A stretch of 64,000 bases of DNA from Verrucomicrobiota bacterium (GCA_016716505.1 JADJWF010000003.1:400674-464673); one strand, 5' to 3'. Shown: positions 1 to 64,000, counted from the stretch's first letter. The notes: generated by a model from the sequence alone, not told the origin. Numbers and translations: made by a program.

Positions 1-614
1 ATCACGCGCAGTCCCGGCGAAATCCACCCGTGATCGAACGAGTACTTCACGAAGAAAGCGACGGCGAGGAACAACGCCAGTCCCCCGACCCACGCGAACA
101 GTTTCACCCCCATGAACTGCTCCCAATTCAGTGGCGGGCGCTGCCGATCGGTTTCGACCAAACGATGCGGCCAATCCGAAGCGGCCGGTCGGCTGGTGGG
201 CGTGCCGCTTGCGGCAGCCGGGCTGGTCGTCGCCGCGTTGGCCAGTGCGGGCTGGGTTTCGATCGCCGCCGGGGATACGCGCAACCCCTCGCTCCCAACC
301 GCCGAGTCGGTCGCCGCCGTGTTGGAGCGAATCGGCTGAAGGACGGGCGGCAGGACCGTGATTGTCTCCCGGGGAGTGGCCGGGATTGCCCCACGAAATC
401 CTTCGCCCGGGGCGCCGATTGCAGATTCGGCGGACGGCACGGCTTCGGTCGGGAACAGCCTCGGCGGTTCAGCAGGCAGCGTGGAGGTGGGCGCAGCGAC
501 CCGGCCAAATCTGTCCTCCAACCACCGCACCCGCCGCTGTAGCTCCAAGACGGCGAAGAACATCCAGACGAACACAACTACGATCGCGATTAGGATCAGG
601 ATGAAGAGTTCCAT
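1..614 (-). CDS. DUF2339-like integral membrane protein, N-terminal part (gene runs off the left edge)
   Basis: Absent from the ORF track because no stop lies inside the window. Manual reverse-strand translation from the ATG at 612-614 stays open to position 1: MELFILILIAIVVVFVWMFFAVLELQRRVRWLEDRFGRV...RPPLNWEQFMGVKLFAWVGGLALFLAVAFFVKYSFDHGWISPGLRV. It has an N-terminal TM helix, a Pro/Ala-rich linker, then a WEQFMGVKLFAWVGG...KYSFD block that I recognise from memory as DUF2339-type. Confidence 0.6.
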   Translation of the reverse strand, partial: MELFILILIAIVVVFVWMFFAVLELQRRVRWLEDRFGRVAAPTSTLPAEPPRLFPTEAVPSAESAIGAPGEGFRGAIPATPRETITVLPPVLQPIRSNTAATDSAVGSEGLRVSPAAIETQPALANAATTSPAAASGTPTSRPAASDWPHRLVETDRQRPPLNWEQFMGVKLFAWVGGLALFLAVAFFVKYSFDHGWISPGLRV

Positions 615-861
615 GACGAAGGACCGTGGGTTAGTCGGCGACCCGCGCGCAGCAAGCGACCACCTTTTCCGCTGCCTTCGCTGCTCTGGCTGGTGGTTCA
701 CGGCGCTTCACGCCAACAAAGTACGGCGGATCCCCTTCGCCACCGAATTGAATTTTCTGAAGGACAAATTGCCGATCTCAATGCTCACCAGAGCCGTGCC
801 GTCCGACGGACCCCAACTTGCCGCGGCCGGCACCGCCGAGGAGAACCGGAAGCCCGCTGGG

Positions 862-3762
862 CTACAGCTCGCTGCTGAACCGATAAGTCCCCGAGGCTAC
901 CGCCAGAACGACGCGACCCGGTTCTTCCTGGACCCGTTTCACCCCGGGCGCTCCCGCCAGCGGCTGCCCGTTTTCGCGGACCAAGGCCGCCGACCTCGCC
1001 GGCACAATGACCGTGGCTGAGGTGTTGGCTGGAACGGTCACTTCGAGTTCGAACTGATTCCCCGTCCGCTTCCACGCAGTCGCGATGGGACCGCGAATGC
1101 TGTCATAGCGGGCGCGAACCCAGTGAATCGGCGGTACCTCGAGCGACGAATCGGGCGCGGGCGGACGGGGCGCGATCCGGATGCGCGCAAAGCCCGGTCC
1201 GTCGGTGTCCATCCCGGCGAGCGTGCGAAAGGCCCACTCCATGACCGCCCCAAACGCGTAGTGGCTGAAGCTGTTCATCGAGGCGTTCTGATCGCCGGCC
1301 GCGCCATTGAAACCATGCTCGGTGGTGAAACTGTCCCAGCGCTCCCACACCGTGGTCGCACCGTTGATCACCTCGTAGCCCCACGAGGGAAAGCGCCGGC
1401 TCTGGAAGAGTCGCGCGGCGAGGTCATCGTAGCCGCCTTCACTGAGGGCGGGCAGCAGGTGCTTTGTCCCGAGGAAGCCCGTGGCCATGCGGACATCGTT
1501 TTTGGCGATTCGCTCGGCCAGGGCTGCGGCGAGGCCGGACCGCGTCGTCGCCGGAGCCTCGGCCAGCCGGAGCGCGAGCACGTGTGCGGTCTGGGTGCCC
1601 ACGCTCAAGGTGCCGTCGGCGCCCAAGTAATCCTGCGCAAACTGGGCGGCCAGTCGCGCGTGCAGGTCGGCGTAAGCCGCGGCCTCGGTATCACGGCCAA
1701 TGGCCCGCGCCATCTCGGACATCAATCGCGCATCCTGTGTGAAATAGGCCGCGTCAATCAGTTCGATGGGGGTTGGCTCGTTGAGATTTAGCCAGTCGCC
1801 CCACGTGTTGCCGTCGGCCTTGCCGCGCAGGTCGGGCGCGCGTTGCTTGCGCCACTCCATGAAGCGGGTCATCGAGTTCCAGTGGCGCTCGATGACGCGC
1901 CGATCGCCGTACACCTGCCAGATTGTGTGCGGGCAGATGATGCCGGCGTCTGTCCAGGCCGTGCCCCAGGTCTGACCGGGCGCCCCGTGCCCCATCGGGT
2001 AAGGACAGTAGTCGGGATAGGCCCCGAAGTCGCGCTGCGCCTCTTCGACGTCGTCCAGCCACTTGGTGAAGAAGGCGGCTACGTCGGCGTTGAAGGTGGC
2101 AGTCCGAATGTAGATCTGCGCGTCGCCCATCCAGCCGAGGCGCTCGTCACGTTGCGGACAGTCGGTCGGGATCTCGATGAAGTTGGCGCGTTGGGTCCAC
2201 ACGGTGTTCTTCCAAAAGCGGCTCATCACCTCATCCGAGCAGGCAAACTCGCCGGTCAACGGGGTGTCGTTGTGGAGCACCAGCCCGGTCACTGTGTCGA
2301 GGGTGGGGCGGCCCGGCAACCCGGTGATCTCAACAAACTGAAAGCCATGATAGGTGAATCGCGGTGTCCACGTCTCTCCGTCTGGATCCCCGCGCAACGT
2401 GTAAAAGTCCGTGGCCCGCGCGCGCCGGAGGTTTTCCGTCATCAAGCGGCCGTCGGGGTGCAGCATCTCGCCGAACCGGAGTCGCAGCCGGGTTCCCGCC
2501 TCACCCTTGACGTGGAGACGCACATTGCCGGCGAAATTCTGCCCGAAGTCGAAGACGTACACCCCGGGAGCCGGCTCGGTCAGCCGCCGCGCCTTCAATT
2601 CTTCAGTCACGCGTATCGGCGGCGCCGCGTAGGCTTGGAGACGGGGCGGCTTGCGGAATCCCAGTTCCACCTCCCGGTCTCCGCAGTTGTCCGAGAAGAT
2701 CGCCCGGGTGCTGCCGTTGTCGGCAGCGCGAATGGCGTTCTCCCAACGCCAGGGACGGTCCGGACCTCGTGCCCCGACTCGCGTCTCCGCCGGGCGACAC
2801 CAGTGCGGATCCTCCTGCCGCGCGTCGAAGGCTTCGCCCATGATCAGGTCCGCTTCGCGAATTGGTCCGTCAGCGCTCACCTGCCAGGTGGGGTCCGTGG
2901 CCACGATGTCCCGGGAGCCGTCTTCGTACTCGAGCTCGAGTTGCACCAGGAGTGCCGGCGTCTTCCCGTAGAAGTAGCGGCCCGCGCGGTTCGGCCCGTA
3001 ACCCACCAGCAATCCGTACCCGACGTAGCCCGCGTACCAGCCCTCGGCGACGATCGCGCCGAGGCAGTTCTCCCCGCGCCGTACTTGCCCGGTGACATCG
3101 TGCGTTCGGTAATAGGCGCGCCGGTGATAGTCCGACCAGCCGGGCTCGAACCACGCGTCGCCAATTCGCTGCCCGTTCAGATGGAGTTCAACCAGTCCGA
3201 GCGCCGCGGCGTACACGGTCGCCCGCTTCACTGGACGGGCAGCCGTGAAACCTTTCCGGTAGTGGCGGGCCGGCGGCAGAAATAGCGTGTCCCGGCTCTG
3301 GTGCAGCGGTTGATCGTCCCGGTGGGAAATCCACTCCCCCTTCCAGTCGCTGGGAGATAGCAAGCCCATGCTCCAGGAGGCTGTCGGGCTCCACTCCGAG
3401 GCACGGCCAGCCCGGTCCCAGACGCGCACCGCCCAGAAGCATCTCTGCCGCGAGGTCAGCGGCTGGCCGCCGTACTCGATGTTCACCGTCTCGCCAGACT
3501 CCACGCGACCGGAGTCCCACAGGTCGCCCTCGCGGGCCGCCAGTTTATCCGGACTGCTGGCCACGAGGATCTGCCGGGCGGACTGGCGTTGGTCGCGCTC
3601 ATCCGAAGCCACGATCCACGACAAGCGCGGGCGGATTTCGTCCAAGCCCGCCGGATTGGCGAGGTATTCTGTGCGCAGCCGCTCGGGCTTCAAACCCGCC
3701 TGCCCGTAAAAGACAGCCAACCAACACGCCGAGCCAATCCAAACCAAAAACCTCATGTTCAT
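862..3762 (-). CDS. alpha-L-rhamnosidase, glycoside hydrolase family 78, secreted
   Basis: 966-aa ORF with a signal peptide (MNMRFLVWIGSACWLAVFYG). The N-terminal block LRTEYLANPAGLDEIRPRLSWIV, the overall length and the (alpha/alpha)6-type C-terminal half are typical of GH78 rhamnosidases. Confidence 0.88.
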   Translation of the reverse strand: MNMRFLVWIGSACWLAVFYGQAGLKPERLRTEYLANPAGLDEIRPRLSWIVASDERDQRQSARQILVASSPDKLAAREGDLWDSGRVESGETVNIEYGGQPLTSRQRCFWAVRVWDRAGRASEWSPTASWSMGLLSPSDWKGEWISHRDDQPLHQSRDTLFLPPARHYRKGFTAARPVKRATVYAAALGLVELHLNGQRIGDAWFEPGWSDYHRRAYYRTHDVTGQVRRGENCLGAIVAEGWYAGYVGYGLLVGYGPNRAGRYFYGKTPALLVQLELEYEDGSRDIVATDPTWQVSADGPIREADLIMGEAFDARQEDPHWCRPAETRVGARGPDRPWRWENAIRAADNGSTRAIFSDNCGDREVELGFRKPPRLQAYAAPPIRVTEELKARRLTEPAPGVYVFDFGQNFAGNVRLHVKGEAGTRLRLRFGEMLHPDGRLMTENLRRARATDFYTLRGDPDGETWTPRFTYHGFQFVEITGLPGRPTLDTVTGLVLHNDTPLTGEFACSDEVMSRFWKNTVWTQRANFIEIPTDCPQRDERLGWMGDAQIYIRTATFNADVAAFFTKWLDDVEEAQRDFGAYPDYCPYPMGHGAPGQTWGTAWTDAGIICPHTIWQVYGDRRVIERHWNSMTRFMEWRKQRAPDLRGKADGNTWGDWLNLNEPTPIELIDAAYFTQDARLMSEMARAIGRDTEAAAYADLHARLAAQFAQDYLGADGTLSVGTQTAHVLALRLAEAPATTRSGLAAALAERIAKNDVRMATGFLGTKHLLPALSEGGYDDLAARLFQSRRFPSWGYEVINGATTVWERWDSFTTEHGFNGAAGDQNASMNSFSHYAFGAVMEWAFRTLAGMDTDGPGFARIRIAPRPPAPDSSLEVPPIHWVRARYDSIRGPIATAWKRTGNQFELEVTVPANTSATVIVPARSAALVRENGQPLAGAPGVKRVQEEPGRVVLAVASGTYRFSSEL

Positions 3763-3804
3763 AGGGCCTCCCCAACCACGCGCTCAAGTCGTGTGCGGCC
3801 GCGG

Positions 3805-4413
3805 TCAGACTTCGATATCCTCCGGTTGCACTTCGAGGCATTCATCCTGGTCTTCCCAAACCACGGCGGGAAATTCATCAGTCAGGCGGGGCACCAACTC
3901 GCACGCGGCCCGCGCGAGCAACCCTTCAGCTTTTTTCGCCGCGTCTTCGAACGCGCGGTTGTAATCGCGGACGCGTTGCTGCTCGTGATCGTCCCAGTGG
4001 GCCACGGCGTGAACGGGGCGATAGTCAGCCGCCCATTCCTCCAAGGCATGCCGGAGATCAGCCGGCAAATCCCCACACGCGACAGCGGTACCCCCGCAAT
4101 GCACACAAACCAGACCGCTCTCCGCCACGTCACGGGTCAGCATCGGCAACAGCGGCGCGCGGCAGCAAGGGGCGACCGGATACGCGGCGGGGATCGTGGC
4201 CAGCCGCTTCAGCCAGATTTGGCGATCGTGCGCGACCTGCGCCCCCACCCGGTAGGCAGCCATCAGCGGATGCGAGGCGCGCCAGCCGCGCCCGAGGAAG
4301 AGACCGACGGTTTGCGCCATCCAGCGCGCCAAGGTCAGGTCGTCGAACCCGCGAAACACCTGCGCATACTCCTCCCACAAGGGATCAACGGGTCTGTCCG
4401 GGTTATGCGACAT
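3805..4413 (-). CDS. hypothetical protein with a CC-x22-CxxC cysteine cluster and an acidic C-terminus
   Basis: Start chosen at MSHNPDRPVDPLWEEY, 24 codons inside the 226-aa ORF. Coding-like composition. Cys cluster is PCCRAPLLP...GLVCVHCGG. No family recognised. Confidence 0.55.
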   Translation of the reverse strand: MSHNPDRPVDPLWEEYAQVFRGFDDLTLARWMAQTVGLFLGRGWRASHPLMAAYRVGAQVAHDRQIWLKRLATIPAAYPVAPCCRAPLLPMLTRDVAESGLVCVHCGGTAVACGDLPADLRHALEEWAADYRPVHAVAHWDDHEQQRVRDYNRAFEDAAKKAEGLLARAACELVPRLTDEFPAVVWEDQDECLEVQPEDIEV

Positions 4414-4497
4414 CGCAGTTGAGGTTAGGCGGCGGGCGCGGCGAGCAAAGCCGAAAACAGGTCGGCAACCGGGCCTGCCGGGCACGCGCTTGCGTGC

Positions 4498-5394
4498 CTA
4501 CCGTCCGCCTTGCTGCCCGGCCTGAAGTTCGCGAACCAGCCGCTCGAGCCGGCGGCCGTACTCGACGTAGCTGCTGTACTGGGCCTCCGCCGAGGACTGA
4601 ACCGAGGCGTCATGGAAAACCACCGCCAGATGCGGCTCGATGGAGATGCCGCCGTTGAAGCCCCGGCTCAGAGCGTCGCGTAGGATGTCGCGCACGCGGC
4701 CATCGCCCTCGCCCGGCCAGTGGTAATCGGCGTCGTTCTTCGCCGGATTCCACGTGGCATCCTTGACGTGGATATGCGCGGTCACGTCGCGCACCTTGGT
4801 CCAGAATTCCCAGGGATCCTGCCTGGGCCAGGGCTTCGGCCGCGACCGGTCGGCGTTGAAAATGGGATTGGCTGTGTCGAACACCCATTTCAGGCCCGGC
4901 ACGCGCTCCAGCAGTTCCAAGGCGTGCCGCCAACTCATCCCGCCGTGGTTCATGCAGTTCTCGTGAACTGGCTGCAGGCCGGCGTCGAGAAAGCGCCGCG
5001 TCACCTCGTGTACCCGTTCAAACACCTGCGGAGGGATTGCGTCGGCGTCGTCCGCCGGCTTGAAGCTCATGATGCGAATGAGCTTGGTGCCCAGGCGCTG
5101 CATTCTCGGGATGGCGCGCTCGACCTCCGCCAGCGTTACCTCGAAGGGCGTTGCCACGGTTTTCGCCCAGTTCATGATTGTGGACCCGAAACAGCAGACG
5201 CCCACGCCTGCCTCCTGGAGCTTGCCCACCACGATTTCAAAAGCCGCCTCGGGAATGTCGTGTAGATTGGCCTTCTGGAACCCCGGCACCTCCACCGCCC
5301 GCATCTCGATGCTTTTCCATCCCAATTCGCGCGTGGCCAGGATCTGTGCGTCAATTCCCGCGCCGGCTTCATCAGCAATTCCCGTGAGATACAT
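4498..5394 (-). CDS. sugar phosphate isomerase/epimerase (xylose-isomerase-like TIM barrel)
   Basis: Start at MYLTGIADEAG (ATG at 5392-5394). AP-endonuclease-2/xylose-isomerase-like barrel motifs: IRIMSF, VHENCMNHGGMS, HIHVKD, ISIEPH. Confidence 0.85.
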   Translation of the reverse strand: MYLTGIADEAGAGIDAQILATRELGWKSIEMRAVEVPGFQKANLHDIPEAAFEIVVGKLQEAGVGVCCFGSTIMNWAKTVATPFEVTLAEVERAIPRMQRLGTKLIRIMSFKPADDADAIPPQVFERVHEVTRRFLDAGLQPVHENCMNHGGMSWRHALELLERVPGLKWVFDTANPIFNADRSRPKPWPRQDPWEFWTKVRDVTAHIHVKDATWNPAKNDADYHWPGEGDGRVRDILRDALSRGFNGGISIEPHLAVVFHDASVQSSAEAQYSSYVEYGRRLERLVRELQAGQQGGR

Positions 5395-5527
5395 GGCGAT
5401 TGTGTGTTGTCGCGGCCGAGCAAACCACCGGCCCGCGGCCCGCGCAAGCCTGCCAGTTTCCACTGGCTACCGCGAAGCCCTCCCGACAACATCCGGGCGT
5501 GCCGCCGGCCGCGGCTTCGACTGAGGC

Positions 5528-5770
5528 ATGAAAGCAAAGATCATTATCACCCCGAAAAAGGCTGTGGTGGATCCCCAGGGCAAGACGGTGCAGTCCGCCC
5601 TGGCGCACCTCGGTTACCAGGGCGTCACGGCGGTTCACGTCGGCAAGTACCTCGAGATTGATCTCGCTCCCGGCACCGATCCCGCGGCCGCCCGCCAGGC
5701 ACTCGAGGAGGCATGCCACAAGTTTCTCAGCAATCCCATCATCGAGGATTACCGGCTCGAGATCGAATAG
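5528..5770 (+). CDS. purS: phosphoribosylformylglycinamidine synthase subunit PurS
   Basis: 80-aa [33 protein letters not shown]...[12 protein letters not shown], a canonical PurS. It lies directly upstream of purQ. Confidence 0.95.
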
Positions 5771-5790
5771 CCATCCTCGAACGGTCTCCC

Positions 5791-6501
5791 ATGCGCTTTG
5801 CCGTCCTGCAATTCCCCGCCTCGAACTGCGACCAGGACGCCGTCCACGCCGTGCGCGTCCTCGGTCACGAGGCGGACTACGTCTGGCACAAGGAAACCTC
5901 GTTGGGAGCGGCGGACGCGGTGATCGTCCCGGGCGGGTTCAGCTACGGGGACTACCTGCGCACGGGTGCGATTGCCCGTTTCAGTCCGGTGATGGGCGCC
6001 GTGCGGGAGTTCGCCGCCAGCGGCGGGCTGGTTTTGGGAATCTGCAACGGTTTCCAGATCTTGTGTGAAGCCGGGCTGCTCCCTGGGGCGCTGGTTCGCA
6101 ACCGCTCGCTGCAGTTCCGCTGCGAACACGTGTTCTTGAAGACCGCCACCCACGATTCCCCGTTCACCCGGCGCATCCCTCCGGGCAAGGTACTGCGGAT
6201 CCCGATCGCCCACGGAGAGGGCTGCTACTTCGCCGACGAAGCGACGCTCGCCGCACTCAGGGCGAACAACCAGATTCTCTGGCAATACTGCTCGGCCAGA
6301 GGCGAATTGACGGATGAAGCCAACCCCAACGGCTCACTCCTGAATATCGCCGGCATCTGCAACGCCGGCCGCAACGTCGCGGGACTCATGCCCCATCCCG
6401 AGCGGGCCTGCGAACCCATCCTTGGAAGCGACGACGGTCGGTTCATTTTCGAGAGCATGTTGGAGACGCTGACGGATCGCGCCCGGGCAAAAGCCGCGTA
6501 G
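5791..6501 (+). CDS. purQ: phosphoribosylformylglycinamidine synthase subunit PurQ (glutaminase)
   Basis: Start at [16 protein letters not shown] (ATG 5791). Class-I glutamine amidotransferase motifs [19 protein letters not shown] and MPHPER. Confidence 0.95.
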
Positions 6502-6636
6502 CCTCCTTGGCCACCAGGGCGGTGGATCTTGGTTGAGACCGACGCTTTATCCAGCAGGGGGGTTGACCACCGGCGGATCGGCGTTAAGAGTTTTGGCACT
6601 TGGCGACCGACAAACCAGCTAACGCCACTCCGAAGT

Positions 6637-7854
6637 ATGCTTAATCAGACATCCCGACTGACCTCCCTCGTCATCGCCCTCGGCCTGTGGGTTGCCGTCC
6701 CCGACGCCGCGGCGCGCAGCTTCCGCGTCAACCAGTTACCCAATGGCAATGTTTTCGGCTGCGCCAACTGCCACGTCTCCGCCGGGGGCGGAGGAGCCCG
6801 CAATCCCTTTGGCCAGGCGGTTGGAGCCATTACTGGAAGCAGTTCGGCCGCGTTTTGGTCCGCCTCGTTGGCCGCGTTGGATTCCGACGGCGACGGCTTC
6901 TCCAACGGATTTGAGCTTGGCGACCCGGAGGGCGATGGAACCGTCATTCCGGGATGGCGCGTGACGAATCCCGGCTCCGCCGCCAGCCGGCCGCAAAATG
7001 CTGCGCCCACGGTGGCCATTACTGCACCAGCCAACAATGCGACCCTGACCGCCCCCGCCGTGGTGACGATTACGGCGGACGCCGCCGATTCCGACGGCAC
7101 GGTCGCCAGCGTCGAGTTTCTCAACAACGGCCTTCCCTTGGGGAGCGATTCGACCAGTCCCTACTCCTGGCTCGCCGACCTGCCGGTCGGAAGCCACGTG
7201 CTCACTGCCCGGGCCACGGACAACCTTGGAGCGAGCGCAACTTCGGCACCGATTAACGTGACCGTGGTGGCGCCACCCCCCATTAGCTTGAATCCGCCCA
7301 CGTTGGCGGCGGGCAACCTGGTCGTCACGTGGACCGGTGGTGGCGGGCCCTTCCTCGTCGAGACAAAGAGTGACCTCGCGCAAGCTTGGCCCGGTCAGGT
7401 CCAGGGGGTCACCGAGCGGTCCGCACAAGTTCCTGCAGGCGGCGCGGCGGGGTTTGTCCGGGTGGCGGACACGGCGGTGATCGGCCCGCTGGCCCTGACC
7501 TCCACCCTCTCCGGCGCCAACGAGCGCCCCACCCCCGTGGTCTCGCCGGGTACAGGTTCTGGCACGTTCAGTCTGGACGGCAGCACCCTGACTTTGACCA
7601 TCACCTACTCCGGGCTCTCGGGCCCGGCGACCGCCGCCCATATCCACGGACCGGCCGGCCCCGAGGAGAACGCGCCAATGATGATCAACCTCGCTCCCTT
7701 TCACTCCGGGGCATTCGGGACCAGCGGAACGATGGCCGGCAGCGTGATCCTCACTCCCGAACAGAAGGCCGCACTGCTCACCGGTCGCACGTACGTCAAC
7801 ATCCACACGGCGAATTTCCCAGCCGGCGAGATTCGCGGGCAGATTCTCCGGTGA
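6637..7854 (+). CDS. secreted CHRD-domain protein with an N-terminal single CxxCH site and Ig-like domain
   Basis: Start at [26 protein letters not shown] (signal peptide). Contains [19 protein letters not shown] and a [20 protein letters not shown] Ca-binding-like loop. An Ig-like domain follows ([15 protein letters not shown]...[12 protein letters not shown]). The C-terminal CHRD signature is [10 protein letters not shown]...[15 protein letters not shown]...[18 protein letters not shown]. Confidence 0.85.
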
Positions 7855-8031
7855 GCGCGGTCCGACCTCGGGTCGCCGCTGCACCCCGCGCGTGTTTTTC
7901 GGCGTCGCCCGGCGGGAAAGCATCCACGTCGTTTCGCCGCGGCGTCGCATAAGAATCAGCGGGCGGCGTCATTACTCTTGCTTTCTGCCGTTCCTGCCCG
8001 CAGCGTCCGGGCCGTCGTCTGCCCGTAACCC

Positions 8032-8862
8032 GTGCGCCCCCGGTTTCCATCGCTGATCCCCGGCGGCTGGCGGTCGGCCCGTTTCCCGGCCGCCGTCGCT
8101 GGTTGTGCCGTTTTCCTGCCGCTCCTCGGTCTGCTATTCAGCGCGTGTTCGACCCTCGATGGCACGGTGGCGACGCCGCCTTACATCGAGGGAGCCGAGT
8201 TCGTCGGCAATCGGGCCTGTCTCGACTGCCACACCAATCTCGTCCAGATCTTTCCGTCGAGCCCTCACGGCCGTTTCCACCGCGACCACGACCTGCGTCT
8301 CGCCGGGCAGACTGGTTGTGAGTCCTGTCACGGTGCGGGCAGTCTGCACGTCAAGACCGGCGGTGCCGGACCCAACAAGCACATCTTCAACCCCGGCCGC
8401 GACCCCGGGCCCTGTTTCCAATGCCACCTGGAAACTCACGCGGAATTCCGTCTGCCGCAGCGACATCCGGTGCTCGAAGGAAAGATGACCTGCGTGGAAT
8501 GTCACGACCCGCACGGGCCGGACATTATGAAGCCTGCCGGCGGACTGGCGATGGCGCGACGCAACGAGTCCTGCGGCAACTGCCACCGGGAGCAAACGCG
8601 GCCGTTCGTGTACGAGCATGAGGCGATGCGCGAGGGCTGCGGGAGCTGCCATCACCCGCACGGTTCGGTGAACGCCGCCCTGCTGGTCCAACGTGACGCC
8701 AACCTCTGCCTCAAATGCCATTCGCAAATCGGGTCGGAAACCGGAGGTCTGCTGATCGGCAAGGTGGATCATTCCAGCTTCGTGCGTCTGGGCGGCTGCT
8801 GGTCGGCCGGGTGCCACTCGGCTGTTCACGGCTCGAACGTCAACCCCAAGCTCCTTTACTAA
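8032..8862 (+). CDS. multihaem c-type cytochrome lipoprotein (7 CxxCH + 1 CxxxxCH)
   Basis: 276-aa ORF with a GTG start. Lipobox LLFSAC. Haem motifs are CLDCH, CESCH, CFQCH, CVECH, CGNCH, CGSCH and CLKCH, plus CWSAGCH near the C-terminus. The dense His/Cys spacing resembles small periplasmic MtrA/DmsE/OmaB-type cytochromes. Confidence 0.9.
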   Translation: MRPRFPSLIPGGWRSARFPAAVAGCAVFLPLLGLLFSACSTLDGTVATPPYIEGAEFVGNRACLDCHTNLVQIFPSSPHGRFHRDHDLRLAGQTGCESCHGAGSLHVKTGGAGPNKHIFNPGRDPGPCFQCHLETHAEFRLPQRHPVLEGKMTCVECHDPHGPDIMKPAGGLAMARRNESCGNCHREQTRPFVYEHEAMREGCGSCHHPHGSVNAALLVQRDANLCLKCHSQIGSETGGLLIGKVDHSSFVRLGGCWSAGCHSAVHGSNVNPKLLY

Positions 8863-8871
8863 ACCGCCGCC

Positions 8872-11313
8872 ATGAGCCCGCTCGCGCCCCCGTTGCGACC
8901 GCCGCGCCCCGGCGACCGAAAGCACCGGGCCGCCGCCGGGCGAGCGGTGGTATCGCTCGCGTTATCCGGTTTCGCCGCCACCTGCACGGCCGAGGTGGAC
9001 ATCTCGAAACTTCCTCCCCCGGCCGACGGGCCGGTGGACTTTGCCCGCGACGTCCGGCCCATCCTGGAAAACGCCTGCTTGCGCTGCCACGGACCGGAGC
9101 GCCCCAAAAGCGGCTACCGCCTCGACAACCGCGCCGACGCCCTCAAGGGCGGCGCAATCGGCACGGCGATCATCCCGGGAGACAGCAGCAAAAGCCCGCT
9201 CATCCACTACGTCGCCCGCCTGATCGAAGACCTCGAAATGCCGCCGGTCGGCAAGGGGGAGCCCTTAACCTCTGAACAGGTCGCTCTGCTCCGCGCCTGG
9301 GTGGATCAAGGTGCCCCCTACTCCGCCGATGCCGAGACCGCGCCGCGACTTTCGCTCCTGACCGCGTCCCCGGTCGTGGGTTGGGTGGGCATCACGGGAA
9401 ACGAGCGGAAGTTTCGCGAGCACAACTGGATTACGGACGGCTTCGCCGGCGGGCTGCAAGAGTTCACGTGGCGGGAAACGCTCCCGGACGGCACTCTTTT
9501 CAAAGCCGACGGCCGCGCCCTGGGCGGCAACGAGGACTACCGCCTGCGGCTGTCGCTGGAGCGCCCCGGTCAGGGGTTCGTACGCGCTGGCTTCACCCAA
9601 TTTCGCCGCTGGTATGACGACGCGGGCGGATGGTATGCGCCGTTTACCACGTCGCCCTTCCGCCTCGGCGAGGACCTGTACACCGACACCACGCGCGCGT
9701 GGTTCGACGTCGGCCTCGATCGGCCGGGCTGGCCCCGGCTGCAAGTGGGTTACGAGTACCAACAGCGCGACGGTACCAAGGCCATCACGCAGTGGGGACC
9801 GGTCTCCGATTTCGCCACGGGCGAGACCAAAGCAATCTACCCGGCGGCGAAGTCCTTCGACGAAACCGTCCACCTTATCAAAGCCGACCTGGCGCACACG
9901 CTTCTGGGCGTGCGGGTCGAGGACAGTTTTCAACTCGAGTTCTACGACCGTACCAGCAACCGCCGGGTTGCCGACGCTGCCTCCGCCAGCGACAGCGGAC
10001 CCGACGTGATCACGCGATTCCAGGACGCGGCCGACCACCGCCGACTGGCAAACACCTTCCGCCTCGAGCGGTTGGTGCGGGAAGGCGTTTTGCTCACCGG
10101 CGGCTATCGGTATGCGGACCTCGACGGCGGCGCGGGGTTCAGCATGGAAACCTTCCTGCCGAGCGATCCGGCGCTGGGCCCGTTCGTTGGCGACGTCGCA
10201 ACCGACATCGTTCTCCGGCAGCAATCGCACGTGGCCAACGGCAACGCGCAACTGGGGCCGTGGGCGAACTTCACCCTGACCGCGGGCGCGCAGGCGGAGT
10301 GGCTCCGCCAACAGGGTTTCGGCCGGGCCACCATCAGCGGTTTCGCCAGCCCGTTCGAATCGAGTCTCGATCGGCAAACCGTTCAAGAGCTGGCCACGCT
10401 CCGCTACACCGGCCTGCCGTTCACGGTCGTGTACGCCGAAGCCCGCCTCGAACAACAGGCCATCGGCCAGTTCGAGGACCGGAGGATTGACGACGGCTTC
10501 GACGACGACCGCGATTTCTTGCGCGACACGGACGCCACCGTGGATGGCTTCGACGCGCGAGCCGGCATCACTATCTCGCCGTGGCAGCGCGTGGCCCTTT
10601 CGGCCGGATACCGTTACCGCGAACGGTCGGTGGACTACGACCACCGTGCCGACACCGACGGGTCACTAACCCCCGGCAACGGCTATCCGGCGTTCATCCG
10701 CGCCCACGACTTCACCGGCGAGGAGATGGAAGCCAGACTCGTCTTCCGCGCCAACCGCTGGCTCAAGACGACGCTCAAGTTCCAGGTCGTTGCGTCCGAG
10801 TCTTACACGGACACCCCATCCGTCATCGCTCAAGGCACCGGCGATGTCTTTACGGGGGGCCGCTGGCAATCGGGCAACTACGACGCGCACGTCATCAGCT
10901 TCAGCGCAACCGTGGCCCCGTGGCGGCGGCTGGTGCTCACGCCGCTGGTCTCCTATGCGCCCTCGCGCTTGTCCACCGCCGGCGCCGAAGCCGTCGGTTT
11001 GCCGGAATACGCCGGCGACATCGTCTCGGTGATTTGCGGTGCGTCGTTCGTCCTCGATTCGCGAACCGATCTGACCGCGAGCTACGGCTTCTCGACGGCC
11101 GACTTCGCCCGGGCGGCGAGCACGGACTACCTGCCGCTGGGCATCGAGTATGACCGCCACGCGTTGACCGCCGGGTTGCGCCGGAGGTTCACCGACCGCG
11201 TCAGCGGGACGTTGGACTACGGGTTCTTCGCCTACTCCGAGCCGATTTCCGGCGGCGCGGCGGATTACACCGCCCACGGCGTCTTCGCAGGCGTGTCGGT
11301 TCGGTTCAAGTAA
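8872..11313 (+). CDS. planctomycete-type cytochrome c domain (PSCyt1-like) fused to a large predicted outer-membrane beta-barrel
   Basis: 813-aa ORF starting 10 nt after the cytochrome gene. The N-terminus FARDVRPILENACLRCHGPERPKSGYRLDN...SPLIHYV...MPP matches the PSCyt1 pattern. The remaining ~650 aa have no further Cys and show alternating polar/hydrophobic strand periodicity rich in Y/W/F/R/D/G. The ending LDYGFFAYSE...GVFAGVSVRFK is OMP-like. Confidence 0.75.
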   Translation: MSPLAPPLRPPRPGDRKHRAAAGRAVVSLALSGFAATCTAEVDISKLPPPADGPVDFARDVRPILENACLRCHGPERPKSGYRLDNRADALKGGAIGTAIIPGDSSKSPLIHYVARLIEDLEMPPVGKGEPLTSEQVALLRAWVDQGAPYSADAETAPRLSLLTASPVVGWVGITGNERKFREHNWITDGFAGGLQEFTWRETLPDGTLFKADGRALGGNEDYRLRLSLERPGQGFVRAGFTQFRRWYDDAGGWYAPFTTSPFRLGEDLYTDTTRAWFDVGLDRPGWPRLQVGYEYQQRDGTKAITQWGPVSDFATGETKAIYPAAKSFDETVHLIKADLAHTLLGVRVEDSFQLEFYDRTSNRRVADAASASDSGPDVITRFQDAADHRRLANTFRLERLVREGVLLTGGYRYADLDGGAGFSMETFLPSDPALGPFVGDVATDIVLRQQSHVANGNAQLGPWANFTLTAGAQAEWLRQQGFGRATISGFASPFESSLDRQTVQELATLRYTGLPFTVVYAEARLEQQAIGQFEDRRIDDGFDDDRDFLRDTDATVDGFDARAGITISPWQRVALSAGYRYRERSVDYDHRADTDGSLTPGNGYPAFIRAHDFTGEEMEARLVFRANRWLKTTLKFQVVASESYTDTPSVIAQGTGDVFTGGRWQSGNYDAHVISFSATVAPWRRLVLTPLVSYAPSRLSTAGAEAVGLPEYAGDIVSVICGASFVLDSRTDLTASYGFSTADFARAASTDYLPLGIEYDRHALTAGLRRRFTDRVSGTLDYGFFAYSEPISGGAADYTAHGVFAGVSVRFK

Positions 11314-11396
11314 GCCCGCCTGACCTGGCACCCGGGCGGCGCCGGCCGCACTCGCTGGTCGGCGGATTGCCAGGCCGGCTCACCCCCTGCGCCGTT

Positions 11397-14300
11397 CTAT
11401 CGCATCGGATTCACCCGCCACACCCGAACCGCATCCTGCGCACAGGTCAGCAGCGATTCATCGGCGAGGAACTCAAGGGAGAAGATGGGTTGCGAGTGAG
11501 CGGCATAGGTGAAGACCTCGCGGCCGGTCACCACATCCCACATCACGACCGCGCCATCCAGGGCTCCGGCGACGATGCGCCGATGGTCCGGACTCCATAC
11601 CGCCGAGTTCAGATTCCGAACCCCGCTCGACAACTCAGACAGGAGACGCCCATCGGTGAGACTCCAAATCCGCGCTCGCCCATCCTGGCCAACGGTTAGC
11701 AGGCGCTCCTCGTCCGCCGTAAATTCGACCGCCGGGAACTGGGCGTGCTGGATCGCGAACGGCAATTCCCGTCCGTCCGCCGTGGCGAACAGTTGCACCC
11801 GCCCCGTCGTGTCCACCGAGAAGGCGAAGCGGGTTGATGGGGAAAGCCCCGAGTAGTAGGGCTGGTTGGCGACCGCGAACCGCAGCCGCCATGGATCCGT
11901 CTCCCAGAGGCGAAGCCCGTTCACCAAATCCGCCGCCAAGACCACTGACCCGTCCGGGCTCGGCGTGACGCCGGCGACGGTCGGTCCACGCAGGCGTCGG
12001 TGCAGGTCCTCGGTGACGCGCCGTTCCCGCCCGGTCAACAGTTCCCGCACCGCGAGGCCGTTCTCATATTCCAGTGCCGCCGCCCACACGCTGCCCCGAC
12101 CGTCGGCGTTGGCCCCAATGCTCAAGCGGTTCGTAGCCCCGGACCACTCGGCCACGAGCGTGCCTTCCGGGATGCGCCACAACCGCACGTCGAACTCCGG
12201 GCTCGCCGTCAAGACGTGGCGGCCATCCCTGACGCTGAACGCGTAACTCGTAGTCCCGCTCACTACCGGAATGGCCGGCAGCACCTCGCGGGGTTCGCGG
12301 TGCCACACCTGGATCAGACCGTCCAGCGCCCCGCTAATCACGGTCTGGTGATCAGGCAGGAAGGCCGCCATGACCAGCAACGCGCCCCCGGTGCGCAGCC
12401 GAACCGGCGGGCCATCACTCGCGAGGTCGGTGATCTGCACGAACGGATCACGGCCCACGGTCACCACGCGACGTCCATCGGCGGACAACGCCGCGCACAT
12501 CACGAGGTCCGCGTGGCCTTCGATCACCCGTTCGCACCGGCCGGTCGTCACATTCCACACCCGCGCGGTGCCATCCCCTCCCGCGCTCACCAAACGCGCG
12601 CCGTCGGCGGAAAACTCGAGCCACTGCACCGCTGCGCCCCACGCGGGATTGAAGTCATGCCCTTCCAGACGCGCCACCTCCCGGCCGGTGAGGGTCTCGA
12701 GCACCATGATGGTTCCGCGGTCGTCGGCGGTTGCCAGCCATCGCGCATCGGGCGACAGCACCGTGTCGCGCGTACGCCCGGCCACGGCCACCCGATGCCG
12801 GAGCCGTTCACGGCCGGACGCCAACTCGTACTCGGCATACGCGTCCCGACCGAGCATCCAGACCGATCGCCCATCCGGACTCACCGCGCCCGCGACGCGG
12901 TTGCCGGGCGTGGGAAATTCGCGCTCCAACTCCAACCGCGGCAGCCGGAAGACCTGCGCGAAGTGGTTGGTTTCATCGTCGCCACGCCGGCCCACGACCA
13001 GCCGCGTGGCATCCGGGGATACGGCAAACAGCGGCAAACTCCCCTGCCCGGTGTCGAGCGACGCGACCGGCTGGCGGGCCACCAAATCCCAAACTTTGAT
13101 ATTGCCGCCCACATCCGAGGAAACCAGCCACTTGCCGTCCGCCACCACGCGAAAAAAGCCGACCGCGCTTCGATGACCCGCCAGGTGATATTGCTCGTCA
13201 CTGCGGCTGGCCTCCCAGAGGAATCGCCACTCCCAGCCACGCAGATCCGGTCCGTTCTTCGGCGCGGCATAACGAGAGAGGATCGCGCGCACCTGCGACT
13301 GATTGCCGGCAGCGAACGCCTGCGACGCCAGTTGCATATCGGCCGCGTAGAGATTGCTGCGGGTGGTCAGGTCGCTGGCTTCGGCCAGGGCCCGTGCTTG
13401 TTCGATGCGAAATGCAGCCACGGTCGAAATGACCGCGACCGCCGCCAGCAACAGGGCGGTCGCGGCCCCCAGCGCCGCGATGGCCGGGTGGCGACGCCGC
13501 CACTTCAGCACCCGCTCGATGGGGCCCGCCGGCCGGGCGCGAATGGGTTCGTCGGCGAGAAACCGGCCGAGATCTTCGGCAACTTCCTTGACCGTCTGGT
13601 AGCGCCGCGCGGGCTGTTTCTCGAGGCACTTGAGGCAGATGGTTTCCAGTTCCTCCGGCACGCCGGGCCGCAGAAGCCGCGGACGGACGGGATCCATCGT
13701 CTTGACGGCTTCAATCGTGTCCTCCGGCGTTTCCCCGCGAAACGGGGGCCGGTCCGTCAGCAAATAGTAGAGGATGGCTCCGACGCCAAAGACATCGGTG
13801 CGCACATCCGGCTCACCAAACCGGGCCGAAGCCTGCTCGGGCGCCATGTAGTTCGGCGTGCCCGCGCCGAGCGTGGGATCCTGACGGGACGCCTGATCCA
13901 CCCGCCGCGCGAGACCGAAGTCCGTGATCTGCGGTTCCCCGTACTCGTCAATCACCACATTCGCCGGCTTGAGATCGTGGTGCATCACGCCCCGACCGTG
14001 CGCGTAGGCGACCGCCTCGGCGATCTTTCGGGCCAGTTGAGCCACCGCCTGGGCGGGCAAAACCCGGGACCGGGAGTACCGGCCGAGATCCTGCCCGGCG
14101 ACATACTCCATCGAGAAGAACACCCTTCCTTCGGCGCGCCCCACCTCAAAGACGGCGACGATATTTGGGTGATCCAGGCTGCCGGCGACCTGGGCCTCCT
14201 CGATCAGACTGGCATCCAGGTCGTCTCCCGGCCGATTGGCGGTGTGGAGCATCTTGAGCGCGCACAACCGGTTCATGCAGCACTGACGCGCCTTGTAGAT

Positions 14301-14411
14301 CACCCCCATCCCGCCGCGCCCAATTTCCTCCAGCAACTCATAGTCACCGAACTGCCGCGGCAGCGACAGCGGTTCAGTCGGCGGCGGTGGGTGGGACGGA
14401 GTCGCTGACAT
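11397..14411 (-). CDS. Ser/Thr protein kinase - TM helix - WD40 beta-propeller sensor (1004 aa)
   Basis: Hanks kinase motifs GRGGMGVIYKA, HHDLKPANV, DFGLAR and GTPNYMAPE. TM segment AIAALGAATALLLAAVAVISTV. More than 12 WD40-like blades follow (GH...D......WD repeats). Confidence 0.9.
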   Translation of the reverse strand: MSATPSHPPPPTEPLSLPRQFGDYELLEEIGRGGMGVIYKARQCCMNRLCALKMLHTANRPGDDLDASLIEEAQVAGSLDHPNIVAVFEVGRAEGRVFFSMEYVAGQDLGRYSRSRVLPAQAVAQLARKIAEAVAYAHGRGVMHHDLKPANVVIDEYGEPQITDFGLARRVDQASRQDPTLGAGTPNYMAPEQASARFGEPDVRTDVFGVGAILYYLLTDRPPFRGETPEDTIEAVKTMDPVRPRLLRPGVPEELETICLKCLEKQPARRYQTVKEVAEDLGRFLADEPIRARPAGPIERVLKWRRRHPAIAALGAATALLLAAVAVISTVAAFRIEQARALAEASDLTTRSNLYAADMQLASQAFAAGNQSQVRAILSRYAAPKNGPDLRGWEWRFLWEASRSDEQYHLAGHRSAVGFFRVVADGKWLVSSDVGGNIKVWDLVARQPVASLDTGQGSLPLFAVSPDATRLVVGRRGDDETNHFAQVFRLPRLELEREFPTPGNRVAGAVSPDGRSVWMLGRDAYAEYELASGRERLRHRVAVAGRTRDTVLSPDARWLATADDRGTIMVLETLTGREVARLEGHDFNPAWGAAVQWLEFSADGARLVSAGGDGTARVWNVTTGRCERVIEGHADLVMCAALSADGRRVVTVGRDPFVQITDLASDGPPVRLRTGGALLVMAAFLPDHQTVISGALDGLIQVWHREPREVLPAIPVVSGTTSYAFSVRDGRHVLTASPEFDVRLWRIPEGTLVAEWSGATNRLSIGANADGRGSVWAAALEYENGLAVRELLTGRERRVTEDLHRRLRGPTVAGVTPSPDGSVVLAADLVNGLRLWETDPWRLRFAVANQPYYSGLSPSTRFAFSVDTTGRVQLFATADGRELPFAIQHAQFPAVEFTADEERLLTVGQDGRARIWSLTDGRLLSELSSGVRNLNSAVWSPDHRRIVAGALDGAVVMWDVVTGREVFTYAAHSQPIFSLEFLADESLLTCAQDAVRVWRVNPMR

Positions 14412-14511
14412 AAGAGCGGAGAATCAGTCGGTTCGCATCGGATGGATGGCCAAAACCGGAGTCGTTTTCGCCGCTCGATCCCGAGGGCCACAGCCCCTGC
14501 CGGCGCCGGCG

Positions 14512-15160
14512 TCAACCTTCGAGCAGGGCGCGCAGCCGACCCGCGTCGCCGCTGATGAGCACCTCGGGCGCCAAACGCAGGCCGGGGAAAACCCGGCTGT
14601 GAAAGACTCCGTGCCCGTCAGGTGCCAGCCGGCGGTAGTCGTCACCGTCGAGGTAGAACCAGTCCAACTGCTGTTCGGAAACCCGCCAGACGACATACTC
14701 TTGAACGCCGTTGCGGCAGTACGCCCGGAGCTTGTCTCGCAAATCTATGGAGGCGGAACTGGCAGCCACCTCCACCACCAACTCCGGCGGTCCCGCGAGG
14801 TAACCCTCTGGCGTGAGCCGCGTCGCCCCGCCGTGCTCCGGCAGGCGCCGCAAGATCGCGTCGGGCTGGACTGTGTTGTCGGCGTCGAGCACGAGGGTGG
14901 CGTTGGGTAGCCATTCCAGCCCGGTCTGGCGACTGGCATAAACCCAACCACAACTGAAACATCCCGTCCGGTTTCGCATGACGCACACTCACGGGTGAAC
15001 CCATATACACGACTCCCTCAATCAGTTCGGCCTTCTTGACCTGCGGCATTCGCTCGTACCGGCGCAAAAACTCGCGCGAGTGCAGGCGTTCGCCGTTTTC
15101 CAGCGGCAGCGGCGGCGCGGAATCGCGCGCTTCATTCACCTGTGCTTCAACAGCCAGCAT
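14512..15160 (-). pseudogene. Uma2-family (DUF820) endonuclease, frameshifted
   Basis: The N-terminal half sits in ORF 14642..15160 ([42 protein letters not shown]...LWLG). The C-terminal half sits in ORF 14512..14988 ([28 protein letters not shown]...[35 protein letters not shown]). The frames meet at an A3 run at 14940-14942. Removing one base gives ...[16 protein letters not shown]... Confidence 0.7.
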
Positions 15161-15268
15161 GACCTTAACTTAGGCGATCAAGCTGCGTCGCGGCAAGGCG
15201 CAATCGGCTGCGCCGCCCGGCCGGACCGCCGCTTCCGCTCGAGGATGGCCGCCGCTTGCGGGGTCGGC

Positions 15269-18232
15269 TCATGACGTGCCAAACACCTGGCGGTACACGC
15301 GACGCAGGTTCTCACGGTACCGCGCGACCGCGCTAAGGAAGTCGTCGGGATTGGTGAAACCGCAGCGAATCGCGACGCGGTACAGGGGCGCCGGGTCGTC
15401 CGGCAACTCCGTCTCGCCTTCATAACTCCACCGCCGCAGGACGCCCTCGACTCGCCGCAGCCGGCGATAGTTCTCGGTCACCGCCTTGGCGTCGTCCGCG
15501 GACAAGGCACCCTCCGCGCCGGCGCGCATCAGTGCCTTGAGCGTGTTCGGCTCCCGCCAGCCGTGTTCCAGACAAAAGGTCTGCGCGATGAACTCGGCGT
15601 CCATCAACCCGCCAGCTCCGGTCTTGATCGCCAGGGCCTCCTTGCCCGGTGGCGTTCGCTCTTTTTCCACTCGCGCCCGCATCCTGGCAATCTCCGCCCG
15701 CCAGTCCGGAGCCTGACCGGCCCGCGCCGCGGAGGCGGGCGCGCTGAAGTTGCAAAGCCGGGCGGCCATTTCTTCAAAGCGCCGCCCGACGTCGGGGTTG
15801 CCGGCGATGGCGCGACACCGGGACAGGGCCTGAATCTCCCAGAGCCAGGCACGCTGGCGGTAGTAATCCTCGAAGGCCCGCAGCGTATTCACGAGCAATC
15901 CCTTCTCGCCATCCGGCCGCAGCCGTGGATCCACCTCGAACGCGACGCCGTACTCGGTCTGACTCCCGACCAGGTCCATGACGGTGACCGCCACTTTTTG
16001 CAGCGCTGGCAGGTTCCGGACCTTGTCGTCGGCTACGAAAACGACGTCCAAGTCGGAACCGTAGTTGAGCTCGGCGCCGCCCAGTTTCCCCAGCCCGATG
16101 ATCGCGATCGGTGAGGTCTTGAGCTTGTGCTGGCGCAGGGCGACTTCGAGCGCGTACTGGAGGCAGGCTTCACCGAGCGCGGACAGCTCCAGGAGATTTT
16201 GCTCGAAATCCGCGAGACCCAGAATTTCACGCAGCCCGATGCGCATCAGCTCGGTCTGGTGGTACCGGCGCAACCAGAGACGCTGGTCCTCATCCGCCGC
16301 GCCGTAGCGCAGGTCGCGCAACGTGATCGCTGCGTCCTTCGTCCGGAGCAGGTGCCCGGTTTGTTCGAGTTCATCCACCATGTCCGGGGTGCGGATGGCC
16401 GTCTCGGCCAGAAACTCCGAGCGGTCGAAGAGCAGCACCAGCAGTTCGAACAAAGTCGGTTTGCTCCGCCACGAGTCGAGCAGCAGTGCCCGGCTCCCGT
16501 AGGCGCTGATGAACGTGTCCAGCCGCGCCAGCACGCGGTCGGGATCGGACAGCAAGCGGGAGGTGGGATTGCCGTCCGGGTACTCGGCGACGGTCCACGG
16601 CGGCGGGCCGTCGCGCCGGGGACACATCGCCAGCAGCCTCGCCAACAGCTCGCGGGCCGCAGCCTCGGTTCGGGGCGCCTGGTGCCCGAACCCGGGGCCG
16701 AGCACAAATGCGCGGGCCAGCCGCAAGGCGTGGGCTGGATCGCGGAACTTGTGATTCGCCAGACGCTCCAGCCACTCGCGGTCATCCGTGCCAAACGGGG
16801 GGACCAATTCAGCTCCCGCTTCCACCTTGAGTGCGATGGTCTCATCATAGACCGCGCGAACCCGGCGCCGATGCCTGGCCAGCTCGTCCTCGAACGGCTT
16901 GAGGGTGGCGAAGCCCATCTGCCGGGCCAGCCGCAGGCGCGGTTGGCGTTCCGTTGGGAGCGTGTGGGTCTGAAGATTCTCCTCCATCTGCAGCCGGTGT
17001 TCGAGGTCTCGGAGGAAGCGATACGCTGCCGCCAGGTTTTCCGCTTCTTCGGCCTGAAGGCGCTGGTAGCGGACCAAGCGTTCCAGCGCTTCGAGCGTCC
17101 GCGGCCAGGCGAGAAATGGTTGCCGACCTGCGCCAAGCAACTGGTGCGTCTGAACGATGAATTCAATCTCGCGGATGCCGCCCCGCCCCAGCTTCACGTT
17201 GCGATCCAGGTCGCCGCTTCCGACAATCTCGTCCTCGATGCGCTGCTTCATGGCCGCGATCTCACGCAGGGCGGACTCGCTCAGGGAGCGCGGAAAGCGG
17301 AAGGACTGAATTGAATCGAGAAATTCCTCGGCCAACACCGAATCGCCCGCCACGCAGCGCGCCTTCATCAGCATCATGCGCTCCCACGTCTGCCCCCATT
17401 GGGCGTAGTAGTTCTCGTAGCTGGCCACTGACCGCGCGAGCGGCCCGGCGGGGCCATCCGGGCGCAGCCGCAGATCAATCCGATACAACATGCCGTCCGC
17501 GGTGCTGCGGCCCACTTCGGCGACAAAACTTTCCGCCAGCCGTTTGAAAAATTGGTGATTCGCGAGTCCGCGAGGCGAGTCCTGCTTGCGTGGGGGCGTT
17601 CGGAAGACGTGTCCCTCCTCGCTGTACACGAACAACACGTCCACATCCGAACTGTAGTTCAGTTCGCGCCCCCCCAACTTGCCCATGCCCAACACGCAAA
17701 ATCGGGAGGGCTTCCACGCGCCATCCGGGTCACGCTCGTAAGGCTCGCCCAGCCGCTCACCGAGCTGGGCGCGACAGACCCGGTACACGCCGTCGAGGCA
17801 GACGTCGGCGACGTCCGACAGTTCGGCGGTGATTTCGTCCACCGAGGCCAACCGTGCCAGATCCCGGGCGGCGATGCGGAGGCTTTCGCGCTGTTTGAAC
17901 TGTCGGATACGCGACAGCGCCAAATCGTACTGCCGGGCTTTGACGGACTCGCCCAGCCAGGTGGCCACCTCCCGCCGCAGGCCCGCGGCCGTTCGGGCGC
18001 TCCGGAGCGCGTCCACGTCCAGCAGCGCCGGCAACCAATCGAGCCGCTGCAACAGCCGGTCACTGAGATGGGGGGATCCACTCCACACCGCCGCCAGCAC
18101 CCGGGCTTGTTCCAGCGACGCTGCTTGAAGAGCAGCCCGGGCCTCGCTGGCTTGAAATAGCTCGAAATAGTGCCGGGCCCGCTCGGGATCAGCGCACGAC
18201 TCAAGGGCTTTCGGCCAGATCGCGGACTTCAC
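15269..18232 (-). CDS. glnE: bifunctional glutamine synthetase adenylyltransferase / adenylyl-removing enzyme
   Basis: 987-aa ORF with two nucleotidyltransferase modules (GMGKLGGRELNYSSDVDVLFV and GLGKLGGAELNYGSDLDVVFV). Each is followed by a GlnE C-terminal-type helical domain. Confidence 0.92.
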   Translation of the reverse strand: MKSAIWPKALESCADPERARHYFELFQASEARAALQAASLEQARVLAAVWSGSPHLSDRLLQRLDWLPALLDVDALRSARTAAGLRREVATWLGESVKARQYDLALSRIRQFKQRESLRIAARDLARLASVDEITAELSDVADVCLDGVYRVCRAQLGERLGEPYERDPDGAWKPSRFCVLGMGKLGGRELNYSSDVDVLFVYSEEGHVFRTPPRKQDSPRGLANHQFFKRLAESFVAEVGRSTADGMLYRIDLRLRPDGPAGPLARSVASYENYYAQWGQTWERMMLMKARCVAGDSVLAEEFLDSIQSFRFPRSLSESALREIAAMKQRIEDEIVGSGDLDRNVKLGRGGIREIEFIVQTHQLLGAGRQPFLAWPRTLEALERLVRYQRLQAEEAENLAAAYRFLRDLEHRLQMEENLQTHTLPTERQPRLRLARQMGFATLKPFEDELARHRRRVRAVYDETIALKVEAGAELVPPFGTDDREWLERLANHKFRDPAHALRLARAFVLGPGFGHQAPRTEAAARELLARLLAMCPRRDGPPPWTVAEYPDGNPTSRLLSDPDRVLARLDTFISAYGSRALLLDSWRSKPTLFELLVLLFDRSEFLAETAIRTPDMVDELEQTGHLLRTKDAAITLRDLRYGAADEDQRLWLRRYHQTELMRIGLREILGLADFEQNLLELSALGEACLQYALEVALRQHKLKTSPIAIIGLGKLGGAELNYGSDLDVVFVADDKVRNLPALQKVAVTVMDLVGSQTEYGVAFEVDPRLRPDGEKGLLVNTLRAFEDYYRQRAWLWEIQALSRCRAIAGNPDVGRRFEEMAARLCNFSAPASAARAGQAPDWRAEIARMRARVEKERTPPGKEALAIKTGAGGLMDAEFIAQTFCLEHGWREPNTLKALMRAGAEGALSADDAKAVTENYRRLRRVEGVLRRWSYEGETELPDDPAPLYRVAIRCGFTNPDDFLSAVARYRENLRRVYRQVFGTS

Positions 18233-18292
18233 GGGCCGATTACACCGGCCGGCCTCCGGCGGGGCAAATGCAAAGGCGACGGCCGCCGAAGG

Positions 18293-18712
18293 TCACTCGC
18301 CGATGATCTTCACCAGCACGCGCTTGCGCCGGCGGCCGTCGAATTCGCCGTAAAAGATCTGCTCCCAAGGGCCGAGATCGAGCTTTCCTTTGGTGATCGC
18401 CACCACCACCTCGCGCCCCATGATTTGTCGTTTGAGATGAGCGTCCGCGTTGTCTTCCCCGGTACGATTGTGGTGGTACTGCGATGTCGGCTCGTGGGGC
18501 GCCAGCTTTTCGAGCCAGACATCGTAATCGTGCAGCAGACCGTCCTCAGCATCGTTGATATAGACGCTGGCAGTGATGTGCATCGCGTTCACCAGGCAGA
18601 GTCCCTCCTGCACGCCGCTGCGCTCGACAAGGCGCTCGACCGTCGAGGTGATGTTCAGGTAGCCGCGGCGATCCGGCACGTTGAACCAGAGATGTTCGGT
18701 GAGGGATTTCAT
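18293..18712 (-). CDS. YjbQ/UPF0047 family protein (secondary thiamine-phosphate synthase-like)
   Basis: 139-aa [29 protein letters not shown]...[18 protein letters not shown]...[37 protein letters not shown], the typical YjbQ pattern. Confidence 0.9.
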
Positions 18713-18749
18713 CTGGCCGAAAAAGCCTCTCGCTGTTCCACCGCCCAGC

Positions 18750-19952
18750 TTAGCGCTGGCGGCGGTCCCAGCCCTGATCGCGGATCAACTGCTCAATTTC
18801 GACCAAGGGCGCGAACGAATCGGGCACCCGCTTGAACTTCGCCAGATAGCGGAACGCATCCCGGATTTGGCGGGCCTCGTCGCGTTTGCCGGCCAGTTGT
18901 GGAGCAGGAAGGGATTTCAATGATTTCAGGTACGTTTCCGCCAGCCCGGTCGCCCGCTGGAGGGCGGCAGCGTCCTCGGCATACACGAGTGACTCGAACC
19001 AGCGCAACATTTCAGGCAGGGGGTTGGCGGGATCCCGCAGGGCGGCAGCATCCGCGCGGATTGCGGCGGCGATCTCGGCACGTTTCGCCATCGTGGCTTC
19101 CGTCGTCAGCCGCCCATCCGTGCCGCCCTCCGACGGACGCGGTGGCAGCGGGCGATACCAGATGTTTCGGAAGCGCGTCGGGTTGCCGTGATCCTGGAGG
19201 GCCAGCGGTCCTTTCTCCGGAAACGGTCGCGGCCGGGTGCGCCCCATGTGGCCGGTGGGCCCTTCAATGGGAGTGTGATCCTGCACCAGCACGCCGTTGA
19301 GAAAGACGGTGACGTAACCGGGGTCCACCACTTGATTGTCGCGGTAAATCGGCCGGCGAAAGACGATGTCGTACACTTGGAATTCGCCGGGCGGACGCAC
19401 GGGCAGGACCAGCGGCGGGTTCACGCCATAGTACGACCCCACGTGGCCATCCGCGTACGTGACGTTGTCGTAGGAATCCAACACCTGGATTTCCAGGCGC
19501 CCCATCAGGAAGACGCCGCTGTTGCCGCGCCCCTGGCCGTCCCCTTCCACCTTCGCCGGGGTGGCAAATTCCAGGTGCAACTGGCAATCGCCGAAACCCT
19601 CGCGCGTCTGGATTTGGCCGCTGCCCGGCAGCACCTCCATATACCCATCCTTCACCACCCACTTGGGCGGCTGCCCCTTGTCGTCCTGCCACTGGGAGAG
19701 ATCCGAGCCATCGAAGAGAATGATCGCGTCGGAAGGCGGTTTGCCGGCCTGGTTCGGCGAGCTGAACGTGCCGGGCACCACGCGCGGCGGCTGCGGACGG
19801 TTGCCGTCATGCACCGCCCACGGATGGTGATCGTCGGGCGGATCGCCGTAAAAGCGCGGGCCGGTCGAGGCGCCCAAGGAGGATCCAGACAGGGCTACCG
19901 CCACGATGCCTGCAAGGAGGGAGATTTTCGGATGTTGCATGGGCGGCAGCAT
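18750..19952 (-). CDS. DUF1080 (3-keto-disaccharide hydrolase-like) protein with C-terminal helical extension
   Basis: Signal peptide, then [15 protein letters not shown]...[10 protein letters not shown]...[12 protein letters not shown]...[19 protein letters not shown]...[21 protein letters not shown]. The true start may be the second Met at 19940. Confidence 0.85.
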
Positions 19953-20035
19953 GGGGCCGGGCCGTTACCGGCGTCAATCGCGGCTCCCGCCAGCGGCAAC
20001 CCGCTCTTTCAACGACGTGCTGGATTGGGCGGGCG

Positions 20036-21455
20036 TCAGGAAGGGATCGCTTCCACCACGGCTTCCCGCCCGCTGTGTGCAACGATCCTTACCCGCGCGC
20101 CCTTTTCGATGAGTTCGCCCTGCGTCATCACGTCGAGTACTTCGTCGCCGAATTGCGCTTTGCCCCCCGGGCGAAGCACGGACAGCGCGACGCCCTCGCG
20201 CCCCACCTGCGCTGAGTGTGCCTTTTCCTGCGCCGCCGGCGATTCACCGCCACTGACCGACTGCGTCACGAGCGTGGCGTAAATCGGCGTTTTGGGCAGC
20301 AGCCGCGCGAGGATGGCCAGGACGATCACCGTGCCAATCACCGCGTAGCCCAGATCGCGTAACGGCACCTTCAACTGCGGCGCGGACGGCAGCGCAGGCA
20401 TCCCGGGGTACATGTCCACCATCGCCATCACGATCGTGAACAGCATCAACATCGCGCCCGCCAAACCCAGCACCACGGTGCCGGGGAAGATGAACAATTC
20501 CGCGATCACCAGGAGCAATCCGAGGATGAACAACGCCGGCCACTCCATCCCCGACAACCCCCGCCACGTAGCTGCCCAGGAAATACAAGGCAAAGGAACA
20601 GATGCCGACGATGCCCGGAAGACCGAAACCGGGCGTCTTGAATTCGATGTAGATGCCAGCCACGCCGATGATGAGCCAGAGCCAGTTGAGGGCATTGATC
20701 CAGGTGGCCATCCGTTCCGCGCCGGTAGGCACGATCCGCCGTACCTCGGCACCGGCGAACCCCACCCGTTCGAGCAGCGCCTCGATGGACTCCACCGTTC
20801 CCGCGGACAAGAGGGGCTTCGGCGGGTCTCCGTACTTTCGCTCCGCCTCACGGTTGTTCAGCGTGAGCACATTTCCCTTTTCGTTGATGGTGACGCCGTC
20901 AATCACCAGTTCAGACTTTTTGTCAATCATCGCCTGGACCACCGCCGGATTGTGGCCGTTCTTCTCCGCGTAGGCCCGAATCTTGGCGCTGATGGCCGAG
21001 GTGGCCTTCACTTCCATGGTGTCGGGCATCTGCTCCACGCCGGTTCCGCCGGGCGACATCAGAATGGGCGCCGCGGCGCCGATGACCGATTCCGGCGCCA
21101 TGAAAATCTGCTGCGTCGCAACGGAGATGAACGCCCCGGCCGAATACGCCTCCTTGTTCACGTACGTGATGGTCCGCCCTTTGAACTGCGCCAGGATCTC
21201 GATGATTTGCTCGGTGGAGTCCACGCGACCGCCCTTGGTCTCCATGTCGAGGATGAGCAGGTCGGATTTCGCCTCCATGGCCTCCTTGACTCCGCGGCGC
21301 ACCAGATAGACCAGCGGCGGCATGATGTCCTCGCGGATGGGGAGAATCGTGACCCGCTGGGGCGAAGGTGGATTGGTGGCGACCTCCTGCGCCGGCAGCG
21401 GGGCCGCGAAGGCCAAGGCGGCCAGACCGGCCAGCCACATGGAGACTTTCCTCAT
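20036..21455 (-). pseudogene. NfeD-family membrane-bound ClpP-class serine protease, frameshifted
   Basis: Protease and early TM part are in ORF 20244..21515, start MRKVSMWLAGLAALAFA at 21455 (LILDMETKGGRVDS, AYSAGAFISVA). The remaining TM helices and the C-terminal OB/NfeD domain (GREGVALSVLRPGGKAQFGDEVLDVMTQGELIEKGARVRIV) are in ORF 20036..20851. The frames join at a C5 run at 20558-20562. Deleting one base gives ...GSYVAGLSGMEWPALFILG... Confidence 0.8.
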
Positions 21456-21504
21456 GGCGACAGCGTAACGCAGTCCACCGTGGGCGGCAAGGCGGGCTGG
21501 AGAG

Positions 21505-21717
21505 TCAGCGCCCACGGGGATCGCTCACCACATTGCAGATCAGCATGATCAACAGCGAGCCGATCAGGCCCGCGGCGAACCCGAACGGTAGAAACATTCC
21601 CCACGCGAGCGTGATCAGCACGGAGATACCCGCCCAGAGCGCGCCGCTCCGATCGCTCATCTCGGCCGCCTGGTACACGATTCCTGCCACCAGCACCGTT
21701 AGCATGATTCCCAACAT
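21505..21717 (-). CDS. small two-TM membrane protein (70 aa), hypothetical
   Basis: MLGIMLTVLVAGIVYQAAEMSDRSGALWAGISVLITLAWGMFLPFGFAAGLIGSLLIMLICNVV has two clear hydrophobic helices. It lies 50 nt upstream of NfeD on the same strand. No family recognised. Confidence 0.45.
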   Translation of the reverse strand: MLGIMLTVLVAGIVYQAAEMSDRSGALWAGISVLITLAWGMFLPFGFAAGLIGSLLIMLICNVVSDPRGR

Positions 21718-21944
21718 CTCGATCTCCTTTCTCCCAACACCCGCTTGCCTCTCCCGAATCCGTGGTCAGAATTCCCCGACGAGCATCGCTAGCAATTACA
21801 AACCCTCCCCGCGATTTTCCTCGGTGCGGGCCTTGGCCGCGACCCGGCGCACCTGAACCAGGTACCGGAGCCTGTGCGCCGACATGTCCCTTGATTTTCC
21901 AGCGGCAGGGCGGAAGCTATTAATGATCGAGCTTGGTTGAGAAA

Positions 21945-21960
21945 GACTGCGTCAGCAGTC
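21945..21960. promoter_or_regulatory. perfect 16-bp palindrome GACTGC-GTCA-GCAGTC, 20 nt upstream of the beta-propeller gene ATG
   Basis: Read directly in the AT-richer 262-bp divergent intergenic region 21718-21979. It could be an operator or a 5-prime UTR hairpin (6-bp stem, 4-nt loop). Confidence 0.25.
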
Positions 21961-21979
21961 CAGAAAACACATTGGAACC

Positions 21980-24900
21980 ATGAAAGCCCTGAAATCGAAT
22001 TGTGCGTTGCTTGCAACCCTGACTGCCCTGCTGATGGCAGCGGCCCCGGCCCGATCGGCCGAACGCTGGGAGCGAACGCCGCATGGCGTCCCGGACTGGG
22101 TCCTGTCGTCGCTGGCCGTCAGCTTCCAGTCCAACGAGGACGCCCTTGTCGTCAACTATTCGGTGACCTTGCCCGATCCGTGTCATCGGCTGCTATTTGG
22201 GCAGCCTGAGCGCGACGGACGGCAAGTCACGGTGTCGTGCTGGCTGGAGACGCAGTTGGGAATGGCCTGCCCGCAGGTCCTGTCCACCCGGGCCGGGCAG
22301 CTCGACCTTGGACTTTTGGAACCCGGCGACGGCGAGTTGATCATTCGTGCCGACGGCGGCCGGACGGCGAAGTTCCCCTTCTCGGTCCCGGCGCGCCTCG
22401 ATGAAGCCGCGTCCGATGGTCGTCCCGTCATTTCCGCCGTGACCGTAGAGCAACGCGACGTGGTGGTGACCGTCCAAGTCCCCGCCGGCGTCCGGAAGGT
22501 CACGCTGGAAGGCCGCTCCCGCTTGGGTGCCGGCGCGTGGGTGCCTCGCGCGGTGGAGCGTCTCGCGGGTGAGGGCGGCACGCTGACCTTTCGTATCGAG
22601 AAGTCCGAAGCGGTGGAGGTCTTGCGCGTGCGCGGGGACGCCGCCGAAGTCCTGCCGCCCCGTTTCTACGCAGGCCAGTCCGAATTCAACGGTCAAGCCA
22701 CGGAAGGCACGGCGGCAAATTCCCCGGCGGACAGTTGGCGCAATCTGGACGCCGGAGCGCCTCCCGAGGCCGGAGGCGGAGGCGGGAGCCGCGCGGTGGT
22801 CGAATCGGATATTTGGATCGTTCGCGGGGACCGGCTCTTCTTCTTCAACCAGTACCGCGGCCTGCAGGTGGTGGACGTGGCGAATCCCGACCAGCCCGCG
22901 ATCCGTGGCACCCTGAGAATCCCCGCTGCCGGCGAGCAGATGTACCTGCTGGGCGACCGGCACGCGATCCTGCTGGCGCGAAACGGCTGCGATTGGAGTG
23001 CGGACGGAGGCAGTCAGGCGCTGATCGTGGACGTGGCATCGGGCACGCCCACCGTGGTGAAGTCGCTGCCCGTGCCCGGCTACATCCAGGAGAGCCGCCT
23101 CGTGGGTACGGCCCTTTACGTCGCTTCGCAGACGTATCGGGTGGTCACCCTGCCGCCCGCGCGGCCCGGCGACCCCCCCACCCAACAATGGGAATACGGA
23201 ACGACCGTCACCTCGTTCGACCTCAGTGATCCGACCGCGCCCGTCGTCCGGGACACCCTCTGGTTCGCGGGCTATGGGAACGTCGTCGCGGCGACGGATC
23301 GCTTCCTGTTTGTCGGCCTGCAGGTGCCGGCCGATTGGTGGCAAAGCGAGGTTCGGCTGATTGACATCCGGTCGCCCGACGGCCAGATGAAAAGCGCCGG
23401 CACCGTCAAGCCCGCCGGTCGTGTGGCGGACAAGTTCAAACTGAACCTCGACGGCGAGGTCTTCACCGTCATTTCCCACGTCTGGCGCTGGGAGAATCGG
23501 AACGAGACCGTGAGCGTGCTCGAAACTTTCTCGCTCGCGGACCCCGCCGCGCCCCGGAAGCTCGGGGAAATTCGCGTCGGCAAGGGCGAGGCGCTGTTCG
23601 CCACGCGGTTTGATGGCGACCGGGCCTACATCGTGACGTTCGAGCGGATTGACCCGTTGTGGATTGTGGACCTCCGCGACCCGGCCCATCCCACGCTGCA
23701 CGGCGAGTTGGAGATCCCCGGCTGGTCCACCTACATCCAGCCCTTGGGTGACCGGCTGGTGACCGTGGGCGTCGGCGGAATGAACAACTGGCAGGTCGAG
23801 GTGTCGCTCTTCGACGTGGCGGATCCGGCCCGCCCGGCGCTCCTGTCCAAGGTCCCGCTGGGCGAGAACTACTCCTGGAGCGAGGCCAACTACGACGAAA
23901 AGGCGTTCACCGTGCTACCCGACGCCGGCCTGATTCTCGTTCCTTACCAAGGCTACTCGGAAAAGGGCTACGCTTCGCGCGTGCAGTTGATTGACCTCGA
24001 GGCGAACGCGCTCCGCGCCCGCGGCGTGATCGAGCATGCCATGCAGGCCCGGCGCGCCACCCTGCACGGCGAGCGGATCCTTTCGTTGTCGGGCCGGGAG
24101 CTGTTGACCGTGAACGCCACCGACCGCGACCGGCCGCAAGTGACCAGCGATCTCGGACTGGCCTGGCCGGTGGACCAGGTGTTTGTGATCGGAGACCAGC
24201 TCGTTGAAGTCGAGCGCGGTACTGCGTGGTGGCCGAACGCAACCCCGGCACTGCGCGTGGTCAGCGCCCGCGACCCCGACCGGCTGCTCAGCGCGCTACC
24301 CCTGCCCCGCTCCCTGCCGGTCGCGGCCTGCGAGCGGATTGGTGACTATCTGTACGTGGCGCAATTCGATTCGGCTTCGACGCCGATCGAACCCGGGAAA
24401 GAGGGTGAACCGCCCGCTCCGCTGCCGCCGAATCTCTTCCTCACTGTCGTCGAGTTGACCGCACTGCCGCAGTTGGCGATCGCCGGGACGGCCGAGGCAC
24501 GGGTCGAAGGGATCGGCTGGATTAACAGCCTGAAAGGCTTCGCGCCCCGTGCGGGTCTCTTGGTCCTGGCCGGCGGCAGTTCGGGCTGGTGGCGGGGCGG
24601 CTGGGGCTGGACTTCGCGCCCGGCGGGCGCTGGATTCCTTGGTGGTGGGGCGGTTCGGGCGGCGGTCAGTTCTTCGCCTTCGACATCAGCGACCCGCGCC
24701 AGCCGCGCTTCGCGTCCTTCACGCAGGTGGCCACCGACGGCAATCTTTGGGGTTTCAGTCCCACGTTCCTGGCAAACGGCTTGTTCTACCTCAGCCACCA
24801 GAGGTCGGAGTTCATTCCGGACTCGCGCACTGCCACGAATTCTTCGCCCGATTTCACCCGCGGTCGCTGGCTGACCCGTCACTTCCTGACGGTGGTGGAC

Positions 24901-25473
24901 TTCGCGGATCCTGCCAATCCCACCGTGCGCAAGCCGGTCAACCTGCCCGGCCAGCTTGTGGCCGTGACTCACGGCGGCGAGGTGCTTTATACCACGGGCT
25001 ACCACTGGGACGAACAAGGGCAGACCGACTGGGTGCAGTTCCTGGACGCGCTCGCCTATGATGGCGTGGAGGCATCCTTGGTCACGTCCCAAAGACTCGG
25101 CGACGGCTGGACGGGGCAGATTGTGACGGTCGCCGACCAGCTCATTCTCGGTCGCTACGATGCGGCGAAACAATCCTCCCGCCTTGAAACCTGGGGGCTG
25201 ACCCCGCAGGGCGCGCTTCTTCAGTTCGGTCTGGCGGAGTCTCCCGGCTATCTGAGCCAACTGGCACGGGTGGATGAACTGCTCCTGGTCAATGGCGGCC
25301 AGACGGTAACCGTCTGGGATGCGACCAACCCCGCGACGCTCAAACGGGTGGGCCAGACCGCCAGCGACGGCTGCGTGTATCTGACGCTGGACAGCGGAGT
25401 GGCCCGCCAAGGCGCGACGCTGTGGTTGCCGTTGGGCGACTACGGCGTTCTGGATTTGCCACTCACGCCGTAA
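21980..25473 (+). pseudogene. secreted beta-propeller-domain protein (~1160 aa if repaired), frameshifted
   Basis: ORF 21980..24874 carries a signal peptide and repeated blades marked by [VL]x[VL][VIF]D[VIL]xxPxxPxxxG motifs: LQVVDVANPDQPAIRG, VTSFDLSDPTAPVV, LWIVDLRDPAHPTLHG, VSLFDVADPARPAL. Its last ~95 aa are Arg/Ser/Ala-rich nonsense. The same blade motif continues in ORF 24589..25473 (FFAFDISDPRQPRF, LTVVDFADPANPTV, VTVWDATNPATL). The switch falls within 24590-24606, which contains two G4 runs. Confidence 0.78.
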
Positions 25474-25599
25474 GTGTAGCCCTTCTTGATGCCTTGACCG
25501 ACCGGAGGGGCGGCGCTTCAGCCGGGCCCGTCCAAGAGACGAGCGGGCTGAACGGGCTTGCTGCCCGATTCTTTCCGCGGCGGCCGCCGGCAGCCACTC

Positions 25600-26796
25600 C
25601 TACCGGGTCCAGCAATGCACGGTCACGGGCGTGTTGACCGGGACGGTGACGGGCACCTCGGCTACGGCGGGGTTCTGCGCGGCGTTGTTGATCTCCGCGT
25701 CGAACTGCACCGGGTCGCCCGAGTCGGGCGTCAGGACCACGCGGATGGGCACCACGCGGTTCCAGTCCCGCGCCTGCACGCGGACGACCTGGTTCGGATC
25801 GGCGCCGAAGGGGAGCTGGAAGGTCACCGGCGCGCTGCCCACGGGGATCGCCTGCCCCGCCACCTGGACCACATCGAGCCGCGGTTCGTTGGGCGGGAAG
25901 ATGAACAGGTTGGCGCCCATCGACAGCGAGGAGAGCGGTTGGAAAACGAGTTGCAGTTCCCGCCGGTCAATCGTGTCCACCCGGATGCGGCCGTCGCCGG
26001 CCCAATTGTTAGGGGTGTTCACCGCCACCGTTCCGTTGCCCGCCACCACCGGGGCGACCAGCCGGACGGCGCCACCGCTGCCGCCGTTTCCTGATAATCC
26101 GCCCGGATTTCCCCCCTGTGCCCGCACGGTACCCGTCAATTCGAGACGCGTGTTGGAAGAGATCAGGACCGCACCGCCACCGCCGCCGCCGCCCTGCCCC
26201 GGCGCCCCCGCGCGACCGCCGCCGCCGGAGCCGCCCACCAGCGGGATCAGCAGCTTACTGCCATAGACCGCACCCTTGTTGGTGTTGCCCCAAACCTGAT
26301 TCACCGTCGCGTACGATCCGCTGCCGGCCCCGTTCGGATGATGGGAATCGCCCGCTCCGCCCCGGCCCCCGCCCGGGCCGTAGCCCGCACCGGGAGGCGT
26401 CTCGGCAAAGCCCGGCTTGCCACCGTCGAACCCTCCCGGCCCGCCCGCCCCGCCGGTGGGGATGTTGATGGGCGCGCCCTGGCCGGAGACATCAATCATG
26501 CCGGCGATGACGACGTCGCCCTGACTCAGGAGGTACACGGGCGTGTTGTGCTCGTTGCGGGTGAACCGCAGCGTGCTGCCGGCGTTCACCCGGAGGCTCC
26601 GGTAGTGCAGGATGCCGTCCGGCGGGAGCGCGACGGTGGTGTCGCTGTCAATGACGACATCCCCGAGCGCGCCGGTGCTGCCGTTGTTGAAGTTCTGCGC
26701 GGCCAGCGGCGACGCGAGGAGAGTGCCCGCCAGCAGGGCCAGCCAGGGGGTCGGCCTGCCGAGGGAGGTGAGGGTAGCAATGCGTGTGGTTTTCAT
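25600..26796 (-). CDS. secreted glycine-rich, probably beta-helical protein (hypothetical)
   Basis: Start at MKTTRIATLTSLGRPTPWLALLAGTLLASPLAAQ (signal peptide). Repeated GGxGG/GGSGG stretches (GGAGGPGGFDGGKPG, GGSGGGGRAGAPGQGGGGGGGAVLIS, GNGGSGGAVRLVAP) are interleaved with short beta-strand-like segments. The C-terminus looks like an Ig-like sandwich. No named family recognised. Confidence 0.7.
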   Translation of the reverse strand: MKTTRIATLTSLGRPTPWLALLAGTLLASPLAAQNFNNGSTGALGDVVIDSDTTVALPPDGILHYRSLRVNAGSTLRFTRNEHNTPVYLLSQGDVVIAGMIDVSGQGAPINIPTGGAGGPGGFDGGKPGFAETPPGAGYGPGGGRGGAGDSHHPNGAGSGSYATVNQVWGNTNKGAVYGSKLLIPLVGGSGGGGRAGAPGQGGGGGGGAVLISSNTRLELTGTVRAQGGNPGGLSGNGGSGGAVRLVAPVVAGNGTVAVNTPNNWAGDGRIRVDTIDRRELQLVFQPLSSLSMGANLFIFPPNEPRLDVVQVAGQAIPVGSAPVTFQLPFGADPNQVVRVQARDWNRVVPIRVVLTPDSGDPVQFDAEINNAAQNPAVAEVPVTVPVNTPVTVHCWTR

Positions 26797-26845
26797 GATG
26801 GATTGATTTTCAGGCGTTGGGTTCAACGGAGTTGCTGTCGGGGGG

Positions 26846-29800
26846 TTAACGGTCAAGGCGCAGCGTGACGACCGGGCGCGCCAGGGTGGTGCCCGGTTCG
26901 GCGTCGTCGGCCGGGGAGGTGCGCGGAAGCATGAGTTGCACGGCTGGCCGGGCCACGCTCAGGCCCAGCTCGCCGGCCTCCAGGTGCGGCGCCACCGGCA
27001 GGGTCAGGAAGGTCACCGGCCGGGCGACGGTCAACCCCGCCTCCTCCGGCGCCAGTTGCGGCGCCACCGGCAACACCAGCGAGAGCTGCGGCCGCGCGAG
27101 GACCAGACCGAGGTTCGCCGGATCAAGCTGGGGCGCCTGCGGCAGGATCAACTGGGTGGCCGGCCGGGCGTAGCCGGGCAGGCTCGGGACGGACTGCGGA
27201 TCCCGCCCATCGCTGCCGGCAGTGACTTCGGCCTCGTCCAGCCAGCCGTCGCCGTCGGTGTCCGGGTGTCGCGGATTGAGGCCGTGGTGAAACTCCGCAA
27301 GGTTGGGCAGGGCGTCGTTGTCCAGGTCCTCCTGGCCGTCGTTGATGCCGTTACCGTCGGTATCCCGCCGCCGCGGGTCGAGCCGGGCGAGGATTTCGAA
27401 CGCGCTACCCAGGCCGTCGCCATCCGGGTCCTCGAGGCCGTCCGGTACGCCATTGCCGTTGGTGTCCGGTCGGGTGGGGTCGGTGCCCAGCAGGCGTTCC
27501 ACGTCGTCCGGCAGGCCGTCGCCGTCGGTGTCCAGCGCTCCGTCATAGACGATCAGGTCCAGGGTGAAGGTCGCGGCGATGGGATTGCCGGCCAGGTCGG
27601 CCAGGGGCGGTGCCAAGCGCAGGCGGTAACGGCCTGGCGGCAGAGGCCGGGCGGTGGTGACCGCGAGGCTGGAAATCTGCTCGCGCAGGTCGAGGCCCAG
27701 GTCACCCAGCGCCACATCATCGGCCGTGCCGAGAACTCCGTCTATCCCGGCGGCGAGCAGTTGCACGGAGGCTTCCGTGAGGGAGGTCGGGGACACGGCC
27801 TCGCTGAAAAAGACCAGCACCGATGACAGCTCTGGCAGCAAGGCGTTCGCATCGGGAACCACCCGCACGACTCGCGGTGCCGTCGCATCGGCCACGAGTT
27901 CGAGCGCGAGCTCCTCGCTCCAGGTTTCGTTGCCGGCGGTGTCGGTGGCCCTGGCACGCACCCGAATGGCGTTGCGGCCCAGTTCCCGCGGGGGCGCCGT
28001 GAATACGACCTCAAACGGGAAGTTGCCGTCGGCCGCGAGACGGACGCCATCCACGTAGAACTCGACCCGCCGCACCTGCACGTCGTCGCTGACGGATGCC
28101 TGTAACCGCAGCGGCTGGCCGGCCTCGGCACGACCTTCGGCGCGGTCGGTACGAAGCGTGACGACCGGTGGGATGGTCCCGGTATCGGCAGGCAGGTAGT
28201 TGACGATCTGGAGACCCGCCCGGCCGTCCGCCACGTAGGCGAAGCTGTGGTAGAGCCCCGCCGCGCGGGCCACGCCCGGAGTGGCGTACGGGTCGCCCGC
28301 GGCGTTGTTGATCGCCGGGTTGCGGAGGTCGAAGACCTGCACGTTGTGGCCGCCGGGCAGCACGGGCGGATTGGGCGTGCCGCCCACCACGGCCAGCCCA
28401 GAGCCGGAACCGTTGGACAGGATCTGCTTGAACGCCGCCGGGCCGTAGGACTGCACGCCGGACAACTTCACCGGCCGCGTCGGATCGCTGATGTCGAAGC
28501 GGCCGAAACCGTCCATGTCGGTGACCAAGGCGACGCCATCCCCCACCGACACCCGCCGCCGGCCGGTCACAAAGTCCGCCGAGCCCAGCCCTAGCGGTGC
28601 CCGGCCGAGCGGCACGATCGTCCCGGCCTCCTGGCGGAAGGTCAGCAGCTCGCCCGCGGTCACGGCCACCACCACGCCATTTTCGCCGGCGAGATCTGAG
28701 GCCACCCCCGCCACCGGAAGAGCGTTGAGGATCACCCCCGTGGCCAGGTCCATCAGGTACAAATACGCGCTGTCCATGGCCAGCCAGCCAAAACCCGCCT
28801 CGACGAACGCCGCCGTGACGGCCGCCGTCGGTCCGGGCGCGCGCCGCACCGTGGCGACCGGGTCCCGCGGATCGAACACCAGCACGCCCGGGAAGCCGCC
28901 CCCGGCGACGCCGAAGTTCTGGTCCAGCGCCACGACGCGGACCTCGCCCGGCGCCGGGAGCCGTGCCGCGAGCACGCCCAGGCGGCCCGAGCCGACTTCC
29001 ACCACGCCCACGCCGCCTTCCTTGAGGGCCACCAGCACCCGGTCATTGAACGCGGCCACGTCCACCGCCTCACCGGGCAGCGGTAACGAACCGATCACGC
29101 CGAGCGCGGCGGGCCGGCCGTCCAGCGGGTCCAGGCCCTGCTCGACCTCGGCGCCGTCCAGAATCCCGTCGCCGTCGGTGTCGCGTTTGGCGGCATCCGT
29201 GCCGTGAACCAGTTCCGCGAGGTCGGGCAGGCCGTCATGGTCCGAATCGAGCGGTGCAACCTCGGCCAGGTCGCCGAAGGTCATGCCGTAGATGACGAAA
29301 TCACCGCGGATGAGGGTGTTGCCGCCGAAGCCGCCGGTCCGTTCGAAGCCGAGGGCCCTGCCCAGGCGTCCCGTGACCGGGTCGTGGGAATACACTTCCA
29401 GTCGCCAGTTGCGGTAGGTGACCACCGGGTTGCACGGCGAGCAGCGCGGCTCCGGCGCAGGCGGGAACAACTGGAACTGGCCGAACGGCTCCATGATGCC
29501 CCGCGTGGTGCGGACGACTTCGGTCACGTTGGTTTGGAAGGATACGCGCCCCTGATCATTGATCGCGGTCACCTCGACGCGTTCGTAACGCTGGAAGGCG
29601 ACGAACGGCAGGCGCCGCTCGGGCGCGGCATAGGTATAGGCGGCCTCGGTATTGAGATTGGCCTCCGTGATGACCCGGGCCCAAAAAGCCCGGGGGTCCG
29701 GCCCCACAATCGCCCGCAACTGTTCCCAAAGATTCCGGTACTCGGCCGCCTGAAGCGGAGTGGCGGACCCCTGCGCGCGAACCTCCAGCAACAGAGCCGC

Positions 29801-31834
29801 CAGTGCCCGCAACAACTCGCTGGCCGCGTCGGCCGGCGACAGGCCAGCGTTGGCCGGCCCGGGGGAGCCCGTCTGGGTGCAAGGCGGCTGTGGCGGACAA
29901 TTTGCCCGGCAGATCCGGCCGTACGCGTCGCACGTCTCGTAGCATTCGAGCACATCATTGCGGCCCATCGCGTTGGCGGCGTCCTCGACGCTCACTCGCA
30001 CCTCGTCCATGCCGATCCCGAGGTCCCCGAGGGCATCTTGTAGATCGAGATCGCAACTGTGGCGGCAGCCCCGCACTTGGGCGGCGCAGTCCGTGCGACA
30101 GCGTCCGCCTTCGGTATTGCGGCAGGGTGGTGGTGGCGGCGGGGGAGGCGGCGGAGGCGGAGGTGACGGCGGTGCCGGTGGGGGCGGAGGAGGAGGCGGC
30201 GGAGGAGGAGGCAACGGTGGCGGCGCTTGAAAGCCGTGCCAGCCCGGCTGACGGATTCCAACGCCGGGATCGGTGCAAACCAGCTTTCCATCCGCGCTGA
30301 CCGTCATGGTGCCCGACGTTTCCCACCGGCCCGTGTCGTGGTTGAACGACATGAGCACGGCCTGCTCGCCCGGCGCCAGGACCACACCGTCGCGGTTCGG
30401 CACGTTGGGGAAGCACGCCGGAACCGGCCGGTCGAAATTCTGCGCGCCGTCGGTCTGCACAGTGATGTCCAGCACGTGATCCAGGCCGTCCGGCAAGGGC
30501 TCCGGCAGGCGCGTCGGATCCACGATGCTGATGCCCACGCGGCCGCCGCGCCGACCGTCGTTGTCGAACAGGGAGTTGGCCGGGACGACGAGGCTCACGC
30601 CGGCGAGTTCGGGGTTTTGCGCCAGCACTTCGGGAGCGAAGCCGATGACGGTGTCTTCAGTCAGGCTCACCGGCTGGAGCGTCCCGGCCGGCACGCGCGG
30701 CAGGTAGATGACCCCGCCGGGCACCACGTTGTCCGCACGGCCACCCACCGCCTCCCAAGCCTTGCCGATGTAGGGGTAATAGGCGTCCGCCGGCCACTGG
30801 CTCAGCGGCGAGGTGCGGCCATCCACGTGAACGAAAAACCGGCCCGCCGGGCAGTTGGCGAGCGTGAAGCGGCCCTCGGCGTCCGTCACCGCGCGGAGCG
30901 TCTCCTCCGCGCCGTCCACCGTGATGGTCACCCCGGGCAACGGCAGATTCGTCGAGCCGTCCGGCCGCGGCGGCACCGGCTCGGAGGCGTACACCACGCC
31001 GGAGATTGCTGTGCCCGCCACGCCGGTCGTGCTGTAGGTGTCGTACTGGAGGCGATGCACCCCGCCGGGCACGCCGTCCCCGTCCGCGTCCACCAGCAGG
31101 CCGTTGGCGCCCCGCACGGCGGCCGCATCGAAGACCACCGTCACCCGCGTGCTGCCGGGAATCGGTTCGAGGAAGAACAGCGTGGCCTTGCGGCGGTCCG
31201 AACTGAGCTCGACGCGGCTGAGGAAGCGCCGCCCGCCAAAGCCCGCGTGGAAATTCGCCGCGTTCACGACCGCGTCCGCCGCCAGCGGCTCGGAGAAGAA
31301 GACCACCACCTCGCGGTTCACCGAAACGCCGGCCTCGCCCGGAAACGGCGACGTCCCGGCGATGCGGACCGGCCGAGGAGGCGTGGTCGCATCGAGATAG
31401 TCCTCGAGTTCGGTCCGGCCGTTGCCGTCGAGGTCCAGACGGGCATCGGCGGGGTTCAGGCCGTCCAGCGGCGGGTGCTGCAACTCGTACACGTCGGGAA
31501 TCCCGTCGGCATCCGTGTCGAGGTTGGCCGCCCTGGACACCTGTTGGACGCGGAAAAAGGCGGATTCCCCGCCACGGAGCGGGGTGATCAACGGCGGGGT
31601 CAGGCTGAGCGCACCCACCTGGTTGACGGCATCCACGCGGGTCCCCAGCAGCAGCCGGTAATAGCTGGACGGGTCACCGGAAAAATCGAGCGTGAACCGG
31701 CCGTCGGCCCGTACCTCGAAGCGTTCGATGGCGAGTTGCGCCCGGGCGTCAGGCTGGCTCAAAAAGACGGCCAGCGCGGCCACAACACCCTGGCCGGAGG
31801 CGCGGGTGAGTCGGAACCCCGAGTTCTTCTTCAT
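26846..31834 (-). CDS. giant secreted multidomain surface protein (~1660 aa)
   Basis: Start chosen at MKKNSGFRLTRASGQGVVAALAVFLSQPDARAQ; the ORF opens 14 codons earlier at 31876. Thrombospondin-type-3-like Ca-binding repeats are present (DTDADGIPD, DADGDGVPG, DSDHDGLPD, DTDGDGILD, DTDGDGLPDD, DTNGNGVPD, DPDGDG, DTDGNGINDGQED, DTDGDGWLD). There is a carboxypeptidase-regulatory-like segment (GVTITVDGAEETLRAVTDAEGRFTL). A 33-residue Pro tract is followed by a Cys-rich module. LVIVD-type propeller repeats (...FAYVADGRAGLQIVNY) and Ig-like domains (VQVRRVEFYVDGV...ATDTAGN) follow, then C-terminal 24-aa tandem repeats. Confidence 0.85.
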   Translation of the reverse strand: MKKNSGFRLTRASGQGVVAALAVFLSQPDARAQLAIERFEVRADGRFTLDFSGDPSSYYRLLLGTRVDAVNQVGALSLTPPLITPLRGGESAFFRVQQVSRAANLDTDADGIPDVYELQHPPLDGLNPADARLDLDGNGRTELEDYLDATTPPRPVRIAGTSPFPGEAGVSVNREVVVFFSEPLAADAVVNAANFHAGFGGRRFLSRVELSSDRRKATLFFLEPIPGSTRVTVVFDAAAVRGANGLLVDADGDGVPGGVHRLQYDTYSTTGVAGTAISGVVYASEPVPPRPDGSTNLPLPGVTITVDGAEETLRAVTDAEGRFTLANCPAGRFFVHVDGRTSPLSQWPADAYYPYIGKAWEAVGGRADNVVPGGVIYLPRVPAGTLQPVSLTEDTVIGFAPEVLAQNPELAGVSLVVPANSLFDNDGRRGGRVGISIVDPTRLPEPLPDGLDHVLDITVQTDGAQNFDRPVPACFPNVPNRDGVVLAPGEQAVLMSFNHDTGRWETSGTMTVSADGKLVCTDPGVGIRQPGWHGFQAPPPLPPPPPPPPPPPPAPPSPPPPPPPPPPPPPCRNTEGGRCRTDCAAQVRGCRHSCDLDLQDALGDLGIGMDEVRVSVEDAANAMGRNDVLECYETCDAYGRICRANCPPQPPCTQTGSPGPANAGLSPADAASELLRALAALLLEVRAQGSATPLQAAEYRNLWEQLRAIVGPDPRAFWARVITEANLNTEAAYTYAAPERRLPFVAFQRYERVEVTAINDQGRVSFQTNVTEVVRTTRGIMEPFGQFQLFPPAPEPRCSPCNPVVTYRNWRLEVYSHDPVTGRLGRALGFERTGGFGGNTLIRGDFVIYGMTFGDLAEVAPLDSDHDGLPDLAELVHGTDAAKRDTDGDGILDGAEVEQGLDPLDGRPAALGVIGSLPLPGEAVDVAAFNDRVLVALKEGGVGVVEVGSGRLGVLAARLPAPGEVRVVALDQNFGVAGGGFPGVLVFDPRDPVATVRRAPGPTAAVTAAFVEAGFGWLAMDSAYLYLMDLATGVILNALPVAGVASDLAGENGVVVAVTAGELLTFRQEAGTIVPLGRAPLGLGSADFVTGRRRVSVGDGVALVTDMDGFGRFDISDPTRPVKLSGVQSYGPAAFKQILSNGSGSGLAVVGGTPNPPVLPGGHNVQVFDLRNPAINNAAGDPYATPGVARAAGLYHSFAYVADGRAGLQIVNYLPADTGTIPPVVTLRTDRAEGRAEAGQPLRLQASVSDDVQVRRVEFYVDGVRLAADGNFPFEVVFTAPPRELGRNAIRVRARATDTAGNETWSEELALELVADATAPRVVRVVPDANALLPELSSVLVFFSEAVSPTSLTEASVQLLAAGIDGVLGTADDVALGDLGLDLREQISSLAVTTARPLPPGRYRLRLAPPLADLAGNPIAATFTLDLIVYDGALDTDGDGLPDDVERLLGTDPTRPDTNGNGVPDGLEDPDGDGLGSAFEILARLDPRRRDTDGNGINDGQEDLDNDALPNLAEFHHGLNPRHPDTDGDGWLDEAEVTAGSDGRDPQSVPSLPGYARPATQLILPQAPQLDPANLGLVLARPQLSLVLPVAPQLAPEEAGLTVARPVTFLTLPVAPHLEAGELGLSVARPAVQLMLPRTSPADDAEPGTTLARPVVTLRLDR
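26849..27169 (-). repeat. 4.5 tandem copies of a 24-aa (72-nt) unit at the extreme C-terminus of the giant protein
   Basis: The units are ARPATQLILPQAPQLDPANLGLVL / ARPQLSLVLPVAPQLAPEEAGLTV / ARPVTFLTLPVAPHLEAGELGLSV / ARPAVQLMLPRTSPADDAEPGTTL / ARPVVTLRLDR-stop. Consensus is ARPxxxLxLPxAPxLxxxxxGLxV. Confidence 0.8.
30125..30223 (-). repeat. low-complexity CCN tract encoding PPPLPPPPPPPPPPPPAPPSPPPPPPPPPPPPP
   Basis: Read directly: GGN repeats on the plus strand, 33 codons with 30 Pro on the coding strand, inside the giant ORF. Confidence 0.95.
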
Positions 31835-31880
31835 TACCCGATTATTCGCCGCCCCGCCGGCCGATCTAACGAACATCGTT

Positions 31881-31909
31881 AAAAAAACTGCGGTGCGGCC
31901 AGTGCACGC
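31881..31909 (-). terminator. putative intrinsic terminator between the ECF sigma gene and the giant protein gene
   Basis: Minus strand reads GCGTGC-ACTGGCC-GCA(C)CGC followed by AG and a T7 run (plus-strand A7 at 31881-31887). That is a 6-bp GC-rich stem with one bulge and a 7-nt loop. It lies 85 nt downstream of the sigma stop codon. Confidence 0.45.
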
Positions 31910-31993
31910 GTTGAAGGAAACGCGGTTGCCGGGTGTGGCCGGGGGGCGACCGCATTTCCGATCGCCGCGAGTGGCCCGGCAGCAGGTGGCGGA

Positions 31994-32653
31994 TTACTCC
32001 GGATGGCCAGTCCGCAATTCCTCCTTGAGCAACCGGCCCACGCGTAGTTTGGCCATGTACACCTGTGCGCGGTTCCCTCCGAGCAGGTCGGCGACCCGAT
32101 CCGCCGGCCAGGCTTGGAGGGCCGTCAGCTCAAACATCTGCCACTGTCGCGGCGAAACCCGGGCTCTGACCCGCTCGACCGCCCGCTCCAACAGCGACGA
32201 ACGCCATTCCTCCTCCCAGGCCGCTTGGAGCGCGTCCTCGGCGACCGCTTCGCCGCACTCGGCGGCTTCCCGGCGGTCATCGGTCAGGCGCTGCTGCCGG
32301 GCGCGCTTGCGAAACTGATCGGCGATGCGGCGGCGAACAATTTGGAAGAGCCAGCCCTTGAAGCGGCCGCGCGCCGGGTCGTATTGGAAGCCCGGCATCT
32401 CGCCGGCCACCGAGATCATCGTCTCCTGCAGCGCCTCGTCCGCCTCGGTGCGGGAGAGGCCAGAGCGAAGCGCGAAACCGTGAATCACGCCGCCATAAGT
32501 CCGGAAGAATCGCTGCCAGCCCTCATGGTCGGCGGCGTCCTTGAGCCGCGCGAGCAGACTGGCCCGGGTCGCTTCCAGGTCCTCGGACAGGGCCCGTGGC
32601 CGGCTGGCGGCCAGGGTCGAAATGGTGGCCGTGGTGTCCAATTCGCCCTCCAT
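31994..32653 (-). CDS. ECF-type RNA polymerase sigma-70 family factor
   Basis: 219 aa. The N-terminal TRASLLARLKDAADHEGWQRFFRTYGGVIHGF is typical of PVC ECF sigmas. Region 2 is SRTEADEALQETMISV...GRFKGWLFQIVRRRIADQFR. Region 4 is SPRQWQMFELTALQAWPADRVADLLGGNRAQVYMAKLRVGRLLKEEL. Confidence 0.9.
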   Translation of the reverse strand: MEGELDTTATISTLAASRPRALSEDLEATRASLLARLKDAADHEGWQRFFRTYGGVIHGFALRSGLSRTEADEALQETMISVAGEMPGFQYDPARGRFKGWLFQIVRRRIADQFRKRARQQRLTDDRREAAECGEAVAEDALQAAWEEEWRSSLLERAVERVRARVSPRQWQMFELTALQAWPADRVADLLGGNRAQVYMAKLRVGRLLKEELRTGHPE

Positions 32654-32657
32654 TTCG

Positions 32658-34295
32658 TCAGTCAGGAGCGATATCTAACCGCCTCGCTTCAGGTTTTGTG
32701 TCCTCGCGTGGGGCCAGCAGCAACGTCAGGGTGCCCCCGGGACGCACCACCGCCAGCCAGCGGCCAGCGGAAGAAAACCGCAGACGGCCCGTGCCCTCGC
32801 CCGCCGGCCCGGGGAGTACGCCCGCCTCGCGGCCCATCGCGAGGTTCCAGAAGCGAAGCTCGCCACTCCCGCTCAGCGCGGCCAGCGTCCGGCCATCCGG
32901 GGCGAACGCCACCGCATGGACGCTGCCGGGATGTCCGCTGAACACGGCGCGCGGCGTCCCGCCCACCGGGTCCCACAATCGCGCGGTGTCGTCCCAGCTA
33001 CCCGTGGCGATCACACCTTGGTCCGGCGCGAAGGCCAGGGCGCTGACGGACATCTGGTGGCCGACGAAGACGGCCAGTTCCTGACCCGTCTCCAAGTCCC
33101 AGAGGCGGCTGGTCAAATCCAGCGATCCGGACAACAGGCGCCGTTCGTCCGGGGAGACTTCGAGACTGATGACCCGTTGCCGGTGCCCGACCAGATGCCG
33201 GGCCGCACTACCCCCGCCCATCTTACCCACCCAGACTGTTCCCTCTTCGGTCCCGTGGATCAACCAGCGGCCGGAAGGCGACAGCCGTCGTGCGGTGGTC
33301 GCCGGCGGTTCAGGAGGGGCTGGTGCGGTCTGCACCAGGAGTCCGTTGTCCAACCGGCGCCACTCCACCACGCGGTCGGACCGCAGCAGGCTCAGGGTGA
33401 GCCCGTCCGCGCTGAAGCCGCCGAGCTCCAGTGCCGGACCGACTTGCCGGCGCGCTTCGCCGGTGAACGGATCCAGCACCATCACGGTACCGTCCCGCTG
33501 CCGCACCGCCAGCCAGCGTTCGTCCGGTGAAAACTCCGGCGTCTGGGCCAGCTCGCTCCATTCGCGCCGCGGCGGCTCGTGGGCGACCTCCCACAGGCGG
33601 ATGGAGGCGTCCTTGCCGGCCGAGACAAGCTGCCGGCCATCTGGAGTCCAGATGGCGGTCCAGACCTCGCTCTGATGTCCGCGCAGGGTTCGGAGTTCCT
33701 CGAGCGTGTCCGGGTCCCAGAGCCGCACGGTCTGGTCATTGCCGGCCGTGGCCAAGCGGCGGCCGTCGGGAGAGAAGGCGACGCTCCAGATGACGCCGCC
33801 GTTGTGTGTCGGCCGCTCCAGCAGCCGGCGTTGCGTCTGGACATCCCATACCTGCAGCCGGCCGTGGCGCGTCACGGTCGCAAGGCGTTTTCCCGCGGGA
33901 TGAAAGGCCGCCTGCATCACGGTGCCCGCCTCGGCGAGGTCGCCCCGCAGTTGCAGTTCCGGCCAGGACCACAGCCGGAGCGCGTCGCCCCACGGCCCGG
34001 TCACCAGTACCCGACCGTCCGGCGCGAACCACGCCCGACCGCCGGACCCTTCGAGGGTCTGAGGCACGCCGTTTAGGTCTGCGGGCAGAATCTCGGTCAC
34101 CGCATTGGTCTCAAACAGGATCATACCCACACCGCGCAGCAGCCGGTCGCCTTCAGGACTGAACACCAAGGTTGGCGAACCGCGCCCCGGGCCGCTGAGC
34201 CAGCGGCCGGTGTCCCGATCGAGGACGACTGTTTGCGGCGGTTGATCCAGCTCCAACGCCAGCCGTCGCCCGGCGGCGTCTCGAGTCATCGCCAT
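32658..34295 (-). CDS. WD40 beta-propeller protein (545 aa), probably the detached C-terminal part of the upstream kinase
   Basis: Repeated blades (FSPDGRRLATAGNDQTVRLWD, WTPDGRQLVSAGKDASIRLWE, FAPDQGVIATGSWDDTARLWD, and others). It is in the same reading frame as ORF 34311..35654, separated only by a TAA and five sense codons. No signal peptide or TM of its own. Confidence 0.85.
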   Translation of the reverse strand: MAMTRDAAGRRLALELDQPPQTVVLDRDTGRWLSGPGRGSPTLVFSPEGDRLLRGVGMILFETNAVTEILPADLNGVPQTLEGSGGRAWFAPDGRVLVTGPWGDALRLWSWPELQLRGDLAEAGTVMQAAFHPAGKRLATVTRHGRLQVWDVQTQRRLLERPTHNGGVIWSVAFSPDGRRLATAGNDQTVRLWDPDTLEELRTLRGHQSEVWTAIWTPDGRQLVSAGKDASIRLWEVAHEPPRREWSELAQTPEFSPDERWLAVRQRDGTVMVLDPFTGEARRQVGPALELGGFSADGLTLSLLRSDRVVEWRRLDNGLLVQTAPAPPEPPATTARRLSPSGRWLIHGTEEGTVWVGKMGGGSAARHLVGHRQRVISLEVSPDERRLLSGSLDLTSRLWDLETGQELAVFVGHQMSVSALAFAPDQGVIATGSWDDTARLWDPVGGTPRAVFSGHPGSVHAVAFAPDGRTLAALSGSGELRFWNLAMGREAGVLPGPAGEGTGRLRFSSAGRWLAVVRPGGTLTLLLAPREDTKPEARRLDIAPD

Positions 34296-34310
34296 TGTGA
34301 AATTGCTGGG

Positions 34311-35654
34311 TTACGACCAACGCTGTGTTTCGCTCAACGATTCAAAAGACCACTCGCGCAGGGTGCCGTCGAAGCCTGCGGAATACAGGCCGCCGCCATC
34401 GCTGCTGACGACCAGCGCTGCCACGAGGTTCTGGTGCCCGTCCAGCGACCCGCGACTTCCCCCCCGCATCCGCTCGTGGAAGTGGTACCACTCGAAACCA
34501 CGGAAATCCGGTCCGCCGTCCTGGGGACGATGCGCGTCCAAGAGCGACGCGGCCCGGCCGTAATTGCCGGCGGCCAGGGCCTGCTGCGCCAGATTCATGT
34601 CCGCCGCGTACAATGCCGCGCGGGCGACGCGCTCTTGGGCCGCGGCCCGGGCCCGGAGGGCCGATTCCTCGGCGGCGCGACGGTTCGCCCGCTCGGCCCG
34701 CCCCCGCTCAAACCAGGCCAGCCCGATGGCCAGCAATGCCGCCGCGCTGACACCGACCCCGAGGCGCCGCCACAGGGCCAGCCGGCGCTCGCGCCGGCGC
34801 AGCTTGCGGACCGAGTGTCCGGCCTCCACGAGCAGCAGCTCATCGCGCAGTTCGGCGGCCGAGGCGTGGCGTTCTCCCGCCTCCGGTGCGCAGGCGCGCA
34901 GGATCGTTTCATTGAGCTCGCCAAACTGTTCCGCTGGCGGGCGTTGGAGCCATTCCCGCGGCAGGTCGGGGAAGTCCAGCCGGCTGCGACCGGTGACCAT
35001 TTCGTAAAGCACCTTGCCCAGCGCGTAGAGGTCGGCCTGCGGCGTCCCGGGGCCCTCGGGCGGGATGTAGCCCTCGGTGCCCACGAACGAGCGGGCTTCA
35101 TGAACGCCGGTCACCAGCCCGACGTCCGCCAGCTTCGGCTGGCCGGCGACGAAGATGATGTTCGAGGGCTTGATGTCCCGATGCACCAAGCCGCGTTGGT
35201 GCATGAACGCGAGCGCGTCGGCCACGGCCGCCCCTACGCGAGCGCAATCGGCCACCGACAGCGGGCCGCGCGTCTGCAACCACTGACGGAGGGTCAGCGG
35301 CACGTAGGTCTCCGGCCCAAAATCGCCATCGGCATCTGCCGGGTCGGCCAGCTCCATCACGTAGTAGAACTGGCTTTCCTCGTCGGAGCGGCCGACCTGC
35401 AGGACATCCACCAGTCCGGGATGCGCGCGGGAAACCGGCTCGAAGCGTTTCAGCCCGTCGAACTCGCGCTCGTAGATGCGCTCGTGCTCAAACCGCTCCC
35501 GCCGGATCACCTTCACCGCCCGCGGGATCCCGGTGGCGCTGCGCGCCAGCCAGACATCGCCGTACGCGCCGACGCCGACCTGCCGCAACACGACGTGTTC
35601 CGGCACCCGGGGCGGCGCAAGCGTCGGCGCTCTGTTTGTCTGCTCTGTGGCCAC
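34311..35654 (-). CDS. Ser/Thr protein kinase with TM helix and first WD40 blade (447 aa)
   Basis: Kinase motifs VGVGAYGDVWLA, AVKVI, HRDIKPSNIIF, ADVGLV and GTEGYIPPE. TM segment LGVGVSAAALLAIGLAWF. The extracytoplasmic LYAADMNLAQQALAAGNYGRA...FRGFEWYHF segment is paralogous to the 1004-aa kinase. It ends ...GHQNLVAALVVSSDGGGLYSAGFDGTLREWSF...RWS-TAA. Confidence 0.9.
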   Translation of the reverse strand: MATEQTNRAPTLAPPRVPEHVVLRQVGVGAYGDVWLARSATGIPRAVKVIRRERFEHERIYEREFDGLKRFEPVSRAHPGLVDVLQVGRSDEESQFYYVMELADPADADGDFGPETYVPLTLRQWLQTRGPLSVADCARVGAAVADALAFMHQRGLVHRDIKPSNIIFVAGQPKLADVGLVTGVHEARSFVGTEGYIPPEGPGTPQADLYALGKVLYEMVTGRSRLDFPDLPREWLQRPPAEQFGELNETILRACAPEAGERHASAAELRDELLLVEAGHSVRKLRRRERRLALWRRLGVGVSAAALLAIGLAWFERGRAERANRRAAEESALRARAAAQERVARAALYAADMNLAQQALAAGNYGRAASLLDAHRPQDGGPDFRGFEWYHFHERMRGGSRGSLDGHQNLVAALVVSSDGGGLYSAGFDGTLREWSFESLSETQRWS

Positions 35655-35931
35655 GACCTCTCGCCGGGACGGATACTCAGTAACGCAGCCATTGTATCAT
35701 TCCGCTCTTCGTCACCCGTCGGCCACCACCACTGGATCCCGTCGCGACGCCGCCATGACACCACTTTCCTTCACCCAACGTCCAGCGGGGGTTGGACGGC
35801 TGCCTCCGGCCTCCCGCTCCCACGAGGGTCGGAGTCAGGCCAGATTCAGACTTCACGCAGCCGAGCGGATGACTAGGCTCCCCTCACCGCCTTCGCGACC
35901 GGGAGCACCGGCACGACGGCGAACCACCGAT

Positions 35932-36735
35932 ATGAATCATCTCCGTCTCTCAGTCATGGTCTGCTCCGGCGCCCTGCTACTCAGCCGCCTCGGATCGGGT
36001 CCGGCGCTGGCCGCCGACCTGGTCCATGCCAAAGATGGATCGGGCGTGTACGGCTACAAGGACACCCCGAAACTTCCTTGGTGCGAGTGGCTCGTCCACG
36101 ATCCCGACCGGCCCGCACCAAGGCGCGTCAACCCCGGTCCCGCGTTGCCCCCGGCCCCTGCGCCGAGTGATGCGATCGTATTGTTTGATGGGAAGAACCT
36201 TGATCAGTGGCAGCCGCACAAGTGGAAGCTGGACAACGGCGAGATCGTCGCCGGCGAAGGCAACCTGACGTCCAAGGCGACCTTCGGCGACTGCCAGATC
36301 CATGTTGAGTGGCTCGCGCCGGCCAACTTCCAGGGGCCGTGGTACGACCAGGGCAACAACGGCGTGATGCTCATGGGCCTGTACGAAATCCAGATCTTCG
36401 ACTCGTACAACGAGAAGCTGTATCCCGACGGCCAGGCGGCGGCGATCTACGGTCAAACACCACCGCTCGTGAACGTGACCCGGCCACCGGGCCAGTGGCA
36501 GACCTACGACATCTTTTTCACTGCTCCGAAGTTCGCCGACGGCAAGCTCAAGGAGCCCGCGCGGGTGACGATGCTGCACAACGGCGTCCTCGTTCACCTC
36601 AACGAGCCGATTCACGGTGAGACCGGACATCGGATCGTCCCCGAATATAAGCAGCAGGTGAGCTCAGGCCCGCTGGCGCTCAACGGCCACGGTTGCCCGG
36701 TCCGCTTTCGAAACATCTGGGTGCGACGGCTCTGA
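35932..36735 (+). CDS. DUF1080 (3-keto-disaccharide hydrolase-like) secreted protein
   Basis: Start at MNHLRLSVMVCSGALLLSRLGSGPALA (ATG 35932). The 152-codon upstream extension of the ORF is Arg/Ser/Thr-rich and non-coding-like. Motifs DAIVLFDGKNLDQWQ, GDCQIHVEWLAP, GNNGVMLMGLYEIQIFDSY, LALNGHGCPVRFRNIWVRRL. Confidence 0.85.
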   Translation: MNHLRLSVMVCSGALLLSRLGSGPALAADLVHAKDGSGVYGYKDTPKLPWCEWLVHDPDRPAPRRVNPGPALPPAPAPSDAIVLFDGKNLDQWQPHKWKLDNGEIVAGEGNLTSKATFGDCQIHVEWLAPANFQGPWYDQGNNGVMLMGLYEIQIFDSYNEKLYPDGQAAAIYGQTPPLVNVTRPPGQWQTYDIFFTAPKFADGKLKEPARVTMLHNGVLVHLNEPIHGETGHRIVPEYKQQVSSGPLALNGHGCPVRFRNIWVRRL

Positions 36736-36785
36736 CCCAAAGACCGAAGCCGTCCCCCGGCGCCGAGTACTCCCCTGCCCTGCCG

Positions 36786-38720
36786 ATGAATCTCGCCATG
36801 GCCCGCCTCCCAATACCATTGGTCGTATTGGCGACCGGTTTCGCCATGTCTTTTGCGGTCGCCGCCGCCGAGTCGCGCCCCGACATCGTCCTGGCGGACT
36901 TCGAAGGTCCGGACTATGGCGACTGGCGGGTCACCGGCGAGGCCTTCGGAAACGGCCCGGCCGGCGGGTCATTGCCGGACCAGATGCCGGTAGCCGGCTT
37001 TCAGGGAAAGGGATTCGCGAACAGCTACCACGGCGGCGACAGCACGACGGGCACGCTCACCTCGCCGGCCTTCACCATCGAACGGCAGCGCCTCAACTTC
37101 CTCATTGGCGGCGGCCGCCACCCGGGCACGACAGCGATCAATCTGCTGATTGATGGCAACACCGTCCGCACCGCGACGGGGAGCAACTCGGAGTTCCTGC
37201 GCTGGCAGAGCTGGGACGTGAGCGAATTCGCGGGTCGCGTGGGAAAGCTGGAGTTGGTGGATCAAGCGACCGGTGGTTGGGGCCACCTCAACGTGGACCA
37301 TATCGTCCAAAGTGATTCACCGCCCAAGGTCGTGGACGACCGCGAGGCTGCCCTCTTGCGCGCCATGAGCAGCGTGCAGAACGCCGCTGAACGCGCCGCC
37401 CGCGATCCAGACCGGCCGCGGTATCATTTCCGCCCGCCGGCCAACTGGATGAACGACCCGAACGGCACCTTTTGGTTCAACGGGTGGTATCACCTCTTTT
37501 ACCAGCACAACCCCTACGGCGACTCGTGGGAACACATGCACTGGGGCCACGCCCGCAGTCGCGACCTCGTTCGCTGGGAGCATCTGCCCATTGCACTGTG
37601 GCCCTCGTATGCGCTCGGCGAGAATCACTGTTTCTCCGGCTGTCTGACGCGGAACGACCGGGGCGAACCCTTGATCTTCTACACGAGCATCGGCGACCGC
37701 GAGCCGCATTGCTGGGTTGCCCTGCCCGAAGACCCCGACCTCATTCGCTGGCGAAAGTTCACCGGCAATCCGGTGCTCACGGAAAGCTCGACCGGCAGCC
37801 CCTATTACGACTTCCGGGATCCCTTCATCTTTCGCCACGCCGGCCGCGCGTTCATGGTGCATGGCGGCAATCTCAACGGCGCCAAAGGCGGGCAGGCTGT
37901 GGTCAGCTTGTTCGAAGCCGAGAATCCGGACCTGACGCGGTGGCGCTATCGGGGAATCCTCTTCCGTCATCCCGATCCCACAGTGACCAACATCGAGTGT
38001 CCGCTGTTTTTCCCGTTGGACGGCAAGTTCGTGCTGATCACCTCGCCCCACCGTTCGTGCGACTGGTTCGTGGGCTCCTTCGATCCAGACCAGGGCACGT
38101 TCGCGGCGACCGGGCAGGGCCTTGTGGACCGCGGACATTTTTACGCGCCGAACGTCCTGTTCGACAACCGCGGCCGCTGCGTGATGTTCGGTTGGGTGAA
38201 CGGTTTCAAGCCGGGCAAGGGTTGGAACGGCTGCATGACGCTGCCGCGCGTTCTGACCGTCGAGAACGGCCGCCTCGTCCAACGGCCCGCGCCGGAACTC
38301 GAATCGTTGCGACAAAACGAAGCGGTCGCCTTTCGCTTCACAGGTCGGGAGGCCGCGAACGCCGCCCCCTTGACCATCAGCTTGATGGCCGAACTGGAGA
38401 TCAGCTTGATCCGCGACGGGGCAACGCGGGCGGGTCTTTGGTTGCGCCGGGGAGAATCCGGCCAACCGGGCGCGCGGCTTGAATTTCGCGGAAAGGAACT
38501 TCAAGTGGCCGACGTCACAGTGCCATTGGGAATCGATGATTCGCTGAAACTGCGGGTGTTTCTGGACCACAGCGTGGTCGAGGTGTTCGCGGCTGACGGG
38601 TCGTTCTGCGTCACCCGGGTGATCGAAGCCGCTCCGGGCGACGACCGGATGGAGGCGATCCTGTCGGCGGATACCGCAACGATTGTCGGGCGGAACTGGC
38701 GTCTCCAAGGAATCTGGTGA
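36786..38720 (+). CDS. glycoside hydrolase family 32 (beta-fructosidase/levanase-like) with N-terminal lectin-like domain
   Basis: Start at MNLAMARLPIPLVVLATGFAMSFAVAAA. GH32 catalytic signatures are WMNDPNG, FRDPFIF and NIECPLFF. A ~170-aa N-terminal extra domain and a C-terminal beta-sandwich are present. Confidence 0.9.
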   Translation: MNLAMARLPIPLVVLATGFAMSFAVAAAESRPDIVLADFEGPDYGDWRVTGEAFGNGPAGGSLPDQMPVAGFQGKGFANSYHGGDSTTGTLTSPAFTIERQRLNFLIGGGRHPGTTAINLLIDGNTVRTATGSNSEFLRWQSWDVSEFAGRVGKLELVDQATGGWGHLNVDHIVQSDSPPKVVDDREAALLRAMSSVQNAAERAARDPDRPRYHFRPPANWMNDPNGTFWFNGWYHLFYQHNPYGDSWEHMHWGHARSRDLVRWEHLPIALWPSYALGENHCFSGCLTRNDRGEPLIFYTSIGDREPHCWVALPEDPDLIRWRKFTGNPVLTESSTGSPYYDFRDPFIFRHAGRAFMVHGGNLNGAKGGQAVVSLFEAENPDLTRWRYRGILFRHPDPTVTNIECPLFFPLDGKFVLITSPHRSCDWFVGSFDPDQGTFAATGQGLVDRGHFYAPNVLFDNRGRCVMFGWVNGFKPGKGWNGCMTLPRVLTVENGRLVQRPAPELESLRQNEAVAFRFTGREAANAAPLTISLMAELEISLIRDGATRAGLWLRRGESGQPGARLEFRGKELQVADVTVPLGIDDSLKLRVFLDHSVVEVFAADGSFCVTRVIEAAPGDDRMEAILSADTATIVGRNWRLQGIW

Positions 38721-38947
38721 CGCCTGCGGCTGCCGGGCGCGGCCGGCGATGTGCAGAGACCTCTGGCTTCGCGGGCAAGCTCACGTTGGCGGGCGCCGAG
38801 AGCAATGCCGCCTCCCGGCCCGATGCCCCATTAACCCGAACCGGGAAACCTGGTGCGGCCGGCGCCCTGCGGCCGTCGCGGTTTCGCGCCGCCCCGCGCC
38901 GAAGCGAATTGACCGGGCTGCGGGCAGTTCGCAATCCTCGACGCAAC

Positions 38948-40495
38948 ATGAACTCCGCCTCCTCTATCCACATCCGGGCGCTGGCTCTGGCTTTGCTCTT
39001 CCTCGCGCCAGCCGCCCTCGCCGCCTCCAAAACCCTCTCCCGCGCCGCCCTGCTGGACAAAATCCGCGGCGGCTGGGCCGGCCAGATGATCGGCGTGGCC
39101 TACGGCGCGCCCACCGAGTTCAAGTCCAACGGCAAGATCGGCGAGTGGGACCTCACCTGGAAAGACGGGATGCTGGAAAACACCATCCACCAGGACGACC
39201 TGTACGTGGAAATGACCTTCGCCAAGGTCATGGACGACTTGGGTCTCGGCGCCACCACTCAACAGTACGGCGAAGCGTTCAAAGTCTCGAAGTACCACCT
39301 CTGGCACGCCAACGCGGGCGCCCGCCGTGTGCTGAACCAGGGCATCGCCGCGCCGTGGTCCGGGCACCCAAAGTACAACTTCCACGCCAACGACATTGAT
39401 TTCCAGATCGAGGCGGACTTCATCGGTCTCATGTGCCCGGGCCTGCCGCGCGAGTCGAACAAGTACTGCGACCGGGTCGGGCGCGTGATGAACTACGGTG
39501 ACGGCCTGTACGGCGGCATGTTTGTCTGCGGCATGTACTCGGCCGCCTATTTCGAGAGCGATCCGCGCAAGGTGGTCGAGGCCGGCCTCCGCTGCATCCC
39601 GGCCAGGAGCGAGTACGGCCAGTTGCTCGCCGATCTGCTGCGCTGGCAAGCGCAGTATCCGAACGACTGGCGCAAGGTCTGGCAACTCGTCCAGGCCAAG
39701 TGGGACAAGGACGATCCGTGTCCGGACGGCTTCAACGCGCCGTTCAACATTGATGCCAAGCTTAACGGCGCGTACGTCGCCTTCGGCTTGCTGTTCGGTG
39801 GCGGCGACTTCGAGAAGACGATGGAGATCAGCACGCGCTGCGGCCAGGACTCGGATTGCAACCCTTCGAGCGCCGCCGGCGTGCTGGGCGTCATGCTCGG
39901 CTACGAGCGCATCCCGGCGAAGTTCAAGACCGAGATGCCGCAGCTCGAAAACCGGAAGTTCGATTTCACCGACTACTCCTTCAACGACATCGTCACGTCC
40001 ACCGAGGCGCGGGCGCTGCAAGTCATCCGGATGACCGGCGGCCGGGTGACCGACCGCGAGGTGGTGGTCAAGACGCAAACTCCCCGGGCGCCGAAGCTCG
40101 AACAGTGGTCGCCGGGCATTCCGGACCGCCGCATCCCCGCCAGCGACCCCGCGTGGACCTGGACCGGGACTTGGAGAGACGATCGGGGGACAAAGGTTAG
40201 CGAGGCTGCCGGGAGTGAGGCCGTGCTCAAGTTCGATGGCGTGGCGGTCGCCGTGATTGGCACGCTCAACCAACTGGGCGGGCGCGCGGAGGTTTATCTG
40301 GACGGCAAGAAACAGGACCTCCAGCTCGACGCCTACATCGTCCCGAACACCCACGACAACGTGTTGTGGCAGGCGTACGGATTGAAGCCCGGCCCGCACA
40401 CGCTGCGCATCGTCACTACCGGCACGGCGGACTCGCGGTCACAAGGCCGGCAGGTGGCCATCCGCGACGCCTGCGTTTATCGCGCCGCGAAGTAA
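38948..40495 (+). CDS. secreted ADP-ribosylglycohydrolase-family protein with C-terminal beta-sandwich extension
   Basis: Start at MNSASSIHIRALALALLFLAPAALA (ATG 38948). ARH-fold markers LLDKIRGGWAGQMIGVAYGAPTEF and STRCGQDSDCNPSSAAGVLGVMLGYERIP. About 130 extra C-terminal residues follow. Confidence 0.8.
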   Translation: MNSASSIHIRALALALLFLAPAALAASKTLSRAALLDKIRGGWAGQMIGVAYGAPTEFKSNGKIGEWDLTWKDGMLENTIHQDDLYVEMTFAKVMDDLGLGATTQQYGEAFKVSKYHLWHANAGARRVLNQGIAAPWSGHPKYNFHANDIDFQIEADFIGLMCPGLPRESNKYCDRVGRVMNYGDGLYGGMFVCGMYSAAYFESDPRKVVEAGLRCIPARSEYGQLLADLLRWQAQYPNDWRKVWQLVQAKWDKDDPCPDGFNAPFNIDAKLNGAYVAFGLLFGGGDFEKTMEISTRCGQDSDCNPSSAAGVLGVMLGYERIPAKFKTEMPQLENRKFDFTDYSFNDIVTSTEARALQVIRMTGGRVTDREVVVKTQTPRAPKLEQWSPGIPDRRIPASDPAWTWTGTWRDDRGTKVSEAAGSEAVLKFDGVAVAVIGTLNQLGGRAEVYLDGKKQDLQLDAYIVPNTHDNVLWQAYGLKPGPHTLRIVTTGTADSRSQGRQVAIRDACVYRAAK

Positions 40496-40515
40496 GCGCG
40501 AAGGAAGGTCCTGGC

Positions 40516-41484
40516 ATGAAAACACTCCTCCGCTCCTGCCTCGTGGCCGCGCCGCTGGCGCTGGCCAGTCTGCTCCTCTCGGGCTGCAAGCCTGCGTCCA
40601 CGCCATCCGCCACTGCCGCCACACCGCGGATCGCGTTGGTCATGAAGTCGCTCGCCAACGAGTTCTTCCTCACGATGGAGAACGGCGCGAAGGCGCACCA
40701 AAAAGCCCACGCCGACCAGTACGAGCTCATCGCCAACGGCATCAAGGACGAGCTGGACGTGGGCCGGCAGGTCGAGTTGGTCGAGCAGATGATCGCCCAG
40801 CGCGTGGACGCGATTGTTATCGCCCCCGCCGATTCGAAGGCGCTGGTGCCCGTGTGCAAGAAAGCCCAGCAGGCTGGCATCGTGGTCGTGAACATTGACA
40901 ACAAGTTCGACGAGGCCGTGCTCGCCCAGGCCGGGGTGAAGTTTCCCTTCGTCGGCCCGGACAACCGCAAGGGCGCGAAGGCCGTCGGCGATTTCCTGGC
41001 GAAACGGCTCCAGCCCGGCGACAAGGTGGCCATCATCGAGGGCGCGCCCAACGCCTTCAACGCCGTGCAGCGCAAACTCGGCTTCGAAGATGCCATGAAG
41101 GCGGCGGGCGCGGAGATCGTGAGTTCGCAGTCCGGCTTCTGGGAGACCGACAAGGCCAACCAGGTGGCGGCGGCCGTCATCAGCGAACATCCCGATCTCA
41201 AGGCGTTTCTCTGCGCGAACGACAGCATGGCGCTGGGGGCCGTGGCCGCGCTGCGCGCCGCGGGCAAGCTGGATCAAGTGCTCGTCGTGGGCTACGACAA
41301 CATTGCGGCCGTGAAGCAACTTTTGCAGGAAGGCCGCGTGCTCGCGACTGCCGACCAGCACGCCGATCAACTCGCCGTCTTCGGCATTGAGTACGCCCTG
41401 GAAATGCTCAAGACGAAGGCCGCTCCCGCCGACCGCGAGACGCCGGTGGAACTGGTGACGCGCGAGTCTTTGGCGGCGAAATGA
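40516..41484 (+). CDS. sugar ABC transporter substrate-binding lipoprotein (ribose/monosaccharide-binding, periplasmic binding protein type 1)
   Basis: Start MKTLLRSCLVAAPLALASLLLSGC (lipobox). RIALVMKSLANEFFLTMENGAK...VDAIVIAPADSKALVPV...VVVNIDN... is typical of the RbsB-like family. Confidence 0.9.
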   Translation: MKTLLRSCLVAAPLALASLLLSGCKPASTPSATAATPRIALVMKSLANEFFLTMENGAKAHQKAHADQYELIANGIKDELDVGRQVELVEQMIAQRVDAIVIAPADSKALVPVCKKAQQAGIVVVNIDNKFDEAVLAQAGVKFPFVGPDNRKGAKAVGDFLAKRLQPGDKVAIIEGAPNAFNAVQRKLGFEDAMKAAGAEIVSSQSGFWETDKANQVAAAVISEHPDLKAFLCANDSMALGAVAALRAAGKLDQVLVVGYDNIAAVKQLLQEGRVLATADQHADQLAVFGIEYALEMLKTKAAPADRETPVELVTRESLAAK

Positions 41485-43058
41485 CGTCGCAACCTGATGA
41501 ACTGCTTTCCGCGTCGGGCCTCGGGAAATCCTACGGCCCGGTCCGGGTGCTGACCGACGTGGACTTCAGCCTCCGCCGCGGCGAAGTCCACGCGTTGGTT
41601 GGCGAGAACGGAGCTGGCAAGAGCACGCTCAGCCGGATCATCGCCGGCATCACGCCGGCCGATTCCGGCTCGCTCAAGCTCGAGGGTCGTCCATTTCACC
41701 CCCGCGACCGCCGCGACGCCGAGCACCACGGCATCCGGATGGTGATGCAGGAGCTCAATCTCGTCGGCAACCTCACGGTGGCCGAGAGTTTGTTCATTGA
41801 CCGCCTGCCGCACCGCTGGGGCTGGATTGACTACGCCGGGCTTCACCGTCAGGCCCGCGCCGCCCTTGAACGCGTCGGCCTGCGGGACCTCGATCCCGCG
41901 CGCCCGATCCGCACGCTCGGGGTTGGCCAGCAGCAAATGGTCGAGATCGCGGCCGGCCTGGCACGACGCTGCGACGTGCTCATTCTCGACGAGCCCACCG
42001 CCGCACTGACCGATCCGGAAATCGAACAACTCTTCCAACAGATTGCCGCCCTCAAAGCCGCCGGCACCGGCATCCTGTACATCTCGCATCGCATGGAAGA
42101 AATCCGCCGCGTGGCAGACCGCGTCAGCGTCTTGCGGGACGGCCGGCTGGTGGCAACCCGGCCGATGGGCGAGATCACCCTCGACGAGATCGTGCGCCTG
42201 ATGGTGGGCCGCGATGTCGGCTGGAACTTCGACCGCCAGCCGCGCCAGCCCGGCACCGTGGCGCTGGAAGTCCGCGGCCTCCGCCGCGAGCCGGCGGTGA
42301 AGGACGTGAGTTTCGAGGTGCGGCGCGGAGAAATCCTCGGCTTCGCCGGCCTGATGGGTTCGGGCCGCACGGAGACCATGCGCGCGATCTTTGGCGCGGA
42401 CCGGCCGGACGCCGGAGAAATCCGGCTGCGCGGGGCCGCCCCGCCGGTGCGCATCCGCTCCCCGCGCGACGCGGTCCGGCAAGGGGTCGCCCTCCTCACC
42501 GAAAACCGCAAGGAACAAGGTCTGCTGCTGCCGTTGGCGGTGCGGGTCAACATGACGTTGCCCTCGCTGCCCCGTTTTGGCGCGGCGCTTGGCTGGCTGC
42601 GACGAAATGCGGAAACGGCCGAAAGCACACGCTGGATCGGCGCGCTGGGCATCCGGTGCCGCGACGCCGAGCAACGCGTGGCCGACCTGAGCGGCGGCAA
42701 CCAACAAAAGGTCGTTCTGGCCAAATGGCTCCTGCGCGACTGCGACGTGCTCATTTTCGACGAGCCCACGCGGGGCATTGACGTCGGCGCCAAGTTCGAG
42801 ATCTACCGCCTCCTCGATGACCTTGCCGCCAAGGGCAAGGCGATCGTGATGGTGTCGTCTGATCTGCCCGAATTGATGGCGCTGTGCGACCGCATCGCCG
42901 TCATGTCGGCGGGCCGGCTCGCCGCGACGTTCCGCCGGGGCGAATGGACCGAGGACCAGATCATGGCAGCGGCGCTGAGCGGGTACCGACGAACTCCAGC
43001 GGATCAAGCCGCTCCGAAAACCAACACCTGGGCGGGGCCGACCGGGGCGACGGCGTAA
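41481..43058 (+). CDS. sugar ABC transporter ATP-binding protein, tandem ATPase domains (RbsA/MglA-like)
   Basis: ATGA start/stop overlap with the binding-protein gene. Walker A GENGAGKST, signature LGVGQQQMVEI and LSGGNQQKVVLA, Walker B LILDEPT and LIFDEPT. Confidence 0.92.
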   Translation: MTSQPDELLSASGLGKSYGPVRVLTDVDFSLRRGEVHALVGENGAGKSTLSRIIAGITPADSGSLKLEGRPFHPRDRRDAEHHGIRMVMQELNLVGNLTVAESLFIDRLPHRWGWIDYAGLHRQARAALERVGLRDLDPARPIRTLGVGQQQMVEIAAGLARRCDVLILDEPTAALTDPEIEQLFQQIAALKAAGTGILYISHRMEEIRRVADRVSVLRDGRLVATRPMGEITLDEIVRLMVGRDVGWNFDRQPRQPGTVALEVRGLRREPAVKDVSFEVRRGEILGFAGLMGSGRTETMRAIFGADRPDAGEIRLRGAAPPVRIRSPRDAVRQGVALLTENRKEQGLLLPLAVRVNMTLPSLPRFGAALGWLRRNAETAESTRWIGALGIRCRDAEQRVADLSGGNQQKVVLAKWLLRDCDVLIFDEPTRGIDVGAKFEIYRLLDDLAAKGKAIVMVSSDLPELMALCDRIAVMSAGRLAATFRRGEWTEDQIMAAALSGYRRTPADQAAPKTNTWAGPTGATA

Positions 43059-43074
43059 AGCCGCGGGTGCGGCC

Positions 43075-46000
43075 TCAACGCGCGAGCCGGTAGAATGCCG
43101 CCGCCGCGTCGGTGGGTTCCTCAATGGCGAATTCTCCGCCAACGCCCTCGGGCGAAGCTGTCACCCGCGCCCACTCTGCAATCGGGCCAAGCCCTGCGGT
43201 GGACTCGAGTTGGTACCGTGCGGCCGACGCAGGCCAGAAAACGCGTACGCGGCCCTGCTGCCGGGCCGGCTCGATGCGCAGCGCCGCCTGTGCCGGGTGC
43301 CGGATGTCCACGGTGGCGTTCCCCTGCAGTCGCAGGATGAGCCGTCCCTCGGCGGCCTGGAACACGTGCGGCGGCGACAAGTAAAGCGGCGCGCCGTTGA
43401 GCCGGACTTCGGGCCGTTGGGACAATCCCACCACGAGGATCTCGTAAGGTTCGGAGGGCCAACCGCGCACCCTGAACGCCACGCCATCGGCGCGCTCCTG
43501 AACCTCATCCACCACTCCGGGCGCGTGGACGATCAACCCGTGGCGAAGAAAGGCCCGGTGATCGTACACCGGTTGCCCCAGCCACCGCGCCGCCGGTGCC
43601 AGGACCGTCGCGGGATTGATGTTTGGTCCGTTGCGACTTTGCGGCCGAAGATTGTAGCTGTCCGGCAACAGCCCCAGGTACTCGGCGTCCGTCGCCGGGT
43701 ACGTCTGCTGGATGCCCGAAATCGCGATGCCGTCGGCGACCTGCCGCCACGGGCCGGTTTGATCGTGCCGCGCCAGCCGGTAGAGCGCCTCGGCATACAC
43801 GAGTCCACACCACTGCACCGGCAGACCAATCCAGTTCGGTGCGACCCAGGCCGTGGCGCCCAGCACGGGAATGGTTGCGTAGGGTCCGACAGGATGGTCC
43901 GTCGGCGGGGTCAGATAGACAAACGGAAGACCTGTCCATGCCCAGTCGCGCGCGGCGGCCAGGAACTCCGGCTCCGCCGTCAACTCGTATCCCAGGACAA
44001 ACGACTGAACCAGATGGGCCGCGGCCAGGATGTCCGGCGTGTGCAAGGCAATTTCCCACGTTTGCGCGCCGCGCGGAACGGTGCCGGCGTAATTGGTGAC
44101 GGCCTGCCGCAAGCGCCGCACCCCCTCGGCGATCAACTGGCGATCACCGGAGAACGCCGCCGCCTCAAGCACCGCCACCAGCGTCGCGGCGGTGAGCCCG
44201 TTCGCGTGATCAGCCCAATGCGTCCGGCCATAGTCCAGCCCCCCGGCCGAGGGCCTGTACTGGATCGTTCCGTCGGGGCGGAATCGGCCCAGCAGCGAGC
44301 GCCCGAAGTCGCGGGCGGCGACGGCATTCTCCACTGTTCGCCGATAAACCAACGCTGGAGCGGGCTGACGAACGTGCCCAACCAACGCCTGGTTCAAACT
44401 CCCGGAAGGCACCAGCCCAAGCGCCCGCCGAGCCGCTTCACTCAAGCGTCCAGCCAGCGCCGCCTCTTCGACGCGCGGCGCGAGCCAATCCATCCACAGC
44501 GCGGCATCCGCGGCGGGCCCCGACCCGAAGCCCGGTGCGGCGTGCCGATACTGATCACCATCGCGAATCTTCGAATCGAGCCAGCCCCGCGCGGCGAGCC
44601 GGTGAAAATCGGTGGCCGTCATGCCGGGCGATGGCAGCGACGCGAGGCCAAACAACTCGACGTACTGCCGCACCGCCGGCACGACCGTGGCGCCCTCTCC
44701 GCCCAGCAATATCGCGGACACTGTCAAGGTACGATTGGCCGGCAGACGCGCCGTGTCATACGGGAGGAGGCTGCTCTCGTCGCGGTTCAAGCCGTCGGAT
44801 CCGGGGAACAGCAACCCCATGACTTGAGCGCCGGAATGAAACAGCCGGTCCGGGGTGTCGAAGAACGCGCAAACATTTATGGCCGCCTCCCGATTCCAGG
44901 CGAAGCCCACGTACTGCCCCTCCGCCGCGACGACTGCCAACGGCAGCGTGAGTTTCAGCACGTCCGGCACCTGGCGGTTGGAATCCGGCGGGTTGAGATC
45001 AGCGGTCGAACTGCTTGGTTCGTTTTCGAGGTATTCGACGCCGGCCAGCAGCGCCTGCGTCTTGTTGGTGCCGAAGCTTCCCAACCCGGGCAGCAGGGTC
45101 AGCAACGGCAAGTGTAACACGTCGCGATCCTGATCCACGCGCACGCGCGTCTCGACCATCAGGCTGCCGGCCGTATTGAGCCGAAAGGTCTGCTCGGCTT
45201 CCCACGTCGCACCGTCAGGGTCAGCACAGGTGACCCGGGCAGTCAGCCGCCCACCAATCTGCGCGTCGGCCAGATGCTGCAACGGCTGCCCCACCACCGT
45301 GACGGTCGCTCCCTCGCCCCCCAGGCGAAACCAACGGGCGGCACCGTCGAGAACATACCCGACCAAGGGTGCGGCATTACCGCAGGCCATCAGAATGTTG
45401 TTCACCCGCACTTCGAAACCGCCAAGACGATTGGTCGCGTGGATCACCCGGAGCGGGCCGGACTGGATGGCGGGAGCGTCGGCACCGAGAACCGACGGCT
45501 CGGGCTTCGGCCACGTCGGTTCCGCGAAGGTGACGCGCTCGGAAAACCAGAGCCTCGACACGATGCACGCACCGCCGCTGCCGGGCGGATCAATTCGCAG
45601 CCGGTACCCCTTGCCCAGCGCCGGCAGGCGGACCTTGGCTTCGTGCCAGTCGCCACCGGGCACGTAAAACCGAACGGACTCAGCTTCGCTGGGCGCCGTG
45701 CGGTAGTAAAAGACCTGCGCCATGCCCCCCTGCTCTGACCGCAAGCGGAAGTGCAACCAGAGCGGCGTGCCGTCCGGGTAGTCCCGTGGCGGGCCGGCGA
45801 AGTACGGGTCGAGCCCCGTAATCGTCATGTGCAGACCGTCCGGCCCGGGCCCAAAACCGGACAGGTGATGCTGGGGCGTCCACTCCCCCACGTCCGGGAC
45901 GGTGGTGAAATCAAAATCGGGCAAGGGACCGCGCGCCTCGAACCGAAGGGACGCGAGCGTGAAACGCCCCGAGCTTCCCGGCGGATCAATGCGCATCCGT

Positions 46001-46431
46001 TGACGCGCGCCCAGCGCCGGCACCGCCACGCGCCCCTCCACCCAGCGGCCCGCGGGTGCCACAAAGCCGACGGAACGGGCCTCCGTGGGTTGTCCGCCGG
46101 CAGGAAAGTAAAACACCTGACACCAACCGCCCGTCTCCGAGTACAACCGCAGTCGCAGCCAGAGCGGCTGCCCGGCCGGATAGTCTGCCGCCGGCCCGAT
46201 GACCATCGGATCAATGCCCGTGATCACTCCACTGAGGCCCTCAACGCCGCCCGTGAACTGGCTGATCTGGTTGGCGGCCGTCCAGCCCGTCCGCCCTGCG
46301 GCCGTGGTGAAGTCGAAGGCCGGCAAGGAAGCTGAACCGCGGACTTTCGCCGAGAACAGGCAGGCGAACGCGGCCACGGTGAGCCAATTGGTTGCTCGCC
46401 ACGGGAGCCGAAGAGGATGGAAAAGCGACAT
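43075..46431 (-). CDS. large secreted hypothetical protein (1118 aa): two tandem N-terminal domains, central (alpha/alpha)-toroid-like region, C-terminal beta-sandwich
   Basis: Start chosen at MSLFHPLRLPWRATNWLTVAAFACLFSAKVRG (signal-like, ATG at 46429-46431); the 125 upstream codons look non-coding. The central region has helical-repeat character (ILAAAHLVQSFVLGYELTAEPEFLAAARDWAWTGLPFVY...VQWCGLVYAEALYRLAR), reminiscent of glycoside-hydrolase or lyase toroids. No family recognised with certainty. Confidence 0.72.
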   Translation of the reverse strand: MSLFHPLRLPWRATNWLTVAAFACLFSAKVRGSASLPAFDFTTAAGRTGWTAANQISQFTGGVEGLSGVITGIDPMVIGPAADYPAGQPLWLRLRLYSETGGWCQVFYFPAGGQPTEARSVGFVAPAGRWVEGRVAVPALGARQRMRIDPPGSSGRFTLASLRFEARGPLPDFDFTTVPDVGEWTPQHHLSGFGPGPDGLHMTITGLDPYFAGPPRDYPDGTPLWLHFRLRSEQGGMAQVFYYRTAPSEAESVRFYVPGGDWHEAKVRLPALGKGYRLRIDPPGSGGACIVSRLWFSERVTFAEPTWPKPEPSVLGADAPAIQSGPLRVIHATNRLGGFEVRVNNILMACGNAAPLVGYVLDGAARWFRLGGEGATVTVVGQPLQHLADAQIGGRLTARVTCADPDGATWEAEQTFRLNTAGSLMVETRVRVDQDRDVLHLPLLTLLPGLGSFGTNKTQALLAGVEYLENEPSSSTADLNPPDSNRQVPDVLKLTLPLAVVAAEGQYVGFAWNREAAINVCAFFDTPDRLFHSGAQVMGLLFPGSDGLNRDESSLLPYDTARLPANRTLTVSAILLGGEGATVVPAVRQYVELFGLASLPSPGMTATDFHRLAARGWLDSKIRDGDQYRHAAPGFGSGPAADAALWMDWLAPRVEEAALAGRLSEAARRALGLVPSGSLNQALVGHVRQPAPALVYRRTVENAVAARDFGRSLLGRFRPDGTIQYRPSAGGLDYGRTHWADHANGLTAATLVAVLEAAAFSGDRQLIAEGVRRLRQAVTNYAGTVPRGAQTWEIALHTPDILAAAHLVQSFVLGYELTAEPEFLAAARDWAWTGLPFVYLTPPTDHPVGPYATIPVLGATAWVAPNWIGLPVQWCGLVYAEALYRLARHDQTGPWRQVADGIAISGIQQTYPATDAEYLGLLPDSYNLRPQSRNGPNINPATVLAPAARWLGQPVYDHRAFLRHGLIVHAPGVVDEVQERADGVAFRVRGWPSEPYEILVVGLSQRPEVRLNGAPLYLSPPHVFQAAEGRLILRLQGNATVDIRHPAQAALRIEPARQQGRVRVFWPASAARYQLESTAGLGPIAEWARVTASPEGVGGEFAIEEPTDAAAAFYRLAR
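45535..46326 (-). repeat. internal tandem duplication of a ~132-aa domain in the 1118-aa protein
   Basis: Copy A is LPAFDFTTAAGRTGW...ITGIDPMVIGPAADYPAGQPLWLRLRLYSETGGWCQVFYF...RMRIDPPGSSGRFTLASLRFEAR. Copy B is LPDFDFTTVPDVGEW...ITGLDPYFAGPPRDYPDGTPLWLHFRLRSEQGGMAQVFYY...RLRIDPPGSGGACIVSRLWFSER. Confidence 0.85.
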
Positions 46432-46578
46432 GACGAAGTCTGGGCGCAGCACCAGCCGGGGCGTCAACCGAAAGCGAAAAGGTCGGGCGCGGACGGACCT
46501 GACCCAAACCTTCACGCCCGCACGCTTGTTGAGCAGATTTCGGTTCCCTCCGCCCGTCACCTGAACTTCAATCCTCCC

Positions 46579-47496
46579 ATGAGCACGCCCACCGTTTGTC
46601 GTCGTTCGTTTTTGAAGTATGTGGCCGCCACCCTCGCCGGTGGTGGCATTGCCAGCACCGCCCGAGCAGTCGAACCGTTCAACCGCCCGGGCAAACCGGT
46701 GCTCCGCCTGAGTCTCGCCGCGTATTCGTTCCGCGATTTCTTCAATGCCGCCGAGCCGGCCAAGCGGTTGACCCTGCCCCAGTTCATTGACTTCTGCGCC
46801 GAACACGGCTGCGAGGGAACAGAACTGACCAGTTACTACTTTCCCAAACCGCTCGACTCAGCCTTTCTCATCCGCCTGAAGCGGCATGCCTTTCTGCGCG
46901 GCCTGACCATCAGCGGCACCGCGGTGGGCAACAACTTTGCCCGGCCACCGGGGCCGGAGCTCGATCGCGAAATCGCCGCGGTGAAGGAATGGATTGACCA
47001 CGCGGCCGTCCTCGGCGCGCCCCACATTCGGGTCTTCGCGGGGGAGGCCCGCGGCCTGGACAAGGCGGAGGCCAAACGGCAGTGCATCCGCGCGCTCGAG
47101 GAATGCGGCGAATATGCCGGACGGCGGGGCATCTGGCTCGGACTCGAAAACCACGGCGGCATCGTGGCGCAGGTGGACGACCTGCTCGAAATCCTCGGCG
47201 CCGTGAAGTCGCCCTGGGTCGGAGTCAACTTCGACGGCGGCAATTTCTACGGCCCGGGCGATCCGTACGACGACATGGCCCGGCTCGCTCCCTACGCCGT
47301 CAACGCGCAGATCAAGGTGGAAGTCCATCACCCCGGTCAGGGCAAGAAGCCGGCGGACCTGCCGCGCATCGTGAGGATTCTGCGCGACGCGAACTACCAA
47401 GGTTTCGTCGCTCTGGAATACGAAGCAAACGAGGATCCTCGGCGAGCCGTGCCCGTGTGGTTAAACCGGCTGCGCGAGGCATTCGCCGGCGCCTGA
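46579..47496 (+). CDS. Tat-exported sugar phosphate isomerase/epimerase (xylose-isomerase-like TIM barrel)
   Basis: Start MSTPTVCRRSFLKYVAATLAGGGIASTARA (twin-arginine motif). Barrel motifs HIRVFAG, LGLENHGG, NFDGGNF and VALEYE. Confidence 0.88.
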   Translation: MSTPTVCRRSFLKYVAATLAGGGIASTARAVEPFNRPGKPVLRLSLAAYSFRDFFNAAEPAKRLTLPQFIDFCAEHGCEGTELTSYYFPKPLDSAFLIRLKRHAFLRGLTISGTAVGNNFARPPGPELDREIAAVKEWIDHAAVLGAPHIRVFAGEARGLDKAEAKRQCIRALEECGEYAGRRGIWLGLENHGGIVAQVDDLLEILGAVKSPWVGVNFDGGNFYGPGDPYDDMARLAPYAVNAQIKVEVHHPGQGKKPADLPRIVRILRDANYQGFVALEYEANEDPRRAVPVWLNRLREAFAGA

Positions 47497-47526
47497 ATCG
47501 CCGCCGCCCCTGCTGCGGGTCGGGGG

Positions 47527-50508
47527 CTATTTTTCCGCCGTGCCGATGTACTCGAGGAGGTCCGCGACGCCTTGAGGGTCAAGCCCCGCCTCCAGTTCGT
47601 CCGGCATGAGCGACTTCCCTGTACTCCGCATGGCGGCGATGCTCGTCCGCGGGATGACCGTTTCCTTGCCGTAGGCCTGACGCAGGGTCACTGCGGTGGC
47701 CGTCTCGTTGACGAGAACGCCGAGCACGCTCTCGTCGTCCTTGGTCTCCACCTCGTAGGCCACGTACTGCGGCAGCAACTCGCGACTGGGGTCAATCAGG
47801 TTCGAGAGCAGCTTGTCCTTGCCCGCGTTGCGCACGCTGACGAGATCCGGGCCGACAAGCCACCCTTCGCCCCCCAGTCGGTGGCAGGAGGCGCAGCGCT
47901 CCTGAAACACCTGCCGGCCTCGGGCCGCATCACCGGCGAGCGTCAAGGCGGGTTCATAAGCCGCGAGCACCTCCTCCCGGCTGCCGGCCCCTGCCGCCGT
48001 CAGCAGCCGGACGGCGCGGCCGCGAATCGCCTCATCGCGGTGGTTGGTGAGCTGATCTATCTGCACGGAGGTCAGGTCCGTCCGGCGAATCACACCCGAC
48101 TCCACCGCGCCCAACAACGCAGGCAGCCGCTCCGGCCGGCCCAGCAACACCGCCACCGCCGCCTCCCGTAGGCGTGGGGTGAAGGCGGGCCAACGGGCGA
48201 CGAGGGCGGTCGCAAGCTCGGGGCCCGAGAGACGCCCCAGCGTCTCCAGCGCCGCGAGTTGGATTGGCTGCGGGGTTTCCGGGGTGAGCAGGGACAGCAG
48301 CAGAACGCCGGCTTCCTCGAAACGCGTGAGCGCCAGCAGTTCCACGGCGCGAACCCGGTCACGCTCGGGTTGCTGGCTGTCCCGGGCCAGAACGCGGGCG
48401 CGCTCCAGGATCGGTTGAATCCGTTCGGCCGCGAGCGACGCCCGGGCGCGGCGCAACCCCTCGGCAAGCCCATGCACCAGTGCAAACGCCGCGGCAGGGT
48501 CGGGCGTGCGGGCAACGTGATCCAGCACGGCGGCGACCTCGTTGCTCTGGTTGCGCGCGCCAATGACGCGGACCAGATCCCGCAGGAATTCCGGCGCGGC
48601 CACCGGTTGACCGCCCGAACGCCGCGCGAGCCGCTGGAACAATTCTCCCGCTCCGTCAGCGAGAGAACTCAGTATCGCTGCCCGCATCCACGGATCGCCA
48701 CCGTCCCGCACGGCCAAATCCTCCAGACCCTGAATGCGTTCGGGCCCCCGGCATTCTCCCAGCGTGAACGCCACTTGATACCGTACCAACGGCGACGAAT
48801 CACCCGTCATTGCGAGCAGCCGGGCGGGCAGTGGGTGGGTTGCCCCGGCGCTCGCGAGAAAAGGTTCCGACAGTTTCACCGCGTGTTCGCGGACCCGGTC
48901 GTCGGTGTCGTCGAGGGCGCGCTGAAGGTGTTCCTGCCGCAGCGCGCCCAGTCCCGCCAGCGCGTAAAGGGCATGCAAGCGGCCGAGAGGCGACGCAGCG
49001 TCCCCCAAGAGTCGCTCGAGCGCCGGAATCGCTGCCCGATCCGGTCGCTCGTAAATCAGTCGCGCCGCTGTCTCCCGATGCCACGCGTTACGGTGCCCCA
49101 GCGCGGCCACGAGTTCCGCCGTGCCCGCCTCGCCGAGCCGCGGCCGAGCCGGCGGTTTGAATCCGGTAGGCACCACGCGGTAGATGCGGCCACGATCGTT
49201 GCCGGCATTGAGATCCAGGTGCTTCTTCAATGCCGGCGGCAGCGACCACGGGTGCTCGATGATCTCGCGATACATGTCCACGATGTAGAGCGCGCCGTCG
49301 GGTCCGTTCACCAACTGCACCGGACGAAACCATGTGTCGCGGGAGGTCAGGAATTCGACCCGCTGCTCCTCCGCCGGTCTTTCGGCCCGCAGAACCACGC
49401 CGTCCTGTCGCAGCTTCTTGCGATGAATCAGATTGCTCCCGCAGTCGGCGGTGAACGCATCACCCACAAACTCCTCGGGCCACGCATCCCCGCGATAAAT
49501 GGTGACGCCGGTGGCGCTCGTGAAGTAACCGCTCGCCCGGCCGCCGCCTTCGATGAGCCCGGGCACGGCGCCGCTCACGCGCCAGCGCGTGCGAATGACC
49601 CGCCACGGTTCCTCCGGACTGGTGCGAAAGACCTCCGCTGCCGGGCCGTCCACGGCGATGCTCTGCAGCACCGGCGGCATGTCGAAGTAGGGATTCCGCG
49701 CCGCGTAGCGGGCATCGTATTGGAACACCCGAAGGTGGTCGCTGTTGTTGCAGGTGAAGCGGCGGCCGCGATCGTCAAACGCCAGCCCGTACTGTCCACC
49801 CCCGGCCTCGGCAACCATTTCCCACGTGCGCGGGTCGAAGGCGAAGTCGCGTCCGCGCACATTCACCGATCGCCCGGCGGGCCAGCGCGGGGAAGTAATC
49901 TCGCCACCGTTTGGCGCCGTGCAGCCGTGGATGCGGTTGTCCAATCCCCAGCGGAAGCTGTTCACCATGGCCTGCATGTTGAGCTGGTTGGTGGCGTAGG
50001 GCGCGTAATCAATGGCGAAGCCCGTGAAGGCGAGCTCCCGGCTTTCGGCCTTGCCGTCGCCGTCGGTGTCCCGACAGAAGAAAACGTCCGGGGTCGCGGC
50101 CACGAACAATCCGCCGTTGGCCCAGAAGACGCCGGTCGGCCACGGCAGGTCGTCCACAAAGACCCGGCTGCGGTCCATGCGGCCATCGCCGTCCGTGTCC
50201 TCCAACAGTCGGATCCGCCCGAGGTGCGGCTTGGCATCGCGCAGCTCCGAATAGTCAATCATCTCGACCGCGAACAATCTTCCGTTCTCATCGAAGCAGA
50301 TTTCGATCGGATCGCGGACCAGCGGCTCGGCGGCGACCAACTCGACCCGGAAGCCGGGCTTTACGACGAAGGTGGCCAGCGCTTCAGCCGGCTCGACCGG
50401 AGGGAAGCGCGGCAATTCCCGCAAGTCCACCTCGGGCTCGGCGGCCGCGAGCGCCCGGCCCACCAGCAGCAGGGCAAAGGCAATTCGCACGATGGCAGGA
50501 CGGTTCAT
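47527..50508 (-). CDS. PVC-type membrane-bound-dehydrogenase-domain / HEAT-repeat / haem-binding CxxCH protein
   Basis: Start at MNRPAIVRIAFALLLVGRALAAA (alternative Met at 50523). N-terminal FRVELVAAEPLVRDPIEICFDENGRLFAVEM... propeller-like domain, central HEAT-like repeats, and a C-terminal cytochrome c domain (RGRQVFQERCASCHRLGGEG...SLMPDELE). This architecture is common in Planctomycetes and Verrucomicrobia. Confidence 0.88.
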   Translation of the reverse strand: MNRPAIVRIAFALLLVGRALAAAEPEVDLRELPRFPPVEPAEALATFVVKPGFRVELVAAEPLVRDPIEICFDENGRLFAVEMIDYSELRDAKPHLGRIRLLEDTDGDGRMDRSRVFVDDLPWPTGVFWANGGLFVAATPDVFFCRDTDGDGKAESRELAFTGFAIDYAPYATNQLNMQAMVNSFRWGLDNRIHGCTAPNGGEITSPRWPAGRSVNVRGRDFAFDPRTWEMVAEAGGGQYGLAFDDRGRRFTCNNSDHLRVFQYDARYAARNPYFDMPPVLQSIAVDGPAAEVFRTSPEEPWRVIRTRWRVSGAVPGLIEGGGRASGYFTSATGVTIYRGDAWPEEFVGDAFTADCGSNLIHRKKLRQDGVVLRAERPAEEQRVEFLTSRDTWFRPVQLVNGPDGALYIVDMYREIIEHPWSLPPALKKHLDLNAGNDRGRIYRVVPTGFKPPARPRLGEAGTAELVAALGHRNAWHRETAARLIYERPDRAAIPALERLLGDAASPLGRLHALYALAGLGALRQEHLQRALDDTDDRVREHAVKLSEPFLASAGATHPLPARLLAMTGDSSPLVRYQVAFTLGECRGPERIQGLEDLAVRDGGDPWMRAAILSSLADGAGELFQRLARRSGGQPVAAPEFLRDLVRVIGARNQSNEVAAVLDHVARTPDPAAAFALVHGLAEGLRRARASLAAERIQPILERARVLARDSQQPERDRVRAVELLALTRFEEAGVLLLSLLTPETPQPIQLAALETLGRLSGPELATALVARWPAFTPRLREAAVAVLLGRPERLPALLGAVESGVIRRTDLTSVQIDQLTNHRDEAIRGRAVRLLTAAGAGSREEVLAAYEPALTLAGDAARGRQVFQERCASCHRLGGEGWLVGPDLVSVRNAGKDKLLSNLIDPSRELLPQYVAYEVETKDDESVLGVLVNETATAVTLRQAYGKETVIPRTSIAAMRSTGKSLMPDELEAGLDPQGVADLLEYIGTAEK

Positions 50509-50623
50509 TTGAGCGGCCACCATTGAAACAAGGCGAGCTTCCGTGGGAAACGCGAAACGGACGGCCGTGGGCAGGAAGTCGGCCGGGCTTGCGTCCGTCT
50601 TTGGGAGCAGCGAGGGTGCCCCC

Positions 50624-52963
50624 ATGCCGTCTGGTTCCACCCTCCCGCTCACCACTGGGTTGATGGCCGCGCTGGGTTGCTTGTCGGTTGCTGTGCCGAA
50701 AGCCGCCTCCACCATCGAAACCGTCGCGTGGAAAGTTCCCGCCAAGGCTCCGGATGCGGCGGAGCTCGCCTTGCCGGGAGACGTGACCCTTCAAGGCTTC
50801 CTGGGGCGACGCGTCGCGGTCAACGCCTCTGAACGGCTGGCGAAGGTGGACCTCGAGCCGCTGCTGGCCGGGTTCCGTCAGAAGCCGGGATCGCATCCGT
50901 GGATTGGTGAGCACATTGGCAAATGGCTGCACGCCGCGACGCTCGCGTGGGCGCAAACGGCCGACGACGCCCTGAAAGCGCGGCTCGATGATGCCGTCGC
51001 CGAACTGATCAAAGCGCAGGAGCCCGATGGGTATCTCGGCACTTACCCGCCCAACCAGCGCTTTGGACTGTACGAGGGGGCGGATTGGGATGTGTGGTCG
51101 CACAAGTATTGCCTGATGGGTCTGCTGACCTACCACCAATACACGGGCGACGCAGCGGCGCTCGAAGCCAGCCGCAAGGCGGCCGACCTGCTGCTCGCGA
51201 CCTTCCCTGCCAGGAAAAGCATTCTCGCCGCCGGCACGCACGTGGGCATGGCGGCAACCAGCGTGCTCGAACCGATGGTTCTGCTGTACCGCCTCACGGC
51301 CGAACCGCGGTATCATGAATTTTGCGAGTACCTGGTGAAGTCGTGGGACGAGCCAAACGGACCGCGCATCCTGGCGACCCTGCTGACCGAAAAGCAGGTC
51401 AATCGGACGGCCAACGGCAAGGCTTACGAAATGCTCTCCAACTTGGTGGGCCTCTGTGAACTGTATCGCGTCAGTGGCGAGCCGCGGTATCTCCGGGCGG
51501 CGTTGAATGCCTGGGAGGACGTAGTGAGTAAACGCCTCTACATCACCGGCAGCGCCAGCCAGGGCGAGCATTTCCGCGACGACCACTACCTGCCCAATGG
51601 TGAAAGCGCCCACGTGGCGGAGACCTGTGTGACCACCACATGGGTCCAGTTCAACGAACAACTCCTCCGCCTCACCGCCGAGGCGCGCTTCGGCCACGAG
51701 CTCGAACGAACGTTTTACAACCACCTCACCGCGGCCCAGCGTCCCGATGGCGCGCAATGGTGCTACTTCACCCCGCTGGAGGGACGCAAACCGTACGGCC
51801 CGGGCATCAACTGCTGCGTCTCCAGCGGCCCGCGCGGCGTGGCCCTCGTGCCGCCCGCGGCGGCCTTTACCTATCGGGCGCCGGGCGCGCCCGGTATCGC
51901 AATCAATCTCTTCGAACTCGCCGAGTTCAGGACGACCGTGGACGGCGAGCCGGTCGGGCTGCGGGTCCGCACGGAATTCCCGAAAGAGGGGCGAATGACG
52001 GTGACCGTGAACGCGCGCCGTCCGGTGTCCTTCGCACTGCGAATCCGTCAACCCGCGTGGGCGGGGACGCTGAAAGCGACTGCACCCGAACCGCTCGGTG
52101 CCGTCGAACGTGACGGCTGGCTCGAGATTGGTCCGCGCGCCTGGGCACCCGGCACTTCGCTCCAGGTCACCTTCACCTGCGATTCCCGCCTCATCCCGGG
52201 CGACCACACAAACGCCAGTAAGGCCGCCTTGGCGTGGGGACCGTTCGTCCTGGCCTACGACACCTCCGAGAATCCAGGCCTGCCCGTCCCCTCGCTCGTG
52301 GCGCTTGGGGACGCCGCCGACCAAGCCCCGGCAACCTTGGCCAGTGCCGCGCCATTGCGCCTGACCGCGCGCGTGCGAATCCCCCGTTCCCCGGCGCCGA
52401 AGGTGGCGACGCTCGTCCCCTTTGCCGATGCCGGGGCCCGCGGCGGCCGCTATGCCGTGTGGCTCCGGGCGCCGGACGCGGCGCTTCCGGTCAGCGACTC
52501 CCTTTTCCTGTTCGCCGACGAAGCCCGGAGCCAGACCGGCAATGTCAGCGGCTCGATCACGGACGGCGATCCCGCTTCGTTTGTGGTCACCTTCAACGGC
52601 CGGCCCCAGACGCAGGCGTGGTTTGAAGTTCGGGCCCCGCACCCAGTAACGCTCGGCCGGGTGGTGTTCACCCACGGACAGAACTTCCACGATGGCGGCT
52701 GGTTTGACACCTCCGGCGGGAAACCGCGTGTCGAGGTCCGCCGGACCAACGACGGGCCTTGGGAGACGGTTGGGGAAATCGCCGATTACCCCGCGACCTC
52801 CTCGAGGGACCACGGGGGCCTTAAAGCGGGTCAACCGTTCTCGTTGCGCCTGACCACGCCGGTTGAAGCCCTGGCGGTGCGCGTGATCGGCAAACCGGCC
52901 GGCGGCGACAACCCGGCCCAAGCGTTCGCCTCGTGTGGCGAACTCGAAGCGTTCCCGAAATAG
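50624..52963 (+). CDS. glycoside hydrolase family 127 (DUF1680, beta-L-arabinofuranosidase-like) with C-terminal discoidin-like domain
   Basis: Start taken at the ATG at 50624, which leaves a 115-nt divergent spacer. HPWIGEHIGKWLHAATLAW...EPDGYLGTY...WDVWSHKYCLMGLL. The catalytic/zinc Cys context is AETCVTTTW and GINCCVSSGPRG (the E-x-C and CC motifs of GH127, from memory). Confidence 0.86.
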   Translation: MPSGSTLPLTTGLMAALGCLSVAVPKAASTIETVAWKVPAKAPDAAELALPGDVTLQGFLGRRVAVNASERLAKVDLEPLLAGFRQKPGSHPWIGEHIGKWLHAATLAWAQTADDALKARLDDAVAELIKAQEPDGYLGTYPPNQRFGLYEGADWDVWSHKYCLMGLLTYHQYTGDAAALEASRKAADLLLATFPARKSILAAGTHVGMAATSVLEPMVLLYRLTAEPRYHEFCEYLVKSWDEPNGPRILATLLTEKQVNRTANGKAYEMLSNLVGLCELYRVSGEPRYLRAALNAWEDVVSKRLYITGSASQGEHFRDDHYLPNGESAHVAETCVTTTWVQFNEQLLRLTAEARFGHELERTFYNHLTAAQRPDGAQWCYFTPLEGRKPYGPGINCCVSSGPRGVALVPPAAAFTYRAPGAPGIAINLFELAEFRTTVDGEPVGLRVRTEFPKEGRMTVTVNARRPVSFALRIRQPAWAGTLKATAPEPLGAVERDGWLEIGPRAWAPGTSLQVTFTCDSRLIPGDHTNASKAALAWGPFVLAYDTSENPGLPVPSLVALGDAADQAPATLASAAPLRLTARVRIPRSPAPKVATLVPFADAGARGGRYAVWLRAPDAALPVSDSLFLFADEARSQTGNVSGSITDGDPASFVVTFNGRPQTQAWFEVRAPHPVTLGRVVFTHGQNFHDGGWFDTSGGKPRVEVRRTNDGPWETVGEIADYPATSSRDHGGLKAGQPFSLRLTTPVEALAVRVIGKPAGGDNPAQAFASCGELEAFPK

Positions 52964-53023
52964 CCGGCTCCCCCCGGTCGAAGCCGCCGGAGGCGATTGG
53001 GCGGGTTTGTTGGCAACCCCTGA

Positions 53024-53899
53024 TTACGTGCCCGGCGAATAGCGCTGGCCCAGGAGGGTGAGCCCGAACAGGGCGACAAATACCAGCGACACGCGCGCCG
53101 GTTCGGCGACCACGTTGAGAAGATCCACCAGGACGATTCCGGCGAGCAGCCTCGAGACGGCCGGGCCGTACTGGGCGCCGGAGTCATTGAACACATCCTT
53201 CAGCGAGGCCCACAGCCAGATGGCGAGCAGCAGGCTCAATGCGATGGCGGTCTCGCGGTAAGGTCCGGCGTTGGCCACCAGAGCGAGCGCCATCGGGACC
53301 ACCATCAGCAGGATAGGCCACCACGCCAGCGGCGCGCGTGAGACTTCCTGCCGCGAGACACAGCTCAGCCCGGCCACGTAACAGGCGAGCGCGAGGCCAC
53401 ACCACACGACCAGGCCGGTGACGCCATGGAAGCTCGCCGAGGCCGCCACGAGGTACAGGTTTAACCGGCACGCCGCCATCAGCACTGGCGCGAGCGCGGT
53501 CGCCTTGTGAACCAGGTCGTAGGTGAAGACCAGCACGACCAGCGTCAGTGAAAGCCAGAGACTGGCATGGGCCAGCATGTCGAGCACGAGAACCCCTGCC
53601 GCCAAGGCTGCCACGCCTCCGAGGAAGACCGAGGTCGGGGAGATGCGCCCGGACGGGATCGCCCTCGCCGGCCGGAAGCGCGCATCGAAGTCGCGGTCGA
53701 AGTAGTCGTTCAGCATCACGCCGCCGGCGTAAACGAAGCTGCCACCGATGATCGTCCCGAGCAGCGACACAAAGTCCGTACCGCCGCCGATGAGGATGGC
53801 CGCAAGGCAGTTCGACCACACGGTCGGAAGGTTCGTCACGCGGGCGAGTGTCAACCACACGCCGATCCGCTGACCGAGTTCGCGACGTTGGTCCCGCAT
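53024..53899 (-). CDS. UbiA-family aromatic prenyltransferase
   Basis: 291 aa with ~8 predicted TM helices. First Asp-rich motif NDYFDRDFD, followed by RPARAIPSGRIS. Confidence 0.88.
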   Translation of the reverse strand: MRDQRRELGQRIGVWLTLARVTNLPTVWSNCLAAILIGGGTDFVSLLGTIIGGSFVYAGGVMLNDYFDRDFDARFRPARAIPSGRISPTSVFLGGVAALAAGVLVLDMLAHASLWLSLTLVVLVFTYDLVHKATALAPVLMAACRLNLYLVAASASFHGVTGLVVWCGLALACYVAGLSCVSRQEVSRAPLAWWPILLMVVPMALALVANAGPYRETAIALSLLLAIWLWASLKDVFNDSGAQYGPAVSRLLAGIVLVDLLNVVAEPARVSLVFVALFGLTLLGQRYSPGT

Positions 53900-54005
53900 G
53901 GCGCGTCAAGGAAACGGGGCCTCGTGTGGAAAAGCAATCTCCGCCAAGCCGGACGCCCGGTTCCCACTTGACGCTGCGGAGAACCGTCCTTGAACTGACG
54001 CCATC

Positions 54006-54674
54006 ATGAAACGGTGCATCACGTTGTGTCTGACGGTCGCCGCCCTGGCCTTGGGCAGCCCCTTGGAGATTCGGGCGATGCCGGGCGACGATGCCAAAGA
54101 CGCCGAGCTGAAGCGCAAGGCTGACGAGGTGGATCGGCTGCGGAGAGAACTCGTCCAACAGGAGACCGAACTCAAACGGCTGCGGCAGGAGAACGAACGC
54201 CTGCGCCGGCAGAAAACGCCGCCAGCCATGGTGGAGCCCGCTGCAACAACCGCCCCCAAGCCCGTCACTCCCATTGCTGCGTTGCCACCGCTCGTCGAGG
54301 GAAGCGTCGTTGAGGCGAGCGAACTGGCCGGCCATTTTGCGCAGGAAGGGCCGGTAGCGGCCCAACGATATGTCGGCAGGCAACTCAAGGTGCGAGGTGA
54401 GGTTCTGCGGTTCGCCCGAGGCATGGTGACGCGCGATTACACCCTCATCCTGGGCACCGGCGATCCGGCGAACGTCGTCGTCTGCAATTTCACCTATGCC
54501 GACGGCTACGCCGCAGTTTACCCCAAGGGTCACGGCGGTGAACTGGTGGCTCGTACCAAAAGCGGCAGCGAGATCCCGCTGGCCCGCGCGGGTCAGACCG
54601 TGACGGTCTCGGGGAAGTGCAAAGGCTTCAAGAACGGCGAGGTTCTGCTGACCGGCTGCTCGCTCGTCCGCTGA
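54006..54674 (+). CDS. secreted coiled-coil protein with C-terminal OB-fold-like domain (hypothetical)
   Basis: Signal peptide MKRCITLCLTVAALALGSPLEIRA, coiled coil (ELKRKADEVDRLRRELVQQETELKRLRQENERLRRQ), Pro/Ala linker. The C-terminal YVGRQLKVRGEVLRF...VTVSGKCKGFKNGEVLLTGCSLV resembles tRNA_anti-like OB domains. Confidence 0.6.
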   Translation: MKRCITLCLTVAALALGSPLEIRAMPGDDAKDAELKRKADEVDRLRRELVQQETELKRLRQENERLRRQKTPPAMVEPAATTAPKPVTPIAALPPLVEGSVVEASELAGHFAQEGPVAAQRYVGRQLKVRGEVLRFARGMVTRDYTLILGTGDPANVVVCNFTYADGYAAVYPKGHGGELVARTKSGSEIPLARAGQTVTVSGKCKGFKNGEVLLTGCSLVR

Positions 54675-55173
54675 ACCTCCTTCCGTTCCGCTCCACGGCG
54701 AGGGGCGGAATTCGAGCAGCGATTACGCTCATCTCCCTGGCTCCCATCCCTCCGAGGACGCCCTCGGTTGGTCACCCCCGAGGCGCTGGCGACGCCCCGC
54801 TTTCCCGGGTTGTTCGCGCCGCCACCCTCCGACTTCCGACTGATCAGCGAACTGGCCCGCGCCCCCAGGGTCGTGGCCCCGCGCGTTGCCGTGAGCGCCT
54901 AGCGGTCGGAGCGGCCGCCGCCAACCGTGCAGAGCGCGTAGATGAGCTGGCCGACGCTGAACTCGGGCCGTAGTCGCGCCCCTGAGCCCGGCGCGGAGCT
55001 AGGCACGCGATCGGAGGGTACCAGAGGTCGAAGCGGTGGACCGGGGCCTCGACGGCGACGAGGCCGGCGTGGATCGAGTGGTCGGTGTTGCCGACCAACT
55101 GGAGTTGGAGCCCACCGTCATGCTTGGTGATGGAGGGATGCTGACCGGGACGGAACCGGGCCCGCGGAATTCA

Positions 55174-56739
55174 TCACCGGTTGCCGCTTTTCACCTCAGG
55201 CGTGATGGTTGGGGCGTCGGAATACCGACCTGCGATGGAGTGGACATCCGCCGGAGACCGTGCGGGGAGTACGAGGCGAAAGCAGGTATGCCCCGGGCGA
55301 CTCTCCTTTAGGTCGAGCGTGCCCCCATGGGCGCGGACGATCTCCCGGGCGAGACTCAGGCCCAAACCGGCCCCTTCGATGGTCCCGCTGCGGGCGGTGG
55401 CCCCCCGGAAAAAACGGTCGAACAATCGTGTTTGGTCCGCCTCCGGAATGCCCGGGCCGCCGTTGCCGACTTCCAGCACCACTTCGCCGTCGCTGCCCTC
55501 GAGCGCCACGCGGATCCAACCGCCGGGTTCATTGTAGCGGACGGCGTTCTGCAAGACGTTGCCGACGGCCTGCCGCAAGAGCGGCCAGTCCGCGTCGAGC
55601 GACAACGCGGGCGGGAGTCGCCGCTCAATCCGGAGGTGCTGGTCGGCTGCCAGGATCTCAATGTCTTCGATGAGTTCGTTCAACGCGGAGCTCAGGTCAA
55701 GACGGCTCCGAGTGAGCGGCAGCGGCCCAGCATCGGCCTGGGCCAACAGCAGCAGGCTCCGGGTGATGGTCTTGAGCCGCTGAGTCTGTTCGAGCAACTC
55801 GACGAACGCCTGCTGCTCCCGCGAGCCCGGCGCCGCCGCCTGCAACGCGGCCTCGATCTCCCCCTGCATCACCGCCAGCGGTGTCTTCAATTCGTGCGAG
55901 GCATCGGCGCTGAATCGCGTCGCTTGCTGGAAGCTGGTTTGCAGCCGGTCCATCATGCCGTTCAGCACCCGGATCAGCCGCGCGATCTCCGGATCCTCTG
56001 CTGACCAGGTGATGCGTTGGTCCAGACCGCGGGCTGTCATCCCCTCGGCCACCTGCGAGATTCGACGCAACGGACGCAGCGCACGGCCCGCCACCCACCA
56101 TCCGCCCCCGCCAATGGCCAACAGGGCGAACGGGAACGCGATCAGAAACGCGTTGCGCATCCGCCTCAACTCGCGGTCGAGTTCCGCGCCATTGAGCCCG
56201 ATTACCAACCGGTCGCTGCCCTCTCCGAAAACTCCCACCCGCCAATGGGTGGCGGCGGTTCGAAAGGTCCGGAAACGTGGTACCTTCGAGAACACGGCCA
56301 CTGGGGCGTTGGCTCCGGGTCCGGGCCCGCCGGAAGCCCCGCCCGCCCACGGTGGCCCGCGCCCGGCGATGCGGCGGATGCCCGCGGTTGAGGGATCGTC
56401 GGCCAGTCGCAGCTCCGCCGGGCCGATGGCCAGTTCTCCCGGCCAGTTCGGCGAACGGTAGCGCACCTCGCCCGCGGCGTTCGCCACGAGCAGGATGAGT
56501 TGGTCCTTGCGATCCTCGCCGAAGACGAACTCGATCGCGCTGGCCAGCCGTTCGAAGTTGGCCCGGCCACCGATCCAGCCCGGATGACGATACGCCAGGG
56601 CCCGCAGTTCGCGGTCGAGGGCTGCCACCCGTTCGCGGTGGAGCAGGAACCAGCCGGTCGCACCGAACGTGAGGAGCACGCCGCCAGAAATCGCGGCCGA
56701 CAGGAGAGCGATGCGGAGCCGGAACGGTATTGGCTTCAT
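55174..56739 (-). CDS. sensor histidine kinase, heavy-metal-sensor (CusS/CopS)-like
   Basis: Start MKPIPFRLRIALLSAAISGGVLLTF (ATG at 56737-56739, an ATGA overlap with the regulator stop). Two TM helices flank a ~190-aa periplasmic domain, then HAMP. H-box FSADASHELKTPLAVMQGEIE; N/G boxes QNAVRYN, VGNGGPGIP and GLGLSLA. Confidence 0.9.
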   Translation of the reverse strand: MKPIPFRLRIALLSAAISGGVLLTFGATGWFLLHRERVAALDRELRALAYRHPGWIGGRANFERLASAIEFVFGEDRKDQLILLVANAAGEVRYRSPNWPGELAIGPAELRLADDPSTAGIRRIAGRGPPWAGGASGGPGPGANAPVAVFSKVPRFRTFRTAATHWRVGVFGEGSDRLVIGLNGAELDRELRRMRNAFLIAFPFALLAIGGGGWWVAGRALRPLRRISQVAEGMTARGLDQRITWSAEDPEIARLIRVLNGMMDRLQTSFQQATRFSADASHELKTPLAVMQGEIEAALQAAAPGSREQQAFVELLEQTQRLKTITRSLLLLAQADAGPLPLTRSRLDLSSALNELIEDIEILAADQHLRIERRLPPALSLDADWPLLRQAVGNVLQNAVRYNEPGGWIRVALEGSDGEVVLEVGNGGPGIPEADQTRLFDRFFRGATARSGTIEGAGLGLSLAREIVRAHGGTLDLKESRPGHTCFRLVLPARSPADVHSIAGRYSDAPTITPEVKSGNR

Positions 56740-57404
56740 GCCTTCAGCCGGTAGCCCACGCCACGGATGGTCTCGATGAGCTTGACGGTCTCCCCCTCGT
56801 CGATTTTCTTGCGCAACCGCTGCACATATACGTCCACTACATTCGTGCCGGGATCGAAATCGCAGCCCCAAACCTGCTCCAAAATTTGGACTCGCGTGAA
56901 AACCCGACCGGGCGCGCGCAGCAACTGTTCGAGCAGCGCAAACTCGCGGGCTGTCAGTTCAATCTTCCGCTCCCCCCGCCGCACCTCGCGCGTTAGGAGA
57001 TTCACGGTCAGGTCCTCGACGCCGAGCAGGCTCTCCGGTGTGCCGGCTGCCCGCCGGGCAACCGCGTGGAGGCGGGCGATCAGTTCCTCAACGAAGAACG
57101 GCTTGGTCAGGTAATCGTCCGCCCCCAGATTCAACCCCTCCACGCGCTCGTTCAGTTCGCTCCGGGCCGTGAGCAGGATCACCGGGACCGACCGCTTCCG
57201 CTCGCGCAGGTTGCGCAGGATACTCAGCCCGTCGCGGCCAGGCAGCATGATGTCGAGTACCAACGCGTCGTAGGGCCGGGTCAGCGCCCGCGCGTACCCG
57301 TCGTCGCCGTCGTGGGCCACTTCCACGGTGAACCCTCGCGCCTCCAGCCCCTTCCGGATGAAGGATGCGATCTTCTTTTCATCTTCGACGACCAGAACTT
57401 TCAC
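56736..57404 (-). CDS. OmpR-family response regulator, CusR/CopR-like
   Basis: GTG start gives MKVLVVEDEKKIASFIRKGLEARGF...LVLDIMLPGRDG...ADDYLTKPF, then a winged helix (VDVYVQRLRKKID...IETIRGVGYRLK). 222 aa. The long upstream extension of ORF 56736..57668 is non-coding-like. Confidence 0.9.
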   Translation of the reverse strand: MKVLVVEDEKKIASFIRKGLEARGFTVEVAHDGDDGYARALTRPYDALVLDIMLPGRDGLSILRNLRERKRSVPVILLTARSELNERVEGLNLGADDYLTKPFFVEELIARLHAVARRAAGTPESLLGVEDLTVNLLTREVRRGERKIELTAREFALLEQLLRAPGRVFTRVQILEQVWGCDFDPGTNVVDVYVQRLRKKIDEGETVKLIETIRGVGYRLKA

Positions 57405-57487
57405 AACCTTTGCGGGGGGGCTTCCCCGAATTCCCGATAAATTAACCTTCAAAGGTCTTTTCGCTGTAGGTCGGCCGACTGTTGGCC

Positions 57488-57526
57488 AAAATCGGCAACC
57501 CTCTCCCGTCGGATGGAAGAGGGTTG
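57488..57526 (-). terminator. hairpin plus T-run between the DUF2202 gene and the response-regulator gene (terminator/attenuator candidate)
   Basis: Minus strand reads CAACCCTCT-(13 nt loop)-AGAGGGTTG, a perfect 9-bp stem, followed by CCGATTTT. Confidence 0.4.
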
Positions 57527-57639
57527 AGATGACGGGCCGAGCTGTCCACCTCAAACACGCAGTGCGGTCGGCGGGAATTCCAACTTCGTGCGCTGGGTCT
57601 GCACGGCCGGAACTTCGGCGCGACGGCGATGAGTCAGTC

Positions 57640-58443
57640 TCACCGCCCTGCGCGCTTCCGAGCGCCATTGCCGGGCTGAGCCTTGTTCCCTTGCTGCCCG
57701 CCCGGGCCTTTGCCGGCCGGGCCGGCGGTCGCGGTGCCGCGGGCTTCGAGGGCTGTGATCGCCCGATTGAATGCGGTCAAGTGATTGGCGGAACCCCGGC
57801 GGAGGTTCGCGAAGACCCGTAACACGGTCGCGTGCTGCGTCCCGGCCAGCGCCTCGTCAAGGTCGGCGATGTCCGTCTCCTCGATGAACACACCCACGGC
57901 GAGGGCTGCGGCCAGCGACTCGCTGCCTTGCGCCACGAGCTTGTCGTGGAGTGCCTGCAACTCCGGAATACTAAACTTCCCGCGTTCGTCGGGAGTGGTG
58001 TCCGTCAGGCTAAACGCTCCGACCAGACGGTCCATGGCATCCATGTGCTGCTGCTCGGCGGTAGCGATGTGTACAAACGTGGGGTGGTCCCACTTCTGGG
58101 CCAGCGCTTGGTACACGTCGCGGGCCAGCTTCTCCTCCTGTTTCATGTACAGGATGTTGTTGGCGTCGGTGGTGGTGATTTCCCCGACGCTTTGGCCGGT
58201 TCGATCAAGGGGACAGGCGCACCCCCGCTTCTGCGGGCCGCTGCCGTCACACTGACCCAAGCGTTGACACTGACCCAGTCCATGACCGGCCTTGGGACCG
58301 TGGCCCCGGCCTGCGCCGGCGTCCCGACCTTGCCCCTGGTATCCCAGCGGACAGGGGATGGTGTCCTGACCCAGGAGGAGGTTGCCGGTGCCGACGAGCA
58401 GCGCCGTGGCCAGCAGTGTTGTCGTGATTTGGTTTGTCTTCAT
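57640..58443 (-). CDS. DUF2202 ferritin-like secreted protein with Gly/Cys/His-rich insert
   Basis: Start MKTNQITTTLLATALLVGTGNLLLG (ATG at 58441-58443). Ferritin-like blocks LYMKQEEKLARDVYQAL, IATAEQQHMDAM, IEETDIADLDEAL and RGSANHLTAFNRAI. N-terminal insert GRGHGPKAGHGLGQCQRLGQCDGSGPQKRGCACPLD. Confidence 0.8.
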   Translation of the reverse strand: MKTNQITTTLLATALLVGTGNLLLGQDTIPCPLGYQGQGRDAGAGRGHGPKAGHGLGQCQRLGQCDGSGPQKRGCACPLDRTGQSVGEITTTDANNILYMKQEEKLARDVYQALAQKWDHPTFVHIATAEQQHMDAMDRLVGAFSLTDTTPDERGKFSIPELQALHDKLVAQGSESLAAALAVGVFIEETDIADLDEALAGTQHATVLRVFANLRRGSANHLTAFNRAITALEARGTATAGPAGKGPGGQQGNKAQPGNGARKRAGR

Positions 58444-58555
58444 ATCGTATGGCTCTTCGTTTTGTCTTGTTCCAGTTTGTCGTTCGTGGCGCGGTCCATC
58501 GCGCCGCTTCAGAAACAGCAGACGCGACCAACATGAACGTACTGCCTTGGGCAGG

Positions 58556-58571
58556 ATTACAGTTCTGTAAT
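58556..58571. promoter_or_regulatory. perfect dyad ATTAC-N6-GTAAT (ATTACAGTTCTGTAAT) upstream of the DUF2202/regulator/kinase genes; candidate CusR/CopR-type box
   Basis: Read directly, 113-128 nt upstream of the DUF2202 start. A second palindrome, CTGCC-TTG-GGCAG, abuts it at 58542-58554. The half-site spacing equals that of the E. coli CusR box ATGAC-N6-GTCAT, as I remember it. Confidence 0.3.
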
Positions 58572-58789
58572 CGGGCGGAGTAACGCCGTGGCCAAAAGAA
58601 CGGCGGGTCAGAGCCAATGGACTCACCACCAGCCATCATCGTCCGAAAACCTCAGGTCGCACGCTTACCTACGGGTTGGCTGACTCTCGAAACGCTCCAA
58701 CGCAACGTGCGCTTGGCCGCGGGCCGTTTTTGGAATCCCTCATTCGCTGGTTTGGTTGGGACTCCGCAAATATGTTGACAAGCGGGCGT

Positions 58790-59230
58790 CGGCCAAGACA
58801 ACGCGGCAGCCGTCCCACCGCATGGTCCCGGAAATAGGATTACAACTGGGCTCAAGCACGGCCGCTGAAGCACGGTGGATCTGGTCGAGGACCGCCGCGG
58901 GGTCCGTGGTCCGGGCGACGCGTTCGAACCACTTGAGCCAAGAGGTGGATGTGGGCGCGAACTGGACGTGATAGTGCGGGAGTCGCGTCAGCCAAGCCGG
59001 CACTTGGGCACTTTGTGCGTCCGGCGCGGGCGTGTCTGCCGACGCCCAAGCTTGGGCCCTAGGCGTGTGCGGGAAGGCTCGGGTTGCGCCCGCGACCAAG
59101 GGCAGCCTCCCGCCCCGCCAAACCGGACGCCGCCCAACGAAAGCGGCAACGATTGCCCGGGCGTGATCGTCCACGCGCCCATGTTCGCGGCTCCACCCTC
59201 CACCTCCGTTTGCATCGTAATGACCAGCGG
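58790..59230 (-). mobile_element. decayed IS630-family transposase remnant (C-terminal DDE region only, frameshifted)
   Basis: ORF 58740..59174 contains ...DTPAPDAQSAQVPAWLTRLPHYHVQFAPTSTSWLKWFERV... This mirrors the IS630 block LDNxxxHKxxxVxxWLxxxPRxHxHFTPTSxSWLNxVExWF. The upstream part (WTITPGQSLPL, cf. W-APRGQ-TPVL) lies in another frame (ORF 58988..59215). No HTH region or terminal inverted repeats were seen. The local GC content is lower. Confidence 0.5.
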
Positions 59231-59520
59231 CGCTCGCGGGCCCGAAGGTTTTGACTCGCGCCGTCAGGTTTCGGCGCGCACACTACCCCTCGAGTTCAAG
59301 CTATGTTCGGTCGGCGCCGTGATCGTGAACGAGGTCGTTACTACTGTCTCCCGGGCATGGGACGCAGCAATCGTCGTCATCACCAGCGGATCTTGTATTC
59401 AGCCATCGCCTTCGGTCTCGTCGTCTCGGCAACGCTGGCGATCATCCTGCTCCTCACCAATCGCCGCTGAACCGGGTGCCCAACCTCACTGATTCGCAAT
59501 TCGTCTCCCGGCCGGGCCCG

Positions 59521-59560
59521 GCAAAACAACAAACCGCCGGCAGGCGTCCGCCCCCGGCGG
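59521..59560 (-). terminator. intrinsic terminator downstream of the S8 peptidase gene
   Basis: Minus strand reads CCGCCGG-(13 nt, with an internal GGC/GCC mini-stem)-CCGGCGG followed by TTTGTTGTTTTG. It starts 29 nt after the TAA at 59589-59591. Confidence 0.55.
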
Positions 59561-59588
59561 CCAAATGGAAACCGCGCTGGCGGGCCGC

Positions 59589-62500
59589 TTACTCCACGGT
59601 GCGGGCCCGGAAGTACTTGGTGGAGGAGTCCTGCTGAATCGGCAGGCGAATCTGCCCCTGGCGCGCCTCGTTGGTGGAGAAGGACTGCCAACGCAGGAGA
59701 TCGGTCGAACTCTGCAGGACGTAGATCTGGTTGGTTTGCCCGGTAAGCACGAGCTCCAGAATGCCCGAGGGCAGCACGTTCATTCGCAGTTGAGCCGCGC
59801 TCACCAGCGGATCCACCGGCACCTCGATCGGCAGGTCTATCGCGTCCACGAAGGCCGCGTCCAAGCCAGCGCGGTTCCGTGCATCCTTGCGGTACACCCA
59901 CTGCAGCGTATGCGGTCCGGGGGTCAGGTTAAACTCGAAGGCAGTCCATGAGGTTTCCCCGGACCAGCGCTTCAACGGTTTGGCGTTCGGCAACTGCGGA
60001 TCCACCCAGAACTCCAGCCAATCCCAACCCTCCTCCGAACTGACGCGATGGTAGAACCGGCCCGTGCCCCCCCGGAAATTGGCGGTGAGAATCATCGAAC
60101 TCGACTGGGCATCCCCGATCGCACCCGAACGCGCGGACTTCGTGCCGCTGTAGGCGTCGGCGTCGGTTACGATCCAGGGACGATCACCCGCGAAAGTCCA
60201 ATCCAACCCGGAGAAGCCGCCGGACTCGAAATCCTCGGCGAACACCTTCGGTTTGAAGACTGCCGTGACCACGGTGTCGCGAGTCACCTGCAAGACCAGC
60301 GGATTCGCCGGCGATGACACGTCGCCTTCCCAGCTAATGAAGTCGTAAAGCGGGGCCGGTGTCGCTCGGAGGGTTTGCGTGGACCCGCTCGCCAGGGACA
60401 AAGTGCCCGAAGGCGAAGTAACACCCCCTGGCATCGCGGACACAGTCAGCGACACCAAATTGGTCCGTACAAAAGACCAGTTCAATACGGTGCGGCCGGA
60501 AGCGGCGCCGAAACCATCCACCGCGATGCGGTACACTTGGTTGGACCGGACACCAGTAACCACACGGCTGTACCGCGAGTTGGCGGTCACATCGTCATTG
60601 CTGGCCACATGGGTGAGGTCATAGACCAGATCGCCCGTGTACACTGCCAGCAGGGTGTCGTACGTAGAACCCCGGGTGTCCACAGTCAGCAGGCCGTGAT
60701 CCGGCGCCAGCCATGACCACCAAACGGATCGGCCACCCTCGTTGCCGGCATGGAAGGGCTCACCCACCTCCTTGGTCGCGGCGTTATTGGTCGTCTGCAT
60801 CGAGCCCGATTCAGTCTTGAGGAAGTACGGACTGGATGGATCCAATACCGAGCCGAAAACGTCATTTGGCGAGAGAATCGGCTGGTAGAACACAATGATC
60901 TCCGACCTCGGGCCACGGTTTTCCGCATAGTCCTCGGCAAAGGCGGCGATGCGGTTCTGCCCTACAACCAGATTCGCCGTTGCGGTCCAGTTGGTTGTAC
61001 CGGTTGCCGAAACTCCCAAGCCGCCATTCACGCTAACCAGGACTTCCTTCACACCCGACTGATTGGGGGTCGGGTCGAAGGCGGTGCCGGTCAGGTCCAA
61101 GCGGTTGGCGGAGACCACCAAGCCGCTTCCCGGACTGGTAATATTCACGAGAGGTGCAGCGTCATCCGGCCGTCCGCCGGGCTGGATGCGCAGTCGGATG
61201 CTGCCCACTTGATTCGTAGTGTACCCGGCCACTGCAATGCGGTAGGTCGCACCCCGCCGGGCCTCAAAACTGACGTTAACGCGGCGCTTCACCCCGGCCG
61301 CCGCAGAGGCGACGTGCGTCAAGCGATCCACCCGATCGCCCGTGTAAACGCCGACGATCGTGTCGAAGTCACTGCCCGCCGTGTCCACAATCGCCGTCGA
61401 GTCCACCGCCGGAGACCAGTTGTACCAGAGGGAGGCCGAGGCGGTTGGAATGCCGCCATGCATCGGCTCGCCGGCCTGCAGGGTGGCATAAGTGTTGGTG
61501 GCGACAATGAGCGTGGGACCAAAGGCCCCTTCCGCTGGAACTTTGTCCGCCTGCGCGAACGCATCGTTCGGCGGGCGATCCACGATGAAGTACCGCACCA
61601 AGTTGGTGCTCCGCATGACCGTGTTGCTGACCGGGAAATGGTTCGTAGAAATCGTCCAAACTTGGAAGGTGACCGTATTCGAGTACCAGGAGTTGGTGTA
61701 AGGCGCCAAGTTGATCACCGTACTGTAGATGTTGTCGTTGGTCACCGCATCGGGGGCCACGCCGTCGTTGCGGAACACCAGCGGGATGTTGGTGTCACCG
61801 GCATTGGTGTTGGCGATGATCTCTCCGGTCACCAGCGCGTTGGTGATCGGAAACAAATCACTCAGCTTCACAAACACCGGCAGGTTGGTCGTCATCAGCA
61901 CCACCGCGTTCGTCCGCGGCGTGAAGACCAGTTCCGGAATCCCGTCTGGCTTGGCCCGCAGCGCCCGCAGGGCGTTCACCCGCCCGCCAGTCGTGGTCCG
62001 TTCGCGGAGATCCTCCACGGGAACCGCCGTGCTCAGAATTCGCTCGCGAACCTCCTGCACCGAAGCGTTGGGTGACTCGGCCAAGATCAGCGCTGCCACG
62101 CCTGCAACGTGCGGCGCGGCCATGCTCGTGCCCTCAATCGTTTCGTAATCGGTGTCCGACCTGTACCAAGCAGAAAAGATTTCCATGCCTGGCGCCCCGA
62201 TGTGAACGGTCCGCCGGCCGAAATTGGAAAACCAAGCCAGCTTGTCCTTGCGGTCAAGGGCCGCCACTGAAATGACATTCTCGACGTCGTAATTTGACGG
62301 GTAATGGGGAATCAGGTCGTTGTTCTCCGTATCATTGCCGGCGGCGGCCACGAACAGCACCCCATTGGTACTGGCACCGATGATGGAGTCCAGCAGGGCC
62401 TGACTGAAAGTCCCGCCGCCCCAACTTGCGTTGATGACTCTGGCCCGGTTCGCTACTGAGTAGTCAATCGCCTCAACCTGATCGCTGGTGAACCCGGACC

Positions 62501-63329
62501 CGCCCGCTCCAAAACACTTCGCTGCCAGCAATTGCACCCGCCAAGCCACACCCACATGCGGAAACCCGTCGTTGGCCCCAGCCCCGATCGTGCCCGCGAC
62601 GTGCGTCCCGTGACCATTGTCATCCCACGGGTCACCCGATCCCGCCACCGCATTGACTCCGTACACGTCGTCAACGTAACCGTTCCCGTCGTCATCAACG
62701 CCGTTGCCCGGGATCTCGCGTGGATTTCGCCACAACTGGTTGACGAACTCGTTATGCGTGTAGCGGATTCCCGTGTCAGTGACCGCTACGATAACGTTCG
62801 TTGAGCCCACTGTGATGTCCCAAGCGTTTGTGAAGCTGCCATCCGGGTCGGAAATTACGTCAGCCCCAACGATCCCCCCGTTCTGGCCCACGTTTTTCAA
62901 GCCCCAAAGGGTGCCGTCCAAGAATCGGCCGTCATTGGGCTCCGTTACCGCAATCTTCGTCTGGTAGTCCGGTTCAACATACAGGAACATCCCGGAATTG
63001 CGCAGCATCTCGATGCGTCCGGCCAAGCGCTCTACCTGGGCTTGCGGGCTGCCCGACGCGGACTGGACGGTCACACTGGGACGGTAGTCGAGGACCACCG
63101 CCCCGGGGGTCAGGGCGAATCGCCGCTGAATGACGAATCCCTGCGAGCGCAGCGTCGCCACCGTTGCCAGGCTCACTGCTTGCTCCGGTTGGGCAAATCG
63201 AGCCAGCACCCGCGTCGGATGCACCTGATAGCGGCCAAGGGTGACCGGTTCGGCGGGTTGCGCCCAAGCGGACCCTGCCACCACCGAGGCGGTCAACCAC
63301 GCCAACCTCGAAGAACAAAACTTCAGCAT
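59589..63329 (-). CDS. secreted subtilisin-family (S8) serine peptidase with large C-terminal extension (1246 aa)
   Basis: Start MLKFCSSRLAWLTASVVAGSAWA. Propeptide-like region; catalytic triad contexts VAVTDTGI, HGTHVAGTIGAG and GTSMAAPHVAGVAALI. Two paralogous ~130-aa domains (GEPMHGG..SLWYNW...VDTAGSDFDTIVGVYTG and GEPFHAGNEGGRSVWWSW...VDTRGSTYDTLLAVYTG). Then a B-repeat-like domain, a lectin-like domain and a terminal beta-sandwich ending YFRARTVE. Confidence 0.92.
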   Translation of the reverse strand: MLKFCSSRLAWLTASVVAGSAWAQPAEPVTLGRYQVHPTRVLARFAQPEQAVSLATVATLRSQGFVIQRRFALTPGAVVLDYRPSVTVQSASGSPQAQVERLAGRIEMLRNSGMFLYVEPDYQTKIAVTEPNDGRFLDGTLWGLKNVGQNGGIVGADVISDPDGSFTNAWDITVGSTNVIVAVTDTGIRYTHNEFVNQLWRNPREIPGNGVDDDGNGYVDDVYGVNAVAGSGDPWDDNGHGTHVAGTIGAGANDGFPHVGVAWRVQLLAAKCFGAGGSGFTSDQVEAIDYSVANRARVINASWGGGTFSQALLDSIIGASTNGVLFVAAAGNDTENNDLIPHYPSNYDVENVISVAALDRKDKLAWFSNFGRRTVHIGAPGMEIFSAWYRSDTDYETIEGTSMAAPHVAGVAALILAESPNASVQEVRERILSTAVPVEDLRERTTTGGRVNALRALRAKPDGIPELVFTPRTNAVVLMTTNLPVFVKLSDLFPITNALVTGEIIANTNAGDTNIPLVFRNDGVAPDAVTNDNIYSTVINLAPYTNSWYSNTVTFQVWTISTNHFPVSNTVMRSTNLVRYFIVDRPPNDAFAQADKVPAEGAFGPTLIVATNTYATLQAGEPMHGGIPTASASLWYNWSPAVDSTAIVDTAGSDFDTIVGVYTGDRVDRLTHVASAAAGVKRRVNVSFEARRGATYRIAVAGYTTNQVGSIRLRIQPGGRPDDAAPLVNITSPGSGLVVSANRLDLTGTAFDPTPNQSGVKEVLVSVNGGLGVSATGTTNWTATANLVVGQNRIAAFAEDYAENRGPRSEIIVFYQPILSPNDVFGSVLDPSSPYFLKTESGSMQTTNNAATKEVGEPFHAGNEGGRSVWWSWLAPDHGLLTVDTRGSTYDTLLAVYTGDLVYDLTHVASNDDVTANSRYSRVVTGVRSNQVYRIAVDGFGAASGRTVLNWSFVRTNLVSLTVSAMPGGVTSPSGTLSLASGSTQTLRATPAPLYDFISWEGDVSSPANPLVLQVTRDTVVTAVFKPKVFAEDFESGGFSGLDWTFAGDRPWIVTDADAYSGTKSARSGAIGDAQSSSMILTANFRGGTGRFYHRVSSEEGWDWLEFWVDPQLPNAKPLKRWSGETSWTAFEFNLTPGPHTLQWVYRKDARNRAGLDAAFVDAIDLPIEVPVDPLVSAAQLRMNVLPSGILELVLTGQTNQIYVLQSSTDLLRWQSFSTNEARQGQIRLPIQQDSSTKYFRARTVE

Positions 63330-63402
63330 ACTCAAAACTTTCCCCAGCCGGGGACCGCCCGGCTGACTTTGCGCCACTGCCGCTTGCGGAACCCGAAGCC
63401 CA

Positions 63403-64000
63403 TTACGGCAGGTAGCTCACCCGATAGTAGCGCGCCCGGCCGTCCCCGGGGACGGGGTCCTCGACCGTCAGCGTCTGAATGGTGTCCGAGCTATTGGTGA
63501 CCTGCCGAAGTTCCTGCCAATTTCGCGGGTTGAGGCTGGTGGCAAAATCCACCCGATAGGTAGTCCGGGCCGCCGCCCGCCAAGACAAGAGGAACGCCGG
63601 CGGATTGCCCGGGCGGATTGAGACATTGACGAGACGCGGCCCTTGGAACGGAGTCGTGTCGAAACGGTTCGCGATACCGTCGGCGTCCGAGTCAATCGTC
63701 GCGCTCTCGCGCAGGGCGCGCGGTACCGTGATCGTCGTTTGCCGCGGTGGCATGGTGTTGACGTCGGTGATCACCAACACATCCACCGAACTGTTCGGTC
63801 CGGCGAAGTCCAACACCTGCTGAACCCGACCGCCGTAGCGCGCGTTCAGGGTCTCAGCCGGCACATTTGCCACGGAATAGTAAATGGTGAAGTTGGGATC
63901 CACCACCAGCGAGCCTTCGAAATCCGCCTGCGCCGTGGCCGAAAACTCCAACGAGTCCACATAGATGGCGTTCTTCGCGCCCACGCCACGAAACACGATC
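63403..64000 (-). CDS. C-terminal part of a secreted protein (5-prime end beyond the right edge)
   Basis: The frame is open to position 64000. Contains a DSDADGIANRFD Ca-binding-like loop and a terminal beta-sandwich (FLLSWRAAARTTYRVDFATSLNPRNWQEL...GRARYYRVSYLP-stop). Confidence 0.7.
   Translation of the reverse strand, partial: IVFRGVGAKNAIYVDSLEFSATAQADFEGSLVVDPNFTIYYSVANVPAETLNARYGGRVQQVLDFAGPNSSVDVLVITDVNTMPPRQTTITVPRALRESATIDSDADGIANRFDTTPFQGPRLVNVSIRPGNPPAFLLSWRAAARTTYRVDFATSLNPRNWQELRQVTNSSDTIQTLTVEDPVPGDGRARYYRVSYLP

Follow-up and report, generated by a model that had tools for sequence, protein, structure and literature searches.

Can two neighboring genes of a Verrucomicrobiota bacterium move electrons across the outer membrane? 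The question is raised by a 64-kb stretch of DNA (GCA_016716505.1 JADJWF010000003.1:400674-464673; hereafter, the window), in which a multihaem cytochrome gene (8032-8862, + strand) is followed by a gene for an 813-aa protein (8872-11313, + strand). The original prediction read the two as a translationally coupled porin-cytochrome conduit with a cytochrome c domain fused to the barrel itself. Both ORFs are confirmed. The cytochrome gene stops with a TAA at 8860-8862 and the barrel gene starts with an ATG at 8872; the second ORF does lie close behind the first, but the spacer is 9 nt (8863-8871) rather than the 10 nt given earlier. The two genes share a reading frame, homologous pairs are also closely spaced (at most a few tens of nucleotides apart), and the genes are plausibly coupled in translation.

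The cytochrome and its barrel

The cytochrome is 276 aa long and begins with a GTG start codon. As first described, it carries a lipobox (LFSAC, 8134-8148), whose lipidated residue is Cys39 (codon 8146-8148), and eight haem-attachment motifs (8218-8817). These can now be specified as seven CxxCH motifs (aa 63, 96, 128, 154, 181, 203, and 226) followed by one CxxxxCH (CWSAGCH, aa 256-262; nt 8797-8817), a 7+1 pattern retained in 52 of 54 homologues from other genomes. The lipobox Cys is nearly invariant in an alignment of the family and is retained, about 24 residues ahead of haem 1, in all of the roughly 57 orthologues; cytochromes of the unfused clade (described below) have it too. In an alignment of 40 sequences, every Cys and His of the haem motifs is invariant, as are exactly eight further His residues (79, 106, 145, 161, 196, 210, 247, and 266). 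Eight motif His and eight distal His fit a protein with eight bis-His haems.

To which family does this cytochrome belong? Its best sequence match in the PDB is MtrA of the crystallised Mtr complex (6r2q_A, E 7e-25): aa 59-111 align to MtrA haems 1-2 and aa 125-270 to haems 5-10, with equivalents of haems 3-4 absent. Judged by sequence, it is a clear MtrA homologue with collinear haem motifs. TIGR03508 (DmsE/MtrA), a model that had been put forward as a check, matches with 145.6 bits (E 1.7e-42), best over the C-terminal half; the score lies below the curated cut-off of 192.2 bits, as expected for a protein with eight haems instead of ten. The ten CxxCH sites of the DmsE/MtrA decahaem family are accordingly not found here, the count being eight family-wide. 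NF041028 also matches under its cut-off (159.3 bits), and Pfam Paired_CXXCH_1 is present with an E value of 1.9e-20. Among curated models, the cytochrome matches those for MtrA/DmsE and GSU2203-type decahaem proteins, not the OmaB equivalog. Structure prediction of the cytochrome gave no confident model (pLDDT 48).

The 813-aa protein is built from a signal peptide, a PSCyt1 domain, a short linker, and a 26-strand MtrB-like barrel. Pfam PSCyt1 (PF07635) matches aa 69-125 with 56.8 bits (E 3.5e-15), which bears out the planctomycete-type cytochrome c signature noticed earlier; the domain as a whole, modelled as helical with a pLDDT of ~80-93, covers aa ~45-150 (9004-9321). It holds the protein's one CLRCH (aa 69-73; nt 9076-9090), and C69, C72, H73, M123, P124, and P125 are invariant across 63 sequences. 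The domain thus holds one c-type haem, probably His/Met-ligated, for which Met123 of the invariant Met123-Pro-Pro (nt 9238-9246) is likely to be the axial ligand. Weak matches link the domain to FoxE and to the haem domain of hydrazine synthase alpha. More than 500 full-length homologues of the fusion protein were found, and all 55 full-length members scanned have PSCyt1.

Behind a flexible linker (aa 151-161, 9322-9354), where pLDDT drops to 57, comes the outer-membrane β-barrel (aa 162-813, 9355-11310). The original prediction described this remainder of ~650 residues as β-strand-like and free of Cys. The first part holds and the second does not strictly do so: the Cys residues of the protein are 38, 69, 72, and 722. 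The AlphaFold2 model (pLDDT 89, pTM 0.76) is a confident barrel of 26 strands over residues 162-812, and its top Foldseek match is MtrB (6r2q_B, E 7e-15, target-normalised TM 0.65), whereas 22-strand TonB-dependent transporters match with a TM of only ~0.43. The barrel also shares details with MtrB, which is likewise built of 26 strands (PMC7198977): in both, a helix (aa 178-185 here) separates strand 1 from strand 2, and the first strands are short. The OMP-like ending, GVSVRFK, is as described, and homologues end alike, their second-to-last residue being aromatic.

Sequence searches with the barrel gave far less. Pfam MtrB_PioB (PF11854; cut-off 23) scores 22.5 bits with the whole protein and 23.6 with the barrel alone, and it matches just 3 of 56 barrel-family members at an E of ≤0.01. 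TIGR03509 (MtrB/PioB), also put forward at the outset, has no meaningful match in the 813-aa protein (15.3 bits against a cut-off of 240), and a profile of the barrel family searched against PDB sequences did not retrieve MtrB. Since the sequence similarity is marginal, kinship with MtrB is supported chiefly by the fold and the gene neighborhood.

Might the 813-aa protein instead be a soluble, PSCyt1-headed planctomycete-type protein, of the PSCyt2/PSD or propeller kind, that sits beside a cytochrome gene by coincidence? PSCyt1 normally heads PSCyt2/PSD proteins, and all PSCyt1-only matches in other genomes (L061-L083) are of that kind. The chance that this one is too is vanishingly small, given that Pfam finds no PSCyt2 or PSD match in it, that the 26-strand barrel is confident with MtrB as its top structural match, and that the adjacency is not coincidental (see below). 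The genuine PSCyt-PSD proteins of L061-L083 have no cytochrome neighbor. A PSCyt1-PSCyt2-PSD (DUF1549/DUF1553) or propeller identity was tried and is refuted, the protein having PSCyt1 only and a barrel for the remainder.

Gene pairing and neighborhoods

How constant is the pairing? Counting only loci where upstream DNA exists, the gene immediately before the barrel gene, on the same strand, encodes the cytochrome in 58 of 58 genome loci, and likewise in 31 of 31 unfused and 29 of 29 fused metagenome loci (60/60). The synteny survey envisaged at the start thus found adjacency that is essentially absolute (118/118). In a tree of the barrels, a PSCyt1-fused and an unfused clade are cleanly separated, with the barrel of the window in the former. 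Uncultured Verrucomicrobia of soil and freshwater commonly carry this fused variant, which has barely been described so far.

The two clades keep different company. Genes for multihaem proteins with MtrC/MtrF domains occur near the pair at 19 of 25 unfused loci (L087 is an example with extracellular multihaem genes) versus 0 of 20 metagenome and 3 of 49 genome loci in the fused clade (3/69 in total; p 6e-12). Conversely, cupredoxins neighbor 13 of 26 fused loci and CusF-SCO1 proteins 10 of 26, versus 0 of 28 unfused loci in either case, both assignments being confirmed by Pfam. ECF sigma/anti-sigma pairs are also enriched beside fused-clade pairs.

Such neighbors invite the thought that the pair handles metals: regulated by ECF sigma factors, it would reduce or oxidize Cu or Fe at the envelope, either to take the metal up or to detoxify it, with the copper proteins as its clients rather than as electron carriers. 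Envelope systems for metal uptake are typically regulated in this way. We nevertheless consider this quite improbable. The window has no CusF-SCO1, cupredoxin, or ECF sigma genes; SCO1 and CusF are most simply seen as chaperones that load the neighboring cupredoxin; and an eight-haem, membrane-spanning wire would be elaborate for assimilatory reduction. Mechanistically, a pair used in this way would remain a conduit for electrons across the outer membrane.

What does the window offer in place of a cupredoxin, which only about half of the fused loci have? It carries a haem protein, encoded on the same strand at 6637-7854 and probably starting at ATG 6637 within an ORF of 6529-7854. The CxxCH site reported for this upstream gene is there, as a CANCH (nt 6760-6774) inside a Pfam Temptin_C match. 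The protein (Temptin_C, 41.9 bits; Big_7, 65.1; CHRD, 97.9) has a signal peptide, a monohaem Temptin_C-like domain with a TSP3 Ca-binding repeat, a Big_7 Ig domain, a β-sandwich, and a CHRD domain. Big_7 proteins adjoin the pair in 32 of 57 genome loci, and a cupredoxin or haem domain often precedes Big_7. The haem domain of the upstream protein shares 30% identity (pairwise E 7e-7) with a 105-aa monohaem protein in L090, whose gene is directly downstream of an unfused barrel. A gap of 177 nt, in which a search found no canonical terminator or promoter, separates the upstream gene from the cytochrome gene; the gene is a candidate for encoding a secreted partner of the conduit. Elsewhere in the window there are no further multihaem genes.

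Relationship to characterized conduits

Overall, the gene pair is supported as a distant relative of Shewanella MtrA/MtrB whose sheath has gained an extra, fused one-haem domain. MtrA is not a lipoprotein, whereas the wire here is one; it also has eight haems instead of ten, ends in a CxxxxCH site, and comes from a Verrucomicrobiota host. On the sheath, the N-terminal PSCyt1 domain and the borderline sequence similarity set it apart from MtrB, and, unlike MtrCAB, the fused clade is almost never found beside a gene for an MtrC-like surface cytochrome. What is held in common with MtrAB (6r2q; PMC7198977) is a homologous wire, aligned over haems 1-2 and 5-10; a 26-strand sheath with its interstrand helix and short first strands; and a cytochrome gene directly upstream.

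MtoAB and PioAB resemble the pair in composition, being two-component MtrAB-type modules that lack an extracellular multihaem cytochrome and are associated with a periplasmic monohaem c-type cytochrome (PMC13390432). In Sideroxydans lithotrophicus ES-1, MtoAB has the monohaem partners MtoD and PmcA, the latter of which interacts with MtoA (PMC13390432). This mto cluster is resembled by an unfused relative, L091, in which the genes run in the order cytochrome, barrel, separate monohaem cytochrome (112 aa, class I), NapC/CymA-type cytochrome. In the fused pair, by contrast, the monohaem unit is a PSCyt1-family domain covalently attached to the barrel, not a free class-I cytochrome; the wire is lipid anchored with eight haems, the neighbors are cupredoxins or monohaem-Big_7 proteins, and Fe(II) oxidation is a possible function.

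Is there a precedent for a haem domain on an outer-membrane barrel? The original prediction knew of none from characterized systems, but Cyc2 is one, with a single N-terminal CxxCH unit on its barrel (Keffer et al. 2021, bioRxiv 10.1101/228056 / PMC8406198; PMC6344600, PMC10654088). The Cyc2 barrel is much smaller, at ~16-17 strands (PMC10654088), and has no MtrA-like partner: Cyc2 works alone with one haem, whereas the fusion barrel has 26 strands and a separate, obligate octahaem neighbor. No sequence relationship with Cyc2 was detected. In Acidithiobacillus, Cyc2 passes electrons to the cupredoxin rusticyanin, a hand-over reminiscent of the cupredoxin neighbors of the fused clade.

Related clusters have been mentioned, just in passing, in papers of 2017 and 2026. 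He et al. (2017) reported clusters from Verrucomicrobia, termed "novel porin-multiheme cytochrome c", in which an 8-haem cytochrome lies beside a porin of at least 20 strands (PMC5615132), a description that the unfused clade (e.g., L087) fits. A porin of Limisphaera that bears a haem motif at its N-terminus (PMC13608581) fits the fused clade, again by description. Both papers call these porins unrelated to Mtr or Pcc, and the comparison with them here is by their descriptions only. The PSCyt1 domain, the lipobox, the MtrA homology, and the two-clade split are new relative to both. The Pcc system of Geobacter (OmaB/OmbB/OmcB; PMC4282303, PMC4245776) differs in adding OmcB, a 12-haem outer-membrane lipoprotein, and in having a porin without a haem domain; a further multihaem gene, such as Pcc has, is absent from the window and from 66 of 69 fused-clade loci.

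Proposed mechanism and direction of electron flow

How could these parts work together? The pair probably forms a nine-haem trans-outer-membrane electron conduit with PSCyt1 as a built-in periplasmic relay haem. Following the MtrA/MtrB principle, the 26-strand barrel would act as an insulating sheath into which the eight-haem bis-His cytochrome is threaded, with its C-terminal haem toward the cell surface and its N-terminal end at the periplasmic mouth. There, lipidated Cys39 would anchor it in the outer membrane's inner leaflet. The PSCyt1 domain, on its linker of about 10 residues, would sit at the periplasmic rim of the barrel and supply the ninth haem, a relay that connects haem 1 of the wire with soluble one-electron carriers of the periplasm. 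The secreted monohaem/Big_7/CHRD protein is a likely partner of this kind, and in other genomes its position is taken by a cupredoxin.

Which way would the electrons run? MtrCAB itself is reversible. The conduit probably links to high-potential carriers, and we therefore lean toward electron uptake, in the manner of MtoAB/PioAB or of Cyc2 and rusticyanin; inward flow has roughly an even chance of being correct. Electrons from extracellular donors, for instance Fe(II) or reduced humics, would enter the wire and pass through high-potential haem and copper carriers to an oxidase. A bolder and somewhat doubtful proposal is that the whole PSCyt1-fused clade is a dedicated uptake system, feeding electrons from extracellular Fe(II), reduced humics, or minerals through cupredoxin or monohaem carriers to aerobic oxidases. 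If it is true, the many carriers of the system among the Verrucomicrobiota of soil, freshwater, and wastewater would be unrecognized lithoheterotrophic iron or humic oxidizers, and the fused/unfused split would independently replay, in another phylum, the division of labor between MtoAB and MtrCAB.

The same structure could also serve outward respiration, from the quinol pool through periplasmic carriers, PSCyt1, and the wire to soluble or chelated Fe(III), humic quinones, or similar acceptors at the cell surface. Isolates of Limisphaera (order Limisphaerales) respire ferric citrate and ferrihydrite, a Fe(III) reduction that is on record but not tied to this locus, and in their genomes the porin whose N-terminus bears a single haem motif is encoded next to multihaem cytochromes (PMC13608581). 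Trout Bog, humic and for the most part anoxic, was the only place where He et al. found their clusters, and they suggested that the electrons go to humics (PMC5615132). Bis-His haems of the MtrA type tend to be low in potential, and soluble acceptors can be reduced by MtrAB on its own (PMC7198977). Even so, outward flow strikes us as less likely. The Limisphaera porin is likened to the fused clade by description, and those genomes hold several other multihaem loci; the window has no quinol dehydrogenase of the CymA/NapC type near the pair, and the fused clade is without the MtrC-like surface cytochrome of its unfused sister. The neighbors specific to the fused clade are instead cupredoxin and CusF-SCO1, and the potentials of His/Met haems and blue copper generally lie too high for them to supply a low-potential wire. 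Two observations count against the inward lean in their turn: cultured Limisphaera, from the same order, are Fe(III) reducers (PMC13608581), and related clusters come mainly from anoxic humic bog water (PMC5615132).

Architecture of the gene pair

Both open reading frames of the original prediction are present on the plus strand exactly where it placed them, at 8032-8862 and 8872-11313, in a window with a G+C content of 64 to 69%. They lie in the same frame, with 9 nt between the TAA stop of the first and the ATG start of the second. The upstream gene (8032-8862, +) has a GTG start and encodes a 276-aa cytochrome with the lipobox LFSAC (Cys39) and eight haem-attachment motifs. All eight predicted sites exist, but only seven are CxxCH; the last is a CxxxxCH (CWSAGCH). 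The downstream gene (8872-11313, +) encodes the 813-aa barrel protein, which has one CLRCH at residues 69-73. Its remainder had been described as free of cysteine and nearly is, apart from a further Cys at residue 722. The NCBI entry, from a Verrucomicrobia MAG, calls this protein no more than a “hypothetical protein”, and neither NCBIfam nor Pfam has a dedicated model for the fused family, that is, barrels carrying an N-terminal PSCyt1 haem domain. Promoter and terminator scans around the pair's genes yielded nothing usable.

What kind of cytochrome is the 276-aa protein? It matches multihaem cytochrome domains in Pfam (Paired_CXXCH_1, E 1.9e-20). On the DmsE/MtrA decahaem family (NCBIfam), which the original prediction had named for a check, it scores 145.6 bits, which is under the family cut-off, as is its score of 159.3 bits on the GSU2203 decahaem family (NCBIfam). 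Its top sequence match in the PDB is 6r2q_A (E 7e-25), a chain of the crystallised Shewanella baltica Mtr complex that is MtrA, its odd database label notwithstanding. Residues 125-270, with six haem motifs, are collinear with MtrA 180-325 (haems 5-10), and residues 59-111 align with MtrA haems 1-2; the cytochrome is therefore MtrA minus haems 3-4. Among 40 orthologues, all motif Cys and His residues and exactly eight further His are invariant, so that eight bis-His haems are expected. The lipobox Cys, about 24 residues ahead of haem 1, is kept in every orthologue, and the pattern of seven CxxCH plus one CxxxxCH is kept in 52 of 54 homologues. The AlphaFold2 model of the cytochrome was unusable (pLDDT 48, from a 40-sequence alignment); multihaem proteins are modelled poorly when the haems are left out.

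The barrel protein was modelled well (pLDDT 89, pTM 0.76, 63 homologues in the alignment). In the AlphaFold2 model, a helical haem domain at residues ~45-150 is joined by a linker of low confidence (151-161) to what had been suspected, a membrane barrel, here of 26 beta-strands (162-812). The anticipated PSCyt1 domain is a clear Pfam match (E 3.5e-15). Its C69, C72, H73, and M123-P124-P125 are invariant across the 63 homologues, which suggests a class-I-like His/Met haem. In a Foldseek search of the PDB, MtrB (6r2q_B) ranks first (E 7e-15, target-normalised TM 0.65), followed by TonB-dependent transporters (target-normalised TM ~0.43). MtrB, too, has 26 strands, the first four of them short, and a small channel in it is capped by a helix from the loop that joins strands 1 and 2 (PMC7198977). 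Likewise, the window barrel model has short first strands and a helix (178-185) between strands 1 and 2. Sequence evidence for this relationship is weak: the Pfam family MtrB_PioB, with a cut-off of 23, scores 22.5 bits on the full protein and 23.6 on the barrel alone, and is matched by 3 of 56 family members. Assignment to MtrB/PioB through TIGR03509 failed at 15 bits. A profile of the fusion family did not retrieve MtrB from the PDB sequences, where it matched through the haem domain only (hydrazine synthase alpha, a monohaem cytochrome, and, weakly, FoxE). Could the protein instead have a soluble PSCyt/PSD or propeller fold? Pfam, the AlphaFold2 model, and Foldseek together exclude this.

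Spread of the pair and its two clades

How widespread is the pairing? In a scan of one genome per species, 61 loci had a full or contig-truncated barrel match, and their carriers are nearly all Verrucomicrobiota MAGs. The gene order seen in the window holds at all 58 genome loci with upstream DNA, where a cytochrome gene (53-69% identical) lies directly upstream on the same strand. Loci that match in PSCyt1 only encode ordinary PSCyt1-PSCyt2-PSD proteins and lack such an upstream cytochrome. Chance adjacency of the two genes is ruled out by their pairing in both genome and metagenome loci. Among 1.84 billion cluster representatives, the barrel alone found 799 relatives at E <= 0.001. A query with the cytochrome gave 4,902 proteins at the same threshold, the best scoring of which look like orthologues.

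Some of the MAG records with the gene pair bear unexpected names. Seven are labelled Bifidobacterium or Bifidobacteriaceae (L005, L014, L016, L023, L027, L040, and L048), and others are assigned to Haliangiales (L011), Limnocylindrales (L020), and Acidoferrum (L060). These implausible labels probably reflect faulty binning or naming in the public records.

Full-length barrel relatives are of two kinds, 58 with an N-terminal haem domain and 37 with a signal peptide only. In a neighbour-joining tree built on the barrel regions, fused and unfused members part cleanly, with three exceptions, “unfused” barrels within the fused clade (P0247 at L084, P0296 at L085, and P0267). The gene calls at L084 and L085 begin at or near a contig edge and P0267 has a short N terminus; all three are probably truncated gene calls and not genuine cases of haem-domain loss.

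A metagenome scan, seeded with a 13-sequence subset of 34 aligned unfused barrels (the full 34 being too diverse), yielded 38 unfused and 41 fused loci. The cytochrome is directly upstream in 31/31 of the former and 29/29 of the latter, yet the wider neighbourhoods, whose types were confirmed by Pfam, differ. Among loci with at least 5 kb of flank, an extra open reading frame with at least four haems occurs at 19/25 unfused loci, versus 0/20 fused loci in the metagenome set and 3/49 in the genome set (p 6e-12). Conversely, three neighbours found at none of 28 unfused metagenome loci recur among 26 fused ones: a cupredoxin (13, p 9e-6), a CusF-SCO1 fusion (10, p 2e-4), and an ECF sigma factor (7, p 0.004). 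The window protein's own neighbourhood was read from the window alone.

Three unfused loci show the surroundings of that clade. L087 encodes a 4-haem BACON protein, a 9-haem MtrC/MtrF-domain protein, an octahaem lipoprotein (266 aa) that shares 54% identity with the cytochrome of the window, and a 665-aa barrel. L091 (7276-11975) encodes an octahaem cytochrome, a barrel, a 112-aa class-I monohaem cytochrome, and a NapC/NirT (CymA-type) cytochrome, an order that mirrors the Sideroxydans mto cluster. At L090 (5718-16892), an octahaem cytochrome extended at its N terminus by a monohaem/TSP3 unit, a barrel, and a 105-aa monohaem protein are accompanied by a Rieske protein, cytochrome b, ResB, and a further three multihaem proteins, of which one is fused to a Ni_hydr_CYTB domain. 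This cluster may represent a complete inner-to-outer-membrane pathway.

A putative conduit and its direction

Among established systems are the porin-cytochrome conduits Mtr, Mto/Pio, and Pcc, and also Cyc2, in which cytochrome and porin are fused. The 26-strand barrel and obligate octahaem neighbour rule out Cyc2, and Pcc is ruled out by the lack of a further multihaem gene in the window. The pair combines an MtrA-homologous eight-haem wire, with all ligands conserved and a conserved lipid anchor, and an obligately paired, 26-strand MtrB-like sheath with a conserved monohaem domain. We consider it quite probably a trans-outer-membrane electron conduit.

In such a conduit, the wire would be seated in the barrel as MtrA is in MtrB, with its C-terminal haem facing outward. 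An even-stranded barrel has both termini in the periplasm, and the PSCyt1 haem would therefore sit at the periplasmic mouth. There, beside the lipid-tethered N-terminal end of the wire, it would serve as a fixed relay between the wire and soluble carriers. The Mto pathway of Sideroxydans has an unattached monohaem cytochrome in this role, PmcA, which interacts with MtoA (PMC13390432).

Which way would the electrons flow? Direction is not readable from sequence. Three features make a rising-potential chain the most coherent reading: no MtrC-like cytochrome is present for the surface, the relay haem is probably His/Met-ligated, and copper proteins are specific to the clade. Electrons would pass from an outside donor to the wire, the relay haem, a cupredoxin or monohaem carrier, and finally an oxidase, a chain resembling both MtoAB/PioAB and Cyc2-rusticyanin. 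Overall, inward flow has roughly an even chance. Outward flow, to acceptors such as Fe(III) or humics, is less likely; in its favor, Limisphaera in culture reduce Fe(III) and encode a haem-motif porin whose description fits the fused clade (PMC13608581), and related clusters were located in anoxic humic water (PMC5615132).

He et al. (2017), who reported those related verrucomicrobial clusters of porins and multihaem proteins, called them “novel” and stated that they are non-homologous to Mtr or Pcc; their cytochromes have eight haems, and some of the clusters add an extracellular multihaem protein (PMC5615132). Our unfused clade fits this description. A 2026 paper devotes one sentence to the Limisphaera porin with its N-terminal haem motif, calls the porins unrelated to MtrB, and, in section 3.3.5, credits MtrB of metal-reducing proteobacteria with one haem-binding motif at the N terminus (PMC13608581). 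We found no paper that describes the fusion to PSCyt1, recognises the wire as a lipoprotein homologous to MtrA or the 26-strand fold as MtrB-like, or reports the division into two clades with contrasting neighbourhoods. MtrB carries a CXXC at its N terminus and is not known to have a CXXCH haem site there; if it has none, the Limisphaera porin is a greater oddity than the 2026 paper implies.

The feature is real, and its worth lies in how widely it occurs in a phylum that is abundant and poorly cultured. Verrucomicrobiota rank among the commonest bacteria of soils and lakes and are seen mainly as polysaccharide degraders. If a conduit is that common among them, their electron exchange with iron, humics, and minerals would be far more frequent than assumed. 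The fused relay haem, the lipid-anchored wire, and the split between MtrC-like and copper neighbours amount to a natural experiment on how direction or partner choice is encoded. They also offer testable targets in cultured relatives (Limisphaera and Pedosphaera) and, with just two genes, a compact module that bioelectrochemical engineering might use.

Secreted neighbours and the rest of the window

In the genome set, the neighbour met most often (32 of 57 loci) is a secreted Big_7-domain protein. At its N terminus it bears a cupredoxin, a monohaem unit of Temptin_C type, or else an unknown domain, and most examples have a C-terminal beta-sandwich. The upstream gene at 6637-7854 (+), rightly noted as bearing a CxxCH site, represents the monohaem form and additionally has a CHRD domain (Pfam). 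Its haem unit is 30% identical to the 105-aa monohaem protein of L090 (pairwise BLAST E 7e-7), which itself reached no Pfam Temptin_C match. Whether their N-terminal domain is a cupredoxin or unknown, secreted neighbours of fused pairs end, after the beta-sandwich, in a near-identical [FY]YRVGRLPNP, as at L042:5076-6074, L039:5230-6126, L058:5198-6190, L034:3921-5207, and many others; the window has a domain related to theirs at ~7240-7480. The motif looks like a Verrucomicrobia sorting or anchoring signal.

The rest of the window contains no other multihaem cytochrome, oxidase, or quinol dehydrogenase. Convergent to the barrel gene, and 83 nt from its end, 11397-14411 (-) encodes a 1004-aa Ser/Thr protein kinase with WD40 beta-propeller matches at about residues 410-1000; no kinase-conduit link was seen at other loci. 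The sole other large CxxCH-bearing open reading frame, 47527-50745 (-), encodes a 1072-aa DUF7133-HEAT-cytochrome c protein. It is unrelated to the gene pair, and proteins of this type are typical of PVC genomes.
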